64,000 nucleotides of DNA from Carcharhinus amblyrhynchos. Its lineage: Eukaryota. The notes below the pieces were generated by a model, which had not been told where the DNA came from, ran no database searches, and saw only the letters and a list, made by a program, of their open reading frames with translations. The stretch's first letter is position 1. Every line of letters starts with the position of its first letter. Location of the stretch: assembly GCA_965287045.1 (NCBI GenBank), contig OZ336886.1, forward strand, positions 19,778,001 to 19,842,000. Reading direction: 5' to 3'. This document shows, in pieces, positions 1 to 64,000 of the stretch. Position numbers and translations under genes: made by a program.

Positions 1-1720
1 TGGATGAAAAACCCTCATTGCTCGAGGTGAGGAAATAGAAAGGTACCCGGCAATGTTGGAATCCCAGCCGAACTGACTACTCAAGCCCAGAAAGCTCCAT
101 CTATTACTACCCCATTATGATCTTCTCCTTCTCTGCTAGAAGGTAGTCTCCATTCCACCATTGATACGTGATGCAAAAATCATTACACTTTACAAAAACT
201 AAGATGGCAGAGGAGATGGTAACAAAGACAAGGGCACCTCATTCCTTAGTGCCATGGGGAAGGCCTCTGCTAGAGTCATAATTGAAACATTCCATCTACT
301 TGCAGAGCAAGTGTACTTGGAAGCACATGCAATTTTCATTACAGAAGATCTGTGAACGTGATCCTCACCATACATCAGTTGAAAGAGAATTGTAGGGAAC
401 ATCTTAATGTGATCTTTACTTCGGGGATCACACTAAGGCAGCCAAAACACCTCCCACAGAGTGGATTCTTTTAATTTATTAGATGACAAGGCTAAAGGTA
501 ATTCTCATATAATCCATCAGTCCCAAGTTGAACTGCTACAAAAATGCTGCTATCTTAAGTGAGGTATCTAAGGTAATGGTTATGCCATCTCAAAAATAAA
601 CAGCTACAGAATTAATTTGGAATTGGCAACATTATCCCTTTGAGCTAGAGAACATTCTGCACTTGTAATAAACTAACATTGTCAACGGACAGACTAGGAC
701 CTGATCCTTATGTTAGCATGCCTTTGGCAGTATAATTGCAGTCTAATTGATAACTGTCTAAGATGTTGTGCTTCCCAATCAGCTACTTTATTCTGGTTCG
801 ATTTCTCCATTTCAGATCATCTGTTGCAGAAGTACCTTATTCATATTTATTAGTTGAGTTGGTGCATTGTTAACCTTAAATAAGAGTGCTTAATTCTAAA
901 CTCTGGAAATTTATTTCCTCAAGGACTGGTATGCAAACTTGATGGGCAAGGAAGAATTTCTGGGAAGCAAAGTCAAATCTTTGACAGTCGTCTGTAGTTA
1001 TAGAGCCAAAGTAGCAGTGCAACACAAGGATTGTGTCTCAATTTGTCCTTTGGAGCTGGGTTTTCCAGTCAGTGGTGAAGTCAAGATGCTGACCCCAAGG
1101 AATGCTGCCCATAGAACTCAAAATTTCTATGGCTTGGGTTTCCCTTTTCCCAATGTTGCTTTCAATCTGGTGCCAACTTAAGGGGATCTGCAGAAATCCG
1201 GAACAGAGATAGCATCATGCAAAGTAAGCAGCCAATCACATTGAAGTATTCTCACAGACAGCAAACCAGGAAGTAAACTGTGCTGATTATCCTTTATGTC
1301 TTAATTATTTTACAGGGAGTCATGAACAAAGGATTAAAGTACAAACTGAAACAATCTTAAATACAAAATGTGGAATTTTATCATAATAGAGAAATTTGAC
1401 ATTTGTAAATATACAGATAGTTTATCGAAGTAAATATGGTTACTCAGAAATAATTATGAATTTAGTTCAAACATAACTTGGAGCTTAGAATTAACTTGAA
1501 GCCCAGTTACCCTTCATTAAAAAAGTGTAACTTTTTGTTTTTTAAAAAAAGTAATATTACTGCAAGTTCAGTGATTTTTAATTGATTGCAGCCTGCAAAT
1601 ACTTGCAACACTGCATCAAGTGAAGGATGGTAGAAGCACTGACAGCAACTTTTGAATTTCCATGTTGATCTGCACATAAATAGATGCCACAAGTTGCTGT
1701 CAGTTTCATCAGCGTAATAA

Positions 1721-1970
1721 TCGCTTGGGCCACTGTCTGTGTGGCATTTGCACGTCCTCCCCGTGTCTGCGCGGATTTCCTCCATATGCTCTGGTTTCCT
1801 CCCCAAGTCATAAAGACGTGCTGGTTATGTGCATTGGCCGTGCTAAATTCTCCCTCAGTATATCTGAACACCACCGGAATGTGGCAACTAGGGAATTTTC
1901 ACAGTAACTTCATTGCAGTGTTAATGTAAGTCTACTTGTGACACTAATAAATAAACTTAAACTTAAACTT
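1721..1970 (+). mobile_element. V-SINE (HE1-like core), 5'-truncated, with alternative (type B) 3' tail
   Basis: V-domain ccgtgtctgcgcggatttcctcc...ggtttcctcc, then tail cacagtaacttcattgcagtgttaatgtaagtctacttgtgacactaataaat(aaactt)3. Confidence 0.85.
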
Positions 1971-3428
1971 ATGGAGAATGCTGACAGTTCTGTCACTGTC
2001 ACTTGGAAAATTTGAAATGTTAGCTTTTGCAATAATTTGGAAATATTTCTGTTGGACACCCCAGGGTAAGATACTGCTGCCCAGACATCCCAGCTGAAGT
2101 GGGCACTGTAGTTGTGCCATAAATACAATTCACAACTGCCTAAAGCTTAGGTTTTGAATTGGGTGAAGGGCACGTTCATGGAGTGGGCAGAAGGTCTGCT
2201 CTGACCCCAAGACACCAAAGCACAATTTTATTTTGGAACCTGGCTTTGTTCTTACAATTGACCGTGGAGCCACCCTGCTCCTTGTATCAAGAACCGCCTA
2301 CAACTAGGCAAACACATTTGTTCTAATTATGGCTTAGCATAATTTAAGTTCACACTTATTAACATACATGGTATAATTCCTTTACTGAAATGATCATGCT
2401 ATGAGAACTTAAGGACCTTGTGTCAAGTGACTCAATTTTTCAGGAAGCAGAGCCTCCAACTTTCCTATAATCAAACCTTTCTCTCATTGAGGCAGAAAAT
2501 AAACATCTTTTTCTCACACAAGTGTATTTGTGAAATCATGTTGTTGATTTTCATTTTTGATTTCCAGGCTCTTTCTGGCCACACAGGACCCAAGGACAAA
2601 AAGAAGAGGTCACCGGTTTAAATAAGCCTGCAATGACGTACTTCAAACACATAATATTATAACAGATAACATGTGGCCCATAATCTTGCCTGAAGCAGAA
2701 ACTTTTCTTTTGTCCCTATACTTGGGAGGAGCTTACTCATTTGGTAGCTGTGGAGTATTGCAAGTCTAGATACAGATTTTGAAGACAAATTTACTAACAG
2801 GGGTATAGACCTTGTAAAACGGTTGCTTTTTGTTTTCAACTTTTGTAGCTCTAGCTTGTTCAATAAAGTCCCTTTAAAGTTTTAAAGTTCCTTCCAGTTC
2901 AAAGACAATCGAGTCGAACAATATTCTATATTTTAAAGCCTTGTGAGACATATTGCAATGTGCTTCAACAAGTTGATGACTGCATTGTGTAAAATAAAAT
3001 GTAGTGCATTTAACTGGATGATACTTTAACTGCAACTTAAACTCGATGAAAGAGATACCACTAAAATAATCCAATTATATTGAAATGAGTGAATATATCA
3101 CTAGACTTGTAACCTAGTTATCAATGTTGATTGAGATGCACACCAGTAACACGAGGATGTGGAGCCATCTTTGCAGCTAAGTGCCATTTATACCGGGTGG
3201 TTCAAGAATATCCTGAAGGCTGTCTGCTTAACTTATAATCACTTAACTGGCCACAGATAATAAGGTTAATTTGAGTTCTCCCCCCGAACATGTGTATGTG
3301 AGAAGGTGGTGCCATACTTTCATAAAATAGGAAAACAGATTATAAAAGACCAGTAAATAATTCTACTTCAGCAGCATTCTGTAGAGTCCAGATGCAGCCA
3401 CCTATTGTGATAAGTCTGCCAGAGTGTT

Positions 3429-3775
3429 ATAGAATCATACAACCCTACAGTGCAGAAAGAGGCCCTTCGGCCCATCGAGTCTGCACCGACACAATCCCAC
3501 CCAGGCCCTACCCCCATATCCCTACATATTATACTCACTAATCCCTCTAACCTACACATCCCTAGACACTAAGGGGTAATTTCTTAGCATGGCCAATCAA
3601 CCTAACCTGCACATCTTTGGACTGTGGGAGGAAACCAGAGTACCTGGAGGAAACCCACGCAGACACGAGGAGAATGTGCAAACTCCACACAGACAGTGAC
3701 CCGAGCCGAGAATCGAACCCAGGACCCTGGAGCTGTGAAGCAGCAGTGCTAACCACTGTGCTACAGTGCCACCCC
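3429..3775 (-). mobile_element. HE1 SINE, near full length
   Basis: On the minus strand: tRNA head with A/B boxes (cagtggttagcactgctg...gggttcgattc), V-domain, and CR1/HER1-type tail gatgggccgaagggcctctttctgcactgtagggttgtatgattctat. Confidence 0.92.
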
Positions 3776-3789
3776 ACATTGTTGGAAAA

Positions 3790-5450
3790 AGCAGAATAGT
3801 GAAAGTGGTATAAGAATATACTCTGGACAAGTTTTCAAGAACAAAACATTCTGGAACAGCCAAGGGACCAGGCCATATTGCATTTAGCCATGAGTTACAA
3901 ACCAGAATTACTTAACAATCCTGATGGTATGGAGACATCTTGAAAATAGGAATCATAATACGATATTAGGATCAACAGGAAGAATGAAAGGCAAAAAACA
4001 AGGTTTTACATTTAAGGAATGAGAAATGAATTTACTGCAGCAAACTGGGCCGAACCTATAAACAGTGGGAAGTGCTCAAGGAAGTGTTTAATAGGACACA
4101 GAACAACTATGATGTCCTAAAAGAATAAATGTCATTTGTACAGTTCTGCAACCATGATCGGCAAATGAGGTAAGACACCATGTCACACCAAATGCAAAGA
4201 AATGTGGAAATCCAATGGACTGAGAGAGCTAGAAAGGACAAAAAAAATGAAGTAATATGAGGTGCAGAAAGAAAATATGAAAAAGAAAATTCAAGGGATA
4301 TCAAATCTAATAGTAAAGTATTTAAAAATACATTTAATTAATGAATGTGCTAAAGGGCAATGAGGCCAATTAAAGTTCAATGCGAACAAAATTGTAATGG
4401 ACAAGAAGGAAACATCAAACTTATTAGCAAAGTACATTTTTCAATTTTCACAGTGGAGCAAAAAGTCACAATACCAGAAGTGCCAGGGCATCTAAGTTAA
4501 ATGGAGAAAGTCAGTGGGTTTAATATGTAAAACGTGTTATCCATTTTAAGAGAGACGTAATGGGCCACGGTGGACAAAGATCCAGGACCTGATCATTTCT
4601 ACCCAGAATACTGACAAAGAAAGGTAAAGAAATTGCAGGTGCATTAACCATAACCAAACAAAAAGTATATTGCGCATTGGAAAATTGTAAATGTCATTCT
4701 ATTGTTGAAGGAGGATGCAATTAACTAATTACAGACCCATCAATTTGTTATCAGTTGTGGGGAGCTTACTGAAATTTACCATCAGAGACACATAACCAGG
4801 CATTTGGAATTTATAAGCTGTTATCTATTGGGACTTCTAGAATGTATCTGACAAGATCTCACATAATTAGCTGCAAAAACGAAAGAATAAGAAATTGGAG
4901 GTAACCTTGTGATATCTGTCTTTAATTGGTTGGGAGACTAGAGACAGAAAACAGAAATAAAGGGACCAAATTCTGATAAAAAGAATGTAACAACTAGTCT
5001 TCCATAAAAATAGATCTATGCTGGGGCTTTAATTTTTCACCATATATATTAATGAGCTGAATGAGGGAATAGAGAGTTGTATATCCAAGGCTGCTGATGA
5101 TACTATTAGAAGGCACAATGTGAAGTGCACATGGGAATTTACAAAGTAAAAAGTAGAATTAGTTAGTGGGCTATGAAAGATGAAACTCAATGCAGGGAAG
5201 TGTGAGGTTATCCACTCTGGATCTGAAAAAGAAAATAAGAATATTTTCTTAATGGTTAGATGTCAGAGCTGTTGAGGCCCAAAGGATTCACAAAAAGTGG
5301 TCACAAGGGTACAAAAAGTGACCAGATAGCCTATTGGGACATTGGTCTCTCTCTCAAGGGAACTGGAATACTCAAGTGAGGAACTGATGTTGCAGTTTTA
5401 TGATCAGAAGTAGTGTTCAATTTTGGGCACTTCATCAGAGGAAAGATATT
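3790..5450 (+). mobile_element. Degenerate CR1-clade LINE ORF2 (endonuclease end and RT)
   Basis: Frameshifted motifs resembling KxPGPD, WKIxNV, NYRPIxLxSVVG, IYxDFxxxxDK and FTIYINxL...ISKxADDT. Confidence 0.85.
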
Positions 5451-5479
5451 ATATAGTCGTTTAGTAGTGTAGAACTTGA

Positions 5480-7080
5480 GTATTGCTGAAAACAAAAAGA
5501 TGTGTCAAATCTTCTCATTTTGCACTCATCTGGAGACATCGCAAAAATAAGTTTATTTATTATTATCACAAGTAGGCTTACATTAACAACACAATGAAGT
5601 TACTGTGAAAATACCACTATAAGGGGAAAAATCTATTCATACTATATGAGAAAAATGTGCTGATTGATTGAGAAGTGAACTCTGATTGGGTGCCATGGAG
5701 AATGCGCTAAGTGATTGACAATTAATTGCCAAGCATTTGAAATTTAAACCAGGCAGTTTGACCCTGATTGATCAAGGCATTGCCTTGAGGTATGAGCCGA
5801 TGAATACTGTCACTTATTTTCTTTAGCTGAATTAGATGCAATGTGTGTAACTGTTCTTTCTGTCTGCAAAGAGGGACGTGCGTGTGAATATATGTAGCTT
5901 CCAATACACTTACAGCACCACACTGCGAGCCCGAATGACAATCTTAAATTGGTTCTCAGCGTAATTCTTAATATACTGAGGATTATTTAGCAATTGCAGA
6001 ACCAGATTTAATGTTGGACACTGTGTTTTGCATTTTGCGTACATGAGCTGGTTGGGCATGATCTATACCTTGCCCTTTGTGAAAAGCAGCTTGGGACATG
6101 TTATTTGATAGGATCTGCTGATCTTCGGGATGTACAGCCGATGTATCTAGCATCACACTGGCACCAAAATTCGTAATACTGCGTTACTCGTTTGTGTGAT
6201 AGCAGCACATCATTTTGGCTTGATGGCAGCATCCTATTAGTGGCAAATATCACTCATATTACTGCATGGTAGCAGAATGAAACAGCTAGCTGTATTCTCT
6301 GTTTTGAGATACCTTGCCCTTCCAAGGTCATCTGAGGTAGGCTGGGCACTTTTCAGAACCAAAGTGCGAGAATGTGTGTGATATCCAGCATGAAATGCCC
6401 TGATCAAGGTCACCATTATCCCACATGATGTCTTTGATGTGCCCTATTTCAGCATCAAGCTTGCATGATCAGCAAACGACTTGGGCCTTATTTACAAGAT
6501 TGTTGATTAGGCCAATCTAATGGAATTCTTGCACGGATCTAGTATATTAATGAGTGGTACATTAGCTGTTCACATATGCATCCAACATCACACTTCATCA
6601 CAGTCCTATCCGCCCTCCTGCACCATACTACCTCACCTATTCCACAACCCTGCAGCATTCCTCTCTTTCCCCTACCATCAAAGAAAGTGAGTTCATTTGA
6701 TGGCTCCATATTAATGGTGAATTTAAGTACTGGATGGAGTCCATTAAAATATGGTAAGGAAATTATTACATGCAGCTATGGATTTAACTATAGCAAAGAT
6801 ATTATCCACATATTTGAAATATGCAAGGGTTAGGAGGTTGGGTGTCACTCCATCAAAGACACATTTCTTATGGAACCCATCAAAGATGTTTGCAAGAGCT
6901 GGGCCTAGAGGGGATCCCAATGACAACACCATCTACTTAGTCACACATGGTGTCATTAAAGCAGAACTCAACTGCGCAAGTTGGCGAGTTCATAAGTTCA
7001 ATGAATACGGATTACCACAATGGTGGCACAATATTAGCCTTGGAGCAACTTACAGCACGAAATTCAGTCTGTGATGTCAA
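5480..7080 (-). mobile_element. Degenerate Penelope-like element (RT plus GIY-YIG)
   Basis: ORF 6744-6932 has LGSPLGPALANIF...YFKYVDNIF. A CDARYIG motif lies near 6130-6190. ORF 5722-5904 has EATYIHT..PLCRQKE. Confidence 0.85.
5551..5612 (-). mobile_element. Isolated type-B SINE/LINE tail inserted in the Penelope relic
   Basis: tttatttattattatcacaagtaggcttacattaac...aatgaagttactgtgaaaat is the reverse complement of the tail near 1895-1955. Confidence 0.75.
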
Positions 7081-7519
7081 TTGATAAGTCCTGGGGAGTA
7101 TACTCAAGGAATTAGTGATAAGGAGAGATGGTGAGGGTTAATAGGGGAGTGGGAGTCAGTAGGATGGGGAGGTATAGATATAGCAATGATAGGTGAAGGG
7201 GAGCTGTTGGAGGGTATACAGAAGGGTAAGCAGATTCTGGCATTGGCAGAGTGATGGATAGCATCCACTGTGGCAGGGGTGGGCTCTTTGGGAAAGTAGG
7301 GGATGTGGGCATCCAGTTGCACAGGATGGAAACTGATGGGGCGGGTTGAAGGGTAACTATGGGAAGGTCAAATATTACACTTGGAGGGGTGATTAATGGT
7401 CATGGGGGCTAGGTTGTAGGTCATGGGGGAAGGGGTAAAGGTATTGGACTGGACATTGAATATTACACAAACCATGACCGCTCACAACAATGTAGAACTT
7501 CACCGAAGATATCTCAAGA

Positions 7520-8370
7520 TGCTGGGTGGGAATTTGGTCAGCAGAGGTGGATGGAGCAGGACCCCATCTCCACTGACGGGGAATCCCAGAGTGTACTAGT
7601 TACAATGTTGGGACAGTGCGACAGATCAGAGGGGAGGCAAAAACTTGGCATGTGTGGGAGTCTTCTTGCACAAAGCTCACAAGGGCCCTAATAAATACCT
7701 CTGCCTCCCTGTACATGCATGAGTCCAGGGCACATAGACTCACCCTGGCGTGCCCCAGGTTTGACGACTACAAATCAGACGTAAATTATATCAAACCTCA
7801 TTAAAATGCAAGTGTCGTCTACTTACAGAGCTGTCATAACATTAGGATCATAGTGCACCCATGCAACATTATGAAATCAAAACTTCTTAATTTCATGTTC
7901 CCTACCACTTCTTGGTGCCCCCCCAACATCCACAGCAAGGGTGGGTGCAACCTGCTGACCGGTTTGCCCTGTTGTCTTGGATGATGTTGGCAGCCATCCT
8001 CTGGAGACTCAAGAACATCTCTGCTTGATGTTCACCCCAGCTCTCGCAGCAGCCCGAGTATCTCAGGCAGGCTGATCTCAGAAGCACAGCACCTGATCTG
8101 GATGTCGCAGCTATCTCTTCCCCAGCAGTCCTCCAGTGCACTTGGCTGACCCTGCCTTCTCCTGCTGCAGACCTGTGTCCATGTGGTGACCACCAGAATG
8201 TGAGACCTTGCCTGAATTAGATCTAGTAGTACCCCCTGAGGTGTGTGCCTCTGCACTGAAGGAAAGTGCAAGTGACTGTTGTGTTGCATCTACAGGTACA
8301 CTTGTAGAGGGCATTGTCCTCCCTGAACAGTTCCCACACAGCCATGAGGCTTATGCCCAGAACAGATAAT
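7520..8370 (-). mobile_element. Possible Harbinger-type relic (accessory gene region)
   Basis: TIR-like gggtgggaattt start, GA-rich flank at 7085-7470, and a low-complexity helical ORF remnant. No diagnostic catalytic motif seen. Confidence 0.3.
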
Positions 8371-8464
8371 CCTGATTTGTCTGTTTGGAATCATTAGAAG
8401 GTGCTGGAAAGAATGTTATCTGGGTTCATAGGAAAAAGTTGTGAATCATGGTCACACTATTATT

Positions 8465-8651
8465 GTAAGAAGTCTCACGACACCAGGATAAGTCCAACAG
8501 GTTTGTTTGGAATCACGAGTTTCCGGAATGAAGGATAAAGGAGCAGCAGTCCAAGAGCTCATGATTCCAAATAAACTTGTTGGAATTTAACCTCATGCTC
8601 TGAGACTTATTATTGTGCCTACCCCAGTCCAATGCCAGCATCTCCACGTCA
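8465..8651. mobile_element. Inverted (fold-back) Penelope terminal-repeat relic
   Basis: gtaagaagtctcacgacaccagg..gtccaacaggtttgtttggaatc pairs with gattccaaataaacttgttgga..aacct...gagactt. Same family as 13130-13327. Confidence 0.7.
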
Positions 8652-9768
8652 CAGGCATTATTACTGGACTAAACAACTCACTGCAGCCAGGTGAACAATG
8701 CAGAGAACAACCTTAGAGTGGAGCAAATCACTTTGATAAAAAGGGACGTTAATTAAATGGAAACTCAAATATTGGACCTAAAACTGGAGTCAGAACAGAT
8801 TGTGTTCAAATAAATGGGACAGAATCCCATTGTGCATAAAAAGCCCCGCATAACTGCAAGTTATAACTGTCATCTAAACTACATATAAATTTCAAAGAAG
8901 CAGGCTGTTGACAGGGATGGAGTTATTCTGATCATCCTGGGGTAATGACTGTAACTACTGCAAAAATAGGAATTTGAAAAATGTTCCCATGCATTCTCTA
9001 TACAAACACAGTTCATGGAAAATGCTCCTATAGAGCTTAAAAATATATTTTTATATGCCCATGTCAATAGATCTCATCCAGTACTGCTGGTGAGTTTTTA
9101 TATAGGACATTTCGCTAATACTGCTTTTGGTTCATAACTAAATATCTTAAGAACATAAGAAATAGGAGCTTTTTTTTTCTTTTTTTTTCATTGTTTTTTG
9201 TTTCACATCTTCACCAAATTTTGTTTGTGATTGACTGCAGTGAGCTGCTGCTCTGTTGGGCAGAACGACATAGTGGAGAGAATAAAAGACATATCCAGAG
9301 ACTGCATACAATGTAAAGGGTGAAAGAGAATGACAGATAGAACTTAAATGTGTTACTGAAGAAGTGCTACTCTATTACAGCTAGTAGGGTTCGCCTTGAG
9401 CAGTGCCAAAGAAAGAGCATATATTCCTTTTTTAGAGTCACAAAGCCAATGCACAGAGTGGACAGGACAAGCTCTTAATCCATCACCTTGCTTGCTCCAA
9501 AAACCAATTCAAATTCAAGTTGAATCCAATTCATGGTCCCCAGAAGAGAGATATACTAGATCCAAGCTGACAAGAGCAGGCATTATACCTGACCTCAGGC
9601 TTGATCCCAACAACCTTCCTGATGATTGTCTCCTCCCTGCTAGATATTGGATCAGCAACAATTGGATATGCAACACCTGATAGTTATATTGTAGTTAATG
9701 GATTGAAATATCAGGCGTTGTGGATCCACCCATTTAGTGTCTTTGTCCCAAGTGAACAGCTACCCTAC

Positions 9769-10063
9769 CATAGAATCCCTACAGTACAGAAGGAGGCCAT
9801 TTGGTCCATCAAATCTGCTTGGACTCTCTGACAGAGCATCTTATCCAGGTCCTACCTCCATAACTCAATGCATTTATCCTGGCTAATCCCTCTAACGTAC
9901 ACATCTTGGGACTGTGGAGGAAACTGGAGCACCTGGAGGAAACCCACACAGACATGGGAAAACATGCAGACTTCAAACAGACAGTCGCCCAAAGCCAGAA
10001 TTGAACCTGGGACCGTGGTTCTGTGAGGCAGCAGTGCTACCCACTGCGCCACCGTGCCACCCC
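9769..10063 (-). mobile_element. HE1 SINE
   Basis: Head, V-domain and tail are homologous to 3429-3775. Confidence 0.9.
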
Positions 10064-10065
10064 AT

Positions 10066-10345
10066 CTTTTAGATGAGATCAAACCAAGGGCTCATCTGTG
10101 CTTTCCTTTGGACGTAAAGGATTCAACAGCACAATATGAAGAAGAGAGCACTCACACCTCAACCAACATTGCTGAAGCAAATGAATTGGTCATTATGTCA
10201 TTACTGTTGATAGCAGCTTGCTGCGAGCAAATTAGCTGTCATGTTTGGTCATATTATAACAGTAACTCTACTCCAAAGATGATTAATTTGCTGTGAAGCA
10301 TATTGAGACATCACAAAATTATAAAAAGTAACTCTACTTTTCTTC
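10066..10345 (+). mobile_element. Deu-domain SINE (SacSINE1/AmnSINE1-like) relic
   Basis: gatgagatcaaacc...ggacgtaaaggat...ctcaaccaacatt...gcttgctgcgagcaaattagctg resembles the recalled DeuSINE core and L2-type tail. Confidence 0.7.
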
Positions 10346-10935
10346 TTTCTACTGTTGTAATAAGGCATGTCACACTGTTAGATGTATCCTTCAGCTCAAC
10401 GGATATTTGCCCATTATGTTGCTAAAAGTATGAGAGAATCACAGTATCTGGGACCTAAGCGAGGAAAGCTTAGGTATCTCCTTCACTCATCATATTGAAG
10501 GGTTGGGCAATAAACAGTGGTAAGGTGTATATCCCATGTGCAAAATTAATAACTTTACAAATTGAATGCATTTCAATGGTGAGCAAAAGTCTTTTCTTGT
10601 AAAGCTAACAGCACAGTGGCAAAACTTTGGAATATTGGTATGTAACCATGCGTCTGCCACTCAGCTGAAGTTCACATAGCATTTATGCAGAAATAATGCG
10701 AATGCCATTTGCCTCATCATTTTGACACCAAAATTTGCTCAGCAAGACAGAGAACTGAGGCTGGCATAGGACAGAATGACTGATATCCTGTCATTTAGTT
10801 TCTCAAATCCCTCCTGATGGTAGTCACAAAGAGTAGTGTCCAGCCTTGTGGATATTTACTGCTGATAGTATAAGTCTCTACTATGCCATTAAGAAGTTAT
10901 GAATAATAAATCAACCGATTAGTCTTGAAATAGAA

Positions 10936-11828
10936 GGAGGAATTCTCCATTTTGGGATGCGGTCCCGTGGTGGGGTGGCGAATGTGGGGTGTTTCCAACT
11001 GCGGAGGCTGGTGGGAAAGCATGTCAAATCTTCCAACCCTGACCTCATTAGTTTTTCAACCGGGTGTTTTGTGCTGTATATTGTGGCAGGGCAGGCCTGA
11101 TGGCACATAGTCCATAGTCCATAGTCCTTTTCCAGGCGCCATTTTGAAAAGGCATCCAACATTGCTGGCCCACTATTGAAGAAAGAAGGTGGACCAGCTG
11201 AAAATGAAGGTACAACTCCGGTAACACTCTGAGGCTGGAAGGTTGACCCTCTCCAGGACACCAGATGTGGAAGAGCCACCTGCCGGCTTACCCCCAAGCC
11301 ACTGCTGTGGTGTTGCAGGTCCCAAGTTTGCTGGCAGCCTCCATCTTGAACTCCAGAGATCACCTCAGGCATCATTCAGGTGAGTCTCGATGCCTGCCCG
11401 CCATAATGTTCTAGACACGTTTCGCACCAGCGTATTCCCCCTGGTGGTGTGCAGAATCGGGTATGGATGGTCAGGCCTTCATATTAGGGATGCAGATGAG
11501 TTTCATGCCAACCTCCAGTGGGTTTCCCAATCGGCCATGGCGGGCACCAAAAGAAAGATCCCGCTGTAAATTCACACTGGTGTGGTGTAAAAATGAATTC
11601 CTCCTTACCCAATGGGTATTTACCCTGGCCAATCCTCCTAACGTACACATCTTGGGACTGTCGGAGGAAACCGGAGCACCCGGAGGAAACCCATGCATAT
11701 ACTGGAGAATGTGCAGACTTCATGTAGTCACCCAAAGCCACGATTGAACTTGAGGCCCTGGCACAGTGAGGCAGTGCCCCTACCCCCGCAATTGAACCCA
11801 TTGGCAGGGTCTTGGGAGAATTCCACCC
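10936..11828. mobile_element. Non-autonomous DNA transposon (Harbinger-like MITE)
   Basis: Terminal inverted repeats ggaggaattctcc and ggagaattccacc, with a GC-rich non-coding interior. Confidence 0.55.
11620..11780 (-). mobile_element. Partial HE1 SINE nested in the MITE
   Basis: ggaggaaaccggagcacccggaggaaaccca (V-domain) and part of the head. Confidence 0.85.
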
Positions 11829-12099
11829 ATACTTTCTCAATGATTAACTGTTAATACCAGAGAATGAAGTTTTAAAATGAGACTTTATTTATATTAGCTT
11901 AAAGGATTGAAAATAAATCCCTTAATATAGGAAATGCAAGAGTTCAAGAACCACTTGTTTCTTCTTTATTAAAATGCTTTCCCCCAGTATCATGAGATTA
12001 CCAGAAATTATAGTTAATTTTAAAACATTAGTGCTTAAACTCAACTTCTGATCGATAGACATTCAAAGTCAAAGGAATCCACTTTCTCCTTGCAGGCTG

Positions 12100-12800
12100 G
12101 GTCTGGGGGTGCGGGTGGATTGTCAGAGAAGGGGCAAGATGGGGTAGGGCTTCAGGGAGGGGGAAGGGATTCAGAGACGGGTGGGGTGTCAGAGGAGGGG
12201 GTGCTGTGACAGTGGGTGGGGTGTTGGCAGGTGTGTCAGAGAAGGGAGTGGATTCCAGGTGTGAGATGATAAGCTAAAGAGGGAGCAGTGAATGGTGGAT
12301 GATACAGAGAGTCAGAGTGGGGGGGTGGGAATAACAGAGGAGGCAGAAAGTCAGCATGCTGGGTGAGAGAATGGAATTAGAAGGTGGAGTCAGGGACATT
12401 CAGTAGCAGAGTCAGGCAAGCAGACAGAGTGCTGGTGTGTCAATGGGAAGTTGGAGTCAGGGGCAGAGTCAGTGAAGAGCGAGGGCCGGGGGCGGTGGAG
12501 GGGGGGAGGTGGAGGTGACGGGTTGTCAGCTAAGAATGAAGACAAGGGAGGAATCAGACTGCTGGTGTGTCAGGGGATGGAATCAGTGAGGGTCAAGCTC
12601 AGGGGTTGAGCTAGAATACTGAGTGGCGGTGAAAGGATGGGGACAGTGGGGGTGGGAGATGCAGGGACAAGGTCAGGGTGGAGTTAGAGTGCTGGGTGTC
12701 AGAGAGACAATGGGAGCAAGAGAGCCAAGAAATGTGGGACCTGAGTGGAATTGGGGGTCAGGCAGAGTCCGATAGGCACAGAGAAACGCAAAAGCCAATT
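12100..12800 (+). repeat. G/A-rich low-complexity tract with recurring (g)agtcag(gg) units
   Basis: Strong purine skew with repeated gtcag motifs. It may be the interior of an old DNA element. Confidence 0.6.
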
Positions 12801-13129
12801 GCAGTCTGGTGGCATCAAAAAAATTAACAATGACCAGAAAATGTTCAGTGGGGCCATTTGCAGAGTGGAGGTCAGATTGTATGAATGGCCATGCTTGAAG
12901 CATTAAGCTTTTTAGATGTTGTGTACATCCAGATTAGGATTTCCAATTTCACATAGTCACAATTTTGAATTTTACCCTTTATTAAGTTTTCTTGACTTTA
13001 CACTCTGGGTATACTTTATACTCTGGTAAACCTTGTAAAGGACACGACAGGAAACTGTGACTATGCAAAATTAGGAATCAACATTGGAATGGAGACTGGA
13101 AAACTAAATAAGGAAGTCATTGGGAACAT

Positions 13130-13327
13130 GTAAGAAGTCTCACAACATCAGGTTAAAGTCCAACAGGTTTATTTGGAATGCTACTCCTTCATCAGGTGAG
13201 TCACCTGATGAAGGAGCAGCACTCCAAAAGCTCATGACTCCAAATAAACCTGTTGGACTTTATTAACCTGGTGTTGTGAGACTTCTTACTGTGCCCACCC
13301 CAGTCCAAAGCCAGCATCTCCACATCA
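13130..13327. mobile_element. Fold-back Penelope terminal repeat with degenerate hammerhead core
   Basis: Arms 13130-13199 and 13201-13289 are largely reverse complements around tccttcatcaggtga-g-tcacctgatgaagga. CTGATGA is at 13205-13211. Confidence 0.8.
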
Positions 13328-14318
13328 TTTTCTGGAACATAAACACAGCATTGGCCTCAGATTTCATCACATCTTTATTTATACATCCAACACATTTCAT
13401 TAAAAGCTCCAGCATGATCTCTACACTTGTCAACAGCTCAAGTACAGTGGCCATCTAGTTCAATTCTCCAGCTAATCTCTTGTGGAGGGTTGATGCACCT
13501 AAAGGGAACAGGGGCATGCTAATCATAACTTGAAATGCTGGACAATACAGACAGTGCTAGCTTGTATGCCTGACCTGTGAAGAAAATCACCATCTACCCA
13601 TTAAATCTGCATTAACCTGGAGAAAGCAACAAGGAAATGAAAGGTCTGATGGTACTACTTTGATGGAAAAACAGAAAACCACAATGATTTCTGACAGCCT
13701 TCGATACTTTCAATATCTAATCTATTTATTTGGGAATGAGTTCAAAGAAAATAAGAAACTTAGTTTGAAAGTTCTATGTCTTACATCAGCATAGCGGCAT
13801 TATATATATTCGACGTTCCAGTTTGTGGACATGGTGGACTGAATTATTTAAGTAGCCATTTTTTGAATTGACACCCAAGTATTTGCAAAGGATAAAAGGA
13901 AAGGAAGGAACTGGGGTCACAGAAAAAAGGATCAAACCACTCTTCTTGGGACGATCAACTCAGAGATTATGAAAGGACACTGAGGAATCAGATCTTTACA
14001 CCATTAAAGTTCTAAATACGCCCAAAGCAGACTACCAAGGGATTGGCATTTGTGCTGTTCAGATCACGAGCTTCTCACAGAGTTGCAATCTCTGATCACA
14101 GAAGCCAAGTAGTTCCCAACTAAATTATAATTCAATGGTTACTCATTACAACTTGAACGTCAATGGGTATTTACCGTTTGGGGAATAAACCATAAGTGAA
14201 AGGGAAATAAAAATAATTAGCATGCTACATGCCATACTGTAATGTTACCAACAGAGGAGACAATAGCATTCATTGCATTCAACAAAACTGTTGAATTTAG
14301 CAACAAAGTACTCTTTAC

Positions 14319-14387
14319 CTTGTGGTCCCCCATGCAAACATTTGGTCCAATGTGGTCATAGATAACTGACTTCTCATCGTTTTCTGC
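14319..14387 (-). CDS. INPP5A: INPP5A-type exon (69 nt, about exon 14), AENDEKSVIYDHIGPNVCMGDHK
   Basis: Acceptor ctctgttttacag|GCA and donor AAG|gtaaag, phase 0 to 0. Matches recalled human SESEEKVVTYDHIGPNVCMGDHK, including the DHK of the DHKPV motif. Confidence 0.95.
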
Positions 14388-14603
14388 CTGTAAAACAGAG
14401 ATCACTTTCTTTAGAGACAGAGTGGCCATTCACAGCAAAGGTCTTTCCACAATTGCTCAGCAGTAAAGGCAAATATTTAGAAGGAGTGAGAAAGCAATCT
14501 ACAAGAGTTTTAACAAACAAGCAGAGTTGGAAGGCCACCCCTGCATGGATTTGTAAAAAAAAATCCCGCTGAAAGTCAGAAAACCATTTGCTCCAGCACT
14601 TAC

Positions 14604-14606
14604 AAA
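14604..14606 (-). other. Candidate 3-nt microexon (TTT, Phe); alternative 54-nt form 14604-14657
   Basis: Minus strand reads ggttttctcctccccttccaaaccccccacatcgTGCtTGCttccag|TTT|gtaagt. It preserves frame between the phase-0 exons. Confidence 0.4.
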
Positions 14607-15499
14607 CTGGAAGCAAGCACGATGTGGGGGGTTTGGAAGGGGAGGAGAAAACCATCTCTGGAAGTGGGTGAATAACATTGATGAGCAACAATTATATCCA
14701 CAAGCTGTTTCACTAATGGTGTTTGTGCTATTACTACGTGGCAGTTTCTAGTATTGATGATTTTGTTATTACTGGCACTTTCATTCATGGCAAATTGCAC
14801 CTTCTCTGTAACAACGTGATTATTATGCATTGGACTCAAGTACTAAGGGTAGTTTGTGCGCAGTTGTTGAAGGACTGTGTGAGAGGCCATTAACACATAA
14901 TCATTAAAGGCTTTGTATTAATCGGTACATGAAGTCGCAGAGAATAGGCAGATGATTGCTTATTCTGAATAATAAATATTGGTTTTTAAGACCATTTACA
15001 TCTTGAGTAGTTTAGCAACAAGAGCTGCTGAGGTGCCAGATTTGTACTGCAGGGCCAATCTTTATTGTAGTTAATAACCATTTGAGCATTTCAAAAGATC
15101 TGATCGGCCAAGAACAAATCCTGTTTGTAATGAACTTTTTCATGTATGTACAGAGCCTTCATTTCGAGGTGTGGATCACACTAATATCTGATGGTATCAA
15201 TCCTATTTTGGGGGTCAATGATTTTTCAGTTCTTCATTCTGCAATGTCTTATTAATGGGTGCACTTTAAAGCTTCCATTCTTGGCCGTTTGTAACTTTGC
15301 ATCACAATTATTTGATAGCCTAATTCCCTTAATTCCATTTTGTCCCATTAGTAGCAGGACAGGATTTCTGTTTTGTGCTGTGCCGTGTGAAAGGGCAGAA
15401 GACTGGGTCAGGGTTAAATACACATTTATGTGGTGTCTCTGGGACTGCCATCAGCACTCGGCATCACCCTCGCTGCTGCATGAGCTGCGACCTGGTGGA

Positions 15500-15513
15500 G
15501 TTACTATGGCAAC
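15500..15513. promoter_or_regulatory. RFX X-box-like palindrome GTTACTATGGCAAC
   Basis: 12 of 14 positions match GTTGCCATGGCAAC, in repeat-free intronic sequence. Confidence 0.4.
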
Positions 15514-16449
15514 CCTGAATAGGGCCCAGTGGAGGATCTTCTCCGTCATTTTTGAAAAAAAAATAAGTTGAAGAAGAAAAGTTTTACTGTGTAATTCTGA
15601 CAAGGCCAAGTTCTGAGTGGCATTTAAAGAATTGTTTTGTAAGAAAGAGTGTTGGGAGATTGGATGGACCAGACTCTTAACAGACCTATGAATGTCTGGG
15701 GAAATTTATGACCAGACAAAAGAAAATAAATGAGACCAATTGCAAATGTATCTTAATATTAGGAATAGAGTTTACTTTTCAGAGGAAGATATCATTCACA
15801 ATTTTGAACGAATATTAATGAGACTGGCAAAGTCAGTTTTAGAATTGATGACATGCAATTAATTTTCATTGCTCCAGAATGGGGAGAGATAGATTTCTGG
15901 AAGGATATTTGAATAGAGTTCATCTGTTGCTCTATAATACTATAGCCTGGTGGTAAACTAAATAGCTTTAGATAAAGACAGACCACATTCTTATTAAGGT
16001 CAGTACTTGCTCCAATAAAATTACCAGCCTTCTTTACTGAGACTGTAACAGCTTTTCTCTGCAGGGTATATTTCACTCCTTTGTTCAGAAATAAACCTCT
16101 TAAATGTTTATAATCTGATGTAAAATTGGCTGCTTTGTAAGGCCATGTACACGCAAAACAATTTCAATTGTGGGAAGAGCAAAATGGATCAGCTAATTGT
16201 GATCAATCTGCTACAATGATTCTTGAAAATGTCTCAAGCAGCAAAAGACAAAAGTAATTAAACGTTCACGAAAGCAACAATGGAGCGCACACAAAACCTA
16301 CATAAATGTGAAGGAAGTGAAGACATAAAGCTTCAGAGACTTTGTAACTCTACAGAATGGAGAAACAGCTCCTCCCAGAAACAGGGGAAAGTTACGGAGA
16401 TTTATATCGCAGACCACAGGTTGAATTTTACAGGTGTTGGGAGGTGTTG

Positions 16450-16995
16450 AGGGAGAGGGGTGAGTAGCATCGAGGGGGAGGGGGAGAGTTGCAGAACGGC
16501 GTGGGGGAAGGGTGTGGCATGGGGGAAAGGCATGGCACGGGGAGGGGTGCAGCGCAGGGAGGGGTGCGGATCGGGTGGAGCGTGGCATGGGGAGGGGTGT
16601 GGCGCGGAGAGGTACACGGCGCAAGGGGGCATGGTGGGCGGTGCGCGTGCGAGGGAGGGGTGTGGGGCAGGGGTGGGGTGTGGTACGAGGAGGTGCATGG
16701 CATGGGGGAGGGGCGCGGGGCAGGGGTGGGGCATGGCATGAGGGAGGGGCACAGCACAGGGAGGGATGTGGCACGGGGGAGGGACGAGGTGCAGGGGAGG
16801 GGCACGGCACGGGGGAGGGGCGCAGTGCGTGGGAGGAGCGCAGCATGGGGAGGGGCACAGCATGGGTAAGGTGCGGGTGTGGGGGATGGGCATGGCATGG
16901 GGAGGGGCGCGGCGCAAGAAGGGCGTGACGCAGGGGAGGGGCTTGGCCCAGTGGAGGGGCGCAGCGTGGGGGGCGCAACACAGTGGAGGGGTATG
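16450..16995 (+). repeat. G-rich degenerate minisatellite (about 15-nt unit ggcatggggaggggc)
   Basis: Dozens of GGGG runs and recurring ggcatgg/ggcacgg + ggagggg. Explains the stacked Pro/Gly-rich ORFs. Confidence 0.9.
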
Positions 16996-17666
16996 TTGAA
17001 TAACCAATGTCCTACAACTTCCAGTTGTTGTGCCTCTGCACCAACAGTACGGATGAGAAATTTGTAATATTTGACAATGTGTGCAGATCAGGAGCTACAA
17101 CTTCAATGTGCACTGTTGGTTCTTGGTTTCATTTTAATACCACTGGTGAGCTCCCTGCACTGTCAAACTGCCAGAGGCAGCTCACTGGATCAAAGATTTC
17201 CAACTTCCAATGGTTATCTTGTGATATAGGCTCTCAGGTTGGTCACTGCATGGGCACTGAGCTCCTATTCAAGAGGGGGCAGTTAGCATGGGCAGGCAGT
17301 GACTCCCTGGAAAGCTGAGAGCTGGGAGGAGCACTCTTGCTCCTAATCGCCTCACATCAAGATGATCTTTTAAAGTAAGTAAACTGGTTACTATGCAGCA
17401 AACTTTAAAAGTTGAGAGGTAGAGATTCTGACCCCTTCTTCTCACTGCTGCTGATTTCCTGGAGGGGATGACATACAGTTTTCTACCTTTTATCTACTTT
17501 GGCAATCATATGATGGGGAAGGAGTTCATTGATGTATCACAATAACCCCCACCCCGTGCTCAAGCAAGCACAGCAAATAGTAAGGTTTCACCTCCAAAAA
17601 TTTCACATTTTCACAAATTACTATTGTATTGTCACATCTTGGAGCATAAACCTGTTTGAACTATAA

Positions 17667-18446
17667 TGTGATGATAGTGTGTCTTTAAGAAATGTATTTG
17701 AACCATGTTCTTGTGCAGGATCTGGTGTAGCAGTTTTGTGCACCTGGAGCCAATCTGTCTACTGGCATCCTGTATTATAATTGTTTCTAATGGCTAGAAT
17801 ATTGGTTTTAATCTGAACTAATGCTGCTTTCCTGTTTCTCCTTGGGATTTTGCAGAATGGGGCTTGATTGGGATGATTGGCAAGTGTGGACATGTGATGG
17901 GGAAGGAGGGTTTACAGAGAATATTCAAGCTTAGAGGCTGCTTTTGAGTTGAACGAGAGCAGTGTCTCTTTCTTCCCCGCTTTGAAGTTGGAAATTGGAA
18001 TCTCCCAGGAAATAAATCTCTTTTTTAGAGATTCTGCTGTATGAAAGTGGATCTTTCTCTGAAAATTACTGTCTGGATCTCTGTCCAGAACTGTCAAAAA
18101 GCTGAAAATCCAGCATCACGTCAGCATTCTTGTTTTTGTGCTAACTAATTCTGAAGAACAGCGCATGTCTATGGGACACTGCTTTAAAGTGGAACAACAG
18201 AGATAGTTAGCTGTTAAAGATTGTTCTTTGGTATGTCTAAGTATTTTAATTGGTAGAAGTTATGCAAACTTTTTTTTTACTATATTCTAACTGTGGTTTT
18301 AAATAAAGTTTGTTTTGATAAATGCTTCCCAGTGGATTACTTGTATCATAACTGGAGTATGTTCACCAATACAAAATCAAATGTAAAATTTGAGGTTTAG
18401 GCCAACTCCATAATATGTCCTGGAGTTTCTGGTCTGGACCTTAACA
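17667..18446 (+). mobile_element. Probable solo LTR
   Basis: Begins TGTG and ends TAACA, with AATAAA near 18302. The 3' end resembles 30230-30252. TSD is not clean. Confidence 0.55.
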
Positions 18447-21400
18447 AATACTCCATGGTGAAATTAGCATCATAGCATTTAAGAGGAAAAGAGTCTTTTG
18501 TCAATTAAATATTCATTGAATGTAAACCGGTGATACAAATATTGTTGGGATTAAAGCATCAATTTATTGCCATTCAGCATTTATGCCAATGGCTCATCCT
18601 CTCACTTAACTGTAGAGAGGCACAAATATATTTTGGTTAGGTCCACATGACTGCAGAAAGGTCACGATCAAACTGAGACTGTCCTTTCACGTATAAACAA
18701 GTTAGACAAATCGATATCCTGTTCAGTAATAGAAACACAGGAGTCACCCATGATATTTTGTGACACTTGAGGCTGTGTAAATATAATATGACAGTAAATA
18801 GCAAGTATAAGCTTTGTGCATCACACTTCAATTAAACCTCATCCAAGTTCACAGTCGGTGCAGGCAGCCTTAATGCTCACTCATGCCCTACAAGTCCACA
18901 GCTCCCAACTTCGATTCAGCCACCTGCTCTCATTATAGTGCCTGTCCTCCTTCGATTGTAAATTAAGTCGGATGTAGAGGGCCATCTTAACATCAATTCA
19001 ATTTGTGTAAAACTCTCAGGATCAAATTTTATTTGTGTAATGTACCTTATAAAATACAACTGGCACCTCACCCATTTTTTTGCCTCTGCCGCGAGCTAGG
19101 CTGTACGTAGAGGATTAGTATGGCAGCCTGCAATCCATTTAGCCCAACAGAGAATATGTGGCAACATGGAAGCAATGGATTCAAATAGGAAAACTGGGTT
19201 TGAATAAAATCTCATTTATGAGAGGATTTATTAAGAAGGTTCTTGTGACTGTGTTACTTCATGCTTGTGATGTACAGTCAAATGGACACCATAGAAAATT
19301 AAATAAAGCCACAACATAAAAGCACAAGAAATCAACAATCTTCTAATTAGCTTTGAATGCAATGAGCTGCTTTAAGGTCAGACACATTATTATAAAGCAC
19401 TGTTGCCTACAATCAAAACCTAACCTTTTATATATATGCATGGATACATTCAATATGCTGGAATCATCATGTAGTCATAGCAGGAAGTTCAAGTGCATTC
19501 ATCAAAATCAAGATGATAATTTTCAAAAGCAGCTTAAAATTGTAGATTTTCGGCTGCATAATCTTAAGACAGGATAAACAAATTACAGCAGCATACAAGC
19601 AGAAACAAAACTACACTTCACTGAGCATTCATTATCACATGCTATCAAGCAGTTACGCAGCTCCGAAGCAGTGGCCAACCTTTGGTGTGTTAGGGCTCAG
19701 AAAGCATAAAATAACATGATGGTGAGTTAACGGACCGTGGCATGATAGATGATGTTGCACAGTGGCTGTTTACAGCTCCATGTCTGTACAATCTGTAACG
19801 CCTAGTGCATTGTGCTCAACGTGCCGAGCGCTAATATGAGACGATACACACATTAGCTGGGCCTCTATCTGCAGGATCCTAAAGTGAGCTCTCTATCTGT
19901 GCTATTATGTACCTGGGCAATCACGGGAGGCAATGAAATAAATGTGGAGAGAGATGCAATCTAATTATAATGCAAACGGCATTTTACGGATCAGATGCTT
20001 CACTTTTTACTCTGAATTGAGGAAGATCAATGAAGAGAGGGACAGATTGCTACAGGAGCAATATCAAACTGATGACAATGAACAGCACAAACCAGTCAAA
20101 AGGCTCAACTGGCTAAAACCTACACAAACTAAAACTGATATTCGCTGAACGACAAAAAAACCCCTCAAAATTGTTAATTTTTTATCAATTCAATTATCAG
20201 CTAGATGTCTACATAATCTGTCCTCTTGTTTGCAACTGAGTGAGGTACTGATTAGATAATCCAACATTTCAAGTACTGATAGAGTTTGGGAGACAAACTT
20301 GCATAAATCTTAAAGGCTATCCTTGCACTTTGTCAAAACTACAACGTCAGACAATAAAATGGACCAAATAATTCAGCATTTGCCTCTCATTTGTAATATC
20401 CAACATTTAAAATTGACACAATTCCATTTGCAGCTAACAAACTTCAAAGGGAAAAAAATCAACATTCAATGAGTTATTTGAGAATCTGTTAGGTACTAAA
20501 TATGTGTCCATTTAATGCTCCCAACACACGCTGAGGAAGAGTGTTGAAGGTCATGGGCCTTCTGACTCTGTCAGAAGTGGTGAAAGCCCTTACACGACAG
20601 AAAAGAGCGAAAAGCAACATTAACAATTTTAATGAGGACTGAAAAGATCAAGAACTAAGCTCCTGGTATCTTAGGAAGGGCAATATGAAATAGCCATGAA
20701 AATTCCCCCTTGCGCAGGTAAAATCAAACAAATGTTTGGTTCTTGGTTAGATGCATGGAGACGAGTAAAGCTTTCATGCTATGTAATATAGTCATGATTA
20801 TGGTAAAGTCAGCGTTAATGTTGCTTGACAGTATAGATAGTAATACAGTTAATGCACATGTGCCTTTGCATAAGATGGATGGTTTATTTTTGCTGTAGAG
20901 TAGGGCAGCGGTAAAGGATTTTGACTGAGGTTGCCGAGACCAGGAAGCAAGAACACAATACGACAGCCAAGGCAAGAGAGAAGTGAAGAAAACAGAGACA
21001 GAAGCAGACAGACAGGGAGACATACTGAAAATGACAGAGAAACGGATCTAGGGAAAATTTCAATGTCAAGATTATTTCATTTGATAGCCACTGTTTCAGC
21101 CAGGCTTAGAAATTCAAACCACAGTTCTCTTTACTGCCTTATAATAAATAAGTGAAGATAATTAAATAGTTTTGGAATGAAATATCTGAGTTTTGTTTTA
21201 AGAGGGCTATAATACAGTCAAAGGGACGTTTGCTCTTTGGATGTTGAATGATATGATGAATATCATTTTCTGCTTACGGTTATGTTTGTGTTAAACAATA
21301 GTACACAATGATCAGCAGCTCATTCATTTACTCTTCCTCCCCTGGAGTAGCGCGCTGGGATTTTGAACTAGCTGTGTGGCAAACACATGCTCTCTCACAT

Positions 21401-21849
21401 GGCAACGTTGCAAAGATTTTTTTTAAACAATGCAGCTTCAATTAGAGGCAGACAGTTTTATGCAAAATGACAGCACTCAGCAGTAAATCAGGCTGCTTGT
21501 ACTGTGCGGAACTTCACAGAGTTTGTTGCAGATGCCACTTGGTGCCAAATCACGCACCTCCTGGTGATGGAGTGCAATAGGGCCTTAGTGCTCCAAACCA
21601 TGGTGATGTCTTGTGAATGGGATAGGCAACATAAATTGCAATATACATTTTTTTAAACAAATGCTAATAAACAAGTTAGTCTCCACAGCCATCTTGAACT
21701 TGGTTTGGCATTGAGTGCACCTTTTAATCAGCCTTAGAGGATTTGTTTGTCACGAGGGGTACAATTGCACTGCCTAGTGGGATGGCCAAACATCATAACT
21801 TAATTCAAAAAAAGCATGACGCAGTGTGCAGAACTCAACAAGGATAGCA

Positions 21850-22085
21850 ATAGGTGCTAGGACAATAAAAAAAAGCTGAATAAGAATAGCAGAATCAATC
21901 AACAGATTTAAGAAAGAAATAGATATGTTTCTGATAAAAAGTAGGATAGGGAGCCATTGGGAGCAGGCAGAGAAGTAGAGTTGAGACCAGGGTAAGATCA
22001 GCCATGATCACATTAAATGGCAGAGTGGGTTCGAAGGGCTGAATTGCCTACTCCCACTCCTAATTTCTATATTTCTACGTTCCTA
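21850..22085 (+). mobile_element. CR1 LINE 3' end
   Basis: agatcagccatgatcacattaaatggcagagtgggttcgaagggctgaattgcctactcc...atttctatatttct, the CR1 3' stem-loop and tail. Confidence 0.8.
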
Positions 22086-22204
22086 ACAATCCATTACCCA
22101 GGCAGCACATTATCAACAGAAAAAAATAATACCTCAATGTTCACTGTACATTTCGTCAGTAAAAAAGTGATCAAGTTTCCTGCTTCAACAATACACAGCC
22201 ATTA

Positions 22205-22578
22205 GGGGAAGTGGTGGCACAGTGGTATTGTCACTAGGGTAGTAATCAAGAGACCCAGTGTAATTTTCTGGAGACCTGGATTTGAATCCCACCATGACAG
22301 ATAGTGAAATTTGAATTCAATTTTAAAAACTGGAATTAAAAGCCTCATAATGACATTTCCAATTGTCATAAAAATCCACCTAGTTCACTCACGTCCTTTA
22401 GGGAAGGAAATCTGCCACTTGTACCTCATACCTCTGGCTTACATCTGACTCCAGATCCACAGCAATGCGGCTGCCTATTAAATGGTCGAGCAAACCGTTC
22501 AGTTCAAGGCAATTAGAGAAGGGCAATAAATGTGGCCCAGCCTGCAATGCTCACATCTCCTGATTAAATTTAAAAAAT
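22205..22578 (+). mobile_element. tRNA-derived Meta-domain SINE
   Basis: A/B boxes, core gttcactcacgtcctttagggaaggaaatctgcc...gactccagatccacagcaatg, and tail gggcaataaatg. Confidence 0.75.
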
Positions 22579-22902
22579 CCTCCTAAATTTACAAGGTTGT
22601 TAGGGAGGTCAAGACCTGATGAATGTTGCACTGTGGCTTTTTCACCTCCAGACAATGTAGCAGACTGAGTTATACACCATTTTAAACTTTAACTTTGATG
22701 ATTAAACAATTACCGTATCAGTTCTTCAGAGACCCTACTAGGAGCACTGCACTAAGCAAGATAAAGACCTACATAGATATTCACCTGTAAGCCTTACGTG
22801 TAGGGCAGTATGGCACACAAAACTTGCAACCGTTTCTAACTAAACATTCATTCTTACATTTCTTCAAGATTAGAGGAACAAAACTGTGGGTTAACTACTT
22901 AC

Positions 22903-23014
22903 CTTATGAATAAGATCCCGTGCTGAATGAGACAAAAGGATACGATCACACCATGAGGGACACCTTGTGTTCATGTACTGCTTTCCCTGATTTGAATCCT
23001 CACTGTATGGATAA
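22903..23014 (-). CDS. INPP5A: INPP5A-type catalytic exon (112 nt, about exon 13), YPYSEDSNQGKQYMNTRCPSWCDRILLSHSARDLIHK
   Basis: Acceptor tttgtttcccag|T and donor AAG|gtaagt, phase 2 to 0. Contains the 5-phosphatase signature P(S/A)W(C/T)DRIL. Too short to appear in the ORF track. Confidence 0.96.
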
Positions 23015-23139
23015 CTGGGAAACAAATATCAGAGTTAGTGACTCTTTCTTTAACTGGGGTGAGTAAATCATAAAACCTCATACATGGTGTGGTTACCTCC
23101 AGATTTCACTATTCTAACACACTCCTGGCCAGCCGCTTT

Positions 23140-23670
23140 GTAAACTTACCTGAACTCTGCTGCCCTTGTCCTAACTTGCAACGAGTCTCATTCACGCATC
23201 ACCCCTGTGCTGGCTGACTTACATAGGCTCTCAATTAAGGGACACCTCAAAGGTCATTGGACTCGAAATATTAACTGTGTTTCTCTTTCCACAGATGCAG
23301 CCAGACCTGCTGGGTTTATTCAGCATTTTCTGTTTTTAACCTCAACTTTAAAATGCTCATCCCTGTTTTCAAATCGATGTTCTCAACACTCCCTATCTCT
23401 GTAATCCTATTCCAACCACTCAAGTCTCCCAGAAATCTGAACCTCTTTAATCCTGGCCTCTTGAGTATCCCTGATTGTAACCGGGATGCTCTGGAATTCC
23501 CTTCCTTGACGTCTACGCTTCCTTCCTTTCCTTTCCTCCACTCAAATGATCCTTAAAACTTACCTCTTTGCAACTGGTCCTAATAACTGATTATTTCATT
23601 TGATAACGTTCTTGTGAAACACCTTGGTGTATTTTACGACACTGAAGGTACTTCATGAATAAATGTTGTA
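23140..23670 (+). mobile_element. L2 LINE 3' relic interrupted by a Penelope terminal-repeat fragment (about 23250-23338)
   Basis: Encodes ITPVLADLHxL (L2 RT C-terminus), followed by a degenerate L2 tail. Confidence 0.75.
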
Positions 23671-23714
23671 ACTTTCCAATAACAATGCCACAAGACTTCC
23701 ACTGGTTACACAAT

Positions 23715-24900
23715 GGGCTGAATTTTATTTGCTCTTAGGCAGCAGGTTGGGAAAATAGTATTGGAAAATGCTGATGGATAGAATGCCCAATGTTATCTTG
23801 TTTGTCATGTCATACGTCCAGCGGTGGGATAAAGGGAATACAGCCCATCGGCTCAGAGCCAATTGAGCCACTTAAATGCCCAATTAAAAGGGCCTCTTCC
23901 TACCTCTGTTGAAAGACTTCTTACTGTGCTCACAGGATGACACAGGCATAGCCAATGGTGTCCAAGATGTGGGACAATCTTTCAAACACAGTAAACCCCA
24001 GAGCTTTGCCTTGCTGATTTAGGTTGCTGAAGAGGTGAAGGAGTTTGGTCTGCCAAACATGGTATTAATTACCTGTTTAATGCATGAGCTGCAAACTGAC
24101 TAAGGCTGCTGACAACCCCTGTAATAGTCTGGAAAAAGCTTGGGGAGGGAGGGGAGGTGTCAGCGAAGAAGCTGATGTTTGAATAATGAGAACACAATGA
24201 TCCTGACTGCAGCAGGCAATGCTTCTTGCAGACTTGGTTGCAAGAAGTGGCATGATTCTGTGACAGCTTCCTTCTTGCAGTGGTGCAGCTGCCATAGGTA
24301 CTGCCGCTCCACTGGACCTTTACACTCTCTGCTTGGAGAGAGGCAGGTAAGGCTTCTGATGAGCCCCCTCCTTCTATTTGTTCTCCCTAAACTTGCAGCT
24401 CTGTACTCTGCATTCTCCCGCGTCATCTCCTCCTCTTCTAGCTAAAATGGAATTGTTGGGATTCCCTGTGATAATAAAAAAAATGTTGCTTTATGTCCAT
24501 TACAAGTTGGTAAGGCTGTAAGGGTGGAACAAACACACTGATATGGTCTAAGTAATCAAAAACCACCATCTGATGGAAGCAAAATGTCTCTCCAAAGCTT
24601 TTGCAGCGTGTTGCACTGAGAACAGAAAAGAATCCTGTTAAATACTGCTAAAAATGGCAACCTCCCCACTTGTGCCATTGGTAGTTCTGAAGCAGGATGA
24701 GAAACTTGGGACACCAATGCTAAGTGGTGATAGAATTCTTTGCAGGATTCCAGAATCAGAATAGGACTCTTGTATTTATTCAGCCTCTGCTTATTTCTTC
24801 GTAGGATTGAGTAAGATGGTGCCAACTCAAACATTGCATTGGGCGAGCCTTGGGTGCAAAGTTTAAAGACAATTCCAACCAGTACCTCCCTGATCTACTC
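23715..24900 (-). mobile_element. Harbinger/PIF relic (transposase N-terminus and Myb-like fragment)
   Basis: ORF 24160-24426 has KEAVTESCHFLQPSLQ..ALPAAVRI, like HARBI1-type KExVTELCHLL...ALPVAVKV. RDILLPSDG is Myb-like. TIR-like gggctgaatttt. Confidence 0.7.
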
Positions 24901-26369
24901 AAGAGACATTGCACAGGTGGAAACGTGTGCCTGTGCTACTGACATTGTGGCAGTGATAATGGAACTATCGTTAAGCGCATTACAAATACCGAGGAACACC
25001 AAACCACACGGTCATTTTCTTAAGGGCAAAACAGTGGACTTTATATTACACCTTGCACAAAAAAGAATAAAGAACAAACAAGCATGATTTCTCATAACAT
25101 GGAGCCAGCTGAGTCACAGATAATAGCTTCTGGACCAGCAGAGTTGTGTTAGTCCAGCTCCTTTGTTGCTCTCTGTTCAGTGACAATGGAGTTCTGTACA
25201 TATGTGTTTGTATGTTCAAGAGCTCCACCCACTGGTTTCCAGATGCTACTTAAAACTTTTGTGTTACACAAAAAATAAGTTGACGAGTGTAGGGCCTTCC
25301 CTCGAAAACGAAAATGATTCAAAGTCACATTCATCAAGTTTATTGGACTTCTTTGGCAACCTCTTAAACTTGCCTTCCACACAAAATGCCAGCTATTCTG
25401 ACTCCTGCATTATGCTTCACTTCAATGCGGGTCCAAGGCTGCTTTGATCAAATGTAAAGCATTGCCCTAAGCAAGGCTTCAGCTGGTGTGGCTTGGACAA
25501 CAGGGGTGGAATTTACACTTTAACAGCCTGTTTACACACGTCTAAATTCTCAATCAAAAGCCGAGAAAAAGCTAGAAACCGAAAGGAGGGGAGCAAAGGA
25601 AGGGGAGATAGATGGATGAAGGACAGAAGGTATATATAGCACCTTTCACAACCTTAGAACATACCAAAGCACTTCACAACCTGTTTGAAAAATAGCCACG
25701 GCTGTTTCCTACATTACAAGACTGACTGCATTTCAAAAGTAAGCACTTTGGAAGATTGTGAAAGGTGCTATAAAAATACGAGTCTTTCCATACCAGTTGT
25801 CAGTGAAGATTTGAGAGGATGATTATCAACTAATCCTGTATTAGTAGGTCATTCAGAAACTGCTGCGACTTTAGGGATACATGTGAAGTTCAGGGGAAGG
25901 AGTAACGACTCTGCTTGGGAAACAGGTCAATGCAATGTTATCAATTTTTAAATTCCCACATTTCATCTGGTATGCCGCTCATAAATATAAGTAACCTGCA
26001 AATTGAGATGAGCATGTTTATTGTACACACTTATTTATACAATCAATAGGTCTGCTATCTGGCTGTACACATTAACCCGTGTGAATAGTTATGATTCAAG
26101 GGACTTGTTTCAAGTAGAACAGTTTTTACAATCAAAGTTTGAGCATTTAAATGTGAAGTACTAAAACTAATCAATAATGCAGTTTATTAGTCACAAACAG
26201 AGCACTTAAACTTCCTTATGTGAGCCGAGAGTGAATTGCTCTCAAATTCTATTGCAGGATTGGATGTTTGATGTACAATACTGCTCTCCCAACTCAACAA
26301 TAATCCTAGATTTGTTGATGTTTTGGAATTATAGCAGTTTGTGAAGGTTAACATTTGAAATTATGTTCT

Positions 26370-26900
26370 CAAGGGTAGCTCTCTCATCCTTGATCAGAAT
26401 TGGTTCAAGATCACTTGAGCACAAAACCTAGGCTGACACTCCAATGCAGTACTGAAAGCCTGCTGCATTGCAGGAGGTACTATCTCTCAGCAGAGATGTT
26501 CAGTGGAGGCCCTATCTACCTCTGAAGACAGACAGGCTGAAGAAAAACAGGGGATTTTCTCCCAGTGCCCTCAACAATATTTATCTTTCAATCAACATCA
26601 CTAAAAAAGGTACAGAAACAGAAAATGCTGGAAAACCTCAACAGATCTGGCAGCATCCGTGGAGAGAAAATGGAGCTAAAGTTTGAAGTCTGGGCGACCC
26701 TTCGACAGGGCTCTTTGCAAAGATAGTTGCATTCTAGTAAGCATGCCTTATTGCATTGTTGTTTGTGGAACCTAATTGCCAGCAAGTTAATGCTATGCTT
26801 CCAACATTAAAACAGTGCCAACACACTGATATCATTGGCTGTAATGCTCTTTGTGACACTGTCAAGCAGTCAAAGATGCAATGTAAATGAAAGTCTATGG
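26370..26900 (+). mobile_element. Deu-domain SINE interrupted by a Penelope terminal-repeat fragment (about 26612-26710, minus strand)
   Basis: ggctgacactccaatgcagtactga...ttctcccagtgccctcaacaatatttatctttcaatcaacatcactaaaa, with an L2-type tail. Confidence 0.75.
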
Positions 26901-26939
26901 TTATGTTGTAATATTCTTCTTAAAGAACTAGTAACTAAT

Positions 26940-27233
26940 TATAGAATCCTACAGTGTGGAAGGAGGCCATTTGGTCCATCGAGTCTGCACTGATCACAAT
27001 CTCACCCAGGCCCTTTCCCCATAACCCCATGCATTTACTCTAGCTGGTCCCCCTGACACTAAGGTGGATTGGCCATGCTAACCTGCACATCTTTGGGTTG
27101 GCACATGTGGGAGGGAACCAGAGCACCCAGGGGAAATCCACACAGATACAGGGGGAATGTGACAATAACCCAAGCCCGGAACCGAAGTGAGGTCCCTGGT
27201 TCTGCAAGGCAGCAGTGCTAACCACTGTGCCGC
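26940..27233 (-). mobile_element. HE1 SINE
   Basis: Tail, V-domain and head are recognisable. Confidence 0.9.
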
Positions 27234-27711
27234 CAGGGAATATATGTTCTGTGAATTTATATCAATGGGTGCCACATTAATTGTCCCACTGGAGTCATGT
27301 GCCAAGCAACCATGCTTCAGTCTGTCAGTCCACCAGCCCCATGGAGAGCTGAAAGAAATACGCATGATGGAAACCCCAGCATTTTGAGTCGAAAGTGTAG
27401 ATGAACTTAGAGGAATTAAAAGACACAATACATGGTTTTTCCTTCCTAAACTGAGGAAGACCATGCCGGTATTAAAGTTTCAGATCTGCAATTTGAGTGC
27501 GAAAATCCAGTTCCTGGGAGATTTGTTTCAAATCATCTCAAGTGATTTGTAGTTAAATAATTAGCGAGAAACTCTCTGACCAGTATCTGGGTTGCAGTCA
27601 ATCAGAAACTGCTTAGCTCCAAAGTTAAAAGTTTGTGTGTGAATGTGCTATAAAGGACATCTCCACATGAACTGAACAATAGCTTTAATCTCTAACTGAT
27701 TGCGGGTAAAA

Positions 27712-28002
27712 GTTTAAGTGTATTAGTGTTACAAGTAGGCTTACATTAACTCTGCAATGAAGTTACTGTAAAAAACCCCTGAGTTGTCACACTCCGGCGC
27801 CTGTTCGGGTGTACTCAGGGAGAATTTAGCATGGCCAATGCATCTAGCCAGCACGTCTTTTGGGCTGTGGGAGAAAACCGGAGCATCTGGAGGAAACCCA
27901 TGCAGATACGGGGAGAACATGCAAACTTTGCACAGACAGTGATCCAAGCCAGGAATCGAATCCAGGTCCCTGGCATATGAGGCAGCACTGTTAATCACTG
28001 TG
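27712..28002 (-). mobile_element. V-SINE with type-B tail
   Basis: HE1 head and V-domain joined to the cagtaacttcattgca..taatgtaagcctacttgt tail. Confidence 0.88.
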
Positions 28003-29172
28003 AAAAGGTTCATGAAGTCAGTGTAAAAATGTGGAAGGTTACTTGAAACAAATAGCCACTCTCCTAACTTGGTCGTAAGAGCACAAAAATAGATAAAGCT
28101 TATTTCAAACTAAATGCTGCACCTAAATAAATAATAGAGGTAGGGAGAAAGATTCTTTGAATATTATTTATTTAATTAAAATGTCATCATTTTTTCTGGT
28201 ATTGATAAAACTGATTTTCTTTGAGTGTGATATCTTGATAATTCTGCCTTAGGAATTACTGATTTTTTTTCTTGGATACAAACATGTCTAAAGCTTTTAG
28301 GCCTGCCAGCCTCTTTTGCTGAATAAACGAGGAGATGTTGCGCAGCTCATTTGGGGGGGGGGACGGGGGTGGAAATCAGTATGGTAAACACCGAACAGCA
28401 AACATTGCAGTTAAAATACAATGTGTTAAACAGCTGCTACTTGCAAATGTTACAATAACACCATGGTGACCAAGCTAACAATGGGGTCAAAGGTTTCGGA
28501 GGAAAATGGGGTCAATCAGGCAATCCATGGGCTGCGGTAGCAAAGGACAAGAAGTGCAAATATTACTTGAGTCATAGCACTGCATATCAGATCAAAATCA
28601 CATGGAAGGTTTTTCTACAAGGCAGTGGCAATCTCAGATCTTTCTCTTGGCGTTAACTGAAAACATGCCTCTTTCTTTGAAAAATCACAATCAAAATGCT
28701 CAAAAAAGCTAAACTTAAAGGCTGATACCAAGCTGCAAAAGCCTATTTGTGAAAAGAGATGCAAAATAAATACTAAATTTCTGACCGACAACTTTCAATG
28801 ATCCTCCTTGGCCAGTAACAACACCTCCACAAATTTGTTAAGGCGACGGCAGAATAAAGACCAGGTTACAAATGAGAATCCCCAAACAAGACTTGATTGA
28901 CCACAATGTAAACTACTCTGTGATGTTCTGCTATACGTGAACATCTTGCATATCCCAGCAGATTACATGGCAACCTAATACAATGCCAAACACCAGCCAG
29001 TCACTGCTGATTAATTTCTCTAGATTAGTATTCCTGCACACTTATCAGAAGGCAAACTTCACCAAAGGGTGTGTACAATGGAAAAAAAACACTTTTAAAC
29101 AATGTCACTTTACAACCTTCCAGAGTCAATACTGTAATTAATGAATTGCCTGATAATGTAACAATTACTTAC

Positions 29173-29245
29173 ATGTTTGGCCTTCCTCAAGGAGTCTTCA
29201 TTCACAACCGCTTCCTGCTCATTGATTCGTTATTCACCGATAGCC
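29173..29245 (-). other. Candidate 73-nt poison exon
   Basis: tttttaatccag|GGCTATC...CCAAACAT|gtaagt, with stops in all three frames. Confidence 0.3.
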
Positions 29246-29649
29246 CTGGATTAAAAACTGGGGCCTTGTTTTATTGCTAATCATTGCGACTGACAAGGGG
29301 CTGTATTTAATGTGACCAACTCTTACTTTCAGGTTGAAGCAATCAGGTGGGAGAGTGAAATCTAAAAGTAAGCAAGACTGGCGGCAAATTCTTAGACCAA
29401 GTAGGCGTGCTCTTCTGCACCCTTTTGGCATGAATTACAGACACGGTCTGTCCTGATAAAGCCTAATGTTTGACTGGTGAGCAGTGAAAATTGCATTGTG
29501 GTTACATCAAAAGTAGCCAAGGTGCCACATTTAAGCAAGGTATTCTCAAAACTGTGTTCGAAATGCAGCGTAGTACAATGGAAATAAAATGCAAATTAAG
29601 CTGATCTTTCTAAAAAAAAACAACATTCATTTCTACCAAATGTATAAAG

Positions 29650-30252
29650 CCTTCAGTAAGAAGTAAGAAGTAAGAAAGCCTTCAGTAAGTAACTTCAGTA
29701 AGAAGTTTCAGCAAGACCCAAGCACATCTCTGAAAGTTCAGCTTTTCACGGCCAAAAATCTGAAGCTTTGCCTGTAAGGTGGGCTGCTGTTAAAGCCATC
29801 TAGCTTGGAGTGACCTTTGGAGAGAATTCCGAGGCAAGATCTTTGAATGTGAAGTCTGGGATCCCTTGTGAGAGAGACGGAGTCTCAGTGAGATTGGTTT
29901 ACTCAGTGTTACTGACGTCTACATGGGTTGAGAAATCTGTGGAATCTGTTTAGGTTGCATTTGGTATTTATTGTGCACTGTGGTGTGCTCAACCTCAGTT
30001 TACTTATTAATTCACATGTACCTCATATTTACCTCGAATGTTAGACTATAACAAAGAAATGGTAAATTATTTTATCTCTCTGATTTGGTATGGCAAAGTT
30101 TACTTTTGCTTATTCAAAACTCATGGAATCTTGTTGCTTTATTCGCTGAGCAAGTGCCTTGATTCTCAAACCTGGCCAACTTTAAATAAAAAGCTACTGG
30201 TTCTTATCCAGATCTCACCAATAAACTGGGGGTCTGGTGAAGGATCATAACA
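29650..30252 (+). mobile_element. Probable 5'-truncated LTR relic, preceded by short cttcagtaag repeats
   Basis: Ends gggtctggtgaaggatcataaca, similar to the end at 18446. AATAAA motifs upstream. Confidence 0.45.
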
Positions 30253-30299
30253 CTGCTTAAATAAATTATAGTAGAATGCAGCCCGAGTTCTAAACACAC

Positions 30300-32550
30300 T
30301 GTTATGTGTCTGTATGCTTCAGCAGGGACTCCAAGTTCTTGCGAGGCTAGCACCACTTAAAGCTAGACTGCACTACTTACAGCCTGCTTGCAACTCAGAG
30401 GTAATGTGCTGCAACAGGTTCCGGAAGCAATTGGACAGGCCATCCGAGAGCCAAAGAGTAAAAATGTTACAACAGGGAGAGAGTTGGCTCTGATGCAACA
30501 GTGAAGTTCTTGATGCAGGAAGCGAACAGGATAAAAGAGGTTCTCTATCCACAGGGAGCCAAGGATGCACACACCTTGCACACACACATGCACATGTACA
30601 CACACACATGCACATGCACACATGGAAGGCAGTAAGTGCAGATAGCTACCGCTAACACTGTAATATGTTGAGCTCCAAGGACCTCCTGGATGCAGTGCAG
30701 AAGGCTGAACAATTGTAATGAATGCATCATCAAACGTCACATGCTTACAAATAAATCACTCGCCTCACAAACTGATCCATTCACCATCCTCACTTCGGTT
30801 GACTAACAATGTTCTTGACTAACCACACCTCATACCTAACATTCATAATCTCACTTCACCCTCACACTTAACACTGCCGCCCATCTGACACCCACATCTC
30901 TCAGCTTACACACTCCGGCAGCTATTCAACCATATCATACCTTACACAATGGTACACATCTCTCTCTCTCTTGCAGGACAAAGTGATGCATAGCTGCATC
31001 AGCGAGCAGAGGACAGGCGTCACTATGTGTCCTCACTCCCCTGGTACTGACAGCACTGGTAATCCTTGGAGTGATCATAACTGATCTATGGCTGTCAGCA
31101 GGGCCAAAATCATTGACAGTCAGAGCATGTTCTGGCTTAATCCTCTTTCTCATAACCCACTTCCAATTCATCCCGCAATCTTTTTTGATTTACAAGCTGC
31201 AGATGGTTTAAGCATGCACCTCTTTCCTGCTCCTTCCCTCATTACAATACTAGCCTTGTGTTTTTCTCCTTTCAGATACCCAAGAACTGCAGCCTGTCCA
31301 GACATGAGAGGCTGGCAGAGCAGTGGACACAGTTGTGCAGATCCCAGTCCGCTTAAGGGCAAGATTGTACAGGAGTTCTGCTTCAGAGGGTTTAGACAAG
31401 AATTTTGACAGGGTGGTGGACAGACAAGGGCTGATGGGCAAGGATTAAATACTTGCTCAATGGGATGCCTGCCAGAAAGTTTATCGTCACACTCAAGGAG
31501 CATGGAAGAATAACTTGGCACGTGGCTTTGCATAGAGCTTTGAACCCAGCATTTTGCAGCATAAAGCTGTGCGCCAACTCAATGAGAACACAGATTTACA
31601 TGGCCATGATGCAGTGTCTGATAACCGATGTCTCAGCTCCCACTGCAGCACAAGTGGAAGCCATACAATGTCTGAGTGCTGCGCTGGAAGCACAGGCCAT
31701 GACACAAGCACAGCTTGTCGCCATACAGGCCCAAACCGCGGCCATCATGATTGCGATATCAGCGCTCAAAAGGGGGCTTCAGCATCTCACGGTAGTGGAA
31801 CAAACATTCGTCCGACAGATTTCTGGATTGCTGAGATTCCACCCTGGGGCAGTGGCAGTGGTTCCAGGGAGTAGCAACTCACAGTCCTCTCTCAGGACGA
31901 TTACACTTGTCCTCCCACACCCGAGCCCAGTCTGCTAGTTCCTTTTCTGCTGCCTGTCAGGCAGCCACTATTAACTGCTCCTGTCTAAGCTGAGTTACTG
32001 CAGTCAAAAGTTGGTCCGTGTAGGCCCAGAGCTGCTGGACCATCTGCAGTCTCTCTCACTCAACATCAGCAGCCTTCCACCAGGCACGTTGTTATGGTAG
32101 CACTGTATAGGAGCTTTAGGATCGGCAAAGGCACACAAAAAAATTACCACTGAGTATGTGCACATCGGTTTGGAAAATTAAATGGTTTATGTGACAAAGC
32201 TGCTTTGGAATGGTTATTTTTTCGTTGGCTCGTATTTCAGCATTGCCAACCAAGAGGACTGCTTGATCGTCTGCAACAGAATGAGGGGCACAGTGTGCAA
32301 CTGATGAGAATGCGATTTTGTCATTGTGTCAACCAGTACCATAGTCTGATGGGATAATTAGGGACTGGAAGGGATGGGATGGTTAGTTGCATCCTCTGTT
32401 CTTCCTGCTCCTCCTCCTTAAACTCGGCTGCTCACTGTGTCCGAGTTGGCAAGAGCTAAGCCCTCTTGATGGTCAGATTATGCAGAATACAACAGACCAT
32501 AATGAATTATCACATGTTCCGGTGAGTACTGCAGGGCTCCACCAGAGCTT
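30300..32550. mobile_element. Harbinger transposon relic with spliced Myb/SANT gene (+) and convergent transposase C-terminus (-)
   Basis: Plus strand: SDATVKFLMQEANRIKEVLYP, WMQCR, acceptor ctcttgcag|GACAAAGTG, and helical ORF 31453-31938. Minus strand: GGALQYSPEHV..IMVCCILHNL at 32470-32550. Confidence 0.82.
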
Positions 32551-32559
32551 TTATGACTT

Positions 32560-32935
32560 GGAAAAGTTGTTCCTCCATCAAAATTCTTCAAGATTTTGAA
32601 TGCCTCTATGAAATCTCTCCATCACTGTCCCTAATCTAAGGAGGAAAGGTGAAGTTTCTCCAGTCTCTTCATGTAACTGAAGCATTTCATCCCCGGTACT
32701 ATTCCAGCAAATGTTCTGTGCACCATCTCAACGGCCTTGCCATCCTTCCCAAAGTGTGAACTCCAGAAATGACCTCAATTCTTAAATTAGAGCCTAAACT
32801 GTGCTTTATTAAAAAAAACTCTCCTTTTTTGTACTCTCTGCCTCTGTTTACAAATCAAGGATTTCAAATGCCTTTTTAATAGCCTTCATAACTCATCCAA
32901 TCACCTGCAAAGAGTTGTATATACAAATCCACAAG
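32560..32935 (-). mobile_element. Degenerate CR1 LINE fragment
   Basis: Reverse complement of the RT C-terminal region (FWSSH...LEMVHRTF..GIVPGMK). Confidence 0.6.
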
Positions 32936-32959
32936 TTTCTTATTTAAAGATTTTTTCAA

Positions 32960-33025
32960 GGGGTCAATGCAGACTCGATGGGCCAAATGGCTTCCTTCTG
33001 CGCTGTAGGATTGTATGGTTCTATG
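32960..33025 (+). mobile_element. HE1/HER1 3' tail only
   Basis: gcagactcgatgggccaaatggcttccttctgcgctgtaggattgtatggttctatg. Confidence 0.8.
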
Positions 33026-33490
33026 GGTGTGGGAGTCACAGGTAAGGCTAGCATTTGTTGCCCATCCCTAATTGTTCTTGTAAAGGTGGCAAGCTATCTC
33101 CTTGAATAGCTGCAGTCAATCTGTAGAGGCTTGGTACAACTGAGTGGCTTGCTCGGCCATTTCAGAGGGCAGCTAAGAGTCAGCCACGTTGCTGTGGGCC
33201 TGTGCAATGGCCTATGTGACCAAGTAACTTGGTTCTGGTGTTGCTGTTGAGGGATCAATGTTGGCCATGAAACGAGAGGTCTCCACCAATCTCTTTGCCT
33301 AAAGCCATGAAATCTATTTCATCCACTGGAAAGGAAACATGGGGCTTTGCTTTAATGTCTGATCAGAAAGACTATCTGTGACAATGCTGCATGCCTTCAA
33401 TACTGCACTGATGTAGTAGTGATCCTAAAGCCTGGTTTGAACCTATTCTTTCAACTCTGAAGTGTTAATACTATCAATGAGTTAAGGTAA
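33025..33490 (-). mobile_element. Meta-SINE 3' part followed by a Deu-SINE relic
   Basis: gcatttgttgcccatccctaattg...ccatttcagagggcagctaagagtcagccac, then the reverse-complement Deu core and head. Confidence 0.6.
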
Positions 33491-33699
33491 CACAGAGGGT
33501 GATTGAAAACCTATCTGCAAATTCATTATTGGGAAAATCTAGTCCAGACTGTCCATAAAATCAATAATTAGGTACAGTAATTCATTGTACCAACGGTCCT
33601 ATTCCAGAACAAATGATATAATGACTAAATCAAGGTACATTATTGTGTTACTTCAATAACTTGAAAAACATCTTAACATAAAGCAGGCATGGTGAGAAC

Positions 33700-34266
33700 A
33701 ATGGACTGATCTACGCCAGTCTCTCAGACACGCTCCACAGCGCAATCGTTCCATACTCATCATACAGTTGGCAGTTTGTGCCAAACTGGGAGGAAGAGGC
33801 GGTGAAACGTAAACTCCATGTTGAGCCCCCGGCCAACCAGAGGCTTCAATGGCCTCTGAGGCCCCCCCAACATGGCCATCGCACCATGTTTCCACTAATG
33901 GAGACCAGTACATGCTGTTCTAGTGCCTCGACTGAAAGCCGGAGAATCTGGTGTGCTGGGATACGAGTGGGCTATGCATATTTAAATACTGATTTAAATA
34001 TGCTAATTGGCCTTGCACCCAGATCTGGTTTGCGCCATTAGAAAGAGACCGGGAGGATTGCAAACTGTTTGGCGCTGGGCATGAAACCTATTTTTAGGCC
34101 CACATGCTACTCTCCAGGATTGACAAGACCTCCGCCATGAGCAGTGAGGTGAGGATACCACCCCAATGATCTTCACAGGGTGCGAGTTTACCTGCTGTTC
34201 ACCACACACTCTTACTGCAGCGAGGTCGGAGAATCTGGCGGCCAGCCAAATCTCCATTCATTGCAG
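33700..34266. mobile_element. GC-rich non-autonomous DNA element (Harbinger-like)
   Basis: End motif ggagaatctggcggccagccaaatctccattcattgcag is shared with 44232-44270. Confidence 0.5.
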
Positions 34267-34526
34267 TTGTATACAATGATAATATTCCAGGCATAATGTA
34301 TGACTATTTCTGTGACACTTCAAAACTGCTGAAATGTATCTTCCAATGTGTTGGAATCTTAGCAAATTTGAACTACTCAGTTGACAGTTTTGCTGATATG
34401 GAACATCCACTGAGCTAACTGGTAATATCTAGTAACACCCAGTTTATTGGACTTTATCTTTAAGAAATTTGAAGTTGTTAAATAATTCTCAGTATCAGAA
34501 AAAGAATCTGATTACTTCAAGTAATA

Positions 34527-34928
34527 AGGGTAGGTCTTACGAGGAAACGTTGAGGGAGCTGGGGCTTTTCTCTTTAGAGCAGAGGAGGATGAGAGGCGAC
34601 TTAATAGAGGTTTATAAGATAATGAGGGGGATAGATATAGTGGACATGCAGAGACTATTTCCTCGGGTGGATGCAGCTGTTACTGGGGGGCATAACTATA
34701 AGGCTCGTGGTGGGAGATATAGGAGTGATGTCCGAGGTAGATTCTTTACTCAGAGTGGTTGGGGTATGGAATGCACTGCCTGCTGTGATAGTGGAGACGG
34801 ACACTTTAGGAACTTTCAAGCGGTTATTGGATAGCCAGAATGATAGTGTGGGATAGCTTAATCTTGGGTTCGGACATAGCTTGGCACAACATCGAGGGCT
34901 AAAGGGCCTGTACCGTTCTATGTTCTAT
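34527..34928 (+). mobile_element. Well-preserved CR1 (HER1-like) LINE 3' end
   Basis: SYEETLRELGLFSLEQRRMRGDLIEVYKIMRGID...RVVGVWNALP...FKRLLD with one frameshift, then tail gttctatgttcta. Confidence 0.93.
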
Positions 34929-35537
34929 AAGCCTGGCTAATATAAGAGGTAACCATTCCCAATGTAAAACAATTTTCACATTGATGTATATAAATGAAAA
35001 CAATGCATTACAAGTAGTTTAGGATTTATAGACTGCACATTCATACAAACTGATTCAAATAGAGAGGCAACAGATTCCAAATATTTCATTGTGAATTCTT
35101 TCACAATTTGCATTTTATTAACATTAACACATTGATCCTTTGAAGATTTAAAAAAAAACCACTGCATTTTTGTCAGGACAACTTAAATACAATTAGTCTG
35201 TCCAAGTTTAAGTCATTTCTTATCAGTCACAGGAGATTGTAACAATCGTGTGGTTATTGAGCAGAATCAGGCCTGGACTAGAACAGGCACAATCAATCCA
35301 ATTGATTTATTGTGCCCAATTCTTCTGAACAAAATACTATTTAATTTCTTTGTCCACTTTCCAACTTTAAGAACATTTTAAACTAATTCTTGTGAGTTAA
35401 TTATTTAAATGCACACTTCTGAAGGCGGAAAGAAAAATGCTATAAACTTTGCTTCTTTATTATTACAAGATTCACATGTATAGTCAGCTTCCCTTTGATT
35501 TAGTTAGTTCCCATCTATCACAGAACACAAACATTAC

Positions 35538-35655
35538 CGTTCTCTCATTCAAACGTTTCAACCCAAGTTGCTGTTTTGACCCATCCTCATAGACCTGCCG
35601 AGTTTCTAGGATGTCTGCTAACTTGCCAAGCCCGGCTTCAACGAGTTTCAGTTTA
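35538..35655 (-). other. Candidate 118-nt alternative coding exon, (S)KLKLVEAGLGKLADILETRQVYEDGSKQQLGLKRLNERT
   Basis: Acceptor cttgtctcttcaccgtttgctgtttaatag| and donor ACG|gtaatg. The only open frame is phase 2 to 0. Confidence 0.4.
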
Positions 35656-37019
35656 CTATTAAACAGCAAACGGTGAAGAGACAAGTGTATATCATTCCTT
35701 GCTCCCTTTGCTGCAGTCTAGACTTGGCAAACACCCTGCTGCAGGAGAGGAGCCATTCATTTAATCATTTTGGCTGCAATGACAATGTATTCCCCGCTGT
35801 GCATGTTAGCAGTTTCAAACATAATCAATGCCTAATGGCTTCATAAATATTACAACCGAGACTCTTAACAAATTATCATTTAATTTTATGAACTGTACAA
35901 GACTAATTCTTCATTAACTAATGTTTAATGCCAACCCTGGCTCCTTCTCCTCAACAAAGATTACATACAACCATCATACAAATTGGACAAGCTTTATTGA
36001 ATAATGGCTTGGAATTAAGATAAGGAAAGCCATTCTAAAATGTCCTTGCTAAAAATCAAAATAGTTAAACTAATCTTAATGTTGTCAGATATTCTGGTAG
36101 GCATGTTATCATGGAAAGATGAATCTGTAAATCATTTTACAGATTCTTACTATGTATCCATATGATTATAACACACAGCAAACTATTTTATAGTTCTGAT
36201 GCAGAGCCAAAAAGAACTCAAAATGTTAACTCTGCTTTCTCTCCTTATAGATACTGCCGGGCCTGCTGGGTGTTTTCAGCATCCTCGGTTCTTGAAAGGT
36301 ATTTTTACAATTCTTCTTCAGGTTCAATACTTGGTTCAATTTTACTTTATGATGCAAACAGACTAGATAGTTAACAAAAACTCGACAATAAACTGTGTCA
36401 CACAACTGTATTACATCACAAAAACCCCTTTAAACAACTAAAGGCTCTTGGCCAGGTTAAATATGCACAAGGGAGTTCATACATGTTCTTTCTGAATACA
36501 GGTTTACCATAATAAGAGGTTTGAAGTGGTCAGTCAGAACACAGCCCTCCATCATTTCCATGTTACGCCTTCCTGGCTCCAGAACACCCACTAACATGGG
36601 AAAGCCAAATTCTGCACAAATATGTGCAGTGATCAGACTTGTCACGGGTTGACCTGTTGGATGACTTCTTGAGCCTAAGCAATATGAATTTACACGTTGT
36701 ATCCCATTCTTTAAATCTAAACACAAGGCACGAGAACAGGATGTTTACTGGTTCAACTATACTTCTCTAATGTGCAAGGGTCCACTAATTATATTTTGGA
36801 GAAAATTACAGTAATCAAAGATAGTGAACCTTGATCTTCTTGTGTATAACATGTTGCAGTTCTACAAGTCTGAATCTACTTTGGAGAGCAAGTCAACACT
36901 CCTGTACTGTGAGACGGATTGCCTTTGAATCTTGCAGCAAATTTGTAAGCTATATTCATTCACATTGCGACAACCATGAACTAATTCTGGTTAGATCACA
37001 ATAACTGGCATTGGCTGTC

Positions 37020-37340
37020 ACCTAACAAAATGGATCGAGTGGTATCATTTGAGGTTTTTTCAATCTGGAATGAAAGGTAACAAAGGGATTTCAGAGGGCA
37101 GGGTTAAAGCTTTGCCACCAATGGGGGAGTGGAAAGGTGGCAATCTGCACAATCGGCAGCATCATAAAAGCAATGAGTGCATACTTGGCTGAAGCAGATT
37201 GCAAGATTGCAGAAGTGTTTGAAAATAAGAATGAGGATTACAAAGGCAATTCAGCAGGGGAGAGGGAAGTGGTGGAGGTTGGTGAAGACAGGGGAATCTG
37301 TTGAATGGAGTTCTGCTTTACCCAAGACATAGGCCAGATG
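37020..37340 (-). mobile_element. L2 LINE 3' relic
   Basis: Reverse-complement similarity to the L2 relic at 23140-23670. Confidence 0.45.
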
Positions 37341-37809
37341 GCGTTTGTTTAGCACTGAAGCGGGTTTGAGTCACAGAAGAGGTGAGGTAAGATTATAGGT
37401 AGTTGATGGTTCAGAGCTAGATAAATGATCCACTTGATGAAACTGATGTTCAAAGTTCAACTCAGGGTCAATAGGATAGAGTTGACCTACACAAATCAAT
37501 GCTACACACCTCTTAAACTCCAAAAACAAGGTACTTCAAATATGAATAAATGCTCAAACAAGTGCAGATTTCAACCATTGAAAACGTTTGCTAAAGTTTG
37601 TTTTCGTCTTGCATCAATTCTAAAGTTGCTTTCGAGCTGGAGAATAAAGCAGCATTACTCTACAAGTGTCACAAACTGAGCTTATAGAAAGCTGCAACTG
37701 GTGAAGCCACCTTCATAAACTTTAAGATTAAAGGTGGTTTGGATGATTGCTCTTTAACACCTTAAAACTGCAAAAGACTCAAGAATAATTGGCGGTGAAC
37801 TAATGTTTA

Positions 37810-38575
37810 TTATAAGTCCCCAGACTCTCACAGCTAGTGCAACTACATTTCTTCACACCTTATGCTCAATAAGGATGACATTCCATTTTCCCAGTTCTTC
37901 CATCTCCACTGCTTCTGCTCCAATGATGCAACCTTCACACCAGTGTGTTGGAGATGTCTTCCTTTTTCCTCAACCAAGGATTCTCCCTACCATGACTGAT
38001 GCCCTCAACAATGTCCACAACATTTCCCTCACCTGTTTTCACCCCTTCTCCTCTCTCCCAGAAGCACAATAGGGTTTCCCCTGTCCTCACCTTCCACGAT
38101 GTGGGTATGCTGGCGTTGGACTGGCGTAAACACAGTAAAAAGTCTGACAACACCAGGTTTTAGTCCAACCGATAATTTTCCATCATTGAAACCACCTTCA
38201 ATATGCAACCACCATCAAATCCATCTTCCCATCTCCTCCCCACCTCTTTCAACATTCCAACTGGACTCTTTCCTCGATGAGGAATGAATCAGGGTATTAA
38301 TAATCCCCAAAGAACCAGTTCCCTTCTCAGGGCACATTCCCATGCAAATGCAGGAGATTACCTGTCCTTTTCCCTCCTTACTGTTCAATGCCACAAGCAC
38401 TCCTTCCAGATGAAGCACCAATTTATACATGCTTCTAGCAATCTAATCTGTATGAGTTGCTCACGGTGTGGTTTCCCTGACATTGAGGGGGGCAAACACA
38501 AATTGGATGACCATTTTGTGAAGCACTTCCTATTCAGTTCCCCACCAAGACCCCAATCTTCCTGCGGACTGTCAT
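37810..38575 (+). mobile_element. Penelope-like element relic (RT thumb and GIY-YIG)
   Basis: PxDSHS..SSH...KDxIPFSQF..CSND...EMSSFFLNQGF, then SSNLIC.SCSRCG..DIEG.KHKLDDHFVKH. A second pLTR fragment is inserted at about 38097-38168. Confidence 0.8.
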
Positions 38576-38777
38576 TTTGCAAATTCCATCCAAAGTATCA
38601 ATTTCAGCGCAAAAACTGGTGTGATCCTATTAGCCCTGGTAACAGGATCGGGACCACAATTTTTAGGCTCTTAGGGAAAAAAACAATTTTCTCCCATGGG
38701 AAAAATGCCACGCCTGAGGTGTAAAGTGTTTGCATACCTGACCTGAGGTCATCTGAGCACTTTAATAACAGGGGCAA

Positions 38778-38872
38778 AAACAGAAAATGCTGGAAAATCT
38801 CAGCAGATCTGACAACATCTGTGGAGAGAGAATAGAGTCAATGTTTCGAGTCTGGTTGACCCTTCATCAGAG
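38778..38872 (-). mobile_element. Penelope terminal-repeat fragment with hammerhead-like core
   Basis: Minus strand CTGATGA-A-GGGTC-AACCA-GACTC-GAAA-CATTGAC, then ctctccacagatg...cagcattttctg. Confidence 0.7.
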
Positions 38873-38879
38873 GAAAAAT

Positions 38880-39812
38880 GTGGGGGGCACGGGTTGTTGC
38901 ATTTAAACAGCTTCACAGTGAAATAGGGAAAAGGTTAATGGATTTTGTACCTAGAATATTTCAAAACATAATCCTTCCTCGTGGCTGATCTCCTCTAGCT
39001 TATATTGCTCCTGGCATTAATATAAGTTATTTATTCATGTATTACATGCTTTAACTCTCATTTTTATAAAGATAGATAGTTTAATGTGGCTGTTATTTTG
39101 TGGACTTTGCAAATCTTACCTACTTGTGTTAGTTGGACATTGTTACACAGATGGTAGTTTACAATACTGGCTTTTGACAGCTGCTGATGGCAGATCACGA
39201 TACCGGCTTTTGACAGGAAGAGTCCTGCTGGGACAGCCGCGATCGCACAAGTAACTTCAAAGACAGGTTGATCACTCAGCTACCGGAGACGCAAAATCAG
39301 AGCTGGGATTACCATGAGGGATTGTCAGCCACACTCCTGCGACTGCAGGGCTGAATGGAGGAACCCCTCAATCTTCTGTCACAGGAGATGGTGCTGGCAA
39401 TGCACGGCACCCAGGCCAACACAGCAAGTGTGGCATCCACAGTGGGAAGTTTGGAGCATGATGTTATACCCATGATGGGTAAACTCTGAAACACAACTCA
39501 GTCCCTGAGAGCCATGGCTGAGGGCTTCAACTGTATAGTTCAGACAACGGTGGGCTTCCAGGACTGGCAGCTCCAGATGACGTTCAGGCTTCTGAAACTC
39601 ACTCCAGTTGCCCCTCCACCCCATGGAGAAAGCCAGGGACCCTGTCAAAAGGGAGCAGGATCCCCTGGAGCACATACCAGGGCCTTCAAACTCATGACCT
39701 TCCTGGGCACGAACCTGATCGTGTCATTGGGGAGGGCCCAGGAAGATCGCATTCCAAAATATCACCGACACAAATTCCATTTTTGCCTCTCGCGATAATG
39801 AGATTTGCGCCC
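38880..39812 (+). mobile_element. Probable Harbinger relic (accessory gene helical region)
   Basis: Composition and ORF remnants resemble 31450-31950. TIR-like end gatttgcgccc. Confidence 0.4.
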
Positions 39813-40394
39813 ATGGCTAATGGGCCTTAAATCGTGCCTTTTAATTCTCCAGCTGGCTCTCATGTTGACATCATTGTCCTTGGAGTGCTGCACCATCCCA
39901 GTGAAGCTCAGTATCAGCTTCAGGAAAAGCACCCCACCTTTTGCTTAACTGCTTTCCAGCTTTCTGCACCCACCATTGAGTTCAGCAAATGTAGACCATA
40001 AACTCTGTCCCTGATTTTGCCTCTTTTTCCTTGCATGTTTTGGTTTTTTTTTGGTTTCAGACTGTGGCATGTCTGGCTGCAGGCAAATCTTTTGTTTCTT
40101 TTTGTATTCCAAGCTTCCATCTCTTTGGCCCTGGTAGACTAACACTTCTGTCTTCGCTCTCTTCTGTCTTCGCTCTCTTCTGTCTTTTAAGCTATCACAA
40201 GGCCTTTTTTTTGCCTTGTCTCACCCGCCCCATCAACCTGAAATGTTAACGCTGGTTCTCGTTCCAAAGATAATGTATGACTTGCTGATTTTTTCCAGCA
40301 AGTTTTGCTTTTATTTGAGAATAATTAGCTGTTCAATAGCTTTCAAATTTAGTTAATGTCCCAAAGAAAGTTTTGCGTGTGTATCTGTACGTAG

Positions 40395-40702
40395 ATAGAA
40401 TTCACAGAAACCTTACAGTGCAGATGGTGGCCACTCAGCCCATTGAGTCTGCACCAATTCTCTGATAGAACATCTTACCCAGGCTTTCTCACCTGCCTAT
40501 ACCTGTAACCCCACACATCTAGCATGGCCAATCCATCTAAACTACACATCTTTGGATTGTGGGAGGAAACTGGAGTACCCAGAGGAAGCCCACACAGACA
40601 TGGGGAGAATGGCAAACTCCACACAGACAGTTACCCAAGGCTGGAATCAAACTCGAGTCCCTGGCACTGTGAGGCAGCGATGCTAACCACTGTACCACAG
40701 TG
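40395..40702 (-). mobile_element. HE1 SINE
   Basis: Tail, V-domain and head are recognisable. Confidence 0.9.
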
Positions 40703-41068
40703 TTGTATTCCAGAATACAACAGAACAGAGTGCAGCAGTGTATCTTACTGCTAGCAGCACACATAAACCTAGGGCAGATACTGAAATCAAATTCAGGGCC
40801 TGTTGTGTAAAATGGTCATGAAAATATAATGAATACATTGGTTTACCTTTATACTTATAATTCAATTGGCTAATTTATTAATAGATATGAATTAATTTGA
40901 AGCTACATATCATATGACAGTCAATATTTTGTACTTTGTTTGACAGCAATCTTAAACCCTGGTAAACACATACTTAACCATTCAAATGCTGCAGTTCTTC
41001 AAGTACATTCGATTTGTTTCTCATCCCTATTTAGAATGAGACTGGGCTCAAACAGTGCTGCCTCAAAC

Positions 41069-41112
41069 AGGGCGGCCTGTTGGTACAGTGCTTAGCACTG
41101 CTGCCTCACAGC
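41069..41112 (+). mobile_element. HE1 head fragment
   Basis: gggcggc...ggtacagtgcttagcactgctgcctcacagc. Confidence 0.7.
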
Positions 41113-41749
41113 AGTGGACTGCAGTGAGTGACCTGAGGTAAACCTGGTAATGAACCTTGGATTTCATTTAACTGACGATCATCAGGTACCTGATGACAAT
41201 TCAGCATTGGATGTTTAAATCTTTGTATCATTGGCAGTGAGCCACCGGGGTTTGGGGAAGGGGGAGGCTGGGGGGCGGGGAGAGAATGTGATATGATTGA
41301 TAGGGAAGTGGGCCAGGGGAGAGGGTGAACTGGTGGGAGGAGACAATTGGAAGGCAGAGTGAGGTGAGATTGGGAAAGGAGGGAAGAGGGCACTTGTAAA
41401 GCTAGGTGGAGAAGTTGTGGGGAGGGAGGTTGGGACAATCAGGAAGGATAGGACGTAATCCAGAAGGAATTGGCAATAGTTTCTGGCATTTCAGTGGAAC
41501 CAGGATGAGCAGGAGTGCATCTCCCAGGTTCTCAGCCTATTGTGCACTTCTCAACCTATTTTTCCACCTTTGGTGGGCAGGGTACACTCAGCATGCAATG
41601 TGTACACAGAGTGTCCACCATATTGCACACAATTTATGCCTTAAGATGCAGCATCGGCTCAATTTTTGGCCACTGTGTTCAATTTTCCACCCCAAGGACT
41701 TGAATTCTGCCAGGCCATTTAGTGCAGCATAAAAGTAGAATTGAATAGC

Positions 41750-42025
41750 TCCTATCTCCTGATGAGATGTTAAACTGTGGTCCAATCTGCTCTGTCAGGT
41801 TAACGTAAAGTCCACAGCATTATTTAAAGAGGTGCAGTGGAGTTCTAACTTCTGTGCCTCAGTTAATACCACCAAATGTAACTCAAATGCCATTTCTCTC
41901 ATTGCTGTCACTCGACCTTACCCTGGTTCCTGTATTTGTTTACACAGTGACAATATTAAAAGTAACTCATTGATTACAGAGCACTCTAGGATGCCCTATT
42001 GATGTGAAAGGCACTATATAAAAAA
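41750..42025 (+). mobile_element. Deu-domain SINE relic
   Basis: gatgagatgttaaactgtggtcc...gtcaggttaacgtaaag...gtgaaaggcactatataaa. Confidence 0.7.
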
Positions 42026-42599
42026 ATGGAGTTCTCCACTTCCTGTGCAGAAATAGGACGCCAAATTTGTTAAGAATAAAGATTAATTTTACATCCTCAC
42101 AATAATTAAAAAGTAAATTGATGGCAATGTAACAAAATGACACTTTCATCTTACACATTTCATATGCACAGTAAACAACATGGTCACATGCTGTTTACCA
42201 ACAAACAAACTTAATAGGAAACAGCATATGAGCATGTCATGCTTCCCGAAACACAACTAGTTAGTTAAGTATATTTAATCAGGTCAGATAGAAGTTACTG
42301 AATAACAGCCGTGCAAATGAATTTTGTTTAAGCCCCAACAAAAATCCTCAGGGGGTCCGAGGGTGCAATGTTTGCAAAGCGCAATTAACCTGCACCCTCA
42401 ATTGTAACGCGGACAGGGTCTCAAGTTCAAATGCCATGAATTTTGTGTGCAGCCAACTCTTCCCACGGATTTCACGAGCTGCGTATGTCAGTAGGAGACA
42501 AAATGTCACTGGTGCTTAGTAATGTTTAAAGCGAGAATGCACCTTTTTAAGGAGAGGTTTCCTGATTGCTGCTGATGCTCTGGTTACTTTGAATACTGT

Positions 42600-44100
42600 A
42601 TCGTGGAAGAGGCCAGAGTGACTGATCATGCGTGAGCACGGACACCAATGCTTTCAGATGCTGCATTGCAGATATTGGTCAGAAAAGTGGAAAGAAAGAA
42701 GTACACCTTGCAGTCTTAGGAAGGAGCAGTGGCCCTCCAGATTCATGCTCACAAAGCAGTGATAATGATAGTAGAAGAGGTTAACGCAAGGAGCTTAGCC
42801 CCTGGGACCTGGATTTAGTGCAGGAAGAAGTTTGATCATCTCACACAAGTTGTCAAGGTCAGTGAATGCTATATTCTATGAACTGCACCATGAGTCTTAA
42901 TCACTGCTCAATTTGTTGCACCTAACCAATCATCTACCACAATCTCTCAATCAGAATTGATACTGATCATTCATATGGTTCACTTCATCCTCTCATATTT
43001 AGCACTGTGACAAGCCTCACCCCTCTTCTGAAAGTTTGTACCTGTGCTAAATCCTTTCCCCAAGCCTGGACAATTTCATCACTCAAACAGAATGCATGAC
43101 ACTCAATGGTACTCGAGAAAGTGGTGCATGACCAGGGGCAGTGGGAATTTAATGGGAATAGGTGAGATTCCCATGTTTGTCCATTATGGGGAAAGCCAGG
43201 GTCATCAATCGGGTTCACACAATGAAAGTTGAGCGGATCTTCATCCTTAGTCCACCATCTCATTTCGTATTGTGGTAGATTTCTTCTAACCACAGGAGAC
43301 TCAGGCACAGGTTACAATAGTTTATTTGCAATACAAGCATGGACGGAACTACCCTAGAGAAATCTTTGAAGCAGCACTCTCCTCTAATACAGCTATCATC
43401 TCTAGAACAGCTCTCACAGGGACAGCATTCTAATACAGATCTCTTCACCAAGTCAAAGATACAGATCACTTACACAGTTAGTAAGTACAATTGTTTAATT
43501 GCAATCTTGTATTAATAAATATTTCACCCAAAAATTTGGTTGTTATCTTCTAGAGACCATCTGTTCTTCTAACAAGTGAACAACTTTACTGGTGAATTCT
43601 ACTGATCTTGGTTCCTTGAGATGGAACATTTGACTGTCATGTGCTCTTTACTCTAATGCAGCAGTCTTAGATCTATCCCCCTTTTACTAAATCTTTCCGT
43701 TCACCCTTATACTTCCCCTTCAACTCTCAATCTCTTCTGACATCAAGCTGTCGATGGTGTAAGCATGCAAACCTTTTTTCATTTCAGACTAAATCAAGAA
43801 CTAGAATCTGTCTATGCAATGGAAGAAGAGGAAAAGAAAATAAAGATGAAGGGGCATTACTACCCCCATTTTGCTAGCTCAGGCACTGACACACTGTAAT
43901 TTAGAGGACAGGATAGGCGTGGGATCTGCATTTGTTGAACACTAGGTTCAAGGATGCTGGGGGCAGGGCTGGAGGAAAGGATTACCACATGTGCCAGCTT
44001 ATCTGAGGACGAGGTGGCACACTCATTCCTCTGTTGAGGACTTGATGGGCTAGGTGACAGCAGAAGGTTGATGGGGTGATCACACCCAGATGCTTGGTGC
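42600..44100 (+). mobile_element. Harbinger Myb/SANT (NAIF1-like) gene relic, with unrelated-looking sequence at about 43030-43550
   Basis: PMLSDAALQILVRKVERK...EEVNARSLAPGTWIxCRKKFDHLTQVVK|gtcagt at 42640-42865, and an acidic exon after tttcag near 43790. Confidence 0.7.
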
Positions 44101-46236
44101 ACTGGAAACCACAGAGATGTGGCTTACATCTCCAGTGGGAGCCTGCAAGGAAGCAAATGCATAAAAAGTTCAGAGTCAATTTGGCCAAATTCTCCGGCCT
44201 TTTATGCCCCGCCACCGCTGCCAGAGAAGACGGAGAATTTGGTGCTTAGCCAAATCTCCATTCACTGCAGCAAGACCAAAAAATCCTGCCCAAAGTCACC
44301 TTGGCAGCTAATGACTGACAGTACTGTCTTAACTCTGCTCTGAGATTGGAGTTCTGGCTATATCAATTGAAGGATTTTTCAGCAAAGTACTGTTATCGAA
44401 AACATTGGTTACCACTGTACAAGAATAGCTCCTTAAAGGTCCTGTGTGTATATGGCCTTCTGCTGCGAATACTTCTTGCCCTTCTCTACTCATTTTCCTG
44501 GTCATACTTAATATCAGGAGGAAGCCCTAGTTGGCCATCCAAGTTTGGAAACAACTGATTTGTGCACCAGCATTTAAGTCAGCAAAAAACACTTCAGCAA
44601 CCAAGGTATGTGCAATTACAAAGTAGTAATCTTATAAATAACCTGTAAATACTTCATGAATTATTTAATTAATATTGGTGGAGGGTCAATCAAGACGTTT
44701 GATGATGTGAGAGATTATGAGAGAGCATAAGCTCTGCCACACTAATTGAAGCCATGATTTATCTGTTCTGCATATTGCTGACAGTCACTAAGATATGAGC
44801 AAAATAACCCCTTACAAATATGCCCCAAAAAATCAGCCACTTTAGATCCCAATCTTTGGCCTTCCTGATCATAAAACAGAGATTAAATTTTAAAAGAAAA
44901 GTGTCTCTCAGATTCCTGCAAGCCAGACTTGTGAGGAAGGCTCACATACCCGAGGTAAAAGTAAGTAAGCTATTCAAGCTTGGACAGCAGTACAGGATTA
45001 GAGAAAATGTATGCAAAATTCAGAAGGTTGGCGATTAGAGAAACCTCTTCCCCACAAATGTGAAATGAGTTGAAGGCCATTGATTTGAGGCCAGTGGTAC
45101 TGTTAAAAGATTTGGAATAACTATCTATTCAGAAGGCGAATTGGGGATTATACAGATTTCCAACACCTATTTTCAGAGGAAGCTCAGGAGAGAAATCAGT
45201 TCTCTTGATGTACCAAATCAAGAGCTGGTGTTTGACCATCGCACAAAATCAAGCATCGACATAAGAGATTGGGCTTGATGGGCTGAATGGCTGTTCTTGT
45301 ATTCTCTTCTTTTTAATGCAGTTTTTAATTTTTAATTTAGTTTTATTGCTAAAACTGTATCCTTCAAGGATTGGTGACAATGTCACTTGGTGAGGCAATC
45401 AAAGAATCGTGCTAGCAATCCCATTGCTTGCCTAAGCAATGGTCTTACAAATGAATCTACTGGCTTAGAATAATAGCAAAGTGCGAGAGCAAAGTCTAAC
45501 TGGTTTATAAAATTCTACACGAGTTGGATCGACAATTTAGACTCATGGGAATTCCTAACATATTCAAAATGATGATTTTGCATTTTAAAAGTGGCTTTGC
45601 ATTTCGAATTTGCTTTATTGGTTAAGTTCAATGATCTGGTTGCCTGACGTGCAAGTTCTTCAGAGGTATGTCAAGATAATAGATGGACAAAGAAAATCAG
45701 TTACTTTATGGACACTATACAACTGAACTTGAAAATATTGGATCACAAGGCAGAACCTGAATTATCATTGGGATATTTGCAACTAGGGATGGGAGGAAAA
45801 CATCATTTACTAAAACATATCCCAATGTAGCGCTAAAAGTAATAGCTACTGAAATACATTCAAGGAAATATTTGTGAGATCCCATGACATGAGGAGAAGG
45901 TAAACACCAAGCTTCAATAAAGCACAGGGCTTTAAATGGCATGCACAGTCAAAGGTCAAGTCATAACCTGAATGTAAACTAAAGCCCTTTTTTTCCCCAT
46001 TTTCTAAAAGAGGCAGTGGCCCTGTTAATCATCGCTGATCCAACAAATCATTTGCAAAGGATGCTGATAAGCGCAGTCTCACCTTTCACATCACCACATT
46101 GGAAAATGTGAAAAGAAAACTAAACACTTTAAAATGTTAAAGAGTTTTATTCCCCCCAATTAGTTCCGAGATACAATATTTGGCTTTGCTTTCAGTGAAA
46201 TGTTTGCAGGAAAACAGTGAAATATAAATTTTGTAC

Positions 46237-46310
46237 CTTGGTGGAAAAGATATCTCTTGTTCACTCAACTTGTCTTTAAATCCCGACAGCTCCCTGTCAA
46301 ATTCTAAAAG
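46237..46310 (-). CDS. INPP5A: INPP5A-type 5-phosphatase internal exon (74 nt, about human exon 12), LLEFDRELSGFKDKLSEQEISFPP(S)
   Basis: Acceptor ttcttttcag|CTT and donor CCAAG|gtacaa, phase 0 to 2. The translation matches recalled human LLEFDKELSVFKDRLYELDISFPPS. Ortholog versus paralog is not resolved. Confidence 0.93.
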
Positions 46311-46636
46311 CTGAAAAGAAATCAATTAACAAAAATGTTATTTTAACATTATAAATTATAGTATTTCACTGGTCTACTGACCAGCCTTGTTTAAGCATTT
46401 CTGTTCTGACCAGGTATCTCCCATGCCATGTTATCTTGGCTTCTAATAGGTTCCAGCAACATGGATTACCCGGTAAGTGTCACCAGGCTTTTGGAACATT
46501 AAGGACATCACAGCAAAGTCCAGTCCTGTCTCCTTCTGATATCTTTGTAAAGGGGACAGCAATCGGGAAGAACACTGTCTAATTTCTCTTTAGCAACCGA
46601 CAAATAGAGAGAACAATTGTAATGTGTCTACTATAG

Positions 46637-46976
46637 AGGGTGGCACAACAGTTAGCGCTGCTCCCTCACAGTGCCAGGGACCCGGGTTCGATTCCAGTCT
46701 CGGCAGTCTGTGCGGAGTTTGCACATTCTCCCCATGTCTGTGTGGGCTCCCTCCAGGTGCTCTGGTGCCCTCCCACACTCCAAAGAAGTGCAGGTCAGGT
46801 GGATTGGCCATGTTAAACTCTCCCATGGTGTCCCAGGATGTGTAAATTAGAGGGATTCGTGGGATAAATGTGTGGGGTTATGGGGAAAGGGTCTGGTGGT
46901 CAGGTACTCTGTTGGAGGGTCAGTGCAGACTCAGTGGGCCAAATAGCCTCATTATGCGTTGTAGTGATCCCATGAT
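46637..46976 (+). mobile_element. HE1 SINE, full length
   Basis: A box, gggttcgattcc B box, V-domain and HER1 tail. Confidence 0.92.
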
Positions 46977-47174
46977 ATTGTTGGCTGAAACCAGCTAATA
47001 GTTCAGACAAGGATCAAAGCTGAGTCCTCCTGATGTCTCAGATTTCTCCATTCACGGAGCAAATTGCTGAGACAGTAGAGGAACTTATTAGCCAATATTT
47101 TACTGGTAATTTAGCACACTTCATCTCATCATAATTGAAAAGGAAAATTCCTTTTCTTTGCAAATTTTTATTTA

Positions 47175-47680
47175 CATAGGAACAAGAATAGGCCATTCAG
47201 CCCATCAAGCCTGCCCTGCCATTCAATACAATTATGGCCGATTGGACTCTTAACTGCCTTTTACCCACTATCCCTATAAACCTTTGGATTATTGTTAATC
47301 AAAAATCTATCAATCTCTACCATGAACAAACACAATGACTGAGCTTTCACAGCTCTCTGGGGTAGAGAATTCCAAAGATTCCCAGTCCTCTGTGTAAAGA
47401 AATTTCTCATCTCATGGCATCCCCCTTATTTTGAAATTGTGCCCCATGGTTCTCAACTCCCCAACCAAGGGAAACATCTTAACAGTGTCTACCCTGTCTA
47501 TTCCTTCAAGTATTTTGAAGATTTCAATCTGATCACCTCTCATTCTTCACAACTCTAGAGAATACAGGTCCAGTTTGCCCAATCCCTCTTCATAAGACAG
47601 TCCCACCATCCTGAGTACAAGTCTGGTGGACCTTTGTTGCACTCCCTCTCTGGCTATGGTATTCTGAGGTAAGGGGACTA
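47175..47680 (-). mobile_element. CR1 LINE 3' end
   Basis: acataggaacaagaataggccattcagccc (tail), plus reverse-complement GLYSLE..RMRGDQIE and LWNSLP. Confidence 0.85.
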
Positions 47681-48967
47681 CTTTCTCACTTTCTTTTGTG
47701 ATCTTGCCTTGGAAGTTGTACACTCACAGGGGTCGACCCTTTTCCCATTTGTCAGTTCTTCACCAGTACTAATGCCATCACAAGCAACTGATTCAAAATG
47801 GATACAACAAAAATTAACTCAGGCGACTGAGCAATATTATCCCCGAACGTCCCAAAGTACAAACAGTTCTTGCTCACAGTCAGTGTACAGGGACGGGCAA
47901 AATCTCTTGCAGCTTTAAGTTGTAAATTAATCCGCACCTGCATCAGGCTTTAATTCAATTTAAGACCTCGTAGAGCACAAAGTGTCTGGGGGAGGGGCGC
48001 TTCTCATTATAAACCTTGGGGGAGTTGCAGGGTAACATTCGGTTTGGTTTGTGATGACCTGAACTGAATATAATCTCATGTCTGAAACTATAAATAGGGG
48101 TAATGACATTCATTTTATGTACATAATAGGGCTCTTGTGCATCATTCTCCCATTTAAAGAGGGAGAAATGTATCTCCTTAACTTTTACTGAAACCCAAGG
48201 TTAGATCACAGAGCTATTAGCTGGTTTTAAACAAACAGCCATTCAAATTGTTACAAACAGCATTATCTTTCCATCAATATTTGTTCTTAACCTGGATTGT
48301 GAGTGAGTAAGTGACTGAATGCTCATAATAATCTGTTATGCTACTGACCATCATTCTTTGTAAGTGCCATTTCCTATTCTGACAAGTATGTCATCAAAAT
48401 AACACCTTTTATGACTACAGTGTGTTTACGCTACTGCCCATTAATCATCTCTCATCTCACAGCTGTGCTGATACCATTGTATGGGTGGCAGAGGTTCTGA
48501 TCTAAATTAGATTATGTCCCTCTATCCCATGCCACCTCATAAATCATTCCTGAAATGCAAAATTAGCAGCTACTTGTACACATTAATTATCTGTTCGAAC
48601 GCAGTCACTTGAAGCACCTGCAAGGATGACCAGTTCTCCAACCTTCCCGTTCTGAGGCAGAAACCAAAGGTCTCTCTATTTTGTAACATGACCATATTGT
48701 TCAAACATTTCCACTGCTTTATCAAATGTGGACCCATGCACTTCACTCAAGGCACTTCACTGATCAGCTGGTTTTTTTTCAAATTTATGTCTCTGGATGT
48801 AAATATGGGCCAAGTGCACTCTCTCCTCACAGACATATTTAAATTCAGATGGTCTATGGCCCCGATTTTAACCCCAGTGAGACTGATGCTTGGAAAGAGT
48901 TAACCTCAGCCTGGGTACACTTACTGGCCTGAAGCCACGCCCTGCATGAGGCAACATCATACCAGGA

Positions 48968-49200
48968 TAGCATGCTGGCAGAGTGGATAGCACTGCTGCC
49001 TCACAACGCCAGGGACTCAGGTTCAATTCCGACCTTGGGTGACTACTGCCTGTGTGGAATTTGCATGTTCTCCCCATGTCTACGTGGGTTTCCTCCCGTT
49101 GCACCAATTTCCACCCATAATCCAAAGACGTGCGGGTTAGGTGGATTGGCCATGCTAAATTCTTCCTTAGTGTCCCAGGATGAGTAGGTTAGGGGGGTTA
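48968..49200 (+). mobile_element. HE1 SINE, 3'-truncated
   Basis: Head and V-domain are recognisable. Confidence 0.88.
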
Positions 49201-49512
49201 GTGACACTGACGTTGGCTGCCAAGTCCCTTACCCAGCGCCAACTATATTCAAATGTGCCTGGGGCACTGTTTTGTACCTTGCAGCTCTGACCCAATTGTC
49301 CACTCGCATCCACTGACCCTGTCAGTTTTAGGAGGTAGACAATGTGACACTATTTCAAGGAAGCTTAGGAATTAACTCGTTCCATTCTCAAGTTGAGATT
49401 TGTACGGTAGTTTCTGTCCTGCCCACACCCTGCCTGTGCTGAAGGCAACAACAGTTTAAATCAAAGGCTATACATGTCATTTACCAAAAAAAAAATCAGA
49501 TTACACTTATCC

Positions 49513-49580
49513 TAGAATCTCTACAGAGCAGGAGGAGGCCATTCGGCCTGTGAGGCAGCAGTGTTAACAACCGTGCCGCA
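49513..49580 (-). mobile_element. Internally deleted HE1 (head fused to tail)
   Basis: tagaatctctacagagcaggaggaggccattcggcc joined directly to tgtgaggcagcagtgttaac. Confidence 0.7.
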
Positions 49581-50112
49581 TGATATTCTTGTGGCCCCCA
49601 TTAGACAAGTGGTGTGTGGTCAGGTTGGAATTGTGTCTGCTCTTCAATACGGGATGAGCAGAAACTTTCTCTAAGTATTAGTAAGATCAAAGCCATTTTC
49701 TTCAGTGCTCACAACAAACATACAATTCCTCTCTCCTGATTCCATTCCCTTCCACTCTCTGAGCCCAAACTAGACTCTTTGTAAACAAGGCATCCTACCT
49801 GGCCTTGGTATGAGTTTTTGACCCCACATTCTCTTCCCCAACAAGACTAGCTGCTTATATACTGTAATAATGATCATTTTCATTCACTTCCCACCCTAAT
49901 CCTGAAATCCTTGTATCTTTGTTGCTTCCGGATTCAATTAATCCCTGGCCTGCCTATTTTCCACCCTCCTTAAACTTGAGCTCAATCCAAACTTCTGCTA
50001 CCCATATCCCAACATGTATCCAGACTCGTTCTTCCCATGTCTCCTACATTGTTTCAGCATCAAATTTACAATTCTCACCCTGGTGTTCAAATTTCTCCAT
50101 GGCCTTGTCCAT

Positions 50113-51123
50113 TCATAGAATCATAGAACTCTACAAGGCAGAAGGAGAGGCCATTCGGCCAGTGGCAGATTAAGTACCACCCGGACCCCTAGGCTGAGCT
50201 TTAGTAAGGCCCCCCTGACCTTGCCCCCTGCCCCACCCTTCGTTGAATAGAATAAAATGACGTTAAGTGATGTTAGATAGCTTATTTCGTTGTACTATGT
50301 ATAATGTACTACATGTATAATATCATAAAGTTATAGGAATGAGTTACAGCCCTTTTGTTCATTTATTTTTCATTTTCTTTACATTTGTACTTTAAAAAGC
50401 TTCTGCGTTTTTTTTTGGTTTACAAAGGTGTCGATAACAGCACGTAAATCAACAGATCGAAGCATGTCTGATTCAACGTGCATGAGTGCCAGATGACTAA
50501 GTTTCTCATCGCTCACTGTTGAGTGCAAACAGATTTTGATCCACTTCAGTGCCAAAAATGAATGCTCACCTGAACAGTTCGTGATCATTAAGGACAGATA
50601 AATTCTAAAGCAAATGTATGTATTTGGATGTACCTTGTACCTTATTTGGATCTCTTGCCAAAGCCCGATACATCCCAGTGACAGTGATATCATCATTGGA
50701 CTATCCTTGAATGTACTTCTGTCTGTGACAGGCAGTGACCCAAGCTCTCGGGCCCCCCTCCCTTCTGGACCTCTAGGATTAAATCTATTCAGCTTAATGG
50801 TTAATCTGCCACTGCATTCAGCCATCAAGTCTGCACCAACAACAATCCCACCCAGGCCCCATCCCCGCAACCCCTCATATTTACCCCACTAATCCCTTGA
50901 ACCAACGCATCCCAGGACACCAAGGGGCAATTTAGCATGGCCAATACAACTAACCTGCACATCTTTGCACTGTGGGAAGAAATCAAAGTACCTGGAGGAA
51001 ATCCATGCAAACACAGGGAGAACATGCAAACCCCACACAGACAGTGACCTAAGAGCCAGGAATCGAATCCAGGTCCCTGGAGCTGTGAGGCAGCAGTGTT
51101 AACTACTGTGCCATTGTGCTGTC
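50113..51123 (-). mobile_element. HE1 SINE interrupted by a hAT element
   Basis: Tail at 50113-50159 continues at 50815 through the V-domain to the head. Confidence 0.9.
50160..50814 (-). mobile_element. Non-autonomous hAT transposon (Tip100/ZMYM-type) retaining the transposase dimerisation domain
   Basis: Perfect 14-bp TIRs CAGTGGCAGATTAA / TTAATCTGCCACTG. 8-bp TSD cattcggc / cattcagc. Encodes PNTYICFRIYLSLMITNCSGEHSFLALKWIK..HSTVSDEKLSHLALMHVESD. Confidence 0.93.
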
Positions 51124-51599
51124 CACATTCCTACCTCAACAAATTAGCCAAGCCCTACAATCCTTTGAGGTCTCCATGTTCCTTCTTTATAATCTCTATC
51201 ACATCGTCAAATCACATCCTACAACAATCGCTTCTGCTGCCTAGGTTCCAAGCACTGGAATTCGTTCCCTTAGCCTTGCTGTCTCTTTCCTCTCATTACA
51301 CCTAACCCAGTTTGTGTCATCTATTTTAATACCTTGCATGACCCAGTACCAAAATTTGGTTGGTAACACCTTTGAAGCAGCTTAGGATATTTTGTGACAT
51401 GAAAAGGGTTACAACAATGCAAATTGTTGCTGTTTTGCTGAATCATCAGTGACTAACCTTAAACTCATTTAATCTATGAGAGCAACCAAAGTAGATGATG
51501 ATAATGATTTATTCATTTTACACACATAAGCTCAAAAATATTGTTGCCATTGTGTTTTGTTGAAATTACTGAAGGCAACATGAGAGTACCTTTCAGATC

Positions 51600-51798
51600 T
51601 AGCCACAGCCAAGACTGTGGAAGCCAGGTCATTGAGTGTCTTTAAGCCGAGATAGATAGGTTCTTGATTAATAAGGAGGGTCGGGGTTATGGGGAAAAGG
51701 CAGGAGAATGGGGATGAGAAAAATATCAGCCATGATTGAATGGCAAAGCAGACTCAATGGGCCGAGTGGCCTAATTCTGTTCCAATGTCTTATGGTCC
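51600..51798 (+). mobile_element. CR1 LINE 3' end
   Basis: tttaagccgagatagataggttcttg...cagccatgattgaatggc...gggccgagtggcctaattctg...tcttatgg. Confidence 0.85.
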
Positions 51799-53134
51799 CT
51801 CATTGATCAAACTTTTTACTTATAAAGAACTATAAGCGACACACTAAAATCAGAGAGATTCTGGAGAATGGAGCAAAGACTATCACAGGCTTGCATTAGG
51901 GACATTTTAAACATCAGTATCCATCCATCCAATGAGTAGGTTTAAAAGCAAGGCAAATGTTTTAATTTGAAGTTTGAGGAATGGTGAAGCAAGGTTTAGC
52001 AGAGAGTCACACGGTTAATCCAAAGTGTAGAAATGTTCATTGTGGTTGGCGGCAGGATTTTGCAAACTTCCCCAGTCTTCTTGAATTGCTAATTCCACAT
52101 TGCCACACTCTGGATAAGCACAGTCAGCGGAACAGCAGCTATTACTCTTCAGGACCCAAAGCCCAAACCTGCTGCGAGTCAGATCAAGAGGTGATGCTAC
52201 TTACATTTGTCAAACTCATCAGCAGCATTCACTAGAGGCCCTGCAGATGCAAACATTAAATGATGTTTGGAAGAAGGGGAAAATGTGACCAGCATTTTGG
52301 AAATGGTTCGAAGGAACCATCTGACAATAAAAGTTTATCGGTTGAAAACATCTCAACTTCTCTGTTGTGTCTGCTTTAAATCTAAGCGCTAATAATATCT
52401 GTACGAATAAGACGCAGATTGTGAAGAATCCATGTGCCCCTTTAAAGCTTTGCTGATCATAATAATATAATTTGGTTCCTGTGATTAAATACAGCTTATC
52501 TCAGCCACTAACATTCACCTTTGATTCAAATTCTAGGAGGTGGATCTCAACGTTTGTGCTGTTAATACCCGTGCCTGTAAGCTGGCGAAAAGATCTGAGG
52601 TGATTTCACATCACGTTATAGCCACTGCATTCCCCAGATGCAGTTGGCTGCAAAGCTAATACATCTGCCAGAAATCATTAAGACCAGGCAGCCTAAATTC
52701 AATAATACTCATAAATTGGTGTGGGGATCTCAATGTGGGATAAAGCCACCTCTGTTGCTTGTAGCGTAGGCTGCACGCCAAACTTATGCTGCCTGTGAAA
52801 TAACATGATTGCACTATACAGTCGATGCTATCCCAAGTGTTGAGTGTGGCCGCATGCCCTCATCAGGGGAGCCCGTCAAGAGAAGAGTGCACCAGTTAAA
52901 GTTAGCCTCCGCTACTTAAAGCTAGACTGCATCTCGGGAAGATGCATTCCAGCTGGAGCAGGCTCTGTACATCATTGTGGAACTCGTTCCGATGTGGAAA
53001 AGGATGTAACCACAGAAAAACATTGGAAAGAGCAGGTTCCAAGGTTTTCTGATACTGCGCAGGGGTTGTTCAAATGCAGCTGGTAGAGGTCTGTCACAGA
53101 ATTAAGGCGTTAGGATTATGCCGAATGCCTTAAT

Positions 53135-54324
53135 TCCTCACTGAGGTTCAAGTTGGACGATTCCTCCTTGAACATAGCTGGCAGACATCACTTTTCACTG
53201 AGAGTATTTTCCCCCTTCTCGTTTCTCTGATTTTCCTATGTTGCATGGTCTCCGTTAATTCTCTCAGTCATACAGTATTTCATCGTGAACCCCTACTACT
53301 GCATCTGCATGAAGTTGCTTCAGAAAACTTGAAATCAGGACCACAACAGCAACCACACCACTCCCTGTAGACATTAGTAACTTAAAATTAATTAGCAACT
53401 AACCATTAAGTAGCTGATGCTTGTGTGTATATTTATTTATTAGTGACAAGTAGGCTTGCATTAACACTGAAATGAAGTTACTGTGAAAATCCCCTAGTTG
53501 CCTCACTCTGGTGCCTGTTCAGGTTCACTGAGAGAGAACTTAGCATGGCCAATGCACCTAACCAGCACATCTTTTGGACTGTGGGAGCAAACCAGAGCAC
53601 CTGGAGGAAATGCGTACAGACTCGGGGAGAGTGTGCAGACTCCGCATAGATAGTGACAATCGAACTCAGCTCATTGACACTGCGAGGCAGCAGTGTTAGT
53701 CACTGTGCCACCATGTGCCATGTATAGTCACACACCAGCTGGACACTGAGGGAGTAGAATCCATCTCATAGCTGGCAGGTGGTGCTGGCAAAGCAATGTG
53801 TGTGCAATCAGTGGCATCTTGTGTCTCAGAGAAGCCTGTAACCCTAACAAACCTGCCCGTTTGCCCTCTCTGGCAAGAGAGAATGAAATGTGGTTAGCTC
53901 TCTTTGAATAGAGAGATTGCCCTTAGACAACAGTGGACAGCCACTGGCAATGTCCTGACCCAGATCCGAGGTTGTCATTGTGGCTGCAGCAGGAAGGCAA
54001 ATTTCAGTCAGGAACTCCTAATTGCACATTGCTCCTCACTGAGGTTCAGGTTGGACAATTCCTCCTTGAACATAGCTGGCAGACATCACTTTTCGCTGAG
54101 AGTATTTTCCTCCTTCTCATTTCTCTGATTTTTCTATGTTGCATGATCTCCATTAATTCTCTGTCTTACAGTATTTCACTGTGAACCCTACTACTGCACT
54201 AGTGTCTGGGTGAAGCTGCCTTATACAGAAAATATGAAATCAGGACCACAACAGCAGCCACACCACTCCCTATAGACATTAGTAACTTAAAATCAATTAA
54301 CAACTAACCACTAAGTAGCTGATG
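53135..54324 (+). repeat. Direct repeat pair, 53135-53419 and 54033-54324
   Basis: Both copies run tcctcactgaggttca...taagtagctgatg and align end to end with scattered substitutions and small indels. Confidence 0.93.
53430..53718 (-). mobile_element. V-SINE with type-B tail
   Basis: Homologous to 27712-28002. Confidence 0.88.
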
Positions 54325-56065
54325 ATCTTCTGAAATAATGTTCCAGTGCATTTAGGGTTGGTTCTGAGGTTTTTCCTGCTGCTGTGTGTTCAGACATACA
54401 TGATAAGAAGCTCCAAAATGGCATTGCTATTGTCAGGTCAGCATTAGATATTGACGGTATTATCATCTGTCCACTCGTCATGTTTCCAGTAACACTCACT
54501 AACACCCTCAATAGAGTATGGATGGGCCCATAGACGCCATTCTGGATCTCCAAGGCGACTATGCTATCAACTTTGCCTGCAGATCTTTCTAGTTACCTAA
54601 TCTTAACAAGTCCCAGCAGTTTCACATTTGGCTTATGACTCTACAAAACCCACACTTCGGGAACCCATCCACACTAGAGTGGATCCTATTGCAACACAAC
54701 AGTTCTTCAGCAGCCCCAGTTCAACTTGGGCTTGAAGGCTATCTGGTTCTTCCACTGATTTGTGGTTATCTGAGGTGTATCAAAGATGATTCAGTTCTTT
54801 AGGAACATTAGGAAAGTTTGAAAAACCCTATTAATTAACAGCCCTAAACATGGACTTAATAATGTGCTCGGAGATAGTTCAATGTGTCAGAGTTCCTACA
54901 GCCAGAATTTTATGATCAACATTAAAGACATCCAACTTTAGTTCAATAGTCTCTATCCTCCAAAACTTTACTATTATATAACATTTTGTTGTAACATCAT
55001 AAAACTCGGAAGAATAAGTTTGAGTTGTAAAGCTTTATTTATAATGCTGCTGGAATATAACAAAAATTAAAGGTAGACTTTCGACAACTTATTTTTCACC
55101 TTTTTAAACACCCAATAAAGAGCACCTTAGAGAAAGGTGGCAGAGCAAATGTAATAAGTGGCCCTTTAAGGGTTAATCCATGTTAGAACACAGCATCCTG
55201 GAGTGCCATTCTTAGGTTTTAGTGACAAAAGCGTGATGATGTCGGAACCAAATGATTAAACGGCAATATCAGATTCAAAGCATTGCAAAGCACTTCTCCA
55301 ACAGCAAAATATTTGCAAGAAGGTTTTTTTTTGTTGTGCACCAAGGGAATGTATCAAAAAGTATTGCAAGGATAAGATTGTGCTTTAGTGGACTGTGTGT
55401 GGGAGAGACTAAGGGGACAGTGACAAAGCAGTTAACTGACAAGAAAGTTTGTCAGTGATTGTTCAATTTAAATAGATTCCAGTGTTACTGGAGAGACAGC
55501 ACACAGATAAAGCCCAAAAATCAATGACACTTCAGCATGCAGCAAGTCAGAGACTAAATAAGCAGGCACCAAGAACAACTCTATCCACAGCCGGACCGTG
55601 AAATTCCCAATTCTACATCTGTATGGCAAAGGAAAATTTAATCTTCCCAAATACTCATCAGTGCATTCCATCCTCTGACCTGACAGCTACACTTATAATT
55701 AATTATACAATTTAGATGGGAATATCGACTAAACAAACCTATAAATCATAGAAAAAGTCAATAGGCATGGACACATTCAATCATGTCCAAACCAATGATT
55801 ACTGCTCTCAAAATACAATAATTATTTTCAAGAGCTGACTTGAATTAAATTTCTGTCAACCTGGTACAAGACTAGTGGTTGATGAAGGATGCAATAGATT
55901 TTTTGGGGGGAATTTGGTATAGGAACATTCATCCTGAAGAAGGGCAGTTTGTTTTTAGTGATCACACCACTCTGTGTATAACCAGACCATGAAGATTAGA
56001 TTATCTCAAATGGCTCATTAAATCATTTATCTTTCCCATGAAGTTGATCCAGAGAAGCTGCTCAC

Positions 56066-56104
56066 CTTCTTGCATCGCAATGAAATCAAACGTAATGAAT
56101 TCTA
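56066..56104 (-). other. Candidate 39/36-nt cassette exon with CAG-TAG tandem acceptor
   Basis: cttcatttctttcacgttcactgtgttgCAG TAG AATTCATTACGTTTGATTTCATTGCGATGCAAGAAG|gtgagc. Confidence 0.4.
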
Positions 56105-56454
56105 CTGCAACACAGTGAACGTGAAAGAAATGAAGTGGTGCGTTCACAGTCGGAGAAGCAGCAGCAAGTGGAATGTGCTGCTTCATCATCAGCCTTCCGA
56201 AAACCTTCATCTCGAGGAGAGAAGGAGCATCTGAAAAACTGAGGTCCAATCTCACCCAACAAAAGGTGCTTAACCATTTCCTATCATTGTACACTCATCA
56301 GAGGACAGAGATCAGTGGAAAAATTCTTCCGTTGCCACTGCTGGAAATAGCGGCAGGGCAGAGACTGGGAAGATGCGAGCTATTTGGCTTTGTTGGTCTT
56401 TACTACCCTGCCCTTCACAATCCAAATCCCAAAGTATTGCAATTTCTGGGCTAC

Positions 56455-56663
56455 GGCTGCTATTGCAATGAAGTTGCTGTGAAAATCCCCTAGTCGCCAC
56501 ACTCTGGCACCTGTTCGGGTACACTGAGGGAGAATTTAGCATGGCCAATACACCTAAGCAAACTGTGGGAGGAAACCAGAGAACCTGGAGGAAACCCACG
56601 CCGACACGGGGAGAACGTGCAAACTCTGCACAGACAGTGACCCAAGCCAGGAATCGAACCCGT
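56455..56663 (-). mobile_element. V-SINE with type-B tail, partial
   Basis: aatgaagttgctgtgaaaatcccctag...ggaggaaacccacg...ggaatcgaaccc. Confidence 0.87.
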
Positions 56664-57159
56664 GTCTCATTCCACTTGCTACTGTATTTCTGATGAAGGT
56701 GGAGATCCCTTGGATCACTTGACCCAAAAAGGTTTCCCATCAGCAATCTTTACCATGGATATACCATTATGTTTTGTACAGTAGTTTGTCATGTTACATT
56801 TCAGGTACGTCTTTGAAGCCTCTCCACAATAACATGAATTCCCATTTTTGATACCGGGGGCAAAATTCAACAAGCCCTGAAAATGGGCACAGGATTGCAA
56901 TCTGTGTCAGTTCTTTCCAATGCAGACAGCACGTAAACTTGGTATCGTTTGTTCAATTACATGATTACTGCCTGCAGGCAGTGCTTTATGCAGTGTTAGT
57001 ACCTTCTTATCCAAGGAATGGGCCTAGAATTGTGAAAGGTTTAACAGGATTTCACATGACTGAAGTAAAACACTGCAGTCACTGAAAATCTGAAATAAAA
57101 CAGAAAATGCTAGAAATACTCAGCTAGTAAGTCAGCGTCTGAGAGGAACAGAGTTAGCA

Positions 57160-58070
57160 GGGGAGGATTTGAGCCCAACTATCCGTCTTTGGGAATGGCA
57201 GCACGCAATCAAAACCCAGAGAGCATGATGCATGCCAGCAAGTTTCCAAGTTCCAATCTTATTGGCCGCGTGCCAGTGGAGTGTTGCAAAATGCTAAGGG
57301 ACTGCAGGAAGCTCATTTTACTACAATTGCATTTCATTAGCAAGCACTCTCTCCAGGATGCCACTCCCCACCCCCGACTCACCGAATATTCAGCAATTGC
57401 CAGCATGCTGTCACCCTCGCGCCATTTATAACAGGTTCACTTAGGCCTGAACCTGCTGCAGGGGTCTCCCCAGGGTCTTAAAAGTAAGTATAGCCCCTGG
57501 CAGTGAGGGACATGGCCAGGCATTGGCCTGGCAATACCCCTCGGTTTTGCATGTTGGCACAGGTTGGCACTGTGGTGATAGCTGAGAGTGAACGGAGAGC
57601 CGGGGATACCAGTGATGACCTTTGGGGAAAGGGGGCGGGGAGTGGAGGGTGGTGGGAGTGAGCGCTGGTGCAGACTGTGCGAGAGGAACTGGATGCAGTG
57701 GTGTAAGAAGTTTAATGACCTCACATGCGTGGTCAAGGCCAGAATAAATTTTTAAATCTTATATCCCACCAGCTGCACCACTAACCTCACACACAGCCCA
57801 ATACACCACCCATCTACACTCATCTAACAACAACCTCTATCAACCATGACTCATACTTCACAATCATAGCTTCACCTCAGCCTTACGCACTGAGCACCGC
57901 TGCAATCCTAGATCATGGTTTGCACACATTATCAGATATTCAACCATGATGAGCACATTACTCACTGCATGTTTCTCTCTCACGCAGAAGATGATGATGA
58001 AAATGCAGAGGCAGCAGTATCTAACCATCAAGGGAGAGGCCATGATGATGTTGCTGTGGCCAGCCAACTG
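57160..58070 (+). mobile_element. Harbinger relic with Myb/SANT fragment
   Basis: RNWMQ.CKKFNDLTCVVK at about 57683-57738, and acceptor ctctcacgcag near 57988. Confidence 0.65.
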
Positions 58071-58074
58071 GCTA

Positions 58075-58385
58075 AAAGCATCAAAATATCCTAAGGTGCT
58101 TCATAGGTGCATTATGGAACAAAATATGGCACCAAGCCACATGAGGTACTCAGTCAGGCGGCTAACTATTTGTCAAAGAGATAGGTTTAAATGAGTGTCT
58201 TGAAGGAGGAGAGTGAGGTAAAGAGAGATGGAGAGGTGTAGGGAGCATATTCCAGAGCTCCAGACCAAGGCAACTGAAACTGCTGCCACCAATTGTAGTG
58301 TGATTAATATTGGGATATCTCAAGAGGCCAGAATTAGTGGAGTGCAGATATCTCAGAGGATTCCGACAGCTGGAAAAGATTACAG
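58075..58385 (-). mobile_element. L2 LINE 3' end
   Basis: ORF 58162-58389 has TIGGSSFSCLGLELWNMLP, the L2 ORF2 terminus. Confidence 0.75.
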
Positions 58386-58396
58386 ACAAAGAATTG

Positions 58397-58505
58397 TAGA
58401 ATTATAGAATCCCTACAGTGCAGATGGAAGCCCATCGAGCCTGCATGGCCAATGCACATTACCAGCAAGTCTTTTGGACTGTGGGAAAAAACCGGAACAC
58501 CGGAA
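58397..58505 (-). mobile_element. HE1 fragment with internal deletion
   Basis: atagaatccctacagtgcag (tail) joined to gcatggccaatgcac...ggactgtgggaaaaaccgga. Confidence 0.7.
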
Positions 58506-58779
58506 AACTGAGCTCTGATGAGCACGCTCTCAATGCCAGGTATGCAGCACCTTGCAAGAATCTGGGTGATGCGGATGTTATCCTGCCACCTGACTTTGCA
58601 AATAGATCTCAGACAGCGGAGACAGAATATTTCTAGTTATCGTGTGCGATGCCAGTATCACACTCATAACGAAGTGATTAAGGAACCACTGCCAGGTAAG
58701 CTTTGATTTTTGTTCTGAGGCAAACTCCATTAACTTTCCAAAGTCTGAGGCTGTCAAATACTGAGCTTGCTCTTACAAA

Positions 58780-59500
58780 GTAACGATTGTTTTCCTCATC
58801 TAACACAGTGAGGATACTCCCAATGTAGAAAAACCTCTGGACCAAATGGAGGGGTGTCTTTTTGATAGTGCCTGTGATATCTTGAGTATCTGGTTAGGGT
58901 GAGTGATACAAGATCTGTCTTCTTATTGTTAGGTCAAAGAGTTAGGGGAAAGTGACCAATAAGAAGCTGAATACTTGTGTGCTATGAGAGTTAAATTGTC
59001 CACGAACAAGAGTTCGTTCAGAAACAGTTCAATAATCCAGGTACAAGCCATGGGCCTTTGCAAATTGAAGAGGTTGCCATCTGTCCTGAATCCTGAATTG
59101 AACATGTACGCCTGTGTTTGTGGGCTGGAGCACGGCCGAGAAATATATGGAAAACTGAGCTGCAGCCAATATACACTGTCGTTGGTAACAGGAACAGCAT
59201 TTAATGATGCACCACTTTGCATCACACTGATGTTAAACGAGCAAATGACACTAATCATCTTTTAAAGCCAGTCATATTGGTACAGAACCTTCCACAGGTT
59301 TTGCAGTTCATTGTGTCAAAAGCCTTGGTCAGGACAACAAGCAATAAGTACAAACAATCGATTTGTGGAACTTTTCTTGAAATTTGGCATGCTGCAAGGG
59401 TCATGACTACAGTTCCCTGGATTGCATGGAGGACTCAAAAAACCATGAGACTCATGGAGCTGTGTGGGAAGGATCAAAAGTAACAACAACTTGTATTGAC
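58780..59500 (-). mobile_element. Degenerate RTE-clade LINE RT
   Basis: FRTDGNLFNLQR...ELLFVDN (compare ELLFADD), DLTKAFDT near 59310-59335, and PVTN. Confidence 0.8.
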
Positions 59501-60063
59501 ATAGTACCTTTAACATACTGGAAACTTTCCCAGAAATCTTTCAAGATAGTTTTCAGCATTCCTGAAGAAGACCAATTTCAAACTTAGTCATCTTGCTTTC
59601 CAGTTCTGGTGGACTTTCTATAGATGACCATGATGTGATGATGCCAACGCAAGTGCCCAGTTGCAGCCTGCTAATGGACGGACTACTCAAGATAAATTCT
59701 GCAAGGTGTTTCATGTCAAACTATTTCCCATGTACCACTTTGTTTTGTCACACTCCCTCTCCACCCGGCAGCTTTTTCAATATCTCACACAGGCCCACGC
59801 TTCAGGCAGGATATCCCATTTGAAACTTTGAAAACTTGTCTACTCTTAAGATTTTCAATCTTAAGTTAACACGTTAAGCAAGTGCGACATGATATCGTTA
59901 CTTACTGACACTTAAGATAGACTTCAGGTCAATCACATGGTAAGCATCAGTGAACCTTGTACTTTGGAAATGTGCCATTGCAGTTGTGTTTGGTAGTGGT
60001 TTCAAGCTATTCAATGGGAAAGGAAATTAAAATACTTTTCTTGCCAACAGATGTATGACAAAA

Positions 60064-60160
60064 ATCTGATGAAGCACTATTGACCTGAAATGTTCACTTT
60101 TTGTCTCTCCACAGATGCTGCCTGATCCAATGAGTATTTCCAACATTTTCTGCTTTTGTG
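60064..60160 (+). mobile_element. Penelope terminal-repeat fragment with degenerate hammerhead core
   Basis: CTGATGA (60066)...GAAATGTT, then ctctccacagatgctgcctga...cattttctg. Confidence 0.65.
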
Positions 60161-60638
60161 ATGCCAAAATCTGGCTTGTTGATAACCCCAGCAAGTTGTA
60201 AGGGGATTATCTTTCATTACAGCCTTCAAGGACGCTCAGGTTTACAAATATGGTCTGGTGCTTATTGTCCCTCCTGCTCAAGCCTTCTTTGTTACCTTGT
60301 ATCTCCTCAACCAAGAATACTGTGAAAAGGTATCTCAACTACAAATTTACCTCAAAAACTTTTAAAAATACATTAAAAATTGTCCAAAAAAAGTTACTTT
60401 AGAAAAAATAAACACATGACTAAAATTGCACAACTAACATTGCAACAATGAAAAAAACTGAACAAAACCTGATCTTTAAAAGTTCCCACCTCCCATGTAA
60501 ACTGGGTAATCAATGCTGCTCCCATTCCAAGTGGACACTGAAGTACACTGAGCAAGTCTGAGGCAAATCTCTCAGAACTGCACTCGGTGGTTATTTAAAT
60601 AGGTTTACAACCAAATGGGTCATGCACTGTCAATAAAA

Positions 60639-60987
60639 TGTGGCACAGTGGTTAGCATTGCTGCCTTACAGTGCCAGAGGCCCAGATTCGATCCTGGTCT
60701 TGGGTGACCGTCTGTCTGGAGTTTGCACATTCTCGCCATGTCTATGTGGGTTTTCTCCTGGTGCTCTGATTTTCTCCCTCAGTCCAAATATGGGTCGATT
60801 GGTCATTCTAAATTGCCCCTTAGTGTCCGAGGATGTATAGGTTAGGTGGATTAGCCTTGGTAAGTGTGTGGAGTGTTACGAGAATGGGAGGCACGGCAGG
60901 CCTGGGTAGAATGTTCTTTCGCAGAGTCAGTGCAAACTCAATGGGTTTAACGGCCTCTTTCTGCACAGCAGGGATTCTATGGTTCTA
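60639..60987 (+). mobile_element. HE1 SINE
   Basis: Head, V-domain and tail gggattctatggttcta. Confidence 0.9.
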
Positions 60988-61826
60988 ACTGCAGAAAATT
61001 GCATTCCAGAAGAAAATGGATGCAGGACGAGCTGCCCTAATTCTAGGTTTGTCCAACCACCATGATGCGCTCACTTTGTAACTAAGTGCCTCAAAAACTG
61101 TCCCAGCATATAACTGGAAATCGAGAGCCAAACACCAAAACATTATCACATGTAAGGACTGTAATAGTTAGCTTCAGTTATTAGAATCCCAAGCTTTATT
61201 CATAGTTATGAAACTGAACAATAAAGTTATTTAGTGGTCACATGGTATATCAATGTGACAATATTTCAGCAGTAGACTGGTTGCCATTCTTCGTAAGTAA
61301 GAAAGGTTTTGTTATTCTGGATATAATTAAGCTCGCATGGTCACACGTGTGTTGTGAAAAACATCACACACAAGTGTTTAATAACATCATAATTGTAAGT
61401 TCCCTCTTCTCCACCACTGCTCTTCATTTATTTTATTCTTTCTGGTTTAAAGAGCATTAACATACTTTTTTACTTGTCATTATTCAAGAGCAAATGTACA
61501 GAAACACTCCCTTTTTAACATTTGCCTCAAGCCATGAGCAATATTGACATACAAACATTGCAATTCACTAACAACATCTCAGGATGAATTAAAGAAACAC
61601 AACCATTCCCTAAGGAATCAGTACCCCCCATTTTCTCTATATCAGGGTTACTCTTCTCCTGAAGTCACATTCCAGGGTGGGAGCCACTGCAACCCTTTAG
61701 TCTCCCCCCAGTCTCCTATACTTTAGGTTGAAAATGACTGCAAGACTTGTTATCAGTCATGGGGTCATCACTGCTGAAACTAATCTCTGTTCAATATCTA
61801 TATTCATAAAAACATGCTAGCACAGA

Positions 61827-62174
61827 GGGCAACACGGTGGCACAGTGGTTAGCACTGCTGCCTCACAGTGCCAGGGGCCTGGATTCAATTCTGGCCTTGG
61901 GTAACTGTGTGAAGTTTGCATATTCTCCCTGTGCCTGCATGGGTTCCCTCCAGGTGTTCCGTTTTCCTTTGGGTGCTCCGGTTTCCTCCAACTGTCCACA
62001 GATGTGCGGGTTAGGTTGACTGGCCATGCTCAATTGTCCCTTTGTGTAAAGAAGATTAGTAGGGTAAATACATAGGGTTACAGGGATGGACCCTGGGCGG
62101 CAGGAGGGTGGTGGGGGCTGTCGGCTCAGGCTCAATGGGCCGAATGGCCTCTTTCTGTACTGCAGGGATTCTAT
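61827..62174 (+). mobile_element. HE1 SINE, full length
   Basis: gggcaacacggtggcacagtggttagcactg...gggccgaatggcctctttctgtactgcagggattctat. Confidence 0.92.
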
Positions 62175-63649
62175 AAAAGCAAAATACTGCAGATTCTAGA
62201 AATCTAAAATAGAGACAGAAAATGCTGCAAGTATTACTTATTTGTATATATATGTCCCAGCAAGAGTCACGATCTAGAACCCTGGCCAAATGTTTGCTTC
62301 CCTGCTCCAGAGAGACTGAGACACTCTGCAGAGATTAGGGATTGAATTATGATTCAATGTATCTAAGAGTTTAAAGCACTGGACTTGCCAAGGAGACCCT
62401 TTGAGGAATTTTGAAACATATAAAATTCTGGGGAAATAAGAAACACCCTCCAAAAACGTAAAATGAAGGGAATACTTCACATTGTTTAAATTGCTTTATT
62501 TCAGAAAACCAATCCTAAAAAACAAATAAAAAGATTACCCAGCATTGAAACAACAGAGTGCTTTAAACTCAATTTATTCCACAAGTAAACAATATCTCGG
62601 CCAAATCTTTCCCATTCATGGAATACATTGAGCATTTTGTGGTTCCCCCTAATGTATTTGTGATTTAATCACTGCAGGGAAATTTCTACTGATTGAAAGA
62701 GCAGACACTCATGCACTTTAACCCCATTTATACAACGGTGCAATTTGTATTTGTTCTCAATTTGGAAATGTTTCACATTCTAACCTCCTAGGAAAATGGT
62801 GCAGGCTTATTTACTCAGATCTTTGTTCAGATAAAAACTCCCACCTCCTGATGCTGGGTTAAAGCCGGTCGGGATTGACTTTGATTAGATTCAGACTGAT
62901 GCAAACAATCACCTTCAAATCCCTGCTACCTGCTGCCCCTGAGGAAACCCTCAGCGTGCGAGTTAGGGGCTGATGTTTGATGTCATCTGGCATGTGAATT
63001 GCTTCAGGGCAGAGGTGAGTGTAAATGCTGCACTATCACATTCAGTTTGGATCAACTCTGATTCGCTCGGAATGCCACTGCCCAGCGTAAAATAGCCTTT
63101 AGGGTCACTCAACCATTCTCCCCGCCACAGAAACATTCAGAATAAAGTAGTGCTTCATGTCCCACAGGTATTGTTTTGGTGGACTCACGCTGCCCTTATA
63201 TAATACATATCCTTTTTGGTTTTAAGTGTACAAAAGCACAAACATACTCTTGATGCTTCCAAAGGCAATGGGAATAATTTTGCTTTTCTGTAACTTTGGA
63301 AAATCTCGTAACAACAAACAATCCAGGATACAAGGAGAAGGGCAAGGGGAAGAACTCTGAGCCCAATCATTCTCTTTTTAACCAAGAAACTTTAAAATAC
63401 AGAGAGTTATTTCTTCCCCTGGATGGAGGGTTATGGTAGGGGCTGTTAAATAAGGTTAGAACCTCGGGAGTCACCGGAAAAGCAGGCTTGTAAGATTAAC
63501 GTTTTTGTCTTTTTATTCTGCAGGTGGAGGTCCACCTCGTGTCAAACGAGGGGCATGCACATGGTGGGTCGTGCGTGGGCTGCTCTTGGAAGTTCCGGGA
63601 GTGGCCTAGTACTTCGTGTCGGTGTGTGTGCTTGATCCTGGACCAGTAG

Positions 63650-63970
63650 ACGGGCGCCGCAACAGCTCGGTGACTAGCACTGCTAGCTGTGCAGATACAT
63701 GGATTTGGGCCTGTGTCTGTGGGAGTTTGCGCATTCTCCCTGTGGTTGCGTGGGTTTCCTCCGGGCGCTCCGGTTTCCTCCCACACTCCAAAGATGTGCT
63801 CTTAGGCTAATCGGTTTTTACCAAATTGATACTATTCTCCCCTGAATCTGGCTAAGTTAGGGGTTCCATTCGTAGACATGCAGAGTAGAATAGGTGTAGG
63901 GTGATGCGGCGGCGCAGGCTCGTTGGGCCGAAGGGCCTGTTTCCCGTGCTGGGTTGTTCTTTGTTCTTTG
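63650..63970 (+). mobile_element. Atypical CpG-rich V-domain retroposon with CR1 tail
   Basis: Intact V-domain gcgtgggtttcctccgggcgctccggtttcctccca, aberrant head, and tail gggccgaagggcctgtt...(ttctttg)2. Confidence 0.75.
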
Positions 63971-64000
63971 TATTTGGCCCAATAAGATAAGACCACAAGA

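Follow-up and report, generated by a model that had tools for sequence, protein, structure and literature searches.

The window analysed here, a 64,000-nt stretch of the Carcharhinus amblyrhynchos genome, carries three exons of INPP5A on its minus strand. This gene encodes type I inositol 1,4,5-trisphosphate 5-phosphatase, the main IP3-removing enzyme, which damps the calcium signal. Exon 12 occupies positions 46233–46313 (approximate tblastn limits); exon 13, at 22903–23014, encodes the PSWCDR motif and ends with LIHK in phase 0; and exon 14, at 14319–14387, runs from AENDEK to GDHK. The three exons are about 85–100% identical to shark INPP5A records, and this identity supports the gene assignment, exon 14 numbering and reading frame given in a previous sequence-only reading of this DNA. 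The host gene has the PxWCDR and GDHK motifs and a 5-phosphatase fold, with PF22669 found on the protein matches. INPP5A spans ~0.5 Mb of its contig (C17), of which intron 13 takes up 8.5 kb. Two positions encode residues that differ from the listed shark records: 14354 (minus strand, exon 14) encodes His where those records have Asn, and ~46280 (minus strand, exon 12) encodes Gly where they have Val. At 14354, sequencing runs X15 and X20 agree with the letter in the window, and runs X16 and X17 carry the other letter.

The genome also contains a compact INPP5A paralogue at ~4,404,500–4,435,400 of a second contig (G000:C34, minus strand), ~35 kb long versus ~500 kb for INPP5A itself. Its exon 14 appears to begin five residues later, which shortens the same loop that the exon 13–14 junction of INPP5A encodes. 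Intron 13 of the paralogue holds only two candidate sites, of 58 and 19 nt, neither of which is a multiple of three.

The feature under study lies in intron 13 of INPP5A, where the minus strand reads cag-TTT-gtaagt. The TTT occupies 14606–14604; the last base of the acceptor cag is at 14607, and the donor-like gtaagt occupies 14598–14603. Read as an exon, TTT is a candidate 3-nt unit in phase 0, free of stops and encoding a single Phe, with exon 14 downstream at a distance of 216 nt (to its start at 14387). Two TGC motifs precede it, at −13 (14619–14617) and −9 (14615–14613). Farther upstream, a 17-nt pure pyrimidine run (14635–14651, −45 to −29) lies within a 47-nt zone devoid of AG, and pyrimidines make up 35 of the 45 bases from −48 to −4 (20 C and 15 T, hence C-rich). 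Each element listed in the sequence-only reading, namely the tract, the TGC pair, the cag-TTT-gtaagt core and the 216-nt distance, is present as described and falls on the minus strand, which that reading had left unstated.

Use of an AG farther upstream would give a longer candidate exon at 14604–14657, predicted to be 54 nt long, in frame and 18 amino acids in length. The minus-strand translation of 14657–14604 is RWFSPPLPNPPHRACFQF, whose last codon is the TTT itself; the plus-strand translation of the same interval differs. The in-frame, stop-free 54-nt form claimed earlier therefore agrees with our translation. A second AG lies two bases beyond the first in a tandem AGAG and defines a 52-nt form starting at 14655, which shifts the frame and runs into a stop inside exon 14. 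A simple consensus scan of the 120 nt above the TTT site found yUnAy branch-point matches only at −63 and −76 (A at 14669 and 14682), both upstream of a pair of AGs (−51 and −49); the same scan returned no match inside the AG-free zone.

Positions 13400–16400, compared with the 2.9-Gb genome in a search that skips very common words, match only themselves. Repeat origin of the candidate site is thus rejected as far as such searches reach, in line with the repeat-free context noted earlier. A recursive splice site is likewise rejected, the sequence being AG-TTT-GT and not AG-GT. Elsewhere in intron 13, a degenerate GC-rich tandem array with a period of ~18 occupies 16498–16966 of the window and is C-rich on the sense strand.

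We compared the splice signals of the TTT site with those of real INPP5A exons, scoring donors against the U1 consensus as generally known. The pyrimidine share of the site (0.78) exceeds that of every real INPP5A acceptor measured (0.51–0.76). Its donor has 6 of 11 U1 matches, equal to the lowest of the 11 real donors read (range, 6–9), whereas the true donor of exon 13 has 9 of 11. The deficit is exonic: the intronic gtaagt is perfect, but the TTT pairs poorly, and among real INPP5A donors G stands at −1 in 10 of 11 and T in none of the 11, one other match having yielded no donor. The donor had been called strong on first reading, a description that fits its intronic half and not its exonic half. 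The acceptor of the last INPP5A exon is also C-rich and has two TGC motifs, so a tract combined with TGC is not a design confined to microexons.

How often such a site would arise by chance was estimated over 464 kb of the gene (the window plus 40 adjoining loci), with each strand scanned for YAG followed by 3n nucleotides (3–27 nt) and GTRAGT, a pyrimidine share of at least 0.70 and a TGC. The YAG, 3n (up to 27 nt) and GTRAGT requirements alone returned 65 sites on the sense strand and 46 on the antisense strand. The full criteria left one sense site, the TTT site, and no antisense site, so that it ranks first over both strands (928 kb). The chance expectation, taken as the product of the separate frequencies, is 0.44 sense and 0.35 antisense sites per 464 kb, or 0.05–0.06 per strand of 64 kb; with thresholds chosen post hoc to suit the TTT site itself, this figure falls to ~0.01 per 464 kb. 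The site is thus the best of its kind in INPP5A, yet about one gene in three of ~0.5 Mb would contain such a site by chance. Within intron 13, GTAAGT occurs once besides the true donor (~1.5 expected), and there are ten open in-frame pseudo-exon candidates, of which the TTT site is the best by tract, TGC and AG-free zone. Because it is the best by these measures, we leave a real microexon a low but appreciable probability.

Evidence on use came from transcript-like contigs and from protein records. A run search gave 24 rows from 13 studies, 20 of which match some portion of the stretch; four may be source DNA, and no matching row is registered as RNA. We aligned contigs from four of the six RNA-like runs to 14150–14950, the RNA status of these four being a guess from the run search; the other two, X18 and X19, share little with the stretch and do not count as evidence. 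In all four contig sets, which come from four studies with four organism labels, exon 13 is joined straight to exon 14 with no letters between them, and in three of the four the contig also continues into exon 15. No contig set among the four, all of unlabelled tissue and of a kind that drops rare variants, has 3, 52 or 54 extra bases at this junction. The contigs leave 14393–14878 uncovered, and the uncovered part proves nothing; they prove the skip form and not the absence of other forms. A contig from run X16 reads from the exon 13–14 junction into intron 14 (14173–14318), and small fragments of intron 14 occur in runs X15 and X17; these contigs may represent a retained intron, unspliced RNA or DNA.

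At the protein level, we assembled 246 INPP5A proteins from the matches listed (the best 120 of 255, the best 120 of 493 and 15 of the 43 members of the shark cluster). One motif is missing in 31, and 215, all from vertebrates, have both WCDR and GDHK. The spacing between these motifs is 36 residues in 209 of the 215, including 17 records from cartilaginous fish; it is 38 in three, 34 in two and 70 in one. The three proteins with a spacing of 38 are from lungfish and carry their extra residues inside exon 14. A spacing of 37 or 54, as expected from one or 18 additional residues, occurs in none of the 215 vertebrate proteins, and pieces of the 18-residue peptide RWFSPPLPNPPHRACFQF appear in none of the INPP5A proteins examined. 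The two insert-free forms bear the isoform numbers X1 and X2 in Carcharodon, Cetorhinus, Scyliorhinus canicula, Chiloscyllium and Rhinoraja. RefSeq numbers isoforms by falling length, so a longer form with the insert seems to be unannotated in those five genera. The contig and protein counts weigh clearly against the 54-nt form but weakly against the 3-nt form, because ordinary aligners such as STAR lose exons shorter than ~10 nt. Standard annotation would be liable to miss the 3-nt form, as predicted earlier, and would catch the 54-nt form.

We take mouse Inpp5a to lie at 139.4–139.6 Mb on the plus strand of chromosome 7. In the accessible part of the mouse MicroExonator table, the sole plus-strand chromosome 7 row at 139.x Mb is at 139.09 Mb, outside that interval. 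Among whole 3-nt exons, the accessible tables contain AAG 11 times, GAG 11 times and CAG eight times in mouse and four, two and four times, respectively, in zebrafish, and neither species has an entry for TTT, TTC or GTT (six of the 64 triplets queried; PMC7821500). A literature search by title or start of abstract, with subscription papers, VastDB and bioRxiv supplements outside its scope, found no INPP5A microexon.

The candidate insertion point falls in a loop that we examined in a structure model of a close relative, P0126. The model, built from a 92-row alignment, has a pLDDT of 93.6 and replaced an earlier one from 50 close relatives (pLDDT of 52.9); it matches the solved structures of SHIP2, synaptojanin and INPP5B (E ~1e-14). 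In this predicted structure, the exon 13–14 junction corresponds to Lys364–Ala365 (P0126 numbering), at the end of helix 356–363 and in a surface loop that forms the sole internal low-confidence block of the model (pLDDT of 76 versus mostly 94–98 elsewhere). Of 148 further proteins from a representative search, 113 distant relatives hold both motifs, with WCDR–GDHK spacings of 29 to 94. Judged by such spacings, the length of the loop is variable across eukaryotes yet nearly fixed in vertebrates. The earlier placement of the insert, between LIHK and AENDEK in a variable loop flanked by two catalytic motifs, is borne out by this range and by the low pLDDT. Two fish-type gene models, P0089 and P0287, have inserts of 34 and 24 residues, respectively, exactly at the exon 13–14 junction; the inserts share an FGRR-LG-like piece, are unrelated to the shark peptide RWFSPPLPNPPHRACFQF and may be either prediction artefacts or a teleost cassette.

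Just outside the window, INPP5A has an isoform choice of another kind. Exon 15 has two donors, leading either to the farnesylation tail CCVVQ or to a tail ending in ETAL; the route from the inner exon 15 donor to the last exon involves positions 5773–5696 and 5516–5466 of locus L002 (minus strand; G000:C17 ~19,773,500–19,773,800). The tails ETAL and ETTL fit the class I PDZ-binding pattern. Among the 246 proteins, 155 tails are of the CAAX type and 37 end in ETAL, ETTL, EAPL or EAPM, the latter in sharks, rays, frogs, a salamander and teleosts. The CAAX/ETAL pair is already represented in public gene models as X1 and X2, from sharks to frogs and teleosts, and the accessible text of PMC12450637 contains no discussion of it. 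From these tail sequences, we regard the pair as a conserved membrane-anchor switch that is better supported than the TTT site.

Taken together, the counts suggest that the TTT stretch is probably an unused, cryptic splice look-alike in intron 13 of INPP5A; the probability that we attach to each of four readings is a judgement from these counts. Several properties could account for its silence. U1 would pair with the donor through the six intronic bases only, the exon letters being TTT, and a 3-nt exon would be too short for unaided exon definition. Between the branch-point matches and the TTT stand two earlier AGs that the spliceosome would need to bypass, and the stronger donor of exon 13 would be expected to outcompete that of the TTT site. 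Such a look-alike would be an ordinary cryptic site, serving as a gauge of microexon-like signals in large shark introns, with about one gene strand in three of this size carrying one. The principal competing reading, which we think unlikely but would not dismiss, is a real neuron-only, SRRM3/4-dependent 3-nt microexon, possibly restricted to sharks, that places one Phe between Lys364 and Ala365. It draws on the class architecture of the site (3n length, phase 0, TGC pair and set-back tract), on its being the only sense-strand site to reach such quality across the 464 kb scanned and on an insertion point in a length-tolerant surface loop. Its regulators also seem to be encoded in this genome, where SRRM_C (PF15230) has matches over the cut-off at two loci, G000:C23:41400928–41401071 and G000:C20:38432942–38433070, which are likely SRRM3 and SRRM4 from their sequence. 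SRRM3/4 would then bind the UGC pair, aid U2AF and U2 on the −63 branch point and the tract set back from the AG, and form a bridge to U1 on the gtaagt; the added Phe might form a hydrophobic knob on the surface loop, with an effect on contacts with the membrane or with partners and not on catalysis. Against this stand the direct exon 13–14 junction in all four RNA-like runs, the uniform spacing of 36 in 209 of 215 proteins with no case of +1, the lack of a comparable site in intron 13 of the paralogue and, in the accessible catalogues, the absence of TTT among the 3-nt exons queried and of a mouse entry at the presumed Inpp5a locus. A precedent exists within the enzyme family, exon 18a of OCRL (PMC5118406, as far as its accessible text goes). 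On inclusion of the TTT exon the evidence leans against without settling the matter, and we treat it as a candidate only.

The two longer forms share the same donor and fare worse. A young, low-inclusion 54-nt cassette, entered at the AG at 14658 and adding an 18-residue proline-rich loop, is highly improbable: exons of such size are visible to standard annotation, yet +18 residues occur in 0 of 215 proteins and pieces of the peptide in none, and the RNA-like contigs pass directly from exon 13 to exon 14 in four of four runs. Its open frame, which is the first of its attractions, is matched by the count of ten open in-frame pseudo-exon candidates in intron 13 alone. More specific to it are a yUnAy branch point 25 nt above the AG at 14658, the usual distance, and the long loop inserts that occur in distant relatives. 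Poison exons under regulation are typically embedded in highly conserved sequence, which we count against the remaining and least probable reading, a 52-nt frameshifting poison exon that uses the second AG of AGAG and would lead to nonsense-mediated decay, invisible in steady-state RNA. Decay would account for its absence from contigs and protein records, and the stop in exon 14 precedes two more junctions, but a positive sign of use is absent.

Were the 3-nt microexon real, the SRRM3/4 programme could have recruited it recently, with a possible role in tuning neuronal IP3/Ca2+ signalling in sharks, and INPP5A would have a one-residue switch limited to one lineage, a minimal case of microexon birth. 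It would be an INPP5A microexon absent from the literature and catalogues searched, unusual in its TTT and in using a branch point far enough upstream that a tandem AG is passed over. Even so, such an exon would add one more member to a well-known class, of modest interest, and not a new kind of system.

Three known systems offer points of comparison. In the accessible part of a study of SRRM3/4 microexons, UGC lies between the branch point and the AG in 74–79% of cases, with the tract set back from the AG and UGC between the two (10.1101/2024.09.17.613571). The TTT site shares with this class (also termed nSR100 or eMIC microexons) its 3n length, AG and GT ends, UGC near the AG and set-back tract; it departs from it in having TTT where the accessible tables list AAG, GAG and CAG as 3-nt exons (PMC7821500) and in branch points that lie above competing AGs. 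The site thus resembles the SRRM3/4 class by sequence, and we do not file it as a member of a class defined by inclusion, neural bias and regulator dependence. According to the accessible text on OCRL, exon 18a is spliced in brain, encodes eight residues and improves clathrin binding (PMC5118406). It is a small in-frame neural exon in an inositol 5-phosphatase gene, and the TTT unit is a candidate in the same family; however, exon 18a is proven and belongs to another gene and position, whereas the TTT unit would add one residue in the last loop of the catalytic domain. The third comparison is with the cryptic or pseudo-exons of long vertebrate introns, which the TTT site resembles as an open stretch bounded by AG and GT that has plausible splice signals but shows no evidence of being used. 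It differs from them in degree, standing out among the intron 13 candidates by its pyrimidine tract, its TGC motifs and its AG-free zone.
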